Source of the DNA: Negaprion brevirostris
Taxonomy: Eukaryota
Length of the DNA stretch: 64,000 nucleotides
Reading direction: 5' to 3'
NCBI GenBank assembly: GCA_030324005.1
Contig: JARDVH010000099.1
Span: 48,389,090-48,453,089, forward strand
Part shown: one piece after another, positions 1 to 64,000 of the stretch
How the letters are laid out: each line of letters starts with the position of its first letter
How positions within the stretch are numbered: position 1 is the first letter of the stretch
Notes under the pieces: model-generated
Seen by the model: only the letters and a program-made list of their open reading frames with translations
Told to the model about the DNA's origin: nothing
Database searches by the model: none
Position numbers and translations under genes: made by a program

Positions 1-617
1 AAGACTAATTATCCTGGGGCAACATTGCTCATGGAAGAGTGAAGAATGGGTGCAAAAGTTAAAGGACCATTTAGTGATTGTTCAGAGACCATCCTGGGTT
101 TAAAGCCACATTCTCTGGAGCATATTTCAGAGACTCTCCTGAGGCCGCACAGGCCATGTTAAGGTGTTCTGCGTGGCACATATGTCTTGGTCCCAGTCTT
201 GGGCAGGGGAAGGCCTCTCTAGGCAGTGACGGTTGTGCACAGGATGGTGCAAAGGACATGGTCAATACCTGAGGTATCTGTACTCTGTATGTTGGTATCT
301 GAAAAGTCATGGAGGATTATTGGATAGTCTCATGGGGGTGTGGAGGGTTCCTGAAAAAATAAGTGTGCATGTGGCCTCAAAAAGATCAACAAAGGGCATG
401 GGGATTTCATCATTGAAGGGTTTGAGGGAGAGCAGAATATTGACTAGGGATTCAATGATTCCGTAATGTTGGGATCAAGGGTAATGGGAAAGCTGCATAG
501 TGACAGGAGGAATGGGGAATTAGGAGGTGGTGATTATGGAGGAGGATAGGCAGAATGTGGTGAGTGATGGAGAGGTTGGAAACTGATGAGCACCATGTTC
601 ACAATCATTGATGAGAG

Positions 618-1590
618 CAAAGAACAAAGAAAAGTACAGCACAGGAACAGGCCTCCAGCCCTCCCAGCCTGCAGCAATTGTGATGCCATAACTAAACTTA
701 CAAAAAACCTTCTGGCCTTACTCGGACCATATCCCTCTATTACCTCTCTGTTCATGTACGCATCCAGATACCTCTTAAATGTTGATAACATTCCTGCTTC
801 TATCATCTCCTCTGGCAGAATGTTCCAGCACAGAATGTTCTGTGTGGAAAACCTCCCCCGTACATTTCCCTTAAACTTTCCTCCTCTCACTTTGAACCTG
901 TGTCTCTTTGTAATTGATACGTTAACCCTGGTAAAAAGCCTCTGACTGTCCAACCGGTCTATGCCTCTCAATTTTGTAGACTCCTATCACGTCTCCCCTC
1001 AGCCTCCGTCTTTCCAGTGAAAACAATGCTAGTTTATTCAACCTCTCCTCATAGTCAATATCCTTGAGACCATGCAAATTCCTGGTGAACCTTCTTTGCA
1101 CTCTCTCCAAAGTTTTCATGTCCTTAATGTGGAGAAGTGTGAGGTAATTCATTTTGGTAGGAATAACAGATGTGTTGAGTATAGGGCTAATGGGAGGATT
1201 NNNNNNNNNNNNNNNNNNNNNNNNNNNNNNNNNNNNNNNNNNNNNNNNNNNNNNNNNNNNNNNNNNNNNNNNNNNNNNNNNNNNNNNNNNNNNNNNNNNN
1301 TGGTCGGCGCAACATCGTGGGCCGAAGGGCCTGTTCTGCGCTGTAATGTTCTATGTTCTATGTTCTATGTTCTAGTAGTGTGGCGACCATAACTGCATGC
1401 GATACTCCAAATGCAGCCTAGCCAAGGTTTAATATAGCTGCAACATGATTTCCCAACTCCTGTACTCAATGCCCTAGTGATGAAGACAAGCATACCATAT
1501 GCCTTCTTAATCATCTTGGTCACCTATGTTGCCACTTTTAGGGAACTGTGGACCTGCACACTCAGCTCCCTCTGTATGTTAATATTCCTA
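618..1590 (-). mobile_element. CR1/HER1-type LINE 3' fragment, interrupted by a second CR1 at ~1124-1374
   Basis: Minus-strand peptides [40 protein letters not shown] and HRFKVRGGKFKGNVRGRF, typical CR1 ORF2 C-terminus; resumes at 1375. Confidence 0.9.
1124..1374 (+). mobile_element. Younger 5'-truncated CR1 LINE nested in opposite orientation (middle in gap)
   Basis: [14 protein letters not shown] motif, then after the gap the 3' end GGGCCGAAGGGCCTGTTCTG..(TGTTCTA)n with CpGs intact. Confidence 0.85.
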
Positions 1591-2564
1591 AATGATGCAG
1601 TTTAAAAGAAGAACAAGCTTGAAAAAATCAAATTAGGATGGTCTCAAGATGTGGGAAGAGTTCAGCACAACATTTTTGGGCTGATTGAAGTGGTACCCTA
1701 TAAATCTCCTGCTCAAACCATGGCGAGCATGGCTCAATGAACAAGCTTGGCTCCATTACTAATGCTGCATGTTTGGGTGAGAATCCATGAAGTTTAAGTG
1801 CTGTAGTGCAGTTGCTCTTAATGACCATCCGATCCCCACGGTGAAGGAGGATCAAACAACCAAGAGCTGCACAGAAACTAAAAAGAAGCCACAAACCTCA
1901 GTGTTCCAGTGATCGTGGTTTACAGTCATGATGTAAGTACGAGGCTTGGGTATCGATAGTTACTGTCTAGGCTACAGGAGGCAAATTGACACTAGCCTGA
2001 CTGAGGGCTGTAGCACATGGGTTCATCAAACCCAATGAAGACCCTCACTGTGAATGCACAGTCATATCTGAGGGGATGCTCAGTCACCTGTCAACCTCCA
2101 GGATGTAATCAGACTGCAAGGGATGGCCTGAGATGCCATGTAGAAACTGAGGGCAGGTTCAGGGGTGGAGAACAGATTCCTGGCTTGGAGATGGAGGGAG
2201 ACCATTCAAGAGGAGCTGCCATTGATTGCTCAGTTGTACCCATTCATAGATAGAAGGAGGAGAGGAGAATGAGGATTGCAGGTAATGCTGCCTTGTTGAT
2301 NNNNNNNNNNNNNNNNNNNNNNNNNNNNNNNNNNNNNNNNNNNNNNNNNNNNNNNNNNNNNNNNNNNNNNNNNNNNNNNNNNNNNNNNNNNNNNNNNNNN
2401 NNNNNNNNNNNNNNNNNNNNNNNNNNNNNNNNNNNNNNNNNNNNNNNNNNNNNNNNNNNNNNNNNNNNNNNNNNNNNNNNNNNNNNNNNNNNNNNNNNNN
2501 NNNNNNNNNNNNNNNNNNNNNNNNNNNNNNNNNNNNNNNNNNNNNNNNNNNNNNNNNNNNNNNN

Positions 2565-3450
2565 CACAAGAACTTGGAGGGCATCTGCATTTGTTGCTTT
2601 GAAGGTGATTACCACACTTAAATTTTTTGCCAGATCTTTCCAGGGCTTCACTGGGGTCATTTGCAGAATTTCACAAACAGCGGCACATAAATGCATAAGG
2701 GAGGTCCCCTTTCAATAACTCTCGTCCTATGTGCCGTTCCATATGGATGAAGCAAGCTAGTATGCCAAGGCTGTGCATTTGCTGTGAGATCAGGTTAACC
2801 ATAGGTGCAGGGCACCATCAACCACACAAATGTTACCTTGAGAGCCTCCAGAGAGATTCATTAATGGAAAAGGATTTCACTCTCTGAACATCCAACTAAT
2901 CTGTGATCACAGAAAACAGATCCTGCTTTTTTGTGCTAGACACCCAGGGAACTCTCATGACTCTTATATCTTAAGTTACTCACAGGTACTATATATTGTT
3001 GAGGGCCCTTGGTGCTCAGAAGGATAGCTTCTCATTGACAAAGAGTAGCCCAGATGACATGGTTCATTGTACCCATTTGTCAGCAACTTAGTGCACCTGA
3101 GGAGAGATACAAGGCAGCACATTCCACCATGTGGTCATTAATAGAACAAGCCATTGACTTGTTAAAGATATATTTCTGATATTTGGACCAGTTAGGCAGG
3201 CTCTCTAGTGCTCACCACAAAGACTGTCCCACATCATTGTTGTTTGCAGCACCCAGCACCATTTAGCATAGCAGAAAGGAAATGTGTTGTCTGAGGGAGG
3301 CATTAAGGGGCAAGGCATCTCCTCGGATGAGGAGGACATTGAAGGGATGACTGTGAAGAGGACTTGGATTCAGATGAGCCAGATGAAATGCCATTGCATG
3401 GGCACGATGTGGCAGATGTGCTCATGATGATCTCATAGCTACAGGGTGAA
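2565..3450 (+). mobile_element. Degenerate PIF/Harbinger DDE transposase
   Basis: Frame-broken peptides KVITTLKFFA..SFQG..ICRISQTAAHKCIREV, VQGTINHTNV, FINGKGFHSLNIQLICD, ARHPGNSHDSYIL, LLIDKE*P, LIEQAIDLLK, then an acidic tail; several stops. Confidence 0.85.
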
Positions 3451-3879
3451 TAAGCTGAAGACCATTTTTCACAATTGATGTTTTCTTCAGCCTTCATTTT
3501 CAGCTTGAACATCTCAGGAACGATCAGAAATCTTATAATGATCGTGCAATTAACATTCGTCACCTTCTGTTCTAATGATGGGGTCATTCTTGGAAGGCAT
3601 ATTAGCCTTGGCACTATGTGATTAGTGCACACATTAGGCAACTCCATATGGTGCAGTCCTTTCAAACATGGCATCACCAAGTCAGTGGGCATGGCAGCTT
3701 TCAAGCAGATGAAAAGCTAATTAGATACCAGCCCAAATACAAATTCTAAAGAAACTCAAATTCTTCAGTGGTTTGTGTTTGGGCAACTCAATGGGGAGCA
3801 GCATGTGGAAAGCTGCATTTGTCCCATCGCCAGATCTCTGGAACGGGAATTTCCACCCCAAATGCTTTCTTATATTGTT

Positions 3880-4260
3880 TAAAAGTCCATGCATGCAAAA
3901 CAAAATGCCTACTGTTATGTGTGATCGGGCAGCACTTGCTAAACAATCCTGAATGTGCTAATAGCTACACCAATAACCAATTTAAGATAATCAGTTGAGC
4001 TGGTTTACACTTACTGGAAGTAACATAAATTCATATGCAGGGATCCATTCTTTACAAACGAAAGGAATGAGTTCAAGCCTTATACCTTTTTTGAATTGCC
4101 TGAGAACTTGCCCGAATTTTTTTCTCCATTAGTTTCTCCATGGCAATACCTTGGCAAATCAGAGTTGACTTGCCAACCAATTCTCCTGCGGTATAAATTG
4201 TTGTGATTGTTTGAAATTTGGCATTCTTGCATTTGTCCTGACATGCGGAAGACTAAAAGT
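3880..4260 (+). mobile_element. Penelope-like element 3' relic (GIY-YIG C-terminal region)
   Basis: IGQHLLNNPECANSYTNNQFKIIS..LHLLEVT..QGSIL, resembling PLE endonuclease ends; related copy at 39280-39740. Confidence 0.6.
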
Positions 4261-5139
4261 TTCAGCATCACCTCTCTTTTTAGCAATATCTCTATTCTGT
4301 TGTAGTCTCTTCATATCCCCACAACTTGCTTTCCTACCTATCTTTATGTACACAGAAAATTAGGCAGAATGAGTCTCTTCATCTAAGTCAATACGGATTG
4401 TAAATCATCTCCAGAATTTATCCCAAGACAATGACCATGGCATCCCCATGTTGAGTATGGTGGGGAAGGTCTTTCCTCACATTGCTCTTACCAAATTGCA
4501 GACCCTGGCATGAATCATTCTGCCTAAGTCTCAGTATGACTTCAGAGCTGGCACATCAACAGTTGGCATGATCTTTCTCACTTCCCTTATTGGGCACTCT
4601 CTGTCAGGACAGAGTGCTGAATGTGGAAGTACAGCAGCATGTAGAGATCTTGGGTCAGTGACCACTCTGGCTCATGTGAGCCAAATGGAATGTGTGGCAA
4701 ATTTCAGCTGGAGTTCTCCTGCTTTGTTTGGTGTAACTTCAGTCAAAGAACCTCCTGGAAAAAGCACCACAAACGTTTCTGCCACTTCTTTGGGATTTCT
4801 GTGGGTTTTCCACCAAAGTCATAACATACAAAAAGGTGAATTACAGCATAAATTTGCACTGCACTTCCTTTCACTTGTACTCATCTCATTGATAGTGCAT
4901 TACAACATTTTATTTGGGTCTTTACTACAGCTGCATTGGACTTAGAGTTTCATATTTATCTATCACAATCCCTAGATTGTTTACATGCTGTTCCACTCTT
5001 ATACTTTTCATAGGCTTCCTCTTTTTGATTCCTTCCTCCCATTCTAATTATTTACAACTATCAACATTGAATTCCAACATTGGTAAATGAGGTGGTGGAG
5101 TTAGGTAGAAGCAATGAGGTAGCATACTCCTTGCAAAAT

Positions 5140-5955
5140 AAGGGGCAATAAAGATTTACAACACCAACGCCGGACCTGAGAGGCTAACATTATCAAGAAA
5201 GATTGAGTAGGCTGCGGCACTTTCTCTAGAATAGAGTAGGTCGAGGGGTGATCTGCCTTTAAAATAATGAAGAAGTTTCATAAGGTCAATGTAGAAAAAA
5301 TGTCTATGTAGGAAATCTAAAATGAGGGGTTACAATTGTAAAATAGTCACTAAGAAAATGTGTGAGGGCGGCACGGTAGTACAGTGGTTAGCACTGCTGC
5401 TTCACAGCTCCAGGTCCTAGGTTTGATTCCTGGCTTGGGTCACTGTCTGTGTGGAGTTTGCACATTCTCCTCGTGTCTATGTGGGTTTCCTCTGGGTACT
5501 CCGGTTTCCTCCCACAGTCCAAAGATGTGCGGNNNNNNNNNNNNNNNNNNNNNNNNNNNNNNNNNGTCCTCCTCAGCTACATTCACGTCCCCCTGTGTGA
5601 ACACCGAAGAGAAATACTGGTTCAATGGGTGGGATTGTGTTCAGTGCAGACTCGATGGGCTGAAGGGCCTCTTTCTGCACTGTAGGGTTCTATGATCTAC
5701 GATCTAAAATAAGGAACTCAGGAGTGACCCTTTTACCCAAAGAGTGGTCAGAATGTGGAATTTGAAGTGAATGGCATAAGTGCATTTAAGAGAAAGCTTG
5801 TTAAATGCATGAGGAAAAAAGGAATAGAAGATTATACTAAATGGATTAGATGAAGTAGTGTGGAAGGAGGCTGGTGTGGAGCATGAATATTGGCATTGAC
5901 CCTGGTCAGCTAAATAGTCTGTTTCTGGGCCATAAACTCTGTTTACTTCTATGAT
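5140..5955 (+). mobile_element. Old CR1 3' fragment split by the SINE at 5366-5703
   Basis: YQERLSRLRHFSLE..RSRGDL-like and FTQRVVRMWN motifs either side of the SINE. Confidence 0.7.
5366..5703 (+). mobile_element. HE1-type tRNA SINE with CR1 tail; holds a nested minus-strand CR1 piece at 5566-5625
   Basis: Head GGGCGGCACGGTAGTACAGTGGTTAGCACTGCTGC, body GGTTTCCTCCCACAGTCCAAAGATGTG, tail GCAGACTCGATGGGCTGAAGGGCCT..TTCTATGA. Confidence 0.9.
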
Positions 5956-6179
5956 CTGTGTCTGACACATATTGAAAAAGTCTGGTTTCTTGTTATGCTT
6001 TATTTGCACTATTTTCTTTTTTGGTGTCAGATTACGTTGATCTGTAGACGTTGGTTGTGATTCATAAAGTGTTATTTGTTCTGAATCATTGTACAAATAT
6101 TGACATTGATAAATTACTCAGTTCTGACTAATGTGAAAAAAATCCTATATAAACTTGAGAATCATTTAATTGTAATATG

Positions 6180-7290
6180 GGGCAGGATTTTTTAGATTGT
6201 GGGGTTTCTCACTCCACCTAAAGAGCGATAGGAAATGCATGCCCATTGCCTTGCAGCCACTTATTGCTCAGCATGATGTTAATCAGCTAAGGGCAAGACT
6301 GCCATCGCATCTGGGAAGGAAGTCCCCTCTTTGAGAGCTCTGTAGTTCAGTAGTCTCAGTAGCTCCAGGTTCAGGTAGTAGTCACTGACTACTATTAGTC
6401 CCCAGAGAAGAGGAGTTAACAGAGGCCAGAAGTCCAGAGTATTGGCAGCGCCTGGCTGGCAGATCCCAGTGAATGGGGGTCTGTGCAGTGAGAGGGCGGG
6501 GTTTGAGAGGCTGGAGGAGGAGAGTTAAATTTGGATATGACTCTGTGGGACAGCTGCCTCTGATAGGCACAAGGGACCTCTTAANNNNNNNNNNTCTTGC
6601 TCGACATCAACTTGTCCAGTAAAAGCTGCTGGGCTATCCACCTGGTGTGATCCAGCCTCTGCTTCAAGTAAAATAGTGGTGGGGGCAGGATAAGGCACTT
6701 AAGGTAGCCCAATGTCTAACATCTCCACCACCCTCCACCCCAGAAAATGGGAGATAGGTTAGGTGGGTGGATAGGTGGTAAACAGGACTTTTTAGGGCAG
6801 CACAATGACTCAATGATTAGCACTGCTGCCTCACAGCATCAGGGACCTGGGTTCGNNNNNNNNNNNNNNNNNNNNNNNNNNNNNNNNNNNNNNNNNNNNN
6901 NNNNNNNNNNNNNNNNNNNNNNNNNNNNNNNNNNNNNNNNNNNNNNNNNNNNNNNNNNNNNNNNNNNNNNNNNNNNNNNNNNNNNNNNNNNNNNNNNNNN
7001 NNNNNNNNNNNNNNNNNNNNNNNNNNNNNNNNTCTGTGTGGATCCCCTCCAGGTGCTCTGGTTTCCTCCCACAGTCCAAAGATGTGCCGGTTAGGTGGAT
7101 TGGCCATGCTAATTTGTCCTCATTGTACCTGGACAGGTGCTGGAATGTGGCGACTAGGGGATTTTCACAGTAACTTCATTGCGGTGTGAATGAAAACCTA
7201 CTTACGACTAATAAATAAACAGTTACAGTTTATAAAAGCCCCACCCCCACTTTCAAACCTGCCAGAAAGGGAACATAAAATACCACCCAT
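6180..7290. mobile_element. Old non-autonomous DNA transposon (MITE-like) hosting the SINE at 6795
   Basis: Ends GGGCAGGATTTT / AAAATACCACCC are imperfect inverted repeats; interior resembles 37110-37570 and 45500-46150. Confidence 0.4.
6795..7220 (+). mobile_element. HE1-like SINE with alternative tail (type B)
   Basis: Same head/body as HE1; tail GTGGCGACTAGGGGATTTTCACAGTAACTTCATTGC..ACTAATAAATAAAC. Confidence 0.85.
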
Positions 7291-8639
7291 AGTTATTTAA
7301 GTCTTCCTTTTCCTACCGCAAGGAAACAGGAACCACATTAATTTTAAAAAATTGTGGCATCCCAGTAGGTCAATGAGTTTATCCAATGAGTTACTGAGGT
7401 GAATGGAATAGAAGGGTCCCAGTTTCAATCTTTGTGTTGAAGCAGATGACCAAATCTGTGTCATAATAATAGATCATAGCCCCAAATTACGTACCAGCAT
7501 ATTGACCTTTAAAATAAGATGTGTTTTTTTTCCCGAAAGGACATATAAACCAAAACTGGCTGAGTTACTGCTTGCTGGAATTCCCATGTGGCTTATACTC
7601 AGTTCTGAGAGAGACAATGAAATATCAGATCTTTTCATAAGGTAGAGACATTTCAATGGAAGACGCAATGCAGAAGCTGAACCGTAATCTCCCGTGGAGT
7701 TAATGGAAGCTGGTGACCATTTCAACAGAAACTACTACCATCCTGTGAATTTTATCCAGAGATGTTTATGGTTTTCCCCTTCCAGGAATACGTAAGAAAA
7801 GGGGCTAAAAGTCAACTGCAACAGTCTGATGTTCTAGTTTCACTATACTAGTGTGTGCTGTGAAGATCACAGCTGAAGGGCATGAACTTGGTATTCCTGC
7901 TGCTTTCGGGTAAAGACCCACTCTCTCTTTGATGGCAGGAAGAAGGTGAAGTTAGCAAAGCCACAGGTCAAAATGGAAACAGGACAACGCTCTTCAGCTA
8001 ACATGTAGAACCAAGACTCTTCAAACCAATTGCTCAACTGCTGAAGTTCGGGCCACCGGAATTACTGAATGATTGTAATGTTTCACCAGCTACTCCTCAT
8101 GGATAAGTCAAAGACTACTTTGCATATCTTTTTTAAACTTTTGTTTTTGCACTTACTTCTCATTTCTAATCTGTCAGTTCCATTTTATTATTTTCTTTTT
8201 CATTTTAGTAACCAATAAAATAACTCTTTAACCGAAAAAAGCCTAGTTAAATTGGCTCTTTTGAAAACATAAATACATTTATAATGGGAAAAGGTATTCA
8301 CAAGGGAAAAGGTCCTTTTTGAATGAACCTTCTGGTACCAACTGAGGGCTTTGAATAAAGAATAAAGGAGCGTCAGTTCGTCCCTTCTCATCCAGGATAA
8401 TAATCATTTGGGAGTATCCTATCTGGAAACATAACAAATTTGGGGACATTTTCCAGGATCCATTCATATCTGTGATACATGCAATAAAATTGATCTCAGC
8501 TTAGCCTGAAGCAATGTAGCAGAGAATTCAGCTAGCTTTCCCTCTTATGAGTGCTTTCTCTCAACTCAGAGTGGTTATTATGTATATGATGGGTAAGGAC
8601 AAGATTGGTTGCTTCTGATATTCAGAGCTGTTGTGTAGC

Positions 8640-9640
8640 CCACTGAAACACGTTTGGAGCCTGCATTCTCCATGCACGAGATTGCCAGAGGGAGCTCAAA
8701 ATCTGGCAAAAACAGGAAATTACATATCTTGCTGGCGAGATTGCTATTTTCCCCTGATTTTAATAGATTTTAATAAATTTAAATATAATTACACACACTC
8801 CTCGCCAAATGATCNNNNNNNNNNNNNNNNNNNNNNNNNNNNNNNNNNNNNNNNNNNNNNNNNNNNNNNNNNNNNNNNNNNNNNNNNNNNNNNNNNNNNN
8901 NNNNNNNNNNNNNNCCCTCACTAAATTAAGCGTAAACCTGTCGAGGGGACACCTTTGGGGGTGCAAAAGGAAGTATAACCCCCACGGGAGAAGAACATGG
9001 ACAGGCAGCGCCCTGGCAATACCCCCAGGCGCTGCTCCTTGCCACTGAAGTGCCAACCCAGCAGTGGCAATCCAGCAGTGGTAAACTGTGCCAGGGGGCA
9101 ATGGCAGGGGTGGGCCCTGGGGGAGCCTCCTGTGCAGGAACTTATTTGTTTGTGGTGGGGGGAGGGGAGCGGACACCGAGGGTGATGGGGTCGCCGGGAT
9201 GATGGGAGGGATGGAGATGTTGAGGGTAATCGTAGAGGGAGGCCCCAGGTACCTCTCTAGGGGCGGGAGTGGGGGGGGGAGAGAGTGGGTTAATTCATAT
9301 TTGTAATAGGTGTGGGGGGTGCTGGGATGAATCATTTCTTATTTGTGACTGGAATGCCCTTTAAAAAGAGAGACCCTACCTGCAACAGAGTGATGCCTCA
9401 TGCCATGCCCACTTGTTTTCTTTTGCTTTCAAAGTGTCACGATCTGGAGAGAAAATGGAGGGGTGGTGTTGGAGACNNNNNNNNNNNNNNNNNNNNNNNN
9501 NNNNNNNNNNNNNNNNNNNNNNNNNNNNNNNNNNNNNNNNNNNNNNNNNNNNNNNNNNNNNNNNNNNNNNNNNNNNACTTCACACAAGCTTTCCCATCAG
9601 AACTGACACTTTGACACATTCTCGTTAAGATTCCGCCCAA
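8640..9640. mobile_element. GC-rich non-autonomous DNA transposon-like repeat with gaps
   Basis: GC/CpG-rich block ending AGATTCCGCCC, like the GGGCGG(A/G)ATT-type termini seen elsewhere in the window; left end uncertain. Confidence 0.4.
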
Positions 9641-10607
9641 AGTCGTGGTTCACAAATGAATGATGGGAAACATGTGTAACGTACTTGACCTGCAAGTGAA
9701 ATTATACCTGAGATGGTGTTAACTTCTCCTGGAGAGGTAATGAATGTGAGGTAGATAACAGCAAATGAAAATAAAACATTGAAAATAATTAATCCTCACA
9801 CTTTGATTTGCTGAAAGTGAATATCCTCCTACAGAGTTTAGAATTGAGAATCTTGCTCCCAAAGCAGTGTTACTTTTCCGTTCCTCAGTACAGTGCCAAT
9901 AACCTACCATGCAAATAACTGTTCCTCTTAATGTGTTTCCTTCATTTTCAGACCTTTTAGTCATTAAACGAATGATACAATGCAGGCCCTCGGTGGGGTA
10001 TTTGGAAAGTCACGGTACAAAGTGTTGATGAAAGACACCAAAAATGGTGACTAATAAGTATCAGTTTAAGACTATTTTTACAGTTAGATCAAAATATTTT
10101 TCATGCGTGAGTCTTGTTGGCATTCGTTTCTTCTGTCTGAATGTGCTGGTGGACGAGTGCATTGATGTGGTGACCACAAGAACCAATATTAAAGTATTGA
10201 ACTGTTCCCCTCATCCTTCAGTCATTATATTGGACTTTTCACACAACTCAGTCTGCAAACCAACCTCCTACCAACAGCTGATTCAACATAAAAACTTGGT
10301 TCTTTTTTTAAAAATTCAGATGGATTTGGTGACTCATTTTCCAAAGTGTCCCACTTCTATTAACTCAAAGGAAAGCTATGGGGTGGTTGCAAATGTTTCC
10401 TGTTGACTAATTTAATGAAAAAAATAATTATTTTAAAATTCTTATTCCAAGCATCAGATTTCAGGGTTTGTTCAGATTCATATGCTCACTTTATTATTTG
10501 TAACTCAGTTACATAATTCCACTCCATAACTAGTAGTAATAACCAGTAAATGAAAAATGTAGGTAACAGTTAATGTATTTAAAGCTTCCAATATGAATGA
10601 GCAGGTA

Positions 10608-10750
10608 AAAAGCAAATTACTGTGGATGCTGCAATCTGAAACCAAAAAAGAAAACCAAAAGAGAAAAGAGAAATCTCAGCAGGTCTGGCAGCATCTGGAA
10701 GGAGAGAAAAGAGCTGACGTTTTGAATCCAGATGACCCTTTGACAAAGCA
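10608..10750 (-). mobile_element. Penelope-derived short repeat with decayed hammerhead motif
   Basis: Reverse strand reads GCT-TTGTCAAA-GGGTCATCTGGATTC-AAAACGTC-AGC then AGATGCTGCCAGACCTGCTGAGATTT; same family as 54447-54550. Confidence 0.6.
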
Positions 10751-13039
10751 GGATATGAACAGGTGATAGCTGTGACACTGAACTGTACAGGTAAGTGTGC
10801 CTCTGGTTCAGTCCCTAGTGTTAAATTGACTTAGTTCAGCTTTGCAGTATGAGGTCTTGGTGTCCGAGGATAATGAGAATTAAAATCAGCAGAATTTTCC
10901 ATTCTGGATCACCATCCCCAAAATGTCTGTTTTAATGTATTGGGCAGAATCTTACCAAAAAATGGCAAAATGTCAGGATATGATTGAAAAGTGGTATGTT
11001 TCTCTCAAGGGAAACAGGCAGGTTTTCTCCCCAGATGTTATGATATTTTGTCAAAAAAATGCAGAGAGGTTTGTTTCAAGCTGTCATTTTGAGGGGCGGG
11101 GCCTAAAGATGGCAGTAAAGTTGGCTGGTGACCTGATCAATATCAACCAATGCTTGTGTCCCTGCAGCAGTTATCTGACCTGCAGGGTATTTCCAGCAGT
11201 ATCTGTTTTTATTGCACATTTCCAGGAGGTGTACTATTTTACCCTTGCACTAACAATACAATCCTTTGGAGGAGGGAATTTTACAGTTGTTTTACTGTAT
11301 ATTTTGTAATTGTGCAAGAAATGTAGTTTTGGGGTGTTTTGTAGTTGTGAATGGTATGGAGTTTTAGAGAGCTTTTTTTTTGCTTGATGTTGGAATTGTT
11401 TTGTGGATTACATAATGAACATTTTTCGAGACATGTTATGACTGTTACTGATTATTGTTTCTGCTATGGTGTGTTGTTCTGTGTTGGATAACTTACTATT
11501 GTTGTGAGCACTAAACATTATGCACATAGTTTGCAATTACAAAAAAAAAGTATTTTAGTAGGTCTTCACTGAATGCCAGAAGTGAAACAGCTTGGCACAC
11601 AAACGCATTTCCTGCCTTAGGAACTTGCAGACAGTGGTGCTGTCTGGAACTCTCTTGCATGCAGAAGTTCTAATGAAAAAGTAACCATTATTTGCTAAAC
11701 CAAGATTTAGTGACATGCACTGGATTGTGCGCAATCTCTAACTTGTTTGTTGGTACCTCATACTAATTCTCCATGTCTCTCTGTGGTCTCAACAACGATC
11801 CAAATTGGAGAATTTATTTCCCCAGTTTCTAACTGTCTCCAGCTGTGCCTGTTTTGTGAAATGTGGAAGCCTGCATGAAAACAACTTGAAGATGAGATTC
11901 TCGTTCCCCGTGTATGACTATGTAATAAAATTGGGGACAACAACTGATTTATATTGCCTAGGTGTGAGGCTGACCAGGCCTATTTAATATGTCAGATTAT
12001 CCTGTGTACTAATCCTAAAAGCCCCAAATCTAGTGACTGTATATGAAATGCTGGTTTCACAAATGAGAATTCTTAGTAAATGATTTTGTTAAAAAATTAG
12101 CTCTGCTCAGGCTCAGTTCCATCAGTGACACACAAAAGTGGGCTGAGTCTTTTAGTCACATGGGAGCTAACTTACCCTCCCAGATATCGACTTATACAAC
12201 AGTGAAAACTAAAGGTGTAAAAACGAAACCTGGTCATGATGTGGATTGAATTTTCTTCAATTCCTCTGGAGGTTGACTGACACAATATTGGATCGTTTGA
12301 GATTTGGCTCAACTCATTTATCTGCTTTATTGCAGTAAGGCAAATGAACAAATTATCAAATCCAATTAATTCAAATCAAAGAGGTCAAGCGTTAGATCAA
12401 GCCCAGGATGGGGTGCAATGTCTTGTTTTGTCAGCTTGGATCTTGTTTGTCTCTCTTGTGGGGAACATGAATTGGATTCAATGTGGGTTTGTTTTTTGGA
12501 GCAGTCAAGGAGACGGATTTGGGTCTGCCTCAACCATTCTGCGCATTGGCTTAGTGGCTTTGAGAATACAGTCATTTTTTTTGTAAAAACAACTTTTCTC
12601 TGAGTGAACACATGAAAATAATGAACATGCTCCACCACACCACCTCAGTTGCTTGTCTTAATTAATTTAAACAAATATCACCTCCAAACTCAGATGCAGA
12701 ATGTCCTAATCCAGCAGTTGCTTACCTTTTGCAGCTTTTTATTCTCTGACAGCCTGTTTAAGCATTTTTTGCAAACTTTTTCTTTGCCAAAATACCTGTC
12801 TGAATTACCCATGTAAGCTAACACATTCCTTAATGTTTAGACATTGGGAGAAACATTTTTGGATTATTATACACCACCTTTCACTTGACTTCTAATTTGT
12901 ATCCCATGGATTAATGGTGATAAGTGAAGCAGCATCAACNNNNNNNNNNNNNNNNNNNNNNNNNNNNNNNNNNNNNNNNNNNNNNNNNNNNNNNNNNNNN
13001 NNNNNNNNNNNNNNNNNNNNNNNNNNNNNNNNNNNNNNN

Positions 13040-13930
13040 CATCAACGGCTAACAACAACATACATATATATAGCACCTTTAAAGTAATGTGGTGCTCCAA
13101 GGTACTTCACACTGAGTCATATAAGGAAATATTAGGACACAAACCTTGGCACAAGAAGTAGGTTTTAAAGTCTTAAAGGAGGAAAGCAACATAGGGAAGC
13201 AGAGAAGTGTAGGAGTGGCATTAAAGCTTGGGGTCTTCGTAGCTGAAGGAGTGGCCACTAATGGTAGAACAGTTAAAACTGGGTTGCGCAAGAGGTTAAA
13301 ATTAACAGAGTGCAGATATCTTGGATAGCTATAGGGCTGGAGGAGATTACAGAGATAGGGAGCGATGAAGTTATGGAGGGATTTGAAAACAAGGATCAGG
13401 ATTTTAAAATCAGGATGTTCCTTGACCAGGAGCCAACGTAAGTCAGTGAGTGCAGGGCTGGTAGGGAAATGAGACTTCCTGCAGATTAAAGAACAGATAG
13501 CAGAATTTTGGGTGATCTCAGGTTTATGGAGGGCAGAATGTGGGGAACCATCCAGGAGTGCTATGGAATAGTTGAGTCTAGAGGTAATGAAGATGAGAAT
13601 GAGCATTTCAGCAGATGAACTATGGGATGAAATTGGATGATGTTACAGACAGCCTTTGTAGAGGCACAAATATGAGGGCAGAAATTCATCTTCAGATCAA
13701 ATGTGACAGCAAGGTTGTGAACAGACTGGTTTGATCTCAAACTGTTGGCAAGGAGAGGGCTGGAATCAGTAGCTAGAGAATGCAACTTGAACCAGGGAGC
13801 AAAAACAATTGCTTCAGTCTTCCCAGTATTTCATTGGAGGAAATTTCTGCTCATCCAGCACTAAATGTCAAAAAAGCAGCTTGATAATTTAGCACCACAG
13901 AAGTAGTCAGGAGAGATGGTGGACATGACC
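13040..13930 (-). mobile_element. L2 LINE 3' fragment
   Basis: ORF 13079..13606: FITSRLNYSIALL..QNSA..ALTDLRWLLV..FKILILVFKSLH..APYLCNLLQPY, typical L2 ORF2 C-terminus; (TGT)n tail at ~13050. Confidence 0.85.
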
Positions 13931-14853
13931 TTACCTGCTGCACATACTACACTCCCGCTGCACAGAGGTCGGAGAATTTGGTGGCCAGCCAAATCTCCAT
14001 CCAATGCAGCGGGATGGAAAATCCTGCCGGCATGAACAGTGATGAAAATTCAGCCCTTGTGTGGTAGACTGGGTGTGAAAATTAACACTGTGCCTTAAGA
14101 TAATATTGCTGAGGGACAGCAAGCAGATGAGAAGCAGGAACCTTTTAAAGCACATCCCAACTTAAAGCAAATTTTAAGGTATTTACTGTGCAAAACTGAT
14201 TAAGCAATCTTGAAATGTAACAACCCTATTGCCTCATGTAATAGCAACAAGCTATTATTAAAATTAATCCAATCGCAGCTATTTGTTTACAAACTTGAAT
14301 TTAGGTGACTGCCATTCCTGCAATCTTGGTGATATAAATAATGAATATCATATGATTATATAGTTTTTGGTTCACAATGTAATACTACGCTGGAGGAAAT
14401 ACAAGTCTTTTTTTGTCAAATCTATTCACAGTTAATCATATTGATAACCTGATCTCTTTATGCCCACTGTAAAACAAATACATTATGTTGGGAAGTCCCT
14501 CCTTCAGTCAATTTTCATGGAACTTTATTTTTCAAAAAAATCCCACTGGGAAATTTTGCTATTGAAGTTATTAGAAATATCTCTGATATATCAGTAGCTC
14601 TAATACACTAGGAATAATGCAAAGTATGATGGAAAATATAAATGAAAAAATATATTTAAAAACTCTGTGACCAGTCTGAATGAGTATGTCACTACAGTAA
14701 CTGACTTCATTAGTAAGTGTGTAGAAGACTGTGTGCCAAAGAAGCAAATCCGTGTGCTCCCCAACTGGAAACCATGGATGACCAGGGATCACAGCTTGCT
14801 GAAGTCTACGTCTGAGGCGTTCAAGTCAGGTGACACTGACCTACACAAGAAAG

Positions 14854-15175
14854 TAAAAAGTCTGACAACACCAGGTTTTAGTCCAACCGATTTATTTGAT
14901 AGTAAACTCACAAGCTTTCGAGGNNNNNNNNNNNNNNNNNNNNNNNNNNNNNNNNNNNNNNNNNNNNNNNNNNNNNNNNNNNNNNNNNNNNNNNNNNNNN
15001 NNNNNNNNNNNNNNNNNNNNNNNGAGGCCAGAACTCTCCATTCACCTGACGAAGAGGGTGTCCCCTCGAAAGCTTGTGAGTTTACTATCAAATAAATCGG
15101 CTGGACTAAAACCTGGTGTTGTCAGACTTTTTACTGTGTTTACCCGAGTCCAATGCCGGCACATCCACATCATGT
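14854..15175 (+). mobile_element. Penelope-like insertion with inverted pseudo-LTR arms and 13-bp TSD
   Basis: Arms 14852-14923 and 15064-15135 are reverse-complementary at 71/72; TSD CTACACAAGAAAG at 14841-14853 and 15176-15188; ~40-nt 3' extension. Confidence 0.85.
15042..15079 (+). ncRNA. Minimal type-I hammerhead ribozyme motif (PLE-associated)
   Basis: TCAC-CTGACGA-A-GAGGG-TGTC-CCCTC-GAAA-GCTT-GTGA: stem I TCAC/GTGA, core CUGANGA, stem II GAGGG/CCCTC, GAAA, palindromic AAGCTT in place of stem III. Confidence 0.7.
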
Positions 15176-16524
15176 CTACACAAGAAAGCCAGATATGATC
15201 TAAGGAGATCCATCAATGATGTCAAAAGACAATACCAGACCAAGCTAGAGTCCCGGGCTAGCCACACTGACCCTCGCCAACCATGGCAAGGTCTGCAAGA
15301 CATAACAGGCTACAAGATGAAGGCATGTAAAATTGCTGGCTCCAACGCACCCCTCCCTGATGAGCTCAATGCATTCTACCCCTGTTTTGAACAAGAGGTC
15401 AGCGAGAGCATGCCCTCTACCCTGGAAGCCCTGGATTAACCTATATCTGGGGTCACCACTGCAGATGTCAGAGCAGCCTTCTTGAAGGTCAACCCACAGA
15501 AAGCGACTGGCCTGGGTGGGGTACCAAGATGAGCACTCAGATCCTACACAGATCAGCTGGTGGAGGTATTCACAGATATCTTCAACCCCTCTTTACAACA
15601 ATCTGAGGTCCCTATCTGTTTCAAGAAGATGACCATCATCCCAGTACTTAAGACAAACAAAGCAGCATGCCTTAATGACTATCGGCTGGTGGCTCTGACA
15701 TCCATCATTGTGAAGTGCTTCAAAAGGCTAGTCATGACATGAATCAATTTCAGCCTCCTGGACTACTTTGATCCAATACAGTTTGCCTACTGCCGCAACA
15801 GGTCCACAGCCGACGCCATCTCCCTGGCCCTGCACTCAATCCTGGAACATCTAGATAACGAGGACACCTATGTCAGACTTCTATTTATTGATTACAGCTC
15901 AGCCTTTGATACTATTATTCCTATGAAACTCATCTCCAGACTCTGTGGCCTGGGCCTCGGCACCTCCCTCTGCGACTAGATCCTGAACTTCCTAACTCAC
16001 AGACGACAGTCAATAAGGATAGGCAACAACACCTCCTCCACAATCATCCTCAACACAATTTGTATGGCCAAATTCCCCTCCAATTCGATTTTCAAGTTTG
16101 CTGATGACACAACCGTGGTGGGTTGGATTCCAAACAATAATGAGACAGTACAGGAAGAGATGGAGAATCTGATGAACTGGTGCAGCAACAATAATTTCTC
16201 CCTCAATGTCAACAAAATGAAGGAAATTGTCATCGACTTCAGGAAGCATAAAGGAGAACATGCCCCTGTCTACATCAACGGGAACAAAGTAGAAAGGGTC
16301 AAGAGCTTTTAGGTGGCCAGATCACCAACAGCCTGTTTTGGTCCCTCCATGCCAACATTATATTTAAGAAAGCCATCAACACCTCTACTTTCTCATAAGA
16401 CTAAGGAAATTTGGCATGTCAGCTNNNNNNNNNNNNNNNNNNNNNNNNNNNNNNNNNNNNNNNNNNNNNNNNNNNNNNNNNNNNNNNNNNNNNNNNNNNN
16501 NNNNNNNNNNNNNNNNNNNNNNNN

Positions 16525-16600
16525 GCCATGATCTTATTGAATGGCGGGACAGGCTCGAAGGGCTGGATGGCCTACTCCTGCTCCTATTTCTTATGTTCTT
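16525..16600 (+). mobile_element. CR1 LINE 3' terminus
   Basis: GCCATGATCTTATTGAATGGCGG..AGGCTCGAAGGGCT..ATGGCCTACTCCTG..TTCTTATGTTCTTA; near-identical to 51875-51957. Confidence 0.85.
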
Positions 16601-17159
16601 AGAACACAATGTAATCTCCTCTGTCATGGCTAAAATTAGGTGACTGAAGCCATGATCAATGAGCTTTCTTACAGCAGAAATAGTCTCACTCCAAGGACCA
16701 AAAAGAAATAGGCCAGAAAGTGACAGAGTAATCAGGCTTTGAAGGCTTGAACCAACGCATTCTATGGAGATCAGATAAAAACAATCTTTCTGGAGTTATT
16801 AAACTTGAATTAACGTACAGATAATTCTTTCCAAAATGAAGCACTTCCACCATCTTGAATATCTTAATTCCTGGAAAACTTAGTATACTTTTGAGGTATG
16901 TTCATCGCACAAGGTACTTTAAATGGCATAACCTGTCTATGTAGAGAATTATGGAGTGATCCGAAATCTATTATAAATACACCAGTTAAGTGAGAATAAC
17001 AGCTAGCTGCTTGTCTACCTAGAATATCTGGAATCCCCTGCTGAAGGCTTAAGCAGTTTCTGACTATCCCTGTTTCTCCCTAGCTCTGTAGTCTCCTTCA
17101 ACCCCACAGTCCTCATTCTGGTCTCTGGGGCATCCTTCACTTGAATTGCTCCCCCACAG

Positions 17160-17365
17160 GTCTTTTGCCTCCAGCTGCCATGGTGCAAAGCTCTGGAATT
17201 CCACCCTCTTTTAAAGATCTCTAGAAAAGAAAATCTATGCCTTTAGTCAAACCTCCTCTGGTTTAACTGCTCCTATGTGGCTCAGTGGGAAATGACATTT
17301 GATGATGCTCCTGTAAAGTACCTCGCGATGTTTTGCTCCGTTACAGCCCCTGTATAAATTGGATG
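17160..17365 (+). mobile_element. L2-like 3' end, decayed
   Basis: GCCTCCAGCTGCC..AAGCTCTGGAATTCC..ATGTGGCTCAGTG..TGTATAAAT, paralleling the reverse complement of 13060-13260. Confidence 0.5.
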
Positions 17366-17710
17366 TGTGAGGTTTGTGTCAGTGGTAGTGTCTTCTGTAA
17401 GAGTTGGTGGATAAGTATACCTTGTCCTCCACACTCAATGTGCTCTTACCAGCGGCTGCTTGTACACAGCAGTGGTCACACTCTGGTAACTGTGCCAGTT
17501 CGCAGGCCAAACCAGACCAAGGTAGCATATGAGTTGGTGAGGGAGGACCACCTTTTTCCAAAGCTGCACAGGATGCAAGAGACAGGGTGGGTGCAACAGG
17601 CCAGAGAGCTTTATGTCTATGCTGATCAATACAAGCTGAGGAATTTCTCTGAAACCCTGAAGACTGTTCCTCTCCCACACAGCTATTCACATGTTCCCCT
17701 TTCTACTTCA

Positions 17711-18356
17711 TAGAAAGAGTTGAGAGCTTCAAGATTTTAGGTGCCCAGGTCACCAACAACCTGTTCTGGTCCCCCCATGCTGACATTATAGTTAACAAAA
17801 CTCACCAATACCTCTACTTTCTCAGAAAACTAAGGAAATTTGGCATGTCAGCTACGACTCTCACCAACTTTTACAGATGCAGCATAGAAAGCATTCTTTC
17901 TGGTTGTATCACAGCATGATATGGCTCCTGCTCTGCCCAAGACTGCAAGAAACTACAAAAGATTGTGAATGTAGCCCAATCCATCACACAAACCAGCCTC
18001 CCATTCATTGACTCTGTCTACACTCCCCGCTGCCTCAGTAAAGCAGCCAGCATAGTTAAGGACCCCATGCACTGCAGACTTTCTCCCTTCCGCCTTCTTC
18101 CATCGTGAAAAAGATACAAAAGTCTGAGGTCATGTACCAACCAATTAAAGAACAACTTCTTCCCTGCTGCTGTCATTAGTTGCATTAAGTTGACCTTTCT
18201 CTGTACCTTAGCTATGACTGTAACACTACATTCTGCACTCTCTCATTTCTTTCTCTATGAAGAGTATGTTTTGTTTGTGTAGCATGCAAGAAACAATACT
18301 TTTCATGGTATGTTAATACATGTGACAATAATAAATCAAATTAAATCAAATCAAAT
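17711..18356 (+). mobile_element. Rex1/Babar-type LINE 3' end, separate 5'-truncated copy
   Basis: LYFLRKLRKFGMSATTLTNFYRCSIESILSGCIT; overlaps in homology with 16297-16424; ends CATGTGACAATAATAAATCAAATTAAATCAAATC. Confidence 0.9.
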
Positions 18357-18974
18357 ATGGAAAACCTTGTATATTCCAATTCAGGTGAATGAGAATCAAA
18401 TCCTGCCATTTAAAGTTTCTCTTGGATGCCTGGTTAATGCAGTTGGTTGGCACATTGTGCTTTCGTTTTGAACCTGAGGTTAAGACTGAGATTGAAAAGT
18501 TATGTTGAAAGGCTCCGCTATTTGCTTGCTGAAATAATTCAAAATAAATCAATAATAGTTGTGATTTGGAAACCATAATAATACTAGGGTGACATTAGGC
18601 TTCATGATCTTAATATAAAACACAAAATCATCAGATTTTCTGCTCTCGCCCCTACAGTGGACAGAAATATACACAATTGTTTATACCATTGGAAAATGAG
18701 ATCTTAGGAAATTTTGATCAGGAAGGTTACATGGAAGGTTAGATGCTGGATAAAGTAAAGATATCACATTCATACAAGTATACTGTGATTTTTATGGGAG
18801 AGTAGAATTTCTGAATACACACCTCTTGAAAGATACACCACCTATTATCTACATTTATTCGAAAGCTGGGGCTAACATGTCCATGATTTTGTGAGACATA
18901 CCATATTATTTACACAATGGCAAGATGAGGACTCTGAAAATCTAGCCTATGGACGCAGATCCCTCTATTCTTTA

Positions 18975-19250
18975 CACCTCTCTAATGCTTTCACATATTT
19001 CTTATAGTACAATACTCAGAACTGGACACAATAATCCAGTTGGGGCTAAACCATCATTTTATACAGGTTTATCATAACTTTCTTATTGTTGTACTCTATG
19101 TTCCTGTTTTTAAAGCTCAGGATTCTAAATGCATTATTATTAACTGCCCTCTCAACCTATTCTGGTACCTACAATGACTTGTGTAAATACACACCCAGGT
19201 CCCTTTGTCACCGAGCCCCTTTATAATTGAACTCTTTATTTTATATTATT
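18975..19250 (-). mobile_element. CR1 fragment, old
   Basis: CAGAACTGGACACAATAATCCAGTTGGGG..ACACCCAGGTCCCT, homologous to 1380-1580. Confidence 0.6.
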
Positions 19251-20419
19251 CCATTACCATAAAGATATTCAGATGGAACAATGGTGTTCTAAGTTATAAT
19301 ATCCATCGTGCACCAATGGGTAGAGCACTTTGATTGCCTACTTAATGACCAGTGGGTCATGCTGGAGACATGAATTGCAAAGATCTCCTAGAGGGTAGCG
19401 AAGCTGAATGAATCACCAACCCATGAGGATATCACGACTACCACAGCGCAATTAACATCACATACACCCCCCAGAATACATAGCATTCCAACTAAGGTCT
19501 ATAAACAGAGAAGAGATGCAATCCTTGATAGGACACTGGGAGGAAGGGACAGTGCCTCAGAACCTTGGTGATAGTCTCACTTTATGAAGAAAAGGGAGAG
19601 AGGTCAGACTGTTCAAAATATAAAAGCAGAACCCTTACTCTCCATTGCAAGTAAGTATCCAAGAGGGAACTGTTAAACTTTAACCTAGAACTTGACACGG
19701 TTTAGTATGAATCTTTTAGCAGGGTAATTCCCATGGTATAAAACTACCCAATGTAAGATGATAATAGGTACATTCACAAATTGGCTTTTCTAGTAAAAAT
19801 GGTAAGCAGCTGTATTCATGTGTAATCACCCAGACGTTCCCTTTAAGTTCACCAATTACACAATATTTTTGTCTGCAGTGAAACCAAACTTGGACTTCTC
19901 GCGCATGTACAAACCAAAGTAAATACACTATACTGTTTCTGGATGTCTTGCTTTTTGGCAAGCACTCAACTTCGAAACGTTTTAGCTATAAAATGTATTT
20001 TGCTTCAACACGCTTTAGCTCCAAAGAAGACAACATTACAGAGTAATACATATTCTGCATTAATATTACATGAATGATTTACTCTAAGAAATCATGTCCC
20101 TTAGTGAATTTTTAATCAAATGACTAGTCTCCACTAAAGAATATCTTAAAAATGACCAATAACGTGATTTTAAAGTTCTGACAATGTGAGCAAAAGGAAT
20201 TTTATATATAAATTAAATGGAACCAGCAAGAGTGAGCTCATTAGACACAAACATTTGATTGATAACCCATTGACTTTTAAATAATGTACATGATACCCCA
20301 CGATATAGGACATAGAATCTGTCACGTTTGTTTGCAGAAAGAGATTTCCAACAGATGGCGTGGATTCCGTCTTTGGAGTCCTTACGAAATTCTGTCATTT
20401 TGACAATGTAAAAGACTCT

Positions 20420-20760
20420 GCAACAACAATACATATTTGTATAGCGCCAGTCACATTGTGGAACTTCTTAGAAGTGCTTGGTCGGGAACATTGAAAAATG
20501 TACAATCAAAAAGAAAGGTCTGAAAGGGACTTGTGAAAAGGCAGAGAGGGGAATCATGGCAAAGTAGAACGAATCTTTCAGAAGATCACAAATGTTGTGG
20601 CTGAAAACTCGTGTTCTGGTGGCGGACCTGGAGAAGATAGGGGGCAGGTACAGATGAGAGTCAGTGCGATTGGTGGTTGCGAGAAAATACATATTATGGT
20701 TCGATTTGAAAATTAAGTTTGGAGTAAACAGAGAGACCGTGAAACGGGGTAGAAATAGGG
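20420..20760 (-). mobile_element. Very old L2 3' fragment
   Basis: CAACAACAATACATATTTGTATAGCGCC start resembles 13050-13080. Confidence 0.4.
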
Positions 20761-22887
20761 TAGGTCGTGGGCAACAGCTTGTCTAGAAGAGCATTCAAGT
20801 CACTGAACCCTGTAACTTTTGAAGGCTGGGGGACAGTTCTTGTGTTATGAAATCCTCCAATTTATATCCTCCGCCTCCCACAAAGTTGCTCTAATTGTGT
20901 GTTTTCTTTGCTGTAATGTTTAAAGTTTTGACAAAGTTCATCTAATGCATGTGTCAAAAGATCTCAATGGCTGGACGGCAAGGCCACAGAGATTTAACAT
21001 ATGTATGATGTATCAAGAACACCCGAATCCAATCTGTTCTATAGCAGATAGGTATATTGTTCTATCCTGAGTAGAAATCTCAACTCGGGAACTTCCCTTC
21101 AGCTCTGTTCAACCTTTTATCCATCAACCAAAACATTACCATTCAATAACCGGGGTGCAAATAAGAATAAAACATTCAAGTTGCGTTAAAATAATTATTT
21201 TAAGCAGGCTTTAAACAGGAAACTAATATTTTACACGTGGGGAGCACCAACCCAGCATATGGACGATTCCAAAGCCTTCAACGTTGTTGCCCTATGTGAT
21301 CTAAAATAAAACCTCTATTTATAACCTATGCTGTTTAAAGTCAAATTCACACCAGAAGAAGAATGAAATACAGTTTAAGTATTGTGATCACGCTATTAAA
21401 ACATATAAATGGACAACACCGAACAAAATGTACCTCAAGGAAAGAGTAGCTAAATTTCAGAATGATCGATTATCAAGAAGTGAATGTACAATAGACCAGA
21501 AAGATGAANNNNNNNNNNNNNNNNNNNNNNNNCCTAAAAAAGCATCCCTTACGTAGCTTCAAGACGTCAATGACCAGTTTCACTATGTTCCGGTAAATTC
21601 CTCAGAGCCGAGATAGGGAACTTCGAAGTGGGCTGGATACAATAACGAGACATCACCTACCTGTGTCAAAGATTCCCAGATTGTCAAATACCTTCGCTCT
21701 TCCCTGTGGGTAGGTCAAAGGAGAAGAGCTGAGAGAGTCCTGTTAGTCCCAACCCCAGAGCCTGGTGAATTTATTGTGGAACTCGGATCTTTCGCCGCTG
21801 AGTAAATGTACACAGGGCAGTGATTGAGCGGACAACACATTCCTTTATTTGTAGTCATGAAAAAAAGGTCAATTCAGTGATCATATAATGCCATTACTGA
21901 TCATCAAATGCCAGCAATATACAGTCAGCCGGCGGTTTTAAAATACTTTTCGTGTGTTTTAAGTGCATGAATAAGCCGGTAGGGAGGTTCAAACCAGCGT
22001 AAAGGTCAAAAGCCGAATGATCAGCGTTAGAATATTACATGGGTCATGAAGTCTAGTTATACCGAGAGCCCCCAAGAAACATCTAGAAAGTTCTATGTTA
22101 ACGGTGAATGAAATATTCAATTACATTGTCAGCTATTCGGCTTGAGTAAGAATTGTTTCAAAGTTAATTATTGGGAATAAAAAACGGAAACATCTTGTGA
22201 GGATTATATTGACGTTTTGATTAATGGCGCGTTTTTCAGTGTAGCCAGGAGTCGAAACTATCTGATGGGAGGTTAGAATGTAATTCAAGGGATTGTTCTA
22301 ATAATATTCTAATCATCCTTAAAGTTTTGCTGGAGTGATGTGTATATGGGAGAGATAGTCGATTGCGGGGTTTATAAAAGGCTGTCCTGCACTTTGGGTA
22401 ACAGGTCGATATTTCTCAAGAATAAACATCCCTGAGGCAGACTTTTAGATTCGGGTTTTTTTTCCCCTCAATTTGCCAGAATGTCCTATTCCAGGAATAA
22501 AACAAAACTGCTTTGTCCTGGAGTTTCTGTCCCCACAGTGGATTGCCAGCTTGGACTTAACTTCAAAAAGAACACCAATGAATGATACGTTTTGTATCTG
22601 TGTAAAAGAAAAGGAGCGCAGTCAGCACGAATGAGTCTATTATTATTTGCGGTTTATAAAATGAGATACATATTTTCGAAAACAATATTGTCCCGAAAGA
22701 AAAAAAAACTGCCTGGTCTATTTTGAGCAAGCTACCTAAACATTCTAGTTCCTTTCCCCTTCAGAGATGCCTGCTATCTTGGGTCATTCCGCTGTTCCGG
22801 GGGACATTTCTTCATTAGGATGCCATCCCTGAGTTTAATCAAACTGATGTGATCCTCTTATGGTGCGGGCAGCTCAGTTCCTTTTGG

Positions 22888-22906
22888 ATTGGGTCTGGTT
22901 GCATCA
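22888..22906 (-). promoter_or_regulatory. Reverse CCAAT box plus second, inverted CARE
   Basis: ATTGG at 22888-22892; GTTGCATCA at 22898-22906 is the exact reverse complement of TGATGCAAC. Confidence 0.6.
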
Positions 22907-22931
22907 TCACAAAGAAAGCTTCCCCCCCCCT

Positions 22932-22941
22932 CTATAAATAG
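22932..22941. promoter_or_regulatory. MEF2 site
   Basis: CTATAAATAG fits CTA(A/T)4TAG, 2 bp from the CRE. Confidence 0.6.
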
Positions 22942-22943
22942 AA

Positions 22944-22951
22944 TGACGTCA
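22944..22951. promoter_or_regulatory. Palindromic CRE/ATF site
   Basis: TGACGTCA ~40 bp upstream of TATA. Confidence 0.85.
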
Positions 22952-22991
22952 GTTGCCAGGGCTTGTAAATACCAGAAGCTCACACACTCAC

Positions 22992-22999
22992 TATATAAA
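22992..22999 (+). promoter_or_regulatory. TATA box
   Basis: TATATAAA(G) directly followed by the CARE site, as in the mammalian ATF3 promoter. Confidence 0.85.
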
Positions 23000-23004
23000 G
23001 GCAG

Positions 23005-23013
23005 TGATGCAAC
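23005..23013 (+). promoter_or_regulatory. C/EBP-ATF composite element (CARE/AARE; ATF4 response and ATF3 autorepression site)
   Basis: TGATGCAAC immediately downstream of TATA, the same sequence and position as described for the human ATF3 promoter. Confidence 0.85.
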
Positions 23014-23019
23014 CTCCAG

Positions 23020-23153
23020 CGGTGTTCCGCAACTTTCCCAAAAAGCGGACAGGCCGGGCCGCTGAGCACAGAAAGCGCCGCTTCGTTCGCAGCGAAGGAG
23101 CCCTCCTCCTCCTACACACAAACACACAGCGGGGCGGCCAGAGCAGCAACAAG
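23020..23153 (+). other. ATF3: ATF3 non-coding exon 1 (5' UTR); TSS approximate
   Basis: GC/CpG-rich segment starting ~25-30 bp after the TATA box, ending at strong donor AAG|gtaagg (23154); vertebrate ATF3 has a non-coding first exon. Confidence 0.8.
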
Positions 23154-25670
23154 GTAAGGTCCAAGCTNNNNNNNNNNNNNNNNNNNNNNNNNNNNNNNNN
23201 NNNNNNNNNNNNNNNNNNNNNNNNNNNNNNNNNNNNNNNNNNNNNNNNNNNNNNNNNNNNNNNNNNNNNNNNNNNNNNNNNNNNNNNNNNNNNNNNNNNN
23301 NNCCCCCACCCCACTATTGCTGTCTAATTGGAAAGATCGGCGGGAAGCAGATTGTGCCCGCGGCGCCCATCCCGCTCACTTTCTGGGAACGCGGTTCATT
23401 CATTCTGTCTGTCCCACAGCGGGTTCATTACATAGGATCCGCCACAACAACTCATGGGGTTGTTATAAGGTCGGGACTTGACGGGGGGGGGGTGGAATCG
23501 GGAGAAAGTTCCTTACAAGCATTCCTGTAATTGACAAGCGAATCGCCACAACTTGTCATTCTGCTGCTGTGGAATTTGATTGAATTGAGCCTTCGCTTTG
23601 TGACAGTTCACCCCAGCGCCAGGATTTCAGCGGGCTTCTTTTTTTTTAAGAAAATAGATCTTCTCCCCGAATAATAAGTGTTGGTATTAATCGGGAGACG
23701 GTGGAGGTTGTTATTTTGCTGATGTCGAGCAAGACCCCTCCCCAGTATAAAGTGAGCAGTGGCCCCCAGATCTGCTTAGTCAGAGCAACAGCGTCACAGG
23801 GTCAGATGACACGGAGGAGGTTTCCTGTTTGAAAAAAAACTGAAGTTTCCCAATCGCTTGCCTTGCTGCAGTTTTCATTCCGAAGTTCAGTAAGTTGCAG
23901 TGCCTCTGTCTGTACGCAGGATGGAAGCAGTGAGGATGTCAGATCTGACATTCTCTTCGAGTTAAAAGAACCCACTCCTTTTTGTGGTCCCAATCGATTG
24001 TGATGTTCCATTTTCTTTCACTTTAAAGTTTACAGTAGCTCTGAGCATATCAGTTTAAAGTTTATTTATTAGGCTTACGTTAACACTGCAATGAGATTTT
24101 ATATCAGGGCCTTTTCCATTAAGCTGCCAGGGCAGAGTTATACTGCAGGTCCCGCACTGTCTTTCTGATGAACATTTGTCAAAATGAAATATTAGAAAGG
24201 AAAAAAATTGTAAAATACTGTCGGAAAACATAGCATGAAATACCATCACACTATTCCTGAGAACGAAAATGCAAAATGTGTATGCAGTGAAGAAAACCGA
24301 CCAAAATTCACATAAAAATGAGGCAATTCAAACCCGCCGTTATCAAAGGCCGCACAACTGTTAGCAAAACAANNNNNNNNNNGCGGCAATATAATCAGGC
24401 TGGTCTCCTAAAAGAACCCCCCCCCCCCCCCGCCCCCAGCCTGCTTGTTCTTTTGAACCCACGTAGTCTTCGCCATTTGAAATTAATTCTGAAGACATCT
24501 GAAATAAAGGTGCATAGCTTTCAGACTGTGATGTAGTGACATATGTAGAAGTGGATTTGTTCTATATCCAACATGGGATTTATTTTCCAGAAAGGTTACA
24601 AAGCTTTCTCCCATCACTTGCCTAAATTCAATTGTAACAAAATCAGAATGGAAACTGCTTTGTATAGATATAATGCATTGCCGTTAGTGGACTATCTAGT
24701 TTTAATTCTGCACATGACAGGACTTGGAATTCTACATAAATGCAGAAGTCATATCTTCCATGGAATGCANNNNNNNNNNNNNNNNNNNNNNNNNNNNNNN
24801 NNNNNNNNNNNNNNNNNNNNNNNNNNNNNNNNNNNNNNNNNNNNNNNNNNNNNNNNNNNNNNNNNNNNNTAGCTGAGTCTGGTGACTGATTAGCTAATTG
24901 TTACTGAATTCTATTTTGATTATCTGAACATTTCCAACACAGGGGTAATGTTGCTTCTGGACTAATTGAGTTTTCTTTCACATGTTAAGTGGTCCTAGTT
25001 ATTGGCATTGGAAACTCCCAGCAATGACACTGTGTTTGTTATGGAGAATTTCCCAGATAGTACACACAAACCTGTGCACTTAGAGCCATAGCGCAACTAT
25101 AAGGGAACAACAATTATGTAAAAAGAAGAGACTCCCATTTATAAAGCACCTTTTTGTAGTATAAGGGTGTTTGGACAGAGCATGGGTTAATGTGAGACTG
25201 GAGAACTACTGCCCATGATCTGATGTAGATTGTTGCACTGAATCTGGAAGGAACCAGCACTCACACGTGGCTCTACCTTGGAGGTGTATATAATTACGAG
25301 TTGTTAATAAATAGTTTGTGTTCAACCATGAAAGTCTTCAGATCTCTTCCAAGTAACCTTACAATAACTTTCACAACATTGGGATATCCCATTGTACTCA
25401 CTAGTCAATGAAGTACTTTGAGTGTAATCACGATCGTATTGTGGGAAATGGTGACAATAGTAATAGTGACACTGTAACATTAGGTTGAGTAGCAGGTGCA
25501 GTGTATACTGCACAAGGCAAAACTGAACTTGTACTCAGTTTGGCATTACTTTCTAGTCTCCAGCATTAGAAACTGAATGCAATAGCAGTAGTTTTATAAT
25601 TTTCTACCTTTCCCACTCAACTCATTTACAGTACTTTGAGAATCACTTTCTATTGTGGTATTGTTTAAAA

Positions 25671-26070
25671 AAACTTGCATTTATATGATGCTTTTCATGA
25701 TTTCAGGACCTTGCAAAATGCTTTAAATTATTCAACAGTAGTCAATGTTGTGATGTAAGAAACATGGCAGCCAACTTGCTCAAACTCTCTCAAACAGCAG
25801 CATGATAATGATTAGATGATTTAGTTTTATGATATTGATTAAGGAATAAATATTGGCAAAAACCAAGGAGAAATCCTGTATCATTTTTGAAGACAGTGCC
25901 AAGGGATATTTTATGTCCACAGGAGGGACAGACAGGGAATTGATTTGAAGTTTCAGCTCCAACAGTGCATTACTCCCTCAGTACTGCAATGGCACATCAG
26001 CCTAAACTATTGTGCTCCAGTCTCTGGAGTGGTTAAGTCCATACCTTTTGACTCTGAGGCAAGAGTCATA
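25671..26070 (-). mobile_element. Deu-domain SINE (SacSINE1/AmnSINE1-like)
   Basis: Reverse strand: GCAGTACTGAGGGAGTAATGCACTGTTGGAG, GTGGACATAAAATATCCCTTGGCACT, GCCAATATTTATTCCTTAATC, TTGGCTGCCATGTTTCTTACATCACAACATTGACTAC, ATATAAATGCAAGT. Confidence 0.8.
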
Positions 26071-26729
26071 TCAGCATCCATGGCTGATGCTGTGGGCAAA
26101 ATCTTCCCTGCTGATTTCCAAACCCTTCTGTAAGGCTTAAACATTGGCAGGTAAATGATGGAGAAGGTAGTTCAATCTGGAGGCAACCTCCAACTTTTTC
26201 AAAATTTAAATTAAAAAAAAAGGCTTCTGCTGCCAGAGCAACAGGTGTAGGGTTAAGGTTGGCTGGAAGGGCAGGGGTGGAACCCCTGTACAAAGGTGGT
26301 CTGCGGCTGCTGAACCCAAGCAAACAGGAAAAGTCTCTCAGCTTGCCTGGAACACCTTTTTCCTCCTTGATCTGTTGTCAGCAGGCCATCTCTGGGTTCC
26401 AACCATATCCAGGAACCTGGAGGCTAAGTAGAAAATCCTAGTTGTCTTCTGTTAAGAGGCCTTCATGGGTGCCTAATAATAGGTTTGATTGGCTCCCTGT
26501 GCATGAAGGGGGCTTTCTATTCACCCCCCCCCCCCCACCATAAACATNNNNNNNNNNNNNNNNNNNNNNNNNNNNNNNNNNNNNNNNNNNNNNNNNNNNN
26601 NNNNNNNNNNNNNNNNNNNNNNNNNNNNNNNNNNNNNNNNNNNNNNNNNNNNNNNNNNNNNNNNNNNNNNNNNNNNNNNNNNNNNNNNNNNNNNNNNNNN
26701 NNNNNNNNNNNNNNNNNNNNNNNNNNNNN

Positions 26730-27140
26730 AACTCAAATTACAAGATAATGGTTGGAATGTGAGTCTTTACAGGTAATCGAGTCTTAAAGGTAAATGAGTG
26801 GTGAGAGGGCCAAGCACAGGTTAAAGAGGTGTGCATTGCTCCAGCCAGGACTATCTGTAACTCCCGCAACTTAGTGCAAAATCTCACTAACTGTCCTGGC
26901 TGGAGACAATACATACCTCTTTAACCTGTGCTTGCTCACGTTGCCTTGATTACCTCTAAGACTTGATTACCTGTAAAGACTTGCATTCCAACCATTATCT
27001 TATAAATTGAGTTTGTGTCTGTATGTGCCCTGTTTGTGAACACAACTCCTTACCCCTTTGATTAAAGAAGCAAACTCTGAAAGCTTGTGCTGCCAAATAA
27101 ACCTGTTGGACTTTAACCTGGTGTTGTGAGACTTCTTACG
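26730..27140 (+). mobile_element. Penelope-like inverted-repeat insertion, older copy of the family at 14854
   Basis: Arms ~26730-26851 and ~26891-27012 are reverse-complementary; ends GAAAGCTTGTG..AAATAAACCTGTTGGACTTTAACCTGGTGTTGTGAGACTTCTTAC. Confidence 0.8.
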
Positions 27141-28889
27141 GAACAAGGGAATACAGGCTAGATGTACTAACTTAGTGCCCATCCATCTTCCTCCATTACC
27201 AGCTTACACAGGGCCTAAAATTCAAGCCCTGCATGTTAGTAATGTAAATTCCATTCAGAAATATGAAATAATTGTGTGTCATACAGAATGGAAAAGTAAA
27301 TTAGCAAAGTATTTTAATAACATGGTAGCCCTTCAATTGTGGTTGTGTATTTCCTCACTTGTTGAAGAAAAATAGACCATTAATACTTGAATGACCACTT
27401 GTCTGGACTATGAACAGTCAGAATGGAGAAGCTGCAGTGTCGTAGTTACAGTATTGCAGAATAATTGCATCACATTACAGGAAGTTATAAACTAGGAATT
27501 ATCTTGTGTTGGTTATAGGGGAATTTGGTAAAGTAAACTTCAAGGAAATCAAGAACCTTATATAATTGTACATAATTCCAGAGAGAGTCAAGGCTTTTCT
27601 AGATTATGAGTTAGAGGTTAGAACTTTAAAATATGATACTCCGAGTTAAATAGAGTGAGATTCTCTGGCCTCCTGCTTGTGGGAGGTGGTGTGTTGTTCG
27701 CATTTCAAAAAGTTATGATCAACTCAAAATTAGCTATGAAAACAAAGCTGAGAATCCTGGGACGCTACATCATACCAATTTTGACATATGGAATCTAGTG
27801 TTGGACCATTAGTGAAGCAATGCAGGAAAGAATTAAGTTGAAGAGTTGTAGTTTGAGGTATATAATGATATCTTGAACAAGTCCCACAGCCAATGATGAG
27901 CTGCTGGTAAAATCTGAGACCAAAAAAAACTCTGCTAACCAAGATCAGGAAGAGACATTTGGAATTTATTGGGCACATAAGAAATCACAATTCTAAAGGT
28001 CAGATGTTGATGGGAAAAAATTGATGGGAAAAGAGTTCAAGGTAGACAAAGAATGACCTTCTTTAAAGAGCCTCTCAATCTAGATGTATGTACCACAAAA
28101 ATGACCCATGTCTCCAGAGCAAGATTAACACGGAGGTCCATGGTCAATGACACCCTCTCAGAGCATGATATCTGAAGAGAGGGAGAATATAATTAAATGC
28201 AAAATACAATGCATCTTGTTTTAAAGATCATCAAAATAGGGAAAAATCATTTACCCATAAAAATCACTGAATATCAGTAAGACATTCATTCTACTTTGAA
28301 TACTCTTTAAGATTTGTCTATTAATTGACAAGAAAGGATAAACTAATGCATTAGTGTTGTGGATTAACTTTAGTGTGGGACTCTTAATGAAGTAGATCTA
28401 AGGGTAGATTTCCACTCATTTAAATATGATCTTTAAGGGGATGACTATCAGTATCTTGGCTATTATCAATGTGTTAAATGGCTGATGTGTTCAGTGGAGG
28501 AAATTCCACAAACTGTAGTCATTTATCTTTTTTGAGTAATAATGGAAGAGGAAAAATACAATTTGAGTCATTGATAATTAGGAACACTGAGTTTGAAGGC
28601 CAAAAATGAACTTTGACAGTAATTCAAATTAATGAGTTTCAGTGCTTTGTGTTCACTCTTGGGATGTGAATAACTGTTGTATACACAACAAAACATGTCC
28701 CACGAGCAGAGGAGATTCGATAGAGATTTACAATTATGGAAATGCTCAGTAAGATAAATAGAGAAGGACTAGTTCATCTAGTTGGGGAACCACTGACAAT
28801 GGGCCTTACTTTCTTAAGTCAGTGTGAAGTTATGAGAAATTACTTTAATCAGATAGTTGTTGGAACATAAATGTTTTGTTGCGGGGAAA

Positions 28890-29940
28890 AACATAGAAAA
28901 TAGGAGCAGAAGGAGGCCATTTGGCCCTTCAAGCCTGCTTCACCATTTATTATGATCATGGCTTATCATCCAACTCAATAGCCTGATTGCCCTCGCCCTT
29001 GCCCTCTATCTGTGATAGCAAATTCCACAGGCTGATCACTCTGGGTGAAGAAGTTTCTCCTCATCATTGTCCGAAACCTCTATCCTGAATCTTCAGACTG
29101 TGACCTCTGGTTCTGGACACCCCCACCATCGAGAACATCCTCCTTGCATCTGCCCTGCTAGACCTATTAGTATTTTTTAGGTTTCTGAGATCCTCCCCAC
29201 CCCCCCAGCNNNNNNNNNNNNNNNNNNNNNNNNNNNNNNNNNNNNNNNNNNNNNNNNNNNNNNNNNNNNNNNNNNNNNNNNNNNNNNNNNNNNNNNNNNN
29301 NNNNNNNNNNNNNNNNNNNNNNNNNNNNNNNNNNNNNNNNNNNNNNNNNNNNNNNNNNNNNNNNNNNNNNNNNNNNNNNNNNNNNNNNNNNNNNNNNNNN
29401 NNNNNNNNNNNNNNNNNNNNNNNNNNNNNNNNNNNNNNNNNNNNNNNNNNNNNNNNNNNNNNNNNNNNNNNNNNNNNNNNNNNNNNNNNNNNNNNNNNNN
29501 NNNNNNNNNNNNNNNNNNNNNNNNNNNNNNNNNNNNNNNNNNNNNNNNNNNNNNNNNNNNNNNNNNNNNNNNNNNNNNNNNNNNNNNNNNNNNNNNNNNN
29601 NNNNNNNNNNNNNNNNNNNNNNNNNNNNNNNNNNNNNNNNNNNNCACTTACTCAACTTGTCCAAATTACACTGAAGCATCTCTGGATCCTCCGCACAGCT
29701 CACCCTCTCACCCAGGTTTTGTGGCTTCTGCAAACTTGGAGATATTACATTCAGTTTCCTCACCTAAATCATTAATATGTAGTGAATAGCTGGGATCCCA
29801 GCCACACCCCATTAGTCACTGCAGGCATTTGGAAAAAGACCTCTTTGTTTCCTATCTGCCAACCAGTTTTCTATCCATCTCAATACACTACCCCCAATCC
29901 TTTAATTTTAGATGTTTATCGCTTATGTGAGATTTTGTTA
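28890..29940 (-). mobile_element. CR1 LINE 3' portion with central gap
   Basis: Tail ACATAGAAAATAGGAGCAGAAGGAGGCCATT; minus-strand SKFAEATKPG..EDPEMLQCNLDKL. A + strand CR1 relic precedes it (28710-28885). Confidence 0.8.
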
Positions 29941-30179
29941 AAAGTAGCTGAAGCAAAGATTAATGTGCAGCTAAGCAACACTTTGGGAACAGATTAGAGG
30001 AGTAGGATTAGCTTTGAATCCAACAAAGAGAAGAAGGGCCTTCACTATGTTGTAAACCAATATGGTCTAATTGAATTGTGAACAGTACCAACAACAACAT
30101 TGTGTTCCATGCACCGTATTATAAATTGAACAGTTGAACAACACTTAGGAAATTAGATTCTAGGGAAGGACATAATTCT

Positions 30180-31150
30180 TAGGCCATTCAGCCCTTCAAG
30201 CACCACCACCCAGTAAGATTATGGAAGATCTGACAGTGGCTTAACATATGAATTAGGAATAGGCTACTCAGCCCCTCAAGCCTGCTCTACCATTCAGTAA
30301 GATTATGGCTGGTCTGATTTCTTCACATTCCTGCCTACCCCCTATAATCTTTCACCCCTACACCCTACTTATCAAGAATCTATCTACCCTTGCCTTAAAA
30401 ATATTCAAATACTCTGCTTTCGCTGCCTTTTGAGGAAGAGAATTCCAAAGGCCCTCTGAGGGGAAAAATTCTCCTCATCTCTATCTTAAACAGGTGACCG
30501 CTTATCATTAGACATTGACCCCCTGGTTCTAGGTTCTCCCACAAGATGAAACAGCCTCTCTGCGTCCACGCTTTCAATCAAATTGGTCTCAATTCCAGTA
30601 ATTTCAATACATGGTAACATTATGTAACCCTGTTTAGTAATGCAATGTATTCTTACAAACAAGAAAATGAAAACACAGGAACTTTAAATCCTTGGCCACA
30701 TAATTAACTGACGTAAATGCCCAGCAATATGTTGCAGTATTAAAGACCAAATTGAATTTCCTGCAGAGAAACAGGCCATTTGATCCAACCAGGTCTATGC
30801 TAACATTTGTGCTCCCACTTTACTATTTCTAAACCTACTAATATATCTGTCTGTTCTTTTTTGCTTCACAAACTTCCCTATTTGCCCCTTAAATACATCT
30901 ATGCTAATTGCTCAACTACCCTACGGTTTCAATCTCACCACATCCTGTGTTAAGACGTTCCGAATCCTTTCATAATTTTAGAAATCTATCGGGTCACCCT
31001 TCAGTGAGGAGACAAGGGGTTGGTCTGTTTGGTCTTTTCTAGTCATTGTGGCCCCTCAGTTCTGGTATCTTCATTGTAAATTTTTTTTTGCACTTTCTCC
31101 ATTGTTTCTATATCCATTGTGTAAGAAGGAGAACAGAAAAGTACAAAACC
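30180..31150 (-). mobile_element. Cluster of CR1 3' fragments (30180-30240, 30243-30575, 30770-31150)
   Basis: Repeated AGGCCATTCAGCCC tails and decayed CR1 ORF2-end sequence. Confidence 0.7.
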
Positions 31151-32450
31151 TTAATGTCCACAGCTGAAGTCAACGTGGCTACTCTCTCAGATGCCAAATC
31201 ATGATAGCAAAAAAATTAACAAACTTCAAAGAATAAGCAGTTAGACTCATAGTCTAGTTAAATACACTGCTAATGCCTGCAGGAGGAAAAGGAATGAATC
31301 ATGCCAATTGTCTGTTAAAACTGCTTTTAAGATGTACTTTTCTGTGACCTGGTGTATGTGAATCTAGCAATTTTACAAGCAGAATGGTAAGTGCAAACAG
31401 ACACAAATTTGGTGAAAGGGGAGGGAAATTCTTTTTTAATACTTAATGGATTACATCCTGAGTTTCAGAAAAATATATTTTATGGCCACAGCTGCCAGGC
31501 CATCATTTTGGAAAGGAAGCCCCTCCACAGAATGGCCAGAGGCTGCAGCCATGTGATAAAAGGGGAAGGGGAGTATGTATTGGGGGCCACTCAGTCAGCC
31601 ACCTCCAGGCTCCTACTCTGATTTCTCTCATTGGGAGATCTGTCCAGCAATGGCCCCAATCTGCCCATTGACTTATGGATATGTGCTCTCCCACTGCTGG
31701 GAAGGTAAATCTAACCACATCTCCAACAAGACTAGCCAGACGCAAGATCTTGTCAGCCAGCAGATCTAACTGCTTGCTGGTCCCACGGTCAGACTGGTTT
31801 TGATGAAGTGACCCAGATAGTCTCCTGCTGTGTTTGAAGATCCTCCTCACAGCTCCATGAGTAATGACCACAAGCTAGGGAGCATCCCTTTAAGCAGTGC
31901 TTGAAATTGGCATCAATGCTGTGTTTAATACCAGAGTTAGCTGAATCACTGGTCGTGGCAATGCCTCTTTAAGTGCTTACAAGGGTATGTTTTGTGGTAT
32001 TCGACTTCAGGTTGGCTGTGCCCAGTGCTGGCTTCACTTTACCAAATCTTGCTTAAAGCATGAGCTAACCTTCAGCTTAAGGCTCGTCCCTGGCGACTTT
32101 CGATTTTTAAACTTAAAATATTCAGTGCATACCACCACAGTATTTGCTCCAAGTGAAATATCAGCTTGTGCCATTATTTATTCCATGCCTAATAATGACC
32201 AGTCCTCCTCCCCACCTGTATTTACACTGTCCTTTCTTCTGTTCCATTTTGGTAGTGTCCTACATAGCCAGAATGAACCCATGACCAGAATACCATGCTC
32301 TAAAGTTACGCATCCCATTGTACCATTTGACCCCACATGGATCTTGCTCAGAAGTACCCCCTTTTAATACCCAATCTACTCTGCTACCTAGATCAGTTAT
32401 CTGAGCTCCAGGGAAGAATTACACTGTAGCATGTAAGTCTCCCTGCAAAG

Positions 32451-32726
32451 TTAAAGTTTATTTTTATTAGTCACAAGTAGGCTTACATTCGCACTACAAT
32501 GAAGTTGCTGTAAAAATTCCCTAGTCGCCACATTCCGGTGCCTGTTTGGGTATATTGAGGGAGAATTTAGCATGACCTGCACATTTTTGGACAAATGTGG
32601 GAGGAAACCAGAGCACCCGGAGGAAACCCACTCAGACACAAGGAGAATGTAAACTCCACACAGATAATGACCCAAGTCGGGAATCGAACCCGGATGAGAC
32701 AGTAGTGCTAACTGCTGTGCCACCAT
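32451..32726 (-). mobile_element. HE1-like SINE, type-B tail
   Basis: TTTATTAGTCACAAGTAGGCTTACATTCGCACTACAATGAAGTT..GTGGGAGGAAACCAGAGCACCCGGAGGAAACCCAC..GTGCCACC. Confidence 0.88.
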
Positions 32727-34764
32727 GCAAAAGTTATAAATCAAAAAGGAAGCCCCTGACAAAAAGAGGTGGTTACATTTGCATTCTGGGGCTGCCTACT
32801 CTTTCACCTACTGTGTATTTGATCTAAATGTGATTATGTTTGAAACTGGAGCCAGCTACTTTGTCTCCTACTTCTATCCTTTACTTTTAAACACACAGAA
32901 AAAATCCAATTTTGTTTGATGCAGCTATGGTATTTAGTAGCCAATATTTTAACATTAAAATTTCCAACTATTTAGGACTTGTGTTGCCAATTAAAGTTTT
33001 TATAGAGCCAATGATAGCAAGGCTGCCTGTGTGGAGGTGATCAAGAATAGTCCTCTTTGCCCAGCTACCATGTTGTTGGCATTTCCTGTGACAATTAGTA
33101 CTTCCAACGGGCATTAGAGTACTGTTGCCATCAGAAGCATTGCCAAGATCCATGGCTTGTGGTAAACACCACAATAACAGCTACGTTTACACCTGTAGCC
33201 AATAACTACAGCAGTGCAGTTGACACACATTCCCAAAATAAATGGGAGCATGATGAGGAAAATCTGCAGACATGACATTTCACTGTCTTTCCTATGTGGA
33301 GGTGGTGCCCTGCTGGGTTGGATGCCCAGAGGCTGTGTATCCATCATCAGTTTTCACATTGACATGCTGAAGAGAGATAATAGGCATCAAGTGCCATCAG
33401 TTTAAAAAAAATGGCATTAGCTCCAGATTATTTAATAAACTCAGTCTTTAGGGGTATTACAACTTGCAACAAGACATCTGTTTGAAAAATGTGTTGAGTG
33501 GTTATGTTTTATACTGTAGAGTCTTCTAGATTGCTAGAGGGCTCATTTCTATCAATTTTGGTTCTGAATGCCAAGTGCAATGCGAGGCAGCAGTCATATA
33601 AATGAGTGGCTGCTGATTTCACACCAAGTTACTGGCAGAAATCTTAATTAACTGTCACTCTCATGTGCATGTTAAAGATAGTGCCCTTCCTGTTGTTGGA
33701 TCTAGCCTTGTGCTGCAAGATCTGCTACTGTTGATTTATTGCTGTGTGAGAACTTGCAAGTAAACCTAAACTCTGCAAATTGATTCTTCTAGTAAATGTA
33801 TCTAGATTGCTTTTCAAACAATCATTGTGGTATAATTAGGTCTTCCCCAATCTGTGTTGGGACATTTTGTACTCCAGCTGATTAATATCTGGTGCAGTGT
33901 TTTATTTATTTTCAGTTTGCTTTCCGGTTTGGCTGGACTGGTTGCGTCAGCAATGTCTTGCAGCATCTATTCATCTATCTATAGATCTGTGCCCTGCCTG
34001 CTGCTCTACAGGATGACAATGCATCTCTTAAACAGGAGTGGGGGTTGCCCAAATCCTCAGATGAGGAGTGGCCTCCAACTCAATTTACATCACTGGTGGG
34101 GCTTCCTGAAGGCACAATGTGGGCACATCCACCGTACATAGGCTGGATGTTTAAACTTCCGATTGCTGGTTTTACCCCTGCCTGGATTGTTCTGTGATTC
34201 CAACAGCAGTGGGATTAGATGGTCAGGACCATGCAACCTCTTCCCCCCAACAATATTCACCACCCTCACCTGACATCTTGCCCTAACCCTGGCTCCTGTA
34301 TAGTTGATGTCTGGAAGTGAATATTGTATGTGTATGGCTGTGGGGGGGAGGGGGTGGGGATGGGGGTGGGGGGGAGAGAGAGGTGAACTGTCTGGGATGG
34401 GAAGGGGTGAATACTATCAGGGAGGGAGTGGGGGCAGATGAACACTAGGGTGAAGATGGAAACAAACAGTGTCAGATGTTGGGGGGCTGTACATTTCAGG
34501 TCTGGGGGAGAGGCAAACATTGAGAGGTGAACATTATCCACGGTGGGGGCATTGTGCAGTGTTAGTGTTGACAGCTCAATTTAAAACCATAAAAGTCAAT
34601 GAACTGAATTCACAACTTCAGTCTTCAGTTCATGGCAATGAAAAGGGACATGACTGTGCTGGAATTACACTCACCACTTGGCCTACCAATTCTGTTTGTC
34701 TCTACACCCCTGCTGGAGAAGGTGCAAAGGCTGCAGTGCAAAATGGTAAGACCGGTACCAAAGA

Positions 34765-35720
34765 AAATCCAGGCAGTGCCTTAATGACTATAGTCTGGTG
34801 GCTTTGACATCCATTATTATGGAGTGCTTCGAAAGGTTTATTCATGGCACAAATCCATTCCAGATTGCCAGGATCTACTATAGTTCATCTACCGTCACAA
34901 TAGGTTCACAGCAGACACCATTTCCCTGGCCCTGCACTCAATCCTAAGACACCTATGTCAGGCTCCCATTTATTGATGACAGCTCTGCCTTTGACACCAG
35001 TATTCCTACAAAACTCATCTCCAAACTCTGTGGCCTGGGACTCAGCTCCTCCCTCTGCTGGATCCTGAATTTCCTAACTCACAGACTGCAATCAGTAAGG
35101 ATAGGCAACAACACCTCCTCTGCAATCATCCTNNNNNNNNNNNNNNNNNNNNNNNNNNNNNNNNNNNNNNNNNNNNNNNNNNNNNNNNNNNNNNNNNNNN
35201 NNNNNNNNNNNNNNNNNNNNNNNNNNNNNNNNTGCCCTCAGCCCCTTACTATACTCCTTATATACCTATGACAGTGTGGCCCAATTCCCTTCCAATTTGA
35301 TTGTCAAGTTTACTGACAACAGCGCCACAGTGGGTCAGATCTCAAAAATGAGGAGACAGAGTACAGGAATGAGATACAGAACCTGATGTGATGACAATAA
35401 TCTCTGCCTGGGAAAAGCAGCCAGCATTATTAAGAACCCCATGCACCCCAGATGTACTCTCTTCCATCAGGAAAAAGATACAAACGTCTGAGTACTTGTA
35501 CCAACTGACTCAAAAACAGCTTCTTCCCTGCTGCCATCAGACTTTTGAGTGGACCTACCTCACACTAAGTTGATCTTTATCTACACCCTAGCTATGACTG
35601 TAACATTGCATTCTACACTCTCTCCTTTCCTTCTGTATGTGTGCTTTGTCTGTATGTTGCACAAGAATCAATACTTTTCACCTTACACTCATACATATGG
35701 TGATGATGGATCAAATCATT
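34765..35720 (+). mobile_element. Rex1/Babar-type LINE, internally deleted copy
   Basis: Homologous to 15660-16180 and then jumps to 18030-18340 sequence at ~35400. Confidence 0.85.
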
Positions 35721-37792
35721 CAAACCCGTACATGCCTTTGCACCGTACAGTCCTAACTTCTAAAAGACATACTCCTAATAGTGGCAACAGTTAGGAATGG
35801 AAGTGGAAATGCTATGCTACAGAATGGAACCCTGAGATCTAACCTAAAAGATTCCCAGTTGCTTATGTAATAGTAATAAATAATTGATCATGGATGTGAT
35901 GACAGGGCTACATTGAGCAAATGTTCATGCTGAGCAATGAAGGCACAGCTGTCTTCTAATCTCACAACTATATTAGATCTTCACAGAAGCATTATGGTAT
36001 GACGTTGCATCCATTCATTGACATCTCCCTGCTGCTTGGATATGTGCAACATTCTTCAAATTAGCCTTGAATTGATTGTGGGTATTTTTACATGGTGCCA
36101 ATTCTAGATTAATGCTTGAATTACAGCACTCTGAGAAGGATGTTCATTCACTCATCAATATAGGGTAGCCAACTGCCTGTGTTTACACAGGGCTTGGTAA
36201 TGCAGAAGTTTCACAATCAGGGCAGACTGTATGGAACTGCTCCACATAAGGATTAGAACGTTTGCATCATTTCATCTCCAGAAGCTGAGTTTGAATTCAG
36301 TCAAGATGCATTGAAAAACTTTTCAGAAAGGGCCGAAAGTGAGGGCGACTAACAGTATAGGGCCAGCTGACAATATGAAAATCATTTATACCTTTTCCCC
36401 ATCTTTATACCAGTTTCAGTATCTTTGTTTCTAATAAGCAGTTGACTCAAACACCAAGATAGATTTTTCTGTTGGTATTGGGTTAGCTGATTTTTGACTA
36501 TTGCAGTGAATGAAGTGCAGCAATTACAATCATAGAGTCCCAACCATGCAGAAGGAGGCCTTTTGGCCCATCAAGTCTGCACTGACTATTGCCAAGGTTA
36601 CAAAATCAGCTATGGGGACTTGACATGTTACCTTGCCCTATGTTTGTGGAGTGATGCCCCTCAAACTATATATAACCAATTGTCTTTCTTTATTGGAGAG
36701 AGATGCCTATGGTTCTTTGTGGGCAATGGCTAATTATTTCTTATTTACAAGTGATCTTCATTGTGAAGGCTCACACTTGGTAATGGCCATTTTGGAGTCA
36801 TAGAAATTGAGAATATTATTTTTAAACAGCCCAGGGCAGATTTTATTTTTTCTTTTTAATTATGCCTGGCAGATAAGTGCCTCCAAACACAGATCTATTT
36901 CCCTCAACATTTGGATATATTTTAAAATGATTAGGAATATGGATTTAATTTTTTTAGGGACAATTTGAGTATGTACTTCTGGTGGACAGCCTTGCTCAAT
37001 GAATGTACAAATCTGGAAACTGTCTCGACCAAGTTCATTTTAGTGGATGGCAAGTCATTGATTTACCTAACATGTCCTTTGGTGAATGAGATTCCTGCCA
37101 AAATGCATGGGCAGAATTTTACATTCTGAGGGATGAGTTGGCAGGTAGCTGGTAGATGAAATGCCATGACACCTTTACCAGTCCTACCCACTGTTCCCAC
37201 CCCACAGCAATATGTTGGTGACAGCAGAACCAAGTCTGAAATCTGTTAAGTCTCTCCTCTTGGGCTGTTGGTGAGAGAGTGGTGGAGGATACTCCTCCTA
37301 AGATGTGGTTCCCCTATCACCACCCCTTCCAAGGGTTTCCCTTTCTGTTGACCTATGCATGCCAGTCCCCCAACATGCCAGGAGTCTCCCTCTACTATAC
37401 CTCTGTATCTGGTCCAGCAACGATCTTCTTTGAGGCTTGTTGCAGTCCCAGCAGTGACCACCACTCCCAGAGGTGCCACTAGGTGCAGAGAACTGCCAGC
37501 GTTTTGATGGGAAGTGGGATTTCTACTACAGCCTGAGCCTAAATAAACTGACCCTGCTGCCATATGGAGGTATCTGAGGACAGTCATTTGGATATGAAAG
37601 CCTCAGAACAAGGATGTATCCTGGGAAGATCAATGAATTAAATATTCCATACACTTGTCAACTACCAACCACTAGTATATTGGAAATAGAAATGAAAGCT
37701 TTATATACTACTGAGAAATTTTAAAAAATAGTGCCTCACCAAGTGGAATCAAGGTTCACAGTCTGGGATCTTTCAATTCAACTGGGTTTTAT

Positions 37793-38070
37793 GGTGGCAC
37801 AGTGGTTAGCACTGCTCCTTCATAGCACCAGGCACCCAGGTTCAATTCCTAATTTGGGTCAATCTTGATGCGGAATCTGCATGTTCTTACTGTGTCAGCA
37901 TGGGTTTCCTCCCACAGTCCAAAAGACATGCTGGTTAGGTGCATTGCCATGCTTAATTCTCCCTCGGTGTATCTGAACAGGGGCCGGAGTGTGGGAACTA
38001 GGAGATTTTCACAGTAACTTTGTTGCAGTGTTAATGTAAGCCTACTTGTGACACTAAGAAATAAAACTAT
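37793..38070 (+). mobile_element. HE1-like SINE, type-B tail
   Basis: GGTGGCACAGTGGTTAGCACTGC head; tail TTTTCACAGTAACTTTGTTGCAGTGTTAATGTAAGCCTACTTGTGACACTAAGAAATAAAC. Confidence 0.88.
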
Positions 38071-38305
38071 TTTGGGGGTGGAAAATGATGAGCGCTAGCC
38101 CACGGGGAGGGGAANNNNNNNNNNNNNNNNNNNNNNNNNNNNNNNNNNNNNNNNNNNNNNNNNNNNNNNNNNNNNNNNNNNNNNNNNNNNNNNNNNNNNN
38201 NNNNNNNNNNNNNNNNNNNNNNNNNNNNNNNNNNNNNNNNNNNNNNNNNNNNNNNNNNNNNNNNNNNNNNNNNNNNNNNNNNNNNNNNNNNNNNNNNNNN
38301 NNNNN

Positions 38306-38504
38306 GTCAGATGTCAGTACAGCAGCAGTCGTTCCATGTATTTCACCCTCAATGTCTTTGGTATTTGATGAATTTACAAACATTACCCCTCTGGTCAAAG
38401 AAGAGCTGCGATTTGCCATTCAAAGCAAACGGATATCAAATGGTGCCTCAACCATGGACTATTTCATAGGAACTGAGAGCTCAAATGAAGCAGTAGAAAA
38501 AAAG
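38306..38504 (+). CDS. ATF3: ATF3 first coding exon (exon 2), 5' part including start codon lost in assembly gap 38115-38305
   Basis: Reads SDVSTAAVVPCISPSMSLVFDEFTNITPLVKEELRFAIQSKRISNGASTMDYFIGTESSNEAVEKK (codons from 38307), matching the vertebrate ATF3 N-terminus (human SEVSASAIVPCLSPPGSLVFEDFANLTPFVKEELRFAIQNK); ends at phase-0 donor AAG|gtgcgt. Confidence 0.95.
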
Positions 38505-38681
38505 GTGCGTTACATAAATGTATACCTTGGGAATACTAAAATTTGTATTATAACTTGAACACAGAAGGTAAAACATTACAAAGTAAACTGTGAACTAAAA
38601 TTAATGGTGATGTTTGATTTTTGAGGTATTGCTACCACCATACAATTCCAGGAAAGTGAGTTTAGATATTCATTCTTGCAG

Positions 38682-38789
38682 ATGACACCACAGGAAGATG
38701 AGAGGAGAAGACGAAGGAGAGAAAGGAATAAAATAGCTGCAGCTAAATGTCGAAACAAGAAGAAGGAAAGAACGGACATATTACAAAAA
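38682..38789 (+). CDS. ATF3: ATF3 exon 3, bZIP basic region
   Basis: Acceptor ttcttgcag|; 108 bp encoding [36 protein letters not shown]; donor |gtaagt; phase 0 both sides. Absent from the ORF track (too short). Confidence 0.97.
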
Positions 38790-39279
38790 GTAAGTTGATA
38801 AGTCACAATTTCTTTGGCCTGAAGCATGGGTGCTTATGGTAGCTCCATTGCTCGGATTTCATAGAAGTAGTCTTGTATTACCTGCATGGCCACTGACAGT
38901 CAAAGTTGTTTCCAGCTCTTTACACTTTTTTTTTAAGTTTCCAAAACAATAGTAATATTTGGTCAGCCAGTTTCAATGTTTGCTATGTCTGGGTGAAGCC
39001 TGAAAACGGATCCATAGTTGGAGAAGCGTTATTCCTCACAGTAGATTGACCTTGTTCCCACGCTCTGTGTTTCAGCATCAGCCATAGTATGCAGACTATT
39101 TGGCATTGAACTTCACACTGTGGTGTCAGGTTCCAACTGACTGAGGTAGAACTGAGGGAATATGAAAAAAAAATTAGTTACTTGTGGGTAAGCCTGTGAG
39201 GAAAATGAAACTGTGAAAAATAAATTTAAAAAGGACCATTTTGGGAATTATAGGTATTGATATGGAGGATAAATGTTCA

Positions 39280-39740
39280 AATGTGACCCAGTTTGAGGAT
39301 GCACTTTATCATCGTCATTAGAAGTATAATTTTAAATTGGTTGTCAGCATAATTCTTAGTACGCTGATTATTTACCAGTGTCAGTTGACACTTGCGTATA
39401 CTGGAAGATGTATGTATTAACCCAGGGGCCTGTTCTTTGAAGACAGACAGACAATATACCCACATTGTGCTTGTTTCAACTAACCAAAATAAGTGACAGT
39501 CATTTGCTGGTTCTGGCAGTGTCTCGACCAATCAAGCTGCTTGGTTTAAATTTCAAATAATGCTTGGCAGTTAACTGTTAGTGAACATCAATTGGTGTAC
39601 TCTCCATGAATCCACTTGCCAGCAATCTGCACTCACTCCTCATACAGTATTAATATGTTGTTTCCCTTGACATTGGTATTTTCTTGCAAACTAGCCTGAT
39701 AAATGCAAGGCAAAAAGCATTGCCAAATATCTTTTTTTTC
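39280..39740 (+). mobile_element. Penelope-like 3' relic in ATF3 intron 3
   Basis: Homologous to 3930-4260, with a short internal segment inverted. Confidence 0.6.
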
Positions 39741-39970
39741 ATGAATTCTCAAATATTGTACTACAAAAATATTTAAGAATTATTTCCATAACTTCCAGTT
39801 AGCTATTTTTGCAGCTGCCAAGAAAATGGCACCTCAATGTAAATATGCAATGAATAATCTAAAACAAAATACTATTGGATAAGCTGAGTATTTACATTTC
39901 CCTCTTTGTGGATATCCCATGACACAGGCTGAAACATGACCAATTCTTTTTAGTTATCTCCTGCTAAAGA

Positions 39971-40266
39971 GGGAAAGAGACAAGGTTCACTCTTGGAATA
40001 GACTGCCCCAGTGGACACTAAGGCAAGGGATATTGTGGATCTCCCCTGTTTCAGTCTGAAAGGACTCGGTCATGTAGCATTTAAGGGCCAAAGCTACCTT
40101 CTTGGCCACCGAGTGCTGCCTATGCCCTGCTTTGAGGTTTCAAATGGGGCTGCAGCAAGTGACTAGACTCAGTCACAGCCTCAGAGGCAGCTCATCCTCA
40201 TCAGGTTGAAATAAGAAAACTGTTGTCTAACAAAATGCACATCTCCTTCCTCCTCCCCCTTCTCTA
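39971..40266 (+). repeat. Left arm of ~300-bp inverted repeat (partner 48957-49258)
   Basis: Direct comparison: long identical runs such as TTTCAGTCTGAAAGGACTCGGTCATGTAGCATTTAAGGGCCAAAGCTACCTTCT occur reverse-complemented at ~49125-49180. Confidence 0.95.
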
Positions 40267-41634
40267 AGCTAATTCAGTTGAGGCATGCTGTCAAATTTAT
40301 CATGTTCTGGCACAATATAATTGATAACTGTATTTAACTGTGCCTGACCAATGCACTTGGAGATTTCCCTACTTTTTGAGTAAAGGCAAGCTCCCAAAAC
40401 AATGCAGAATTAGAACCAAGGGGAATTGGATATATATGGAGTTGGAGCTCAACATGGATATCCATAAATGTAAAAAAAACTATTGTGAATAAAACTATTT
40501 ACCTGACACACACTTTTTTATATCCAAGAAAAAAATGGAATATTTTCTTAGTGGTGAGGAATTAAAATGGTGTGGAGGAAAAAGGGGTTTTGATGAACAT
40601 GTACATAAATTACAAGAAGGTAGAAACAGTGTTCTAAATGACTCAAGGAATGTTAGCCTTTATCTCATGCCACTGGAACTCAAAGGAAGGAGTGTAAGGG
40701 AGTTATGATTTAGTTATATATGAAAATGCCATTACATAAAACAGGAAAATGTGTTTCAACTTTTATACATACTTAACAAATGACTACCCCCACCATTCAG
40801 TCACCAAGGAAATAAGACACTTACAACAGACAAAACACTTGCCTTTAATCTTAATTTTACCAGCAAACACACACAATGTTTGAAGTAGACATGCATATGC
40901 AGTGTGAATGAGAATTGAAATCACATGCCCAACAGTGTTTATTCTTTTTTTATTTAATAGTAAATGAAATTTACCTTATCTGGATTTTCAATTAGCCATG
41001 TATGACCAGTGGCTGACCTATTGCACAAACACTGCTGCAATTAAATTTCCAGTTATCCACAAGCTCCAATTTCTTCCTAAAGATTTGCCAAGTAGGATCT
41101 TCTCTTGCATCTTTAGCATTCCATTAAAACCCATGTTGATCTGTCTTGAACTTTGTTGACGTATTTCATGAGATCTTTTTCAAGAAAACATCAAAGCAAT
41201 ACATCTGGGACAGATATCTGTATGACTGAACTGTGGTTATCACAACTTTTCTCCTTTAAAAATACAGTTATTACAACTCCTAATGATTCTGTAATTAGGA
41301 GTTACGAAATCCTAATTCAATTTTCTTCTTTTCAACTCCACTATTTCCTGAAATATTATTCTTTGTAAACCATGAGTCTGTGAAGATTTATATTCTTTCA
41401 GTGCTGGCAATGCTGCTTTCACTTTCCAGTATGTAATTACCAGCGTCATTTTACAAATTTCCTGGAAAATAAAACCTTTTTTCAGGAATCNNNNNNNNNN
41501 NNNNNNNNNNNNNNNNNNNNNNNNNNNNNNNNNNNNNNNNNNNNNNNNNNNNNNNNNNNNNNNNNNNNNNNNNNNNNNNNNNNNNNNNNNGTGGTGACAC
41601 ATGAAGATATAAATGCCACTTCACTCTGTGGAAG

Positions 41635-41912
41635 TTGTCCTGCCTCTGAATCACCGGGTTGTGGGTTCAAATCCTACTCCAGGCTTTGAGCACAAAAATC
41701 AATGTTGTCCCTCCTACGTTGTACTGAAGATAGAAGTGTGAAACCAAAGCTCCACCTTCCCTCTTTCTGTATTTTGTATTTTGAAGTACAGTAAATGATT
41801 TATCCCCAGCGTTCTACCCAAAATTTATTCCTCGATGAGCATCACAACATCAGATTATCTGGTCATTATCACCTTGTTATTTGTGGGAACCTAGCAGTGT
41901 GCAGATTGCCTT
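41635..41912 (+). mobile_element. Deu-domain SINE (SacSINE1-like), decayed
   Basis: tRNA B-box GGGTTCAAATCC; ATTTATTCCTCGATGAGCATCAC..CAGATTATCTGGTCATTATCACCTTGTTATTTGTGGGAACCTAGCAGTGTGCAGATTG. Confidence 0.75.
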
Positions 41913-42079
41913 GGTCTTTAGTTTAATTAATTTTTCCAAGCCTGCAAACAATTTTGGCAGCTCATTATGGAATGTAACACTATAATTCTCATCAGCACAC
42001 AGATTGACTTTAGTTTTAGGCATGCCTTTCAATTTAGTGGAGAGCATTCTTGATTCTGGATGATTTCTAATTCTTTATA

Positions 42080-43800
42080 TTTCAGCTTCACCAGAAGCTG
42101 GCCACTTTTAGTGTAGTCCCCTCAGGATCTTGTGATTTAATGTTGCAGTGTAATCTGTTTGATCTATTTGACTTCACCTAGTAAAATAGAAACTGCTGCT
42201 TCTGTGTCTAATTTCAACTCCATGGGCAGCGCATCCACATCAGGTTTGACACTCCAATACTTATTTGCCCTTGAAAGGTTAATCTCTGTTCTTGTGGCTC
42301 TTCTAATTCTTGTACATCTATCTGCTATAAAACTTTCTCCCTCTTTTTACAGCTTGTCAACATTTTTGAACAACCAGTGGTTTTAAAGTGATACATATTT
42401 CCACAGCTGTGGCACTCTGCTCCCCAATCCCCAAAGCTAGACTTTCTTCTTATTTGTGTGGCTTGTTCCCGATGCATCAGAGGCATTTTAAAACAACAGT
42501 TGACATGTCCTTGCCCGTTACGGTGGGGTTCACCGTGTTTTCCATTTGATGCCTATGAATCGAATTGTCTCGCTCTATCTTCTCCACAGGACCTCTCCTT
42601 CATAGAATCATAGAATTATAAAACCCTACAGTGCAGGAGGAGGCCATTTGAACTCCATCAAGTTTGTACCAACCATAATCCCACCCATGCTTGTCTCCCT
42701 GGCACTAAGGGACAATTTAGCATGGCCAATCCACCTAACCTGCACATCTTTGGACTGTGGGAGGAAACTGGGGCACCTGGAAGAAACCCACACAGACACG
42801 CTTCCTCGTGAATAAACATCCGATTCTGGTTTCTAAGATCTGTTCATCTTTCATCAGGACCAAATCCTCCCTTGTAAGAAATCTGATTACGCTTCATCTA
42901 CCATCCCTACAACAATCCTTTCGTGAATTAACTCATCTTTAAAATTCCACAAGTGCAGCTTCTTGCCAGCCTACAGAGATCGCTCAAAAATGAATCCATG
43001 CTTTAATCCAGCCTTTGTTTTCTTCTATTAAATTTAATTTTCTCAATTATAGAATTCTGACAGAACTGAAGTAAGAGTCAAAAATTGTCATGATTTTTTC
43101 ACACAAAGTCTTGTCCACCCTCTGTACTGCTATCGCGTCATCAGCAATAGTTCCTACGGCATAAAGTAGGTACTGACGAAGTCTTCATATAATCCTGAAG
43201 CAGTGCTGTACCTTGCAAACCTTTTCCTCCAATTGTCCCACTTCTGAGCCTCTTTGGGTCTTCTGCACTTGAAATGGTCCCAGGAGTGGTAGGGTGGATC
43301 CCATGCTTCTGTTGAACCCTCAAATTGTTCCTGCGTTTGATCCTGTTTCTTTCTTGCTAGCTATTTTTGGCCTGCGCTCGCTGCTGTCTGGTCTCCAGGT
43401 CAGTGTCACAGCCTGCCTATGCTGCTGCCATAATTTTCCAACGTCCTGGTAAGACTTGAGAGTTTTTTTGTTTGTCCTTCCTTTGAAGGACTCCTATGCC
43501 AGCCGTGAAGTTTGTTTCAGTCTTTTCTGGGTCTTTCACTCACTGCCACCATGTTTTGTTGTGTGGCAGAGATTGTCTAAACTCCCAAATGTATGCTGTT
43601 CAAGTCCATAATCATTTTATCCAGAACTACTTATTTAGTGAGCATGTACATATTTGGACCTCCATTCAAGGTAAGAGCTTCTGTTTTCTTCCAGACCTCA
43701 TTTACTATTCAATCATATGATCTGACATTATTACTTCAGCATCATGTATGCTTCTCATGTTAAACCTTTACTCTACAGCATTGTCTATATGGAACTGATC
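42080..43800 (-). mobile_element. Gypsy LTR retrotransposon relic (5' LTR end, PBS, gag, protease) in ATF3 intron 3
   Basis: Minus strand: PBS TGGTGGCAGTGA (~43539-43552); gag IFDSYF..IIEKIKFNRRKQ..SDLCRLARSC..ERIVVG; knuckle ECHSCGNMYHF; protease MELKLDTEAAVSIL. Confidence 0.75.
42600..42800 (-). mobile_element. HE1 SINE, 5'-truncated, inside Gypsy relic
   Basis: CATAGAATCATAGAA..CCCTACAGTGCAGGAGGAGGCCATT..CACATCTTTGGACTGTGGGAGGAAAC. Confidence 0.88.
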
Positions 43801-43969
43801 ATAGATGTAAGGGCTAGAGGACAAATGTAAGCTTACTATTCATGAGATATATTGAAGCGGAATGTTACAAATTGCCATACTACTCCTACACGCACCTACT
43901 CACATAAAAAAGACTTACGACTTCTCAGAAATGTATTTCCCCAAAATGATTATGGACTGGTATTTTCTT

Positions 43970-44362
43970 TGGGCTAGTGACTCAGAGTAACGCTTTTGGG
44001 ACCCAGGTTGAATTCTACCATGGCAGATGGTGAAATTTGAATTTAATTTTAGAAGTCTGGAATTAAATGGGATTACAGGGATAGAACCTGGGTAAGATGC
44101 TCTTTTGGAGAGTTGATGCAGACTCGGTGGGCTGAATGGCCTGTTTCTGCACTATAGGGTTTCTATGACTCTAATGATGACCATCAAACCATTGTGGCTC
44201 ATAATGTTCTTCAGTGAGTGAAATCTGCTATCCTTACCTGGTCTGGTTACATGCGACCCCAGATCCACAGCAATGTGTCTTAACTGCCCTCTGAAATGGC
44301 TGAGCAAGCCAGTCAGTTCAAGGGCAATTTGGGATGGGCAATAAATGCTGGTTCAGCTAGCA
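43970..44362 (+). mobile_element. Second tRNA-SINE family, with an HE1/CR1 tail inserted at ~44066-44168
   Basis: GGGACCCAGGTTGAATTCTACCATGGCAGATGGTGAAATTTGAATT..CCTTACCTGGTCTGG..GGGCAATTTGGGATGGGCAATAAATGCTGG; reverse copy at 47825-48175. Confidence 0.7.
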
Positions 44363-44399
44363 AACAAAGAGCAGGGATAGCGGATGGCGATTGACATAG

Positions 44400-44640
44400 A
44401 GGGAATGAGGAGAATTTGTTTCACACAGCGAGTTGTTCAGATCTAGAATAGACTGTCTGAAATGTTGGTGGAAGCATATTCAGTAGTATCTTCCCAAAGG
44501 GAAATGGAAATATTCTTGCAACAGAATTATCTGGGGAGCGGTAGGCCAGGAGAGTGGGTTTAAATGGATAGCCCTTTCAATAACCTGGTATGATGGATCA
44601 AATGACCATCTCCTGTGTTGTATCTGTCTCTTATTCTAAG
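44400..44640 (+). mobile_element. CR1 3' end, old
   Basis: MRRICFTQRVVQI*NRLSEMLVEA-type sequence and GATGGATCAAATGACC tail. Confidence 0.65.
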
Positions 44641-46460
44641 GAGATGGCGTCAACTTGTTATTTTTCCTCTTTTTAAAAATAACCTCAAAACCTTTCATCA
44701 TGATTGCATTTTAACTCTGCTAGTACAGCCCTCAGTCCTTTCTTCTCTGGAAAACAGCTTGAGATATTTAATACTTTAAAGACTTTATGTAAATTCAAGC
44801 TGCTGTTTGTTATTCATGCCACATAAATAACTTTATACATATGGTATCTTGGTGTGAATAATTATATGACATGGTTGCCCATGGAATATAAAGGTCTGTG
44901 TTTCACTAGTAATTCGTCTGATGTCAAACACTTTGCGATGTTCCGAAGATAGGATGAGGCACTCCTAAAATAGTACAACAATGGTGGATACATTGTGTTT
45001 ATGCAGTTTTCCTCCTATAAACCCTTCAAGCGTAAAACTTTCTAAGTTTTAGGAAAACCCCAGAGGGTTTGGAGTTTTAAAACTCTCAAAATTGAATAAA
45101 TGTGTAAAGTTAAAGATAAAGTTAAAGTAAACAGCATTGGACTGTTAGCTGCAGATAAAATACTCAAGATGCTGCTAAAACATTATCTTTTCAGATGGTT
45201 CTTGAAACTTCCATGTTGACTTTTGAAAGATGCTGACAATGACGCCAACAGTAAATTCAGAAATTTTGGCTATCTGTTTTCCAGATAGTCTGATTAACAT
45301 TTTCACAACCCTACAACTCTGACGCTCTTTACTCTGAATACACCCACAGGCCTCTTTGTATTTTCATTCCTTATTTTTGTCTCTTTAGCCAATTTTCTAA
45401 GAGACTTCAAACAGTCTTTTTGTCCTGCCTGCGTACCATTTGAGGACTTCCCTCTTTTTACCTTTATTTCTTACATCACTTCCTCGTGTCTTTGACGTTG
45501 GCTGAAATCTGATGGAGATGATGGATTCTGGGCCACCAGCCTGAGCCAGCATTGATTCCTGCGGTGAAGGTCCATTTGTATCATTTGCCACATAGGCATT
45601 TAACTGGACAGCAGCACACCTCTTTCCCCCCCGCACAGGATCAAAGACCCCAGGTGCAGAAGTCTGCATTGCTGAAAGCTGCTGGTCAATCAGACTGGCA
45701 GCTCTATGTTGAATGGCAGTACCATTGGGAGGCAGTGGTTGCTGTTGGTATGACTCCACCCGTGGCCGAGATTCATTGCTGAATTCCAGGCAGGGGTGAG
45801 TGATGGTGGGAGAGAGGTTCTGAGGGAGGAGGAATCAGCAGCAAGGATAGAGGGGTGGGTCTCAGTGTCTCTTCCCCTATCCCCTTCCTGGTGCTGGATC
45901 CCTTGGTCAAGTAGTGAACGTCTTTAAACAGGAGACACCCCCTGGAGTTTACAGCAAACCTGCATAGTGTTGCCTGTCATGCTTCTCACGTGGCTGGACC
46001 CCTGTCTGATGCTAGATGAATCCGAGTGGCCCTAGGCTAAGATTCTTGAGTTGGCTTTAGTCGGCCACTTAAAGATCTGAATTGATGGGCATTCATAGGC
46101 CTTCTTGCCACAGATTTAATTGGAATGGAGGGAGAAAGGAGGCAGGGTCGTCACTTGCATGGTTTAGGGAGTTTTTTGGGGCACATTACCTGGAAAGTTA
46201 AAATTTATTAATGGAGAATAACATTCCAATTAAAATCTGGAAATTGAAGTTTTCACATTCAGAATTTTATGTGCTAGCAGCTTGATATTTTCTGTAAAAT
46301 CTCAAGGTAAATTCACAATTAAATAGAGAAAAACATAAAAGCAGGGATATGTTTTATATTGCTTTGTATAGTTATTGCACTGAAAATGTATGTTTTTTGA
46401 GTCATAACTGACCACAGCTAAATAATAGACAAATTGCTAAATGTGATATCTTACCCCTAG

Positions 46461-46658
46461 GAGTCAGAAAAACTGGAATCCCTGAACGCAGAGCTGAAAG
46501 CACAAATAGAAGAATTGAAAAATGAGAAACAGCAGCTGATTTACATGCTGAACTTGCACAGGCCCACATGTATAGTCCGGGCTCAGAATGGAACGACTCC
46601 AGAGGAGGAGAAAAACCTTTTCATCCAACAGATCAAGGAAGGAACACTGCAGAACTAA
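46461..46658 (+). CDS. ATF3: ATF3 exon 4, leucine zipper and C-terminus
   Basis: Acceptor cttacccctag|; ESEKLESLNAELKAQIEELKNEKQQLIYMLNLHRPTCIVRAQNGTTPEEEKNLFIQQIKEGTLQN then TAA (46656-46658); near-identical to the ATF3 C-terminus. Confidence 0.97.
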   Translation, partial: ESEKLESLNAELKAQIEELKNEKQQLIYMLNLHRPTCIVRAQNGTTPEEEKNLFIQQIKEGTLQN

Positions 46659-47280
46659 ATCATAAAGGAAGTGAATCATGGAGCCACAGATTCCATCTCC
46701 CAGGAGGCATCAAGAACGGAAATAGCTCTATGTTAGCATGGTACTAACTTGCTAGGGGGAAAAAACTGTTCATTATTCAGAAGAGTTTGCACTTTCAGCA
46801 TAATGGATACCTTCTGTTTCACTAACTGTTGAACCTGGACAAGTGCTGCCTTAAAACCGCATACAAACAGGGGGAAAAACACACTTAAACGTTTGCTCTC
46901 TGCCTTGACATTAGGCTGCACATTTTTTTACTATTGACGCCGGCGTCATGCCTTTTTATTGTCTTTAATTGCTGTTGCTATACCAGCATGCCAGCCGTGT
47001 TTATGGTATTGTTACTTTGAGACAGTGTGACACTTATAATTTGTAGCTTTTTATTCAGGTCTGTAGCGTTTACGCCAACTGTTTAGGATATCATTGCAAG
47101 CGTGTTACATTAGTTTTGGAAGGAAAAGCAATGTTACCACAAAATCTACGCATGTATGTAAAGTACTAAAGAAATTTTAATGGAGTGTTCTAATATAACT
47201 TTTTTTTTCTACACTGTGATAGTTAAGGTGTGCATTTGATACATTTAATAATAAAAATATTGTCATATCTTTGGTCAATT
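46659..47280 (+). other. ATF3: ATF3 3' UTR (end approximate)
   Basis: Non-repetitive AU-rich sequence between the stop codon and AATAAA at 47250-47255; ATTTA at 47243. Confidence 0.7.
47250..47255 (+). terminator. Polyadenylation signal of ATF3
   Basis: AATAAA ~590 nt after the stop, followed by U/GU-rich sequence. Confidence 0.65.
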
Positions 47281-47351
47281 TTTATAGCTGCTATTTCTTG
47301 ATTTGTTATATTTTGAAGGAATAATAGATGTAATTATGATTACATGATCTC

Positions 47352-47654
47352 AGAATCCTTGCAGCGCAGAAAGAGGCCATTCAGCCCATCAAGTCTACAC
47401 TGACCACAATCTCTCCCCGGCCCTATCCCCATAACCCCATGCATTTACCCTAGCTAGTCCCCCTGACCGCAAGGGACAATTTAGCATGGCTAACCTGCAC
47501 ATCTTTGGATGGTGGGGGGGAAACCGAAGCACCCAGAGGAAACCCACACACACTGGGAGAATGTGCAGATTCCCACAGTGACCCAAGCCAGGAATCAAAC
47601 TCTGGTCCCTAGCGCTGAGGCAGCAGTGCTAACCACTCTGGCACCATGCTGCCC
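47352..47654 (-). mobile_element. HE1 SINE, full length, just 3' of the ATF3 poly(A) signal
   Basis: AGAGGCCATTCAGCCCATCAAGTCT..GGAAACCCACAC..GGCAGCAGTGCTAACCAC..GCTGCCC. Confidence 0.9.
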
Positions 47655-47824
47655 TTTTTTTGAGTTGTAATCCATTATAACTGTATATAGGTTCTTTTGT
47701 CAAATTTATGTACAATTGATTCCACCCAGGTTTTGTTTTTGAATTTCATTCTTCAGTCATTCCACGTTCAATCTTCCATATTTCTAGTAATCCAAAGTGG
47801 GAGAATGAACCTCAAACTTTTTCT

Positions 47825-48175
47825 AAAAACTTTTTTTATGGGATGTGGGCAGTGGGCATTGCTGACTGGACCAGAATTTATTGCCCATCTTGAACTGTCA
47901 TCCATTTCAGAGGACACTTGAGAGTCAATTATGTTGCAGTGGGTCTGGAGTCACAAGTAGGTCTGACTGAGTAAGGACAGTAAACTTCCCTAACTCACAT
48001 TAGTGAGCTGCATGTTATGACAATCAACAATGGTTTTGTGCTCATTAGACTTTTAATTCCAATTTTTATTGGATTCAGATTTCATCATTGCCTTGGTGGA
48101 ATTCAAACCTGGATCCCCAGAGCATAACCTCGGATCTCTGGAATGCTAATCCAGTGATATTTCCACTGTGCCACA
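47825..48175 (-). mobile_element. Second tRNA-SINE family copy
   Basis: CCAGAATTTATTGCCCATC..GCAGTGGGTCTGGAGTCAC..GTAAGGA..TGGAATTCAAACCTGGATCCCC, reverse of 43970-44362. Confidence 0.7.
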
Positions 48176-48956
48176 ACCTGTTCTTGCATATTTCCCAGAA
48201 GAACAATACATAATAACTATGTTTCAAAGGTCGACTGCCAGCTCTCGTGCTAATGAACAACGAAGCTGACTACAGATATGTTAGTTTAGTGAGAGGGTCA
48301 AAATGGTTGCTCACATGAAAGAAAAAGACGTTTGATTGAATGTAATCATTTGTTACTGAAGGAATGGGATGTGGAAGTGCACAAGGGAGCATATTTCTAT
48401 GCCAACCTGTTTAACTATTGGCATCACACGTAGTTATAATGTTTCCCTTTTAGGGCCCTCAGCTCCAACCCCCGGTCTGAAAGCACCCAATCGATGGAGG
48501 CCTGCCACTTGCATTACTGGGTCAGATGGCCTGCAGCCTTTCAAGAAGCCTGATGGAAAAGCAATGTGCTTATTATAATATGTAAATAAGCAGCTTAATG
48601 TTGATTGTAGGATGCTTTTGTAAAATTGGTATGCTGCAAGAGCTTGTTTCAACATCTTGTCTTGCCCAGCAAGTTATGACGTTAACCCACAGGGAAGGAG
48701 CCTGCAGGAATGCTGTTCAAAGGAACCATGATCTCCATTCAGGTAAATTGTTGCTTTGTCCTGTTGGATTACAAATGGAGTTTTGGGCCTTTTTTGATGA
48801 ATCTGTCTACCAGAGAATGGACTCCNNNNNNNNNNNNNNNNNNNNNNNNNNNNNNNNNNNNNNNNNNNNNNNNNNNNNNNNNNNNNNNNNNNNCCCTGAG
48901 AGCTGGAGATGACCAGCAGAGTAGCACCAAAGAAAACCCCTTGAGCAGGAGCAGCA

Positions 48957-49258
48957 TAGAGAAGGGGGGGAGGAGGAAGGAGATGTGCATTTTGTTAGAC
49001 GACAGTTTTCTTATTTCAACCTGATGGGGGTGAGCTGCCTATGAGGCTGTGACGGAGGTTAGTCGCTTGCAGCAGCCCCATTTGAAACCTCAAAGCAGGG
49101 CATAGGCAGCACTCTTTGTGGCTGAGAAGGTAGCTTTGGCCCTTAAATGCTACATGACCGAGTCCTTTCAGACTGAAACAAGGGAGATCTGCAATATCCC
49201 TTGCTTTGTTGTCCACTGGGGCAGTCTATTCCAAGAGAGTGAACCTTGTCTCTTTCCC
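48957..49258 (-). repeat. Right arm of ~300-bp inverted repeat (partner 39971-40266)
   Basis: Reverse complement of 39971-40266 with scattered substitutions. Confidence 0.95.
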
Positions 49259-49418
49259 GAAGGATGAAGTGAAACAGGATGTGAGCAGCAGGCTTTATAC
49301 AGATTGCAGTGTTCTCAAGTGGGTGCAGGTGTTTCCCATGTGGAGGCATCCATGTGAATAGGAAGTAAAATCACTGTTTTGGTGTCCAGGAAATTTGCCA
49401 CAGCAAATAGCAGATACA

Positions 49419-49670
49419 GGGCGGCACAGTGATTAGCGCTGCTGCTTTACAGTGTCAGGCACCCAGGTTCAATTCAGGCCTTGGGTGTCTGTGTGGAGTT
49501 TGCACGTGACTGCGTGGGTTTCCTCTAGGTTGATTGGCCATGCTAAGTTGGCCCAGGGGATTAGGAGGGTAAACACATAGGGTTGTGGGGATAGGGCCTG
49601 TTGGGGGATGGTAGTTGGTGCAGGTCTGATGGGCTGAATGGCTTCCTTCTGCACTCTAGGGATTCTGTGA
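49419..49670 (+). mobile_element. HE1 SINE with internal deletions
   Basis: GGGCGGCACAGTGATTAGCGCTGCTGC head; GATGGGCTGAATGGCTTCCTTCTGCACTCTAGGGATTCT tail. Confidence 0.88.
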
Positions 49671-51366
49671 TGATGCATGCTTGTGCCCAACTTCTTGGCA
49701 GCAGCCATCATGCCTCCATCTTGCATCAGTCTTCTATTCCAGCTGGCTACTTGACAACATAAGGCCCATGACTAATGTCAGGCTGATCTGGCTTAGACTG
49801 AAAACCATGACACTACAAGGTATGCTGCATGCTATATAATCTTTCTCTCCGGAGAGGCCAGCCCATTTCACCACAGAGGTAAGAAGAAGTGGAACAGGAG
49901 GACCAGCCTTATCCTTCAGTTGTCTGAAATCAGACAACTAAGAACATTTCAATGTAATCATTGCCAATGCACCTACAGTCCCACACTCCTAACAGCCACT
50001 ATTTGAATGCCTATGTACAGTCCAATTTCAGGGCTCTTTGGATAACTAAGAATACAAAAACCAAACTCCAATTTCCCCCAACATTGTTTTATGCTAATAT
50101 AATTCACCATTCTTCATTTGAGAATTAATAATATTGAACATAAACTAAGAATCGCCTTTGTACAAAACTCTAGTACTTATCTTGTGGGTTTGTTTAGCTA
50201 TTCTATTGCTCATTTGACATAAATCCTCAGTAGCTACAGCCTGGGAATGATAGGTTACTGAACTTTTAGTGAATACATGTGTGTGACCTTGAGCTGTTCT
50301 GTCCTTCGTCAGACTGCAGAATCTTGGCATGAAATTGACCATTCTGACTCTTCCTAGCAACCTCCTTGTCAAGGGTCTCCAATGCTGCATCCAGGAATCT
50401 GATAGCCTTTGCTTCTGAAGTTCACAAACATTCCCCATTCTCAAATAGCGAGGCAATCTATGAGCAGCATTGGTAATACTGGTTACGTCTCTTGATTTTC
50501 TTCCCACTCCTAAAGCCACATGAAGCACATGCTTTCATATGTTTTTATAGCTCATTGTTTCCCCTGGAAAAGTTATTAACCAGAAACCTGAGGTTGAGGG
50601 ACCACATCAGGCATAGCCTACCAGGATTATCACATCACTCGACATTGGCATATCAGAAGGATTTGCAGATTGATTATTTGGCCATATCACGAATATACCT
50701 TCCAGAGTCATCAAGTCCTGAAGTGGGACTTGAGCCCAAAGCTTCTGGTTCAGAGATAGGGACACTACTCACTGTTCCATAAGATCTCAGTGCTGGTTAT
50801 ATCACCTGTTTCTATGGGAGCATCAATATTTGGTAGCCTTTGTGACTATGTGTATGACCATACTGCCCATAATTCTCCCTTTTATTTGGATGTGATCGAA
50901 TTTATAGGCTCTCCTTCCACTTCCCCACAGGTATTGGCTACCACTCAAGAAGTTAAAAAAGACATGCACGGATTTGTAGGTACAATTTTCCTTTACAAAC
51001 TTGTTGCTCAGTCATTTTTACAAATATTTCTGATTCTGCAGTTAGCTTACTGCTCTTTTAAACTTTGACAGAAGATCATTATTACAGCAGAGCTGCAATT
51101 AGTTGTTTACCTTATCACTCAAGTCAGCAAAATTGCACACCTATAAAATACTTGTAGCCATCATTTTGAGCACTTACACATAATGATGAAAAAAAGGTAT
51201 ATAAAGTGGGAAATAAACCATTTTAAGATTAATAGATATTGTATTAAAAATATTGTGAAAGTCAAAAGCAATTGATATTTTACCAGCTACCAGCATTGCA
51301 TTGCTGATAAAAACTATTTGAAAAAAAGATTAAGTTCACATGTAAATCTTGTTTCTTTTCTTAATG

Positions 51367-51512
51367 CCCCCTCCCCCCCCATCCTCCTCCCCATCCTCCT
51401 CCTCCCCATCTTCCTCCTCCCCATCTTCCTCCTCCCCATCTTCCTCCTCCCCATCCTTCTTCCCCCATCCTCCCCCTCCCCATCCTCCTTCCTCTCCCCA
51501 TCCTCCTTCCTC
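51367..51512. repeat. Polypyrimidine minisatellite, ~15-mer (CCCCATCYTCCTCCT)n, running into a gap
   Basis: Directly visible tandem repeats. Confidence 0.95.
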
Positions 51513-51858
51513 NNNNNNNNNNNNNNNNNNNNNNNNNNNNNNNNNNNNNNNNNNNNNNNNNNNNNNNNNNNNNNNNNNNNNNNNNNNNNNNNNNNNNNNN
51601 NNNNNNNNNNNNNNNNNNNNNNNNNNNNNNNNNNNNNNNNNNNNNNNNNNNNNNNNNNNNNNNNNNNNNNNNNNNNNNNNNNNNNNNNNNNNNNNNNNNN
51701 NNNNNNNNNNNNNNNNNNNNNNNNNNNNNNNNNNNNNNNNNNNNNNNNNNNNNNNNNNNNNNNNNNNNNNNNNNNNNNNNNNNNNNNNNNNNNNNNNNNN
51801 NNNNNNNNNNNNNNNNNNNNNNNNNNNNNNNNNNNNNNNNNNNNNNNNNNNNNNNNNN

Positions 51859-51957
51859 AGACACGACAGATCAGCCATGATCTTATTGAATGGCGGGGCA
51901 GGCTCGAGGGGCTAGATGGCCTACTCCTGTTCCTACTTCTTATGTTCTTATGTTCTT
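51859..51957 (+). mobile_element. CR1 LINE 3' terminus
   Basis: CAGCCATGATCTTATTGAATGGCGGGGCAGGCTCGAGGGGCTAGATGGCCTACTCC..(TTCTTATG)n. Confidence 0.85.
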
Positions 51958-52235
51958 AATTGATAGCCTGCTGTCCATACAAAACAAATTCTATGAAATT
52001 TATGTGATCCAATTTATGTTCTTTTCTTTCTTAAAGAGCCATTTATGTAAGTGATCTCACTGGGGTATATTCAGAAAATGTTGTGTCCCACTTGAGTATC
52101 ATCAAGCAGTATATCTGAGAATTGAATAGAATAACCTCTCAGGAACGTAAGTCAAGAAGGAAAAAACATAATTCATATCATTTATTTTGCTGTTTGAGTA
52201 CATGTGTAGGACCTTCTCAGATATTCTCTTTCTCC

Positions 52236-52546
52236 GGGCAGCACGGTGGTACACTTTGTTAGCATTGCTGCCTCACAGCGCCAGGGACTCGGGTTCAATT
52301 TGGCCTCAGGTCACTGTCTGTGTAGAATTTATACATTCGCCCCATGTCTGGTGTGTTTCCTCCAAGTGCTCTGGCTTCCTCCCACAGTCCAAAGATGTGC
52401 GGGTTAGGTTTATTGGTCATGCTAAATTGACCTGAGAATCGGAGGGATTAGCGGAGTTATGGGAATAGACCATGTGTGGGATTGTGGTTGGTGCAGACTC
52501 GATGGGCTGAATGACCTCCTTCTGCACTATAAGGATCCTATGATTC
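52236..52546 (+). mobile_element. HE1 SINE, full length
   Basis: GGGCAGCACGGTGG head, CCCACAGTCCAAAGATGTGCGGGTTAGG body, CR1-type tail. Confidence 0.9.
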
Positions 52547-52710
52547 TCCCACTTATCTTAAATGCCTGAATGGCATTCCTACGTTGTATCTCTGGGTGAA
52601 ATGTAATGCTTCATCGACCTCCACCCTGGAGGCTAATTCGGAGGCAGTGAAAGATGCTGCTGTTTGATCGGACAGGAAGGGTGGGAATCCTGCCACCTTT
52701 CCTCTGATCA

Positions 52711-52803
52711 GCTGGAATTTTACCAGCTCGCAGAACGGAATTCTCCGTTGGCTTTGGGCGGGATTTTACGTGCCTCGTCCAAGTGAGATAATAAAATTCC
52801 AGC
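52711..52803. mobile_element. 93-bp MITE
   Basis: Perfect 12-bp terminal inverted repeat GCTGGAATTTTA / TAAAATTCCAGC; inner hairpin AACGGA-ATTC-TCCGTT. Confidence 0.6.
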
Positions 52804-53780
52804 CATTAAGTCCGAGGTAGGAAGGCTTGGCGATGGCCTTCCTACCCAGACTACAACTGAGGTCCTCAAATGGGAAGGATCTCTGCTCTACTGGAGGAAG
52901 TCCTGGAATTAAATAGCTCCTGCGGAGATGGGAAACTCGGCATCAGGATTCTGGCTGCAAATTAGGGACTTAATTTTCTCAGGCTCCCAGAGATCAGGTC
53001 AATCTTGGTGATAGACATCAGGCTACCCTCCCTCACCCCCCCAGCCCCCCTAAACACTGTGATAAATTTCCACACTGTGTTTTTATGTCTTTATCTCCTC
53101 TTATTTACAGCTAGAATTGAACCAGAGACTTTTCATCACACTGGGATGAGATATTTATCAATTTTTGATTCTGGCTACCATATTGCCAACAATGTTTCTG
53201 AAAGAAGACGTCAACGATCATTCATTTATATTTTAACCATTTGTTTCCAGATTTTTAATTAAACTTTTGTTTCGATAGATGGTTTTTAAATGCAAAATAT
53301 AGAAGTATTATTAATTTTTTTCCAAAACTTATTGGGGACTGGTGTTTTTTTAAAAGTCTCGAAACAGAGACACTGCAATCAATGAATATATGTGACATGG
53401 CAATGTCTTTCCCCTTGTCCTCTCTGGTTCAGGGTGCAGCAGGGACAGTGGACAGTGGTAGTTTTTCAATAACCTTCATTTACTTTTCTCTTGTGGTTCT
53501 CCTGGCAGCAGAAGGATCTTGGCAAGAGCATAGATTCATAGAACTGATTCAGTATTTCTAGTATTTTCTGTTTTGATTTAATTTTCACTCGGCTAGGTGA
53601 TATTTCTTTCTTTGGAATAACACATTTAAAAGCATAATAGAATCCTGTCAATTCCTTGCTGCAAATGATTACTTCTGTTTTCTTTGTGCCATGAGTAATT
53701 TATCTATTATCATCNNNNNNNNNNAGACACTGCTGGAGGCAAGGCTGCCAGTAAACTTTTATTAAACACCCTTGTAACTA

Positions 53781-53925
53781 TGTACAGTGTAGAAGGGGCC
53801 ATTTGGCCCAGCGAATCTGCAGAAACTCTTTGATAGAGTATCCTGACAAGGCTCTCTCTCTTGTCCTATCCCCATGACCCCACACATCTACTATGGCTAA
53901 TCCACTGAACCTACACATCCTTGGA
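53781..53925 (-). mobile_element. HE1 SINE 3' fragment
   Basis: TACAGTGTAGAAGGGGCCATTTGGCCC..ATGGCTAATCCACTGAACCTACACATCCTTGGA. Confidence 0.75.
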
Positions 53926-54272
53926 TGCACAGCAGGAAAATACCAAGGCTCATTGGACAGCACCTTCCAAACCCAGGACCACCACCACTATCTAGAAGGA
54001 TAAGGGCAGCAGTTGCATGGCATCAGCATTACCTGCAAGTTCCCCTTCAAGCCACTCACCATCCTGATTTGGAAATACATTGCCGTTCCTTCACAGTCGT
54101 TGGGTTAATATCCTGGAACTCTCTCCCTGACGGCATTGTGCTTGTACCTGCATCACAAGGACTGCAGCAATTCAAGAAAGCAGCTCACTACCACATTCTC
54201 AAGGATCAATTAGGGATGGGCAATCAATCCTGGCTTAGCCACTGATGCCTACATTGCATGAATAAATAAATA
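53925..54272 (+). mobile_element. LINE 3' end (CR1/L2 group, distinct from HER1)
   Basis: MHSRKIPRLIGQHLPNP..SFTVVGLISWNSLPDGIV..GLQQFKKAAHYHILKDQ; tail CAATTAGGGATGGGCAAT..(AATA)n. Confidence 0.75.
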
Positions 54273-54446
54273 AGTCATATGTCTGCCAGGCTCATCTTTT
54301 ATTTTCTTCACTAGTTCCATTACCACACCTTTAGGTTCCATGAAAACAACCCTTTTCTCATTTGATGTCACCCACCTTCTGTCCTATTGTAAACATTTTA
54401 TTTGTTCTCTTTTATCCTCACCCATTTCACCAGCTTGAAACTTCCC

Positions 54447-54550
54447 AGTTCTGATGAAGGGTTGCTGACCTGAAGTGTTCACTCTGTTTATCGTTCCACA
54501 GATACTGCCTGACCTATTCAGAATTTCCAGTATTTTCTGGTTTTATTTCA
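54447..54550 (+). mobile_element. Penelope-derived short repeat with decayed hammerhead motif
   Basis: AGTT-CTGATGA-AGGGTTGCTGACCT-GAAGTGTT-CACT then CCACAGATACTGCCTGACCT..TTTCCAGTATTTTCTG. Confidence 0.6.
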
Positions 54551-55646
54551 TATTCACTGTTTTAGGTAATATTTCTTCCCAAGAAATGACACATGTAAAA
54601 GCATAAAAGAAACCTGTTAATTCCTCACTAAAAATGATTACTTCTGCTTTCTTTATCGTCATTGTGGGTCTGAGATGAGGCTGTCCATGAGTTGGATTTA
54701 TAGAAACTGCTGGAGGCAAGGCTGTTGGTAAACATTTATTGAACATCCTATTAACTATGTACAATCAGGCTTAGCATAAAGCTTCACATTTCTGAGTGTA
54801 CTCTGTTGTCATATGATCTCATATCACTGATGAGATAGACTACTTATTACACATTTACCATAAACTCTTTACCCTAGATCTCCCCAAGCCTCTCCCTATC
54901 CCGCCCCCCCACCCCCCAAACCCACAAAGCCTCTTCCTTCATCTCTGGTTCACAGAGATAAGCATTGCTGTTATTTCATCCCAGATCTGGCCCTTAGCTC
55001 TCTCGGAAGTTGTATAGGACTCGAGTTTTCAAGTTGTCTCTTGAATCCTGTTGAGTGCTGTGTGAATCAGCAGAGACTATTGGTTTTCTGTTCAAGCTGT
55101 CTTGCTGATCATGTGGGCAGTTAGTCCATTCCATTGATGGTCTTCTTCTTGGAGATATGAGTGAGCATCTGTTTCTTCTCAGAAGATCGTGGTCTGGTGT
55201 TTTTTCCCGTACTTGGCCTTCACAATTCTGATGATGGATCAAAACTGATTCACCTGCTTTGAGTTCTGGTAAATCACACATTCTATTATACTGATTCTTT
55301 GATTTGCACGCTATTCATCCTCCTACTCTCTTTCTCTATGTCTGCTGATTTGAGACATAAGTGTGTGGAAGAACAGGAAGTTAAGTCCATAATTATCTTC
55401 CTGTCAGAAGTTCTGATAGAGCCAAACAATGCTGAAGTGGTGTAGAGCAGGTGCTAACCAATGCCAAGTTGATATTGTCATTTCTGTTTAACAAATCTTT
55501 TACAGTTGCTCCCCCTTTCTTGACCTCTCAATTGATGCAATATCCCCTCATTTTAATATATACTTCTGTTTTTTGTGCTTTTTGAATCTCATTTGGCCTC
55601 TAGTGTTGTTGCTGTTTGTAATGTTTTGGTTAATAAGGTACATGAC

Positions 55647-56089
55647 TCATAGAATCATTACAGTGCAGAAGGAGGCCATTCAGACCANNNNNNNNNNNNN
55701 NNNNNNNNNNNNNNNNNNNNNNNNNNNNNNNNNNNNNNNNNNNNNNNNNNNNNNNNNNNNNNNNNNNNNNNNNNNNNNNNNNNNNNNCAGTGCAGAAGGA
55801 GGCCATTCAGCCCATTGAGTCTGCACCAAGCACAATCCCACCCAGGCCCTAACCCCATAACCCTATGTATTTATCTTAGCTAGTCCCACTGACACTAAGG
55901 GGCAATTTAGCATTGCCAAACCATCTAACACACACATCTTTGGACTTTGGGAGGGAACTGGAGTACCTGGAGGAAACCCACGCAGACACAGGGAGAATGT
56001 GCAGACTCCGCACAGACAGTGACCCAAGCAGGGAATCGAATCCAGGTCCCTGCTGCTATGAGACAGCAGTGCTAACCACAGTGCTACCC
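55647..56089 (-). mobile_element. HE1 SINE, full length (55788-56089), plus a second tail at 55647-55687
   Basis: CAGTGCAGAAGGAGGCCATTCAG on both sides of the gap; head GCAGTGCTAACCACAGTGCTACCC. Confidence 0.88.
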
Positions 56090-57736
56090 TGGAGTAAGGA
56101 CTCGGCATCTTCAACAAAATGTATGTCCCCCTGTTCAGGCTTTCCAACAGGAATGTGTGACAATGCATCATCTGTTGTTCATCCATCCACTTCTTGCTCG
56201 ACACAACTTATTCTTCCCGGTGATGCTCCTGTGGTTTCGTCACCTGCTGCTCACAGTAAAATTCTGGCTGGCTTTCTCGACGTTGTTTGTACGCTTCTAT
56301 TAGCTTTTGGTGCTCTTGCTTCAGGGTGCCCATTTCTGTCTTTTCAATACCTCTAAATGATTCTGGAAATTCTGGCTTGAATTCTGTCAGATTTTCTTGG
56401 CTGCTCAATTCACCTACTTTAAGAATGAGTTGCAGATCTGTGCAAGCTTTTTAACTTCACAGCGAACGCTCTTGATTTTGGATCACCAGTTTCTTTGATT
56501 TCTCTTCCTTTGTGCGATGCTTAGCGATCAATTGCCCCTTGACTTTCAGTTGAATGCTTCAATGGAGTCATATGGTCGATGGCTGGAGATGGTCTTGCTT
56601 TAGCCACTATTCTGTATCTGAAAGAATGTAAACTTCTTTCATGTCCATTTTATGTCCTTTGACCACAACATCTGTGCTCCAATAGTTCCTCTTGATTCTG
56701 CAATTTCTCCTGAGAATGATGCTTCATTATCTTTTTGTCTTCAACTTCTTGAATGTTCCTTTAATTTCTGTGCAATGAGCTTCTTGCTATGCNNNNNNNN
56801 NNAATGTCCTCTCCTCTTACACAAATGGTTGTCTGCATTTTTGGCAGGGCATGCTTCATGTCGATACAGCCTTTTCTCGCCACAGCTAGAGTAATGAGTA
56901 ATGGTAGCTATCATGTCCACTTCAATCTCTCCCTGTTTTGGATTAGGGACACTGCTACTTCTGTGTCCTCCAAACTGTACTGTCTCAGCTATTGTTCTCC
57001 ATGAGATCTCCTTTCCATTTCTAATAAATATCTGATTTTGCTTTCTCACTTCTGTGTGCCTTGTTAACTGCACAGCCTTTGAGGCAATCTTCCTTTGACT
57101 GTGGAAAATCTGATAAAGTCTCCCCAAGACTCCTATAACAATGCAACGCCAAATTAACTCATCTTCAGAGTTCCATACTCAAAAATTTCATGGAATAAAT
57201 GAAGGAATCAGTTGCTCTCTCCCGGTCTCTGGGTACTTCTTTTGAACTTTGCCCTTTCTCTATGGTGTTCCTTTTAAGACTGAAATAGGTATCAAAGTCC
57301 TTAATCACACTTTATATGTCACAGTCTCTTAGTTTACATCTGCCTGGTCATTACATCATCTGCACTACTGCCTATGGTGTATAGAGGGGTACTGACCTGT
57401 TCTGTACAAGTCTTCTCTGCTAGTCCTGATGCTGTTTTGCATCTGGCAAACCTGTGACACTAATTCTGCCCCTTCTTGGCTTGATCCGGTCCTTCCAAGT
57501 AGTCAAAGCGCTCTAGTAAAAGTAGGATTTTCTCCATGGCTTTGCTTTTCTCTAGCCCTTCTTCAAATTATGTTTTTGATTTTCCTGTTCTGTTCTTGTC
57601 CTGCAGTCATTTCTCTTGTAGCTTTTTCTGGTCACTGGACTCTTTACTTGGTGCTTTTTCCATTACCTTTTCCATTTTAACACATAACACCATATGTTAT
57701 CCACTATTGCTGGTCTTGTGTGAGGCTATCCGTATT

Positions 57737-57957
57737 TAGAATCATAGAATCATAGAAACCCTACAGTGCAGAAAGAGGCCCTCTGGCCCATCGAGCCTGC
57801 ATCTACCACAATCTCACCCAGGCCCGACTCCCATATCCGTACACTTTTACTGCTAATCCCTCTAATTTATGCATCTCAGGACACTAAAGGGCAATTTTAG
57901 CATGGCCACTCGACCTAACCCGTACATTTTTGGACTGTGGAAGGAAACCGGAGCACC
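57737..57957 (-). mobile_element. HE1 SINE, 5'-truncated, inserted in the Gypsy LTR
   Basis: (TAGAATCA)n tail then body up to GGAAACCGGAGCACC. Confidence 0.9.
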
Positions 57958-60074
57958 TGCAATATCCATAAATCCATGATCTGGATTTATGGATATTGCA
58001 GGAGCCCAGTCTGTTGGTAAACTTTACTTTTTATTAAACATTCTACTAACTATATAAACACAAGGCTTAGCATGAGGCTCCAAATAGGACTATCTCTCAG
58101 TATACTCTGTTGTATTATGATCTTACATCTCTGATGTTGGAGTCTACCTATTTATGTATTTGGCATTAGTGCTTTTTGCTACTCTTGAAAGACTAACAAA
58201 TGTAAATGTAATACATTGAAGATGGGATAAGACATTGCAAAAGGGTATAGCCAAAATAAAAGGCAGCTACTTCAGCAAGACAATAACCTGAATTTTCCAG
58301 CCCCATTGGGACAGGACCTGTCATGGGGTATTCGGTAGCCCAGCCAGAAGTCCATTGACCTTTGGCAGGATGGGGAACTCAGTGGAGCCAGAAAATCCCA
58401 TCCAACAACAGGACAAAATTATCTGGTTGATAGAAAGAATGATAGCCAGAAATGTCAATCCAGATCGCAGATGCATATGGCAGACATATGGAATAGGATC
58501 TTGGATACAGTCAGTTACTACCGGGCTATCAAAGTGCAGAAATGGTGAAGTATTTAAGATTATGATGGGTTGAGAGAACTGGAGAGGCAGAGTTGATTAT
58601 CATCAGCATACACATGGTAAGCCGAGCCTTTTATGTGGATAAAGTCTCAATGGAATAGTATAGAAATGAAGGCACAAGAGGAAAAGGCCTGATCCTTGCA
58701 AAATTCCAGAAGTGGTAGTGCAGGGTAGAAAAGAAGCCATTGTCGGAGTTACTCCAGTTGCAATGAAAGCTATTACTGTTGCTGCCTGAAGAATCACATG
58801 CCTTACTTCTTTTCATGTACTTAAGTGTGGGAAACATTTTCAAACCCCCTGAAGATTCATTCAAAGATTTCAAAAATATCACCCAGGTTCTTTCATTTGC
58901 TTATAAAATGATTTTCTCACAATAGCTGGTTATGTGTCAGTGCAACTTGCAAAGCCAACCGCACTCAGGAAGTTAAGCAAAACAAAAAGAAAAAATGGAG
59001 AGAAGACCTTGAGAGACTAAAGGGTAGTGCATTCTGTGCTAGGGAGTACATTAATCCTGGCAGAAGTGGAAATGATTATTGGATTGAAGGTAGTTAACCT
59101 GTTTAGGCAGAAAGCATCCAGTGCAACTTTGATGAAAGACTAACTATTTCACTGCTAAACATTACAATAACAATGAATGTAAAATGCAAAAAGCAAAACT
59201 CCTTGCGGAATAAATTCTATCCACTTATAAAGATTCTGAGAGGATACTCATACACAGTTCACTCTTGCTAAAAACATCACAGTGGTTTAATGCTAAGGAT
59301 TAAACCTGGAGAAAGGAGATTTAATCAAAGTAGCTTAATACAAATGTGCAGGTCATAGAGAGAAAAAAAGTGACATAAATTGAAGGAATTTCCCAAAGTA
59401 CATTGAATGTAAATGTAAAATAACTCATTCACTACATTCTGGCTGTTCACCATCTCTTTCCTGTGGAGAAGACAAGCTATGGTTGCTGAAAGCTGCATTG
59501 GATTAAAAGGAAAATGGAGAAAGCAGTGATTTTGTTTTACAGGCTTGCAGCAGTCTTTATCAACCTTCTGTTTCAGTTGTCTTCTTGAAGTTTTATTTTT
59601 AACTCATAGACAACCACGTTGCTAATACCACAAAGCCAACTGTGGTTTCAGTACAGTTTTTAAAATGGAAGAAATTGCACACAGCAAGATCTGACCACTC
59701 AGGGCTCTGGGCAGCGTCTTAGACAATGTTCAACCATTTTATCAACCCAGAATAATATAACTGTCTCCAAAGACCCAACAATAACCTGTACTTAGAATCT
59801 TAACACTCTCCTTTTACTTTGTGCTCTTAGTACTGGTGAGAATCTATGTATTACTTTGTGAGTGAAGTCTACAAGCTAAGGGTCATGTCAGAACTGACTT
59901 AAATGGGCCTTTCATGAGTACGATCTTAACTTTGCCCAATTTAGTTTTCATGCAGGTTAGTTGGTCCTATTACAGCTTGTTTCTGTGCCTTGAACAAGAT
60001 GCATGGATCAGCCACCATGGGAGAAGGCAAATCTGTAATAGGATGTACTATAAATCTTAGAAAAACTTCAAAAT

Positions 60075-60272
60075 TATACTCAGCAGAAATTTAGCATGGC
60101 TAGTCCACCTAGCCTGATATCTTTGGGCGGTGGGAGGAAACTGGAGCACCCCAAGGAAACCCACGCAGACAGAGGGAGAACATGCAAACTCTACATGGTC
60201 ACCCACGGCCAGAATCGAACCTGAGTCTCTGGTGCTGTAGTGCAGCATTGCTAACCACTGTGTCACCGTGCC
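60075..60272 (-). mobile_element. HE1-like SINE lacking tail
   Basis: AATTTAGCATGGCTAGTCCACC..GGAAACCCACGCAGAC..GCTAACCACTGTGTCACCGTGCC. Confidence 0.85.
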
Positions 60273-60299
60273 ACTCATAGGAATGATAAGCTCTGTCAC

Positions 60300-62060
60300 T
60301 GCAGGTTAACTTTGTTGAATTGGAGTTTCTTCTGGCACCTGAATGTCTTTTCATCCTCATTCCCCATTTTTTAGCACTGACTCACTCTTTGTTGATTCTC
60401 CAGTTGTAGTGGTGCATGGTGGTTGGTTCATTCTGCTCTTCACTGGGCTGACAAATTCTAGACACGTTCCTATAGTGTTCTTTCTCCTCTTCCTTTCTGC
60501 GGCTCACCATGCTGAGAGAAAGATGCTTCTTCCTGTTGTGGGGGTATAACTGTGGTAGTAGCTCACTTTTCTGTTTGGCTGTATGAAGTGTTGCCATTAA
60601 TGGAAAGATGCTACTCAGTTCCAGTACCCTTGGTGGCACTATCACGCTGCCTGGGATTTGTAGCATTTGTCTGTAGTCTCAGGGTTCATCAACTCAATTG
60701 GCATGGGACCTCTTCTCATTGCTGGTTCTATTTTTGGCTGTCATCTATTTGAGGTGTCATGGTAACCATCTGAGTGGTTAGCTGGTCTGACCAATGAGGG
60801 GCTTCAGGCACATGTAACAAAAGTGGACAAATCTATTTTGCATTGGAGAGAAGACAGTTTGGAGCTGAAGTCCCAGTCAAAAGAATCTTCCTTGTTGGAA
60901 CACTGGAAACTTGCAGTTCTGTATAATTTACAACAATGGTCTTGACATCTTCTGTCCTTCAAGGAGAGTCAGGGATTCACAGACTACATCATCTTGATAA
61001 TTTGTTTTTCTGCCATACTTAATGGTTCAAGAATCATGCCTATGATTTAGTGATCCATTGTGTGTCTGTTATTCATAGACAGAGGTTTCTCAATCACACT
61101 CCGATAGGATCATAACATTGGCTTCTGCGTCCAATTTGTGAGATGGCCATTAACTGAGATGTCCACATTCCAGAATGAAAATCTGGAATCTTTGTCCTCT
61201 CGCAAAGAAGCAAGGTTGTGTATCCCCTCAGTGTGCAGCCTCAACTGTGTGAATCTTCTTGGGATCTTCCATGTGCTTTGATGTTTTGGCTTCACACAGC
61301 TCCCTGAAGTGTCTTGTTCAGTTACATTGAAAGCATTTTACTGAAATTGTCAGACACTGATCATGCTTTGCTCCGCAGTGCTGGCATAATCACTGTACAG
61401 CTCAGTTGGGGTACTGATTCCTATAGCCTGGAGTGTCCCTATTTCTTTGCTGTTCAACTAACAGGACAGTAGGCTTTACTTTGTACCACAGTTTGCCTTC
61501 TCCACTTAATATGGATCCATGCTGCAAGCGGATTTCAGCTTGCCTGACCGTCTAGGTGGCCTCCTCAACAGGTTAGATTTACCTTCACTTGAAGCATGTC
61601 TGAGAGTGCGGTGTTCACCATTCCCACAATTATTCTGGCCCTGATTAGCTCAGATTTCAGGTCACTTTATTTACAGCCTTTAGCCATTCTGTAAAGCTCA
61701 TTAATGAAGGAACTGACAGTTTTTCCTGGCTGCGGGGTATATTTATTAAATTTAGCCCTTTCAAGCATTTTGATATTTCTGAGTTTAATATAAGCATTGA
61801 ATAATTTCAAATCATCAAATTTAGTAGATAATTCATTGATTCCTTGCCTAGCTATTACATTATTAACTATTGGACTGACTGAATAAAGCAGTATGTTAAC
61901 TTATTCAGCTTCTGCCTTTTTATCCAGACTGGAAGCAATTATGTGTCTAGGGAATCTCCAGATTCCCCAGTTTTGTAGCTGAGTCTTCAATAAGTCCAAA
62001 TTGACCTGGAAGCACGGATTTCTGATCCACGGTTAAAATTTTTGAATTCCGAGTTTAGCT
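60300..62060 (-). mobile_element. Gypsy gag-protease relic
   Basis: Minus strand: IIASSLDKKAEAE*VNILLYSV..LERAKFNKYTPQPGKTVSSFINELYRMAKGC..LKSELIRARIIVG; FWNVDISVNGHLT (pre-protease motif). Confidence 0.75.
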
Positions 62061-62062
62061 TT

Positions 62063-62705
62063 CATAGAATCATAGAATCCCTACAGTGCAGAAGGAGGCC
62101 ATTCAGCCCATCAAGCCTGCACCATCAATAATCGCATCCAAGCCCCATCCCTGTAACCCCATGTATTTACCCTGTTAATCCTCCTTTTTCATTTGATTTA
62201 TTATTGTCACATGTATTAGTATACAGTGAAAAGTACTGTTTCTTGCGGGCTTTACAGACAAAACATACCGTTCATAGAGAAGGAAAGGAAAGAGTGCAGA
62301 GTGTAGTGTCACAATCATAGCTGTGGTGCAGAGAAAGATCAACTTAATGTGAGGTAGGTCCATACAAAAGTCTGAAGGCAGCAGGAAGAAACGGTTTTTG
62401 AGTCGGTTGGTAAGTGACCTCAGACTTTTGTATCTTTCTTCTGACAAGAGAAGGTGGAAGACAGAATGCCCGTGGTATGTGGAGTTCTCAATTATGCGGG
62501 CTGCTTTTTGTGCTGACACTAAGGGTCAATTTAGCATGGCTAATCAACCCAACCTACACATCTTTGGACTGTGGGAGGAAACCGGAGCACCTGGAGGAAA
62601 CCCATGCAGACACGGGGAGAATGTGCAAACTCCACACACACACTGACCCGAGGCCAGAACTGAACCCAGGTCCCTGGTGTTGCAAGGCAGCAGTGCTAAC
62701 CACTC
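62063..62705 (-). mobile_element. HE1 SINE split by a Rex1-type LINE 3' end
   Basis: Tail 62063-62180 and body/head 62512-62705 join into one SINE. Confidence 0.88.
62190..62510 (-). mobile_element. Rex1/Babar-type LINE 3' end
   Basis: Reverse complement of 18040-18345; QKAARII..HGHSVFHLLLSEERYKSLRSLTNRLKNRFF. Confidence 0.88.
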
Positions 62706-63259
62706 TAAGCTGCTGTTTCTTAAACAGTAGAAGCTGGATGATGATTACTTGAGATTTCTCAGATTTATTAGCTTTGTAATTCTTCTCTTTCATGCAGTGT
62801 TCCCATTGAATGTTAATACCAGAACTTGACTCTGCTTAGTAGTTCGTTTCACTTCTGGTCTGGGAGCACTTTTGATTTCAAAGTTGCATGTTCCTGTTGC
62901 TTACCCTAAAGCTGGTGAAAAATATCCTGTGGCCTAGTAGTATATTGATGCATGGCTTTACTCGTAAACCTCTGGCAATAGATCATGTCCGTAGTCTGCA
63001 CGTCCCTCATTCTAACAGCTAGCACCTTGGCAAGCAGAGGGAAAATGATTTAAAACCACAATAGTTTTCAGTTGCTGGCCTGTTTGGAATGTGACTTAAT
63101 GTTATAATTGGAGCCTGTTTGGAGTTGAATTAATCAAAGCAGCAGAGCAGTTTGCTGTACCTCCTTATCAGTCCCTATCTGATGGGGACATCATCAGCTC
63201 TTTCTATTATTCTATAATTGCCAGTTACAATGACCTTTAAAACACCAGCTTGGCCTCAA

Positions 63260-63448
63260 GAAATGCATCCAATTCTGAGCACCGCACTTCAAGGAAGAAT
63301 GTAAAGCTTTCAAGGTGGTGCAGAAAAGACTTACAAGAATGGTTCTGGGGATGAAGGATTTCAGTTACATGGGTCGATTTAAGAAGTTGGGGTTGTTTAT
63401 TTATTTAAAGTTTATTTATTAGCCTTACATTAACACTGCAATGAAGTT
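63260..63448. mobile_element. CR1 fragment (+, 63260-63400) followed by a type-B SINE tail (-, 63400-63448)
   Basis: VQKRLTRMVLGMKDFSYMGRFKKLGLF; AGCCTTACATTAACACTGCAATGAAGTT. Confidence 0.7.
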
Positions 63449-63549
63449 NNNNNNNNNNNNNNNNNNNNNNNNNNNNNNNNNNNNNNNNNNNNNNNNNNNN
63501 NNNNNNNNNNNNNNNNNNNNNNNNNNNNNNNNNNNNNNNNNNNNNNNNA

Positions 63550-64000
63550 CTCTCAGTGAGCTACGTGTTCAAGTGCTGACTCAGAGATTGTTTTTTTCAG
63601 TCTGAGTTTCAACTTTTTGAATACTTGTTTCCAGAACTTGTGTTGTCCAGGAATTTAATTATTTTTAGCTTACCCCTGCTAGATCTGTTGACCCTGTACA
63701 TTCTGGCTATTGAAACCAGTTTGAGTCTTTTGCTGTAGTGAAATCATTTAATTTCTGCCTTCAGCTTTCAAATCTTTCTTTAGAACTCTACTCTGGCGAT
63801 TTCCTTCTGTGACTTCACTTCTTGAGCTTTTCCTCAGGTCAGAATGTTTCTTTGATCGTTGTTGTCAGTCTTCCAGGGTTTTAATTTCCATTTGTGTCTT
63901 TATAGGGTTTTGAGTCGCTCCATTCACTGCCACCATGCTGTAAACTGTTGGGTGTCATTCTGTGGGTCTTAGTAAGGTAGTTATGGTCTTAAGTAGTTTG
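63550..64000 (-). mobile_element. Probable Gypsy 5' leader, PBS and LTR end
   Basis: TCACTGCCACCATG at ~63924-63937, the same PBS/LTR junction as at ~43540. Confidence 0.45.

Follow-up and report, generated by a model that had tools for sequence, protein, structure and literature searches.

An inverted, one-tailed insertion of a Penelope-like element with a minimal hammerhead motif in the shark Negaprion brevirostris

Introduction

In the 64,000-nucleotide stretch of the Negaprion brevirostris genome analysed here (the window), a decayed reverse transcriptase (RT) frame is split by a short insert with inverted arms, a target-site duplication (TSD) and a hammerhead motif. The locus raises the question of which element left this structure, how its two arms came to face each other, and whether the hammerhead acts there. 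The general scheme of an inverted pseudo-LTR (pLTR), tail and TSD is described for EN+ Penelope-like elements (PLEs) in PMC8557442, and minimal hammerheads were reported in 2014 from fish Neptune, Poseidon, and Xena elements (PMC4209133). All of these features are therefore already published; the value of the locus is that of a clean test case for the PLE integration mechanism, which is unsettled. Sharks are absent from the main text of PMC4209133, the supplements of which may list cartilaginous fish, and no account of shark PLE hammerheads was found in the full-text literature, most subscription journals and Repbase/Dfam lying outside this scope.

Architecture of the Insertion

The features of the host frame and of the insert are as follows.

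14646..16424, + strand: host, a decayed non-LTR (LINE) RT frame split by the insert (frame reading, weak RVT_1 matches)
14841..14853, + strand: left TSD, 13 bp, exact copy of the right TSD; sequence CTACACAAGAAAG
14852..14923, − strand: left arm, inverted pLTR 3′ end without a tail; its 3′ end is the internal site
14924..15023, no strand: assembly gap, 100 N, concealing both inner arm ends and their junction
15024..15175, + strand: right arm, pLTR 3′ end with a tail; 97% identity to the closest other copy scored
15091..15096, + strand: AATAAA, conserved across subfamilies, putative polyadenylation signal
15136..15175, + strand: one-sided tail, 40 nt, its last bases being the ORF's ATG start codon (15172-15174) and one further T
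15176..15188, + strand: right TSD, 13 bp, exact copy of the left TSD CTACACAAGAAAG

The first-pass annotation had described an insert interrupting an RT frame, and a LINE-type frame, putatively Rex1-like, indeed resumes after the TSD: it continues across the duplication once the insert is removed, with five stops downstream, and two pieces of it match RVT_1 weakly, under the curated Pfam cut-off. The exact 13-bp TSD that had been proposed was found at both junctions. Its sequence is the sole 13-mer that recurs at a spacing of 200-600 nt in the whole window, and the chance expectation for a 13-bp TSD at a fixed junction pair is approximately 2e-6. The AG that the left arm was said to share with the TSD is present as the first two nucleotides of that arm, and so is the right-arm extension ending in CATG-T, which corresponds to the tail. 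The left arm ends at -37 relative to the ORF ATG. Its complementarity to the right arm was likewise confirmed, with 71 identities over 72 positions between 14852-14923 and the reverse-complemented 15064-15135 and a single mismatch at 15101, whereas the arm length of 72 bp given earlier is that of the sequenced part and hence a lower bound, the inner ends being set by the 100-N gap. The inverted pLTR arrangement with a tail thus holds, with one tailless arm, one arm with a 40-nt tail, and a TSD.

The locus is genuine and well preserved, but as a representative of a known element type it is ordinary, one of thousands of similar stubs. The insert is best explained as a non-coding, 5′-truncated stub of an EN+ PLE consisting of two back-to-back pLTR 3′ ends, although the gap could hide a longer, even full-length element; this explanation as a whole, including the double priming discussed below, is considered very probable. 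Elsewhere in the window, at 26730-27140 (+ strand), lies an older copy of the same pLTR with 69% identity and a decayed hammerhead, inside which a short inverted piece is present at 26815-26836.

Element Family, Coding Region, and Clade

A search of the same genome with the right arm returned 2,468 candidates, and the 40 that were scored are mostly 94-97% identical to it; furthermore, a 24-mer of the subfamily has 2,676 exact genome matches, with 0 matches for the control. By upstream walking in copies of this subfamily that are free of gaps and 87-92% identical to the arm, the end of an ORF was reached approximately 200 nt upstream of the arm. This ORF end comprises PCHSNLCKTC followed by VVYLI..C..WYIGET, its stop coming after DLGFMSHYL. 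The pLTR is formed by the 3′ flank of the ORF (approximately 200 nt past the stop) and leads into the ORF start. In older copies the ORF reaches further, to GTAMG, YTRYIDD, and the thumb region, and one gap-free locus (L334) holds RT, EN, and pLTR in one piece, its pLTR being 82% identical to the arm. The RT link was made via older subfamilies with 73-82% identity to the arm; a full-length copy belonging to the young subfamily did not turn up in the genome searched.

A protein search with the ORF end yielded 25 matches among 152 candidates. The named matches come from Mustelus, Scyliorhinus, Heptranchias, and Chiloscyllium, and unnamed relatives are proteins of 881-882 aa with RVT_1 and PF26215. 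A Pfam-A scan of the element's own ORF pieces, including the EN piece, gave no match, and a PDB sequence search gave no relevant match; EN and RT of the linked ORF are recognised by motif and homology. On these grounds the element is identified as an EN+ PLE with the ORF order RT, then C-terminal GIY-YIG, as had been supposed from the arms alone, since the arm is now linked to an ORF of RT and GIY-YIG type; the proposal of a shark family agrees with the sharks from which the named relatives come. A C-x4-C-x2-C linker (PCHSNLCKTC) precedes the GIY-YIG motif in four copies (L065, L069, L134, and L142). A Zn-finger-like CX2-5CxxC linker marks the Neptune and Nematis clades (PMC8557442), and the vertebrate PLEs in a survey that covers one chondrichthyan are Neptune and Poseidon (bioRxiv 10.64898/2026.07.22.740005). 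Judged from the Cys linker and this survey, the element likely belongs to the Neptune clade.

Two further observations concern the distribution of the family. Pieces of the ORF are annotated in isoforms of shark host genes (P0005, P0007, P0008, P0011, P0013, and P0023), including septin 5a, XRCC5, USP8, CYP2C31-like, and others; these probably reflect errors of annotation or repeats that were exonised. On C31, four clustered young hammerheads were considered as a candidate full-length element and rejected, as they turned out to be separate stubs without an ORF; the four young stubs lie inside 5 kb (L344, G000:C31:9185000-9192500) as a local insertion cluster.

Age and Activity of the Subfamily

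The first-pass annotation had further called the insertion young and recently active and its CpGs intact. Observed and expected CpG numbers are 7 and 10.6 in the insert, 635 and 2,604 in the window, and 20 and 76 in the host. Because depletion is milder in the insert than in window and host, the subfamily is younger than its surroundings, and to this extent the insertion is young. The right arm nevertheless carries three rare changes in 151 nt (approximately 2% private change), including a family CpG that has decayed at 15154, and its CpGs are thus not all intact. Its nearest copy, among the 40 scored of 2,468, is 97% identical, and the two arms differ at 1 of 72 positions. The subfamily is moreover common to related species: public runs labelled as other organisms also contain the arm sequence at high depth, and in one such run the unique flank shows 8 differences over 381 nt. 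At the insertion site itself, where an empty or filled site was sought in four public runs, unitigs are broken by the repeats, and the junction is drowned out by paralogous copies of the LINE. No complete, stop-free ORF was found among the 69 scored of 37,146 candidates, the longest stop-free match being 407 aa; in a fragmented assembly such an absence is compatible with a live element. The description of the family as recently active is not borne out by these results, given that the subfamily occurs in other labelled organisms and the scored candidates hold no intact ORF.

Two 3′ Ends and a Single Tail

Most copies of the family terminate at, or a few bases from, CACATC-ATG. There are 58 exact matches that run on into MATIDT, of which 30 were examined, most of them from older subfamilies. 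When compared with the full-length protein P0006, the MATIDT N-terminus lines up from residue 1 onward (46% over 80 aa, E 8e-19), and the ATG at 15172-15174 is therefore the start codon of the element. Many older copies are short rearranged fragments reaching 20-80 codons into the ORF (L148-L177), and, according to these fragments, priming inside the 5′ end of the ORF also occurs.

Relative to this ATG, the 3′ ends of the arms are bimodal, lying at about -38 to -30 and at 0 to +2. Among 95 loci ordered by position (the first 100 listed places of the 24-mer, from which one duplicate and one previously examined place were left out and three close pairs merged), 46 arms have an internal terminus, 28 terminate at the ATG, 13 run into a gap, and 8 stop elsewhere. 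The two kinds of end are combined in single insertions. Among 56 candidate inverted pairs, 31 have a TSD of at least 10 nt, and 30 of these 31 carry exactly one tail, the remaining pair being unclear; 20 of the 31 came from queries that included the tail, so that one tail or more is guaranteed in these pairs, whereas a tailless partner arm is not. In the position-ordered sample, all 10 TSD-confirmed pairs have one tail, whereas independent choice of ends would give 47% one-tail pairs and hence, by hand calculation, 10 of 10 with a probability of about 0.47^10 = 5e-4. In total, 40 of 41 TSD-confirmed inverted insertions bear a tail on exactly one arm. The exceptions to the pattern, a tail/tail pair (L271) and an internal/internal pair (L260), are both without a TSD. 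At the former (L271:1050-1420), the second arm is the tail alone, joined at a CACTGTG microhomology, and no TSD was found. TSD length is 10-15 nt, mostly 12-13, with 56% AT across insertions, and the same layout with TSDs of 11-15 nt is found in gap-free copies (L006, L013, L091, L092, L095, L098, L099, and L100).

The arms of one insertion resemble each other. In 14 pairs, they show 45 differences in 1,140 nt, i.e., 3.9% vs 5.5% for shuffled partners (P 0.005), and differ at 9 of 64 diagnostic sites vs 36% for shuffled partners (P 0.001). Furthermore, both arms of L345 (508-875, TSD of approximately 13 nt) carry a private small insertion near AATAAA, yet the arms of two other TSD-flanked insertions differ at 3 of 10 (L013) and 4 of 14 (L056) subfamily-diagnostic sites. 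One template is thus usual, and two templates occur. Microhomology at the junctions is short, the value for the tail end being biased by the query used, and it is given no weight here.

Around the internal 3′ end, the segment 15097-15158 of the window is predicted to fold into a long stem-loop. In most copies GTTGGACT could pair with the tail AGTCCAAC, and the two start sites would flank the 3′ strand of this pairing; a stem of GUUGGACU and AGUCCAAC around the internal start site is possible.

The Hammerhead Motif

The right arm contains a minimal type I hammerhead motif with the following parts.

15040..15081, + strand: minimal type I hammerhead motif (core pattern, stems, covariation)
15040-15045/15076-15081, + strand: stem I, 6 bp, one G-U
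15046-15052, + strand: CUGACGA, C3 at 15046, followed by an extra A at 15053
15054-15058/15063-15067, + strand: stem II, 5 bp
15068-15071, + strand: GAAA, G12 at 15068
between GAAA and the cut, + strand: A-GC-U, palindromic, in place of helix III
15075, + strand: N17 = U, predicted cut 15075/15076

The string spelled out earlier for this ribozyme and the AATAAA after it are present as written, with C3 at 15046, G12 at 15068, U17 at 15075, and AATAAA from 15091. Exact core patterns number 12,493 in the genome against 0 in the controls, 788 of them of the subtype in the window. The conservation of CUGANGA/GAAA, which had been put forward as a check, was examined in 238 copies anchored downstream of the core, 129 of which have a perfect one. 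Of these 129, 126 have A as the extra base and 125 have GC as loop 3; position N17 is occupied by U in 91 copies, by A in 36, and by C in 2.

Covariation had been suggested as a check of both stems and is found in one of them. Between subfamilies, pairs 10.2-10.4 of stem II alternate between G-C and A-U, so that 145 of 180 are Watson-Crick vs 96+/-6 after shuffling, a procedure that ignores relatedness between copies, and 54-80 in slid controls; the sample comprises 60 of the first 100 listed motifs, and pairs were counted from both ends of this stem of variable length. The subfamily types are GAGGG/CCCTC, GGAGC/GCTCC, GGAAC/GTTCC, and GGGG/CCCC. As these distinct stems retain pairing, helix II appears to have been kept by selection in the parent lineages. 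In helix I, which is partly fixed by the search pattern, the same motif sample gave no covariation. An Rfam scan of 13500-17000 gave no hammerhead match up to E 10. Rfam hammerhead models expect helix III, which minimal motifs lack. With its AGCU and covarying stem II, the motif agrees with the first description of it as a minimal type I hammerhead with a palindromic loop III.

The shark motif resembles the minimal hammerheads of PMC4209133 in its type I topology, an additional base that sits after position 9 and ahead of 10.1, G10.1-C11.1, a palindromic 15-16 region without a real helix III, a short helix I, and thousands of single copies. By contrast, its helix II has 4-5 bp vs 7-8 bp in Schistosoma families, and its loop 3 is the 2-nt GC. 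The 12,493 exact motifs compare with approximately 4,000 in coelacanth and 9,000 in Xenopus (PMC4209133), counts made with different descriptors and thus not strictly comparable.

Does the Hammerhead Act at This Locus?

A possibly functional self-cleaving RNA had been proposed for the insertion. That the hammerhead here is an active self-cleaving RNA, as a monomer or a dimer, with a role of its own would accord with the presence of every core nucleotide, with the covariation of stem II across subfamilies, and with the right arm folded alone, in which stems I and II form at a probability of 0.68-0.85; the z-score of the hammerhead fold alone (-1.07) is unremarkable. Nevertheless, helix III consists only of A-U around 2 nt and cannot close in a monomer, and in a dimer the AGCU helix (-2.5 kcal/mol) is weaker than a rival 6-bp AAGCUU duplex (-4.3 kcal/mol with U17), which pairs A14 and U17. 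In a read-through RNA, the arm-arm duplex is predicted at -136.6 kcal/mol and buries GAAA and the cut site. In published assays, monomers of minimal PLE hammerheads showed no cleavage (PMC4209133), and the anole PLE hammerhead cleaves only with the element protein (PMC11167929).

The copies themselves point in the same direction. Both arms of the window run through the predicted cut site, the left arm by 12 nt, and their RNA template was therefore uncut. Family-wide, 187 of 260 arms pass the cut site by at least 10 nt, a proportion inflated by a sample that favours arms reaching upstream of the hammerhead. A pile-up of 5′ ends, taken as a genomic proxy for self-cleavage, is missing at the cut site: 0 of 91 non-gap 5′ ends start exactly there, and the bin at -12 to -7 largely reflects alignment breaks at the subfamily-specific stem II. 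Neither strand of the insertion has more than one hammerhead in sense orientation, barring further ones inside the gap. An active ribozyme at this locus is accordingly considered highly unlikely, and the proposal of a functional one is not supported; the hammerhead of the window copy is predicted to be silent, blocked by its mirror-image arm.

Proposed Integration Mechanism and Alternative Origins

A mechanism that would account for these structures can be outlined. The endonuclease would make a double-strand cut with a 13-nt stagger, whereupon the top-strand 3′ end would prime at the internal site approximately 38 nt upstream of the ATG, with a 2-nt AG/CU match, and the bottom-strand 3′ end would prime at the ATG. 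Both cDNAs would run toward the RNA 5′ end, copying uncut element RNA, and would be linked head to head at a point that the gap now covers; fill-in of the staggered ends would yield the TSD. As for the hammerhead, maintained by selection in the parental lineages, its activity would be confined to the dimer or to RNA assisted by the element protein. In its specific form, this proposal states that one RNP primes both ends of a 12-13-nt staggered double-strand cut in a fixed asymmetry, always at the ATG at one end and always approximately 38 nt upstream at the other, usually on the same uncut RNA twice and sometimes with a second RNA; we rate this form at somewhat below an even chance.

The closest support comes from Poseidon PAc of Anolis carolinensis, for which both target strands are cleaved and extended in vitro (Frangieh et al., 2024, PMC11167929). 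PAc has two RT start sites on its RNA, the spacing of which equals the tail, and hammerhead cleavage is unnecessary for its insertion in vitro (PMC11167929). The one-tail result fits these two start sites, and the shark family is like PAc in that genomic 3′ ends lie at two start sites and uncut RNA serves as template. The systems differ in other respects: the PAc starts lie 111-118 nt inside the ORF, whereas the shark sites lie approximately 38 nt upstream of the ATG and at the ATG; the PAc ATG lies in the hammerhead, whereas the shark hammerhead is approximately 100 nt upstream of the ATG; and, unlike PAc, the shark element has the Cys linker of Neptune/Nematis and TSDs that, at 56% AT, lack a strong AT bias (PMC11167929). 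In Adineta vaga, Pen2a_Av and Pen2_Av similarly show head-to-head pLTR ends, a tail of 30-40 nt on one arm, and a short TSD, and Pen2 elements share with the shark locus an insertion into a non-LTR retrotransposon and assembly gaps at the structures (PMC3846280). The TSDs of the shark family (10-15 nt, mostly 12-13) are longer than those of A. vaga (8-10), the shark tail ends at the ATG whereas pLTR and tail in A. vaga take in 12-22 ORF codons, and the shark host holds thousands of copies, unlike A. vaga (PMC3846280).

Double priming has to be weighed against other origins of the inverted arms. They might instead have arisen without priming at both target ends, a single cDNA or an antisense template having folded back or primed itself. 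Self-priming on an antisense template has been proposed from junction palindromes (PMC3846280); also in favour of this origin are a palindromic junction in the gap-free copy L008, the greater likeness of arms within an insertion than between random pairs, and the private insertion shared by both arms of L345. By itself, however, fold-back does not account for a second arm that terminates at a fixed internal position, the commonest 3′ end in the position-ordered sample (46 of 74 classifiable arms), and the diagnostic differences within L013 and L056 point to two templates in some insertions; this origin is regarded as unlikely. It could also be asked whether the inverted structure is an assembly artefact, produced by unrelated insertions or a mis-oriented contig end across the gap, given that the 100 N lie exactly between the arms and many family copies abut gaps. 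The exact 13-bp TSD with a host frame continuous across it, and the same layout in gap-free copies with TSDs of 11-15 nt, leave this reading a negligible probability. Equally improbable to the point of dismissal is that the insert is a MITE or a non-autonomous retrozyme instead of a PLE stub. Such elements share with it the short length, inverted ends, TSD, and hammerhead, but its ends are asymmetric, the inner breakpoints differ between copies, TSD length ranges over 10-15 nt in the family, and the arm continues upstream into the end of a PLE ORF, a link that largely refutes this origin. Moreover, a tandem array of hammerhead monomers, a trait of non-LTR retrozymes, is absent from 14000-16600, where no tandem repeat was found and the arms are inverted.

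Significance

With its two sharply defined 3′ ends, its almost strict limit of one tail per insertion, and its uncut templates, the family extends the in vitro result for anole Poseidon to a likely Neptune element in vivo, and sharks join the hosts in which minimal hammerheads reach very large numbers. If the proposed mechanism is true, an inverted insertion with one tail is what double-primed reverse transcription of a PLE would normally produce, and the thousands of copies in shark genomes would make these the place in which to measure double priming.
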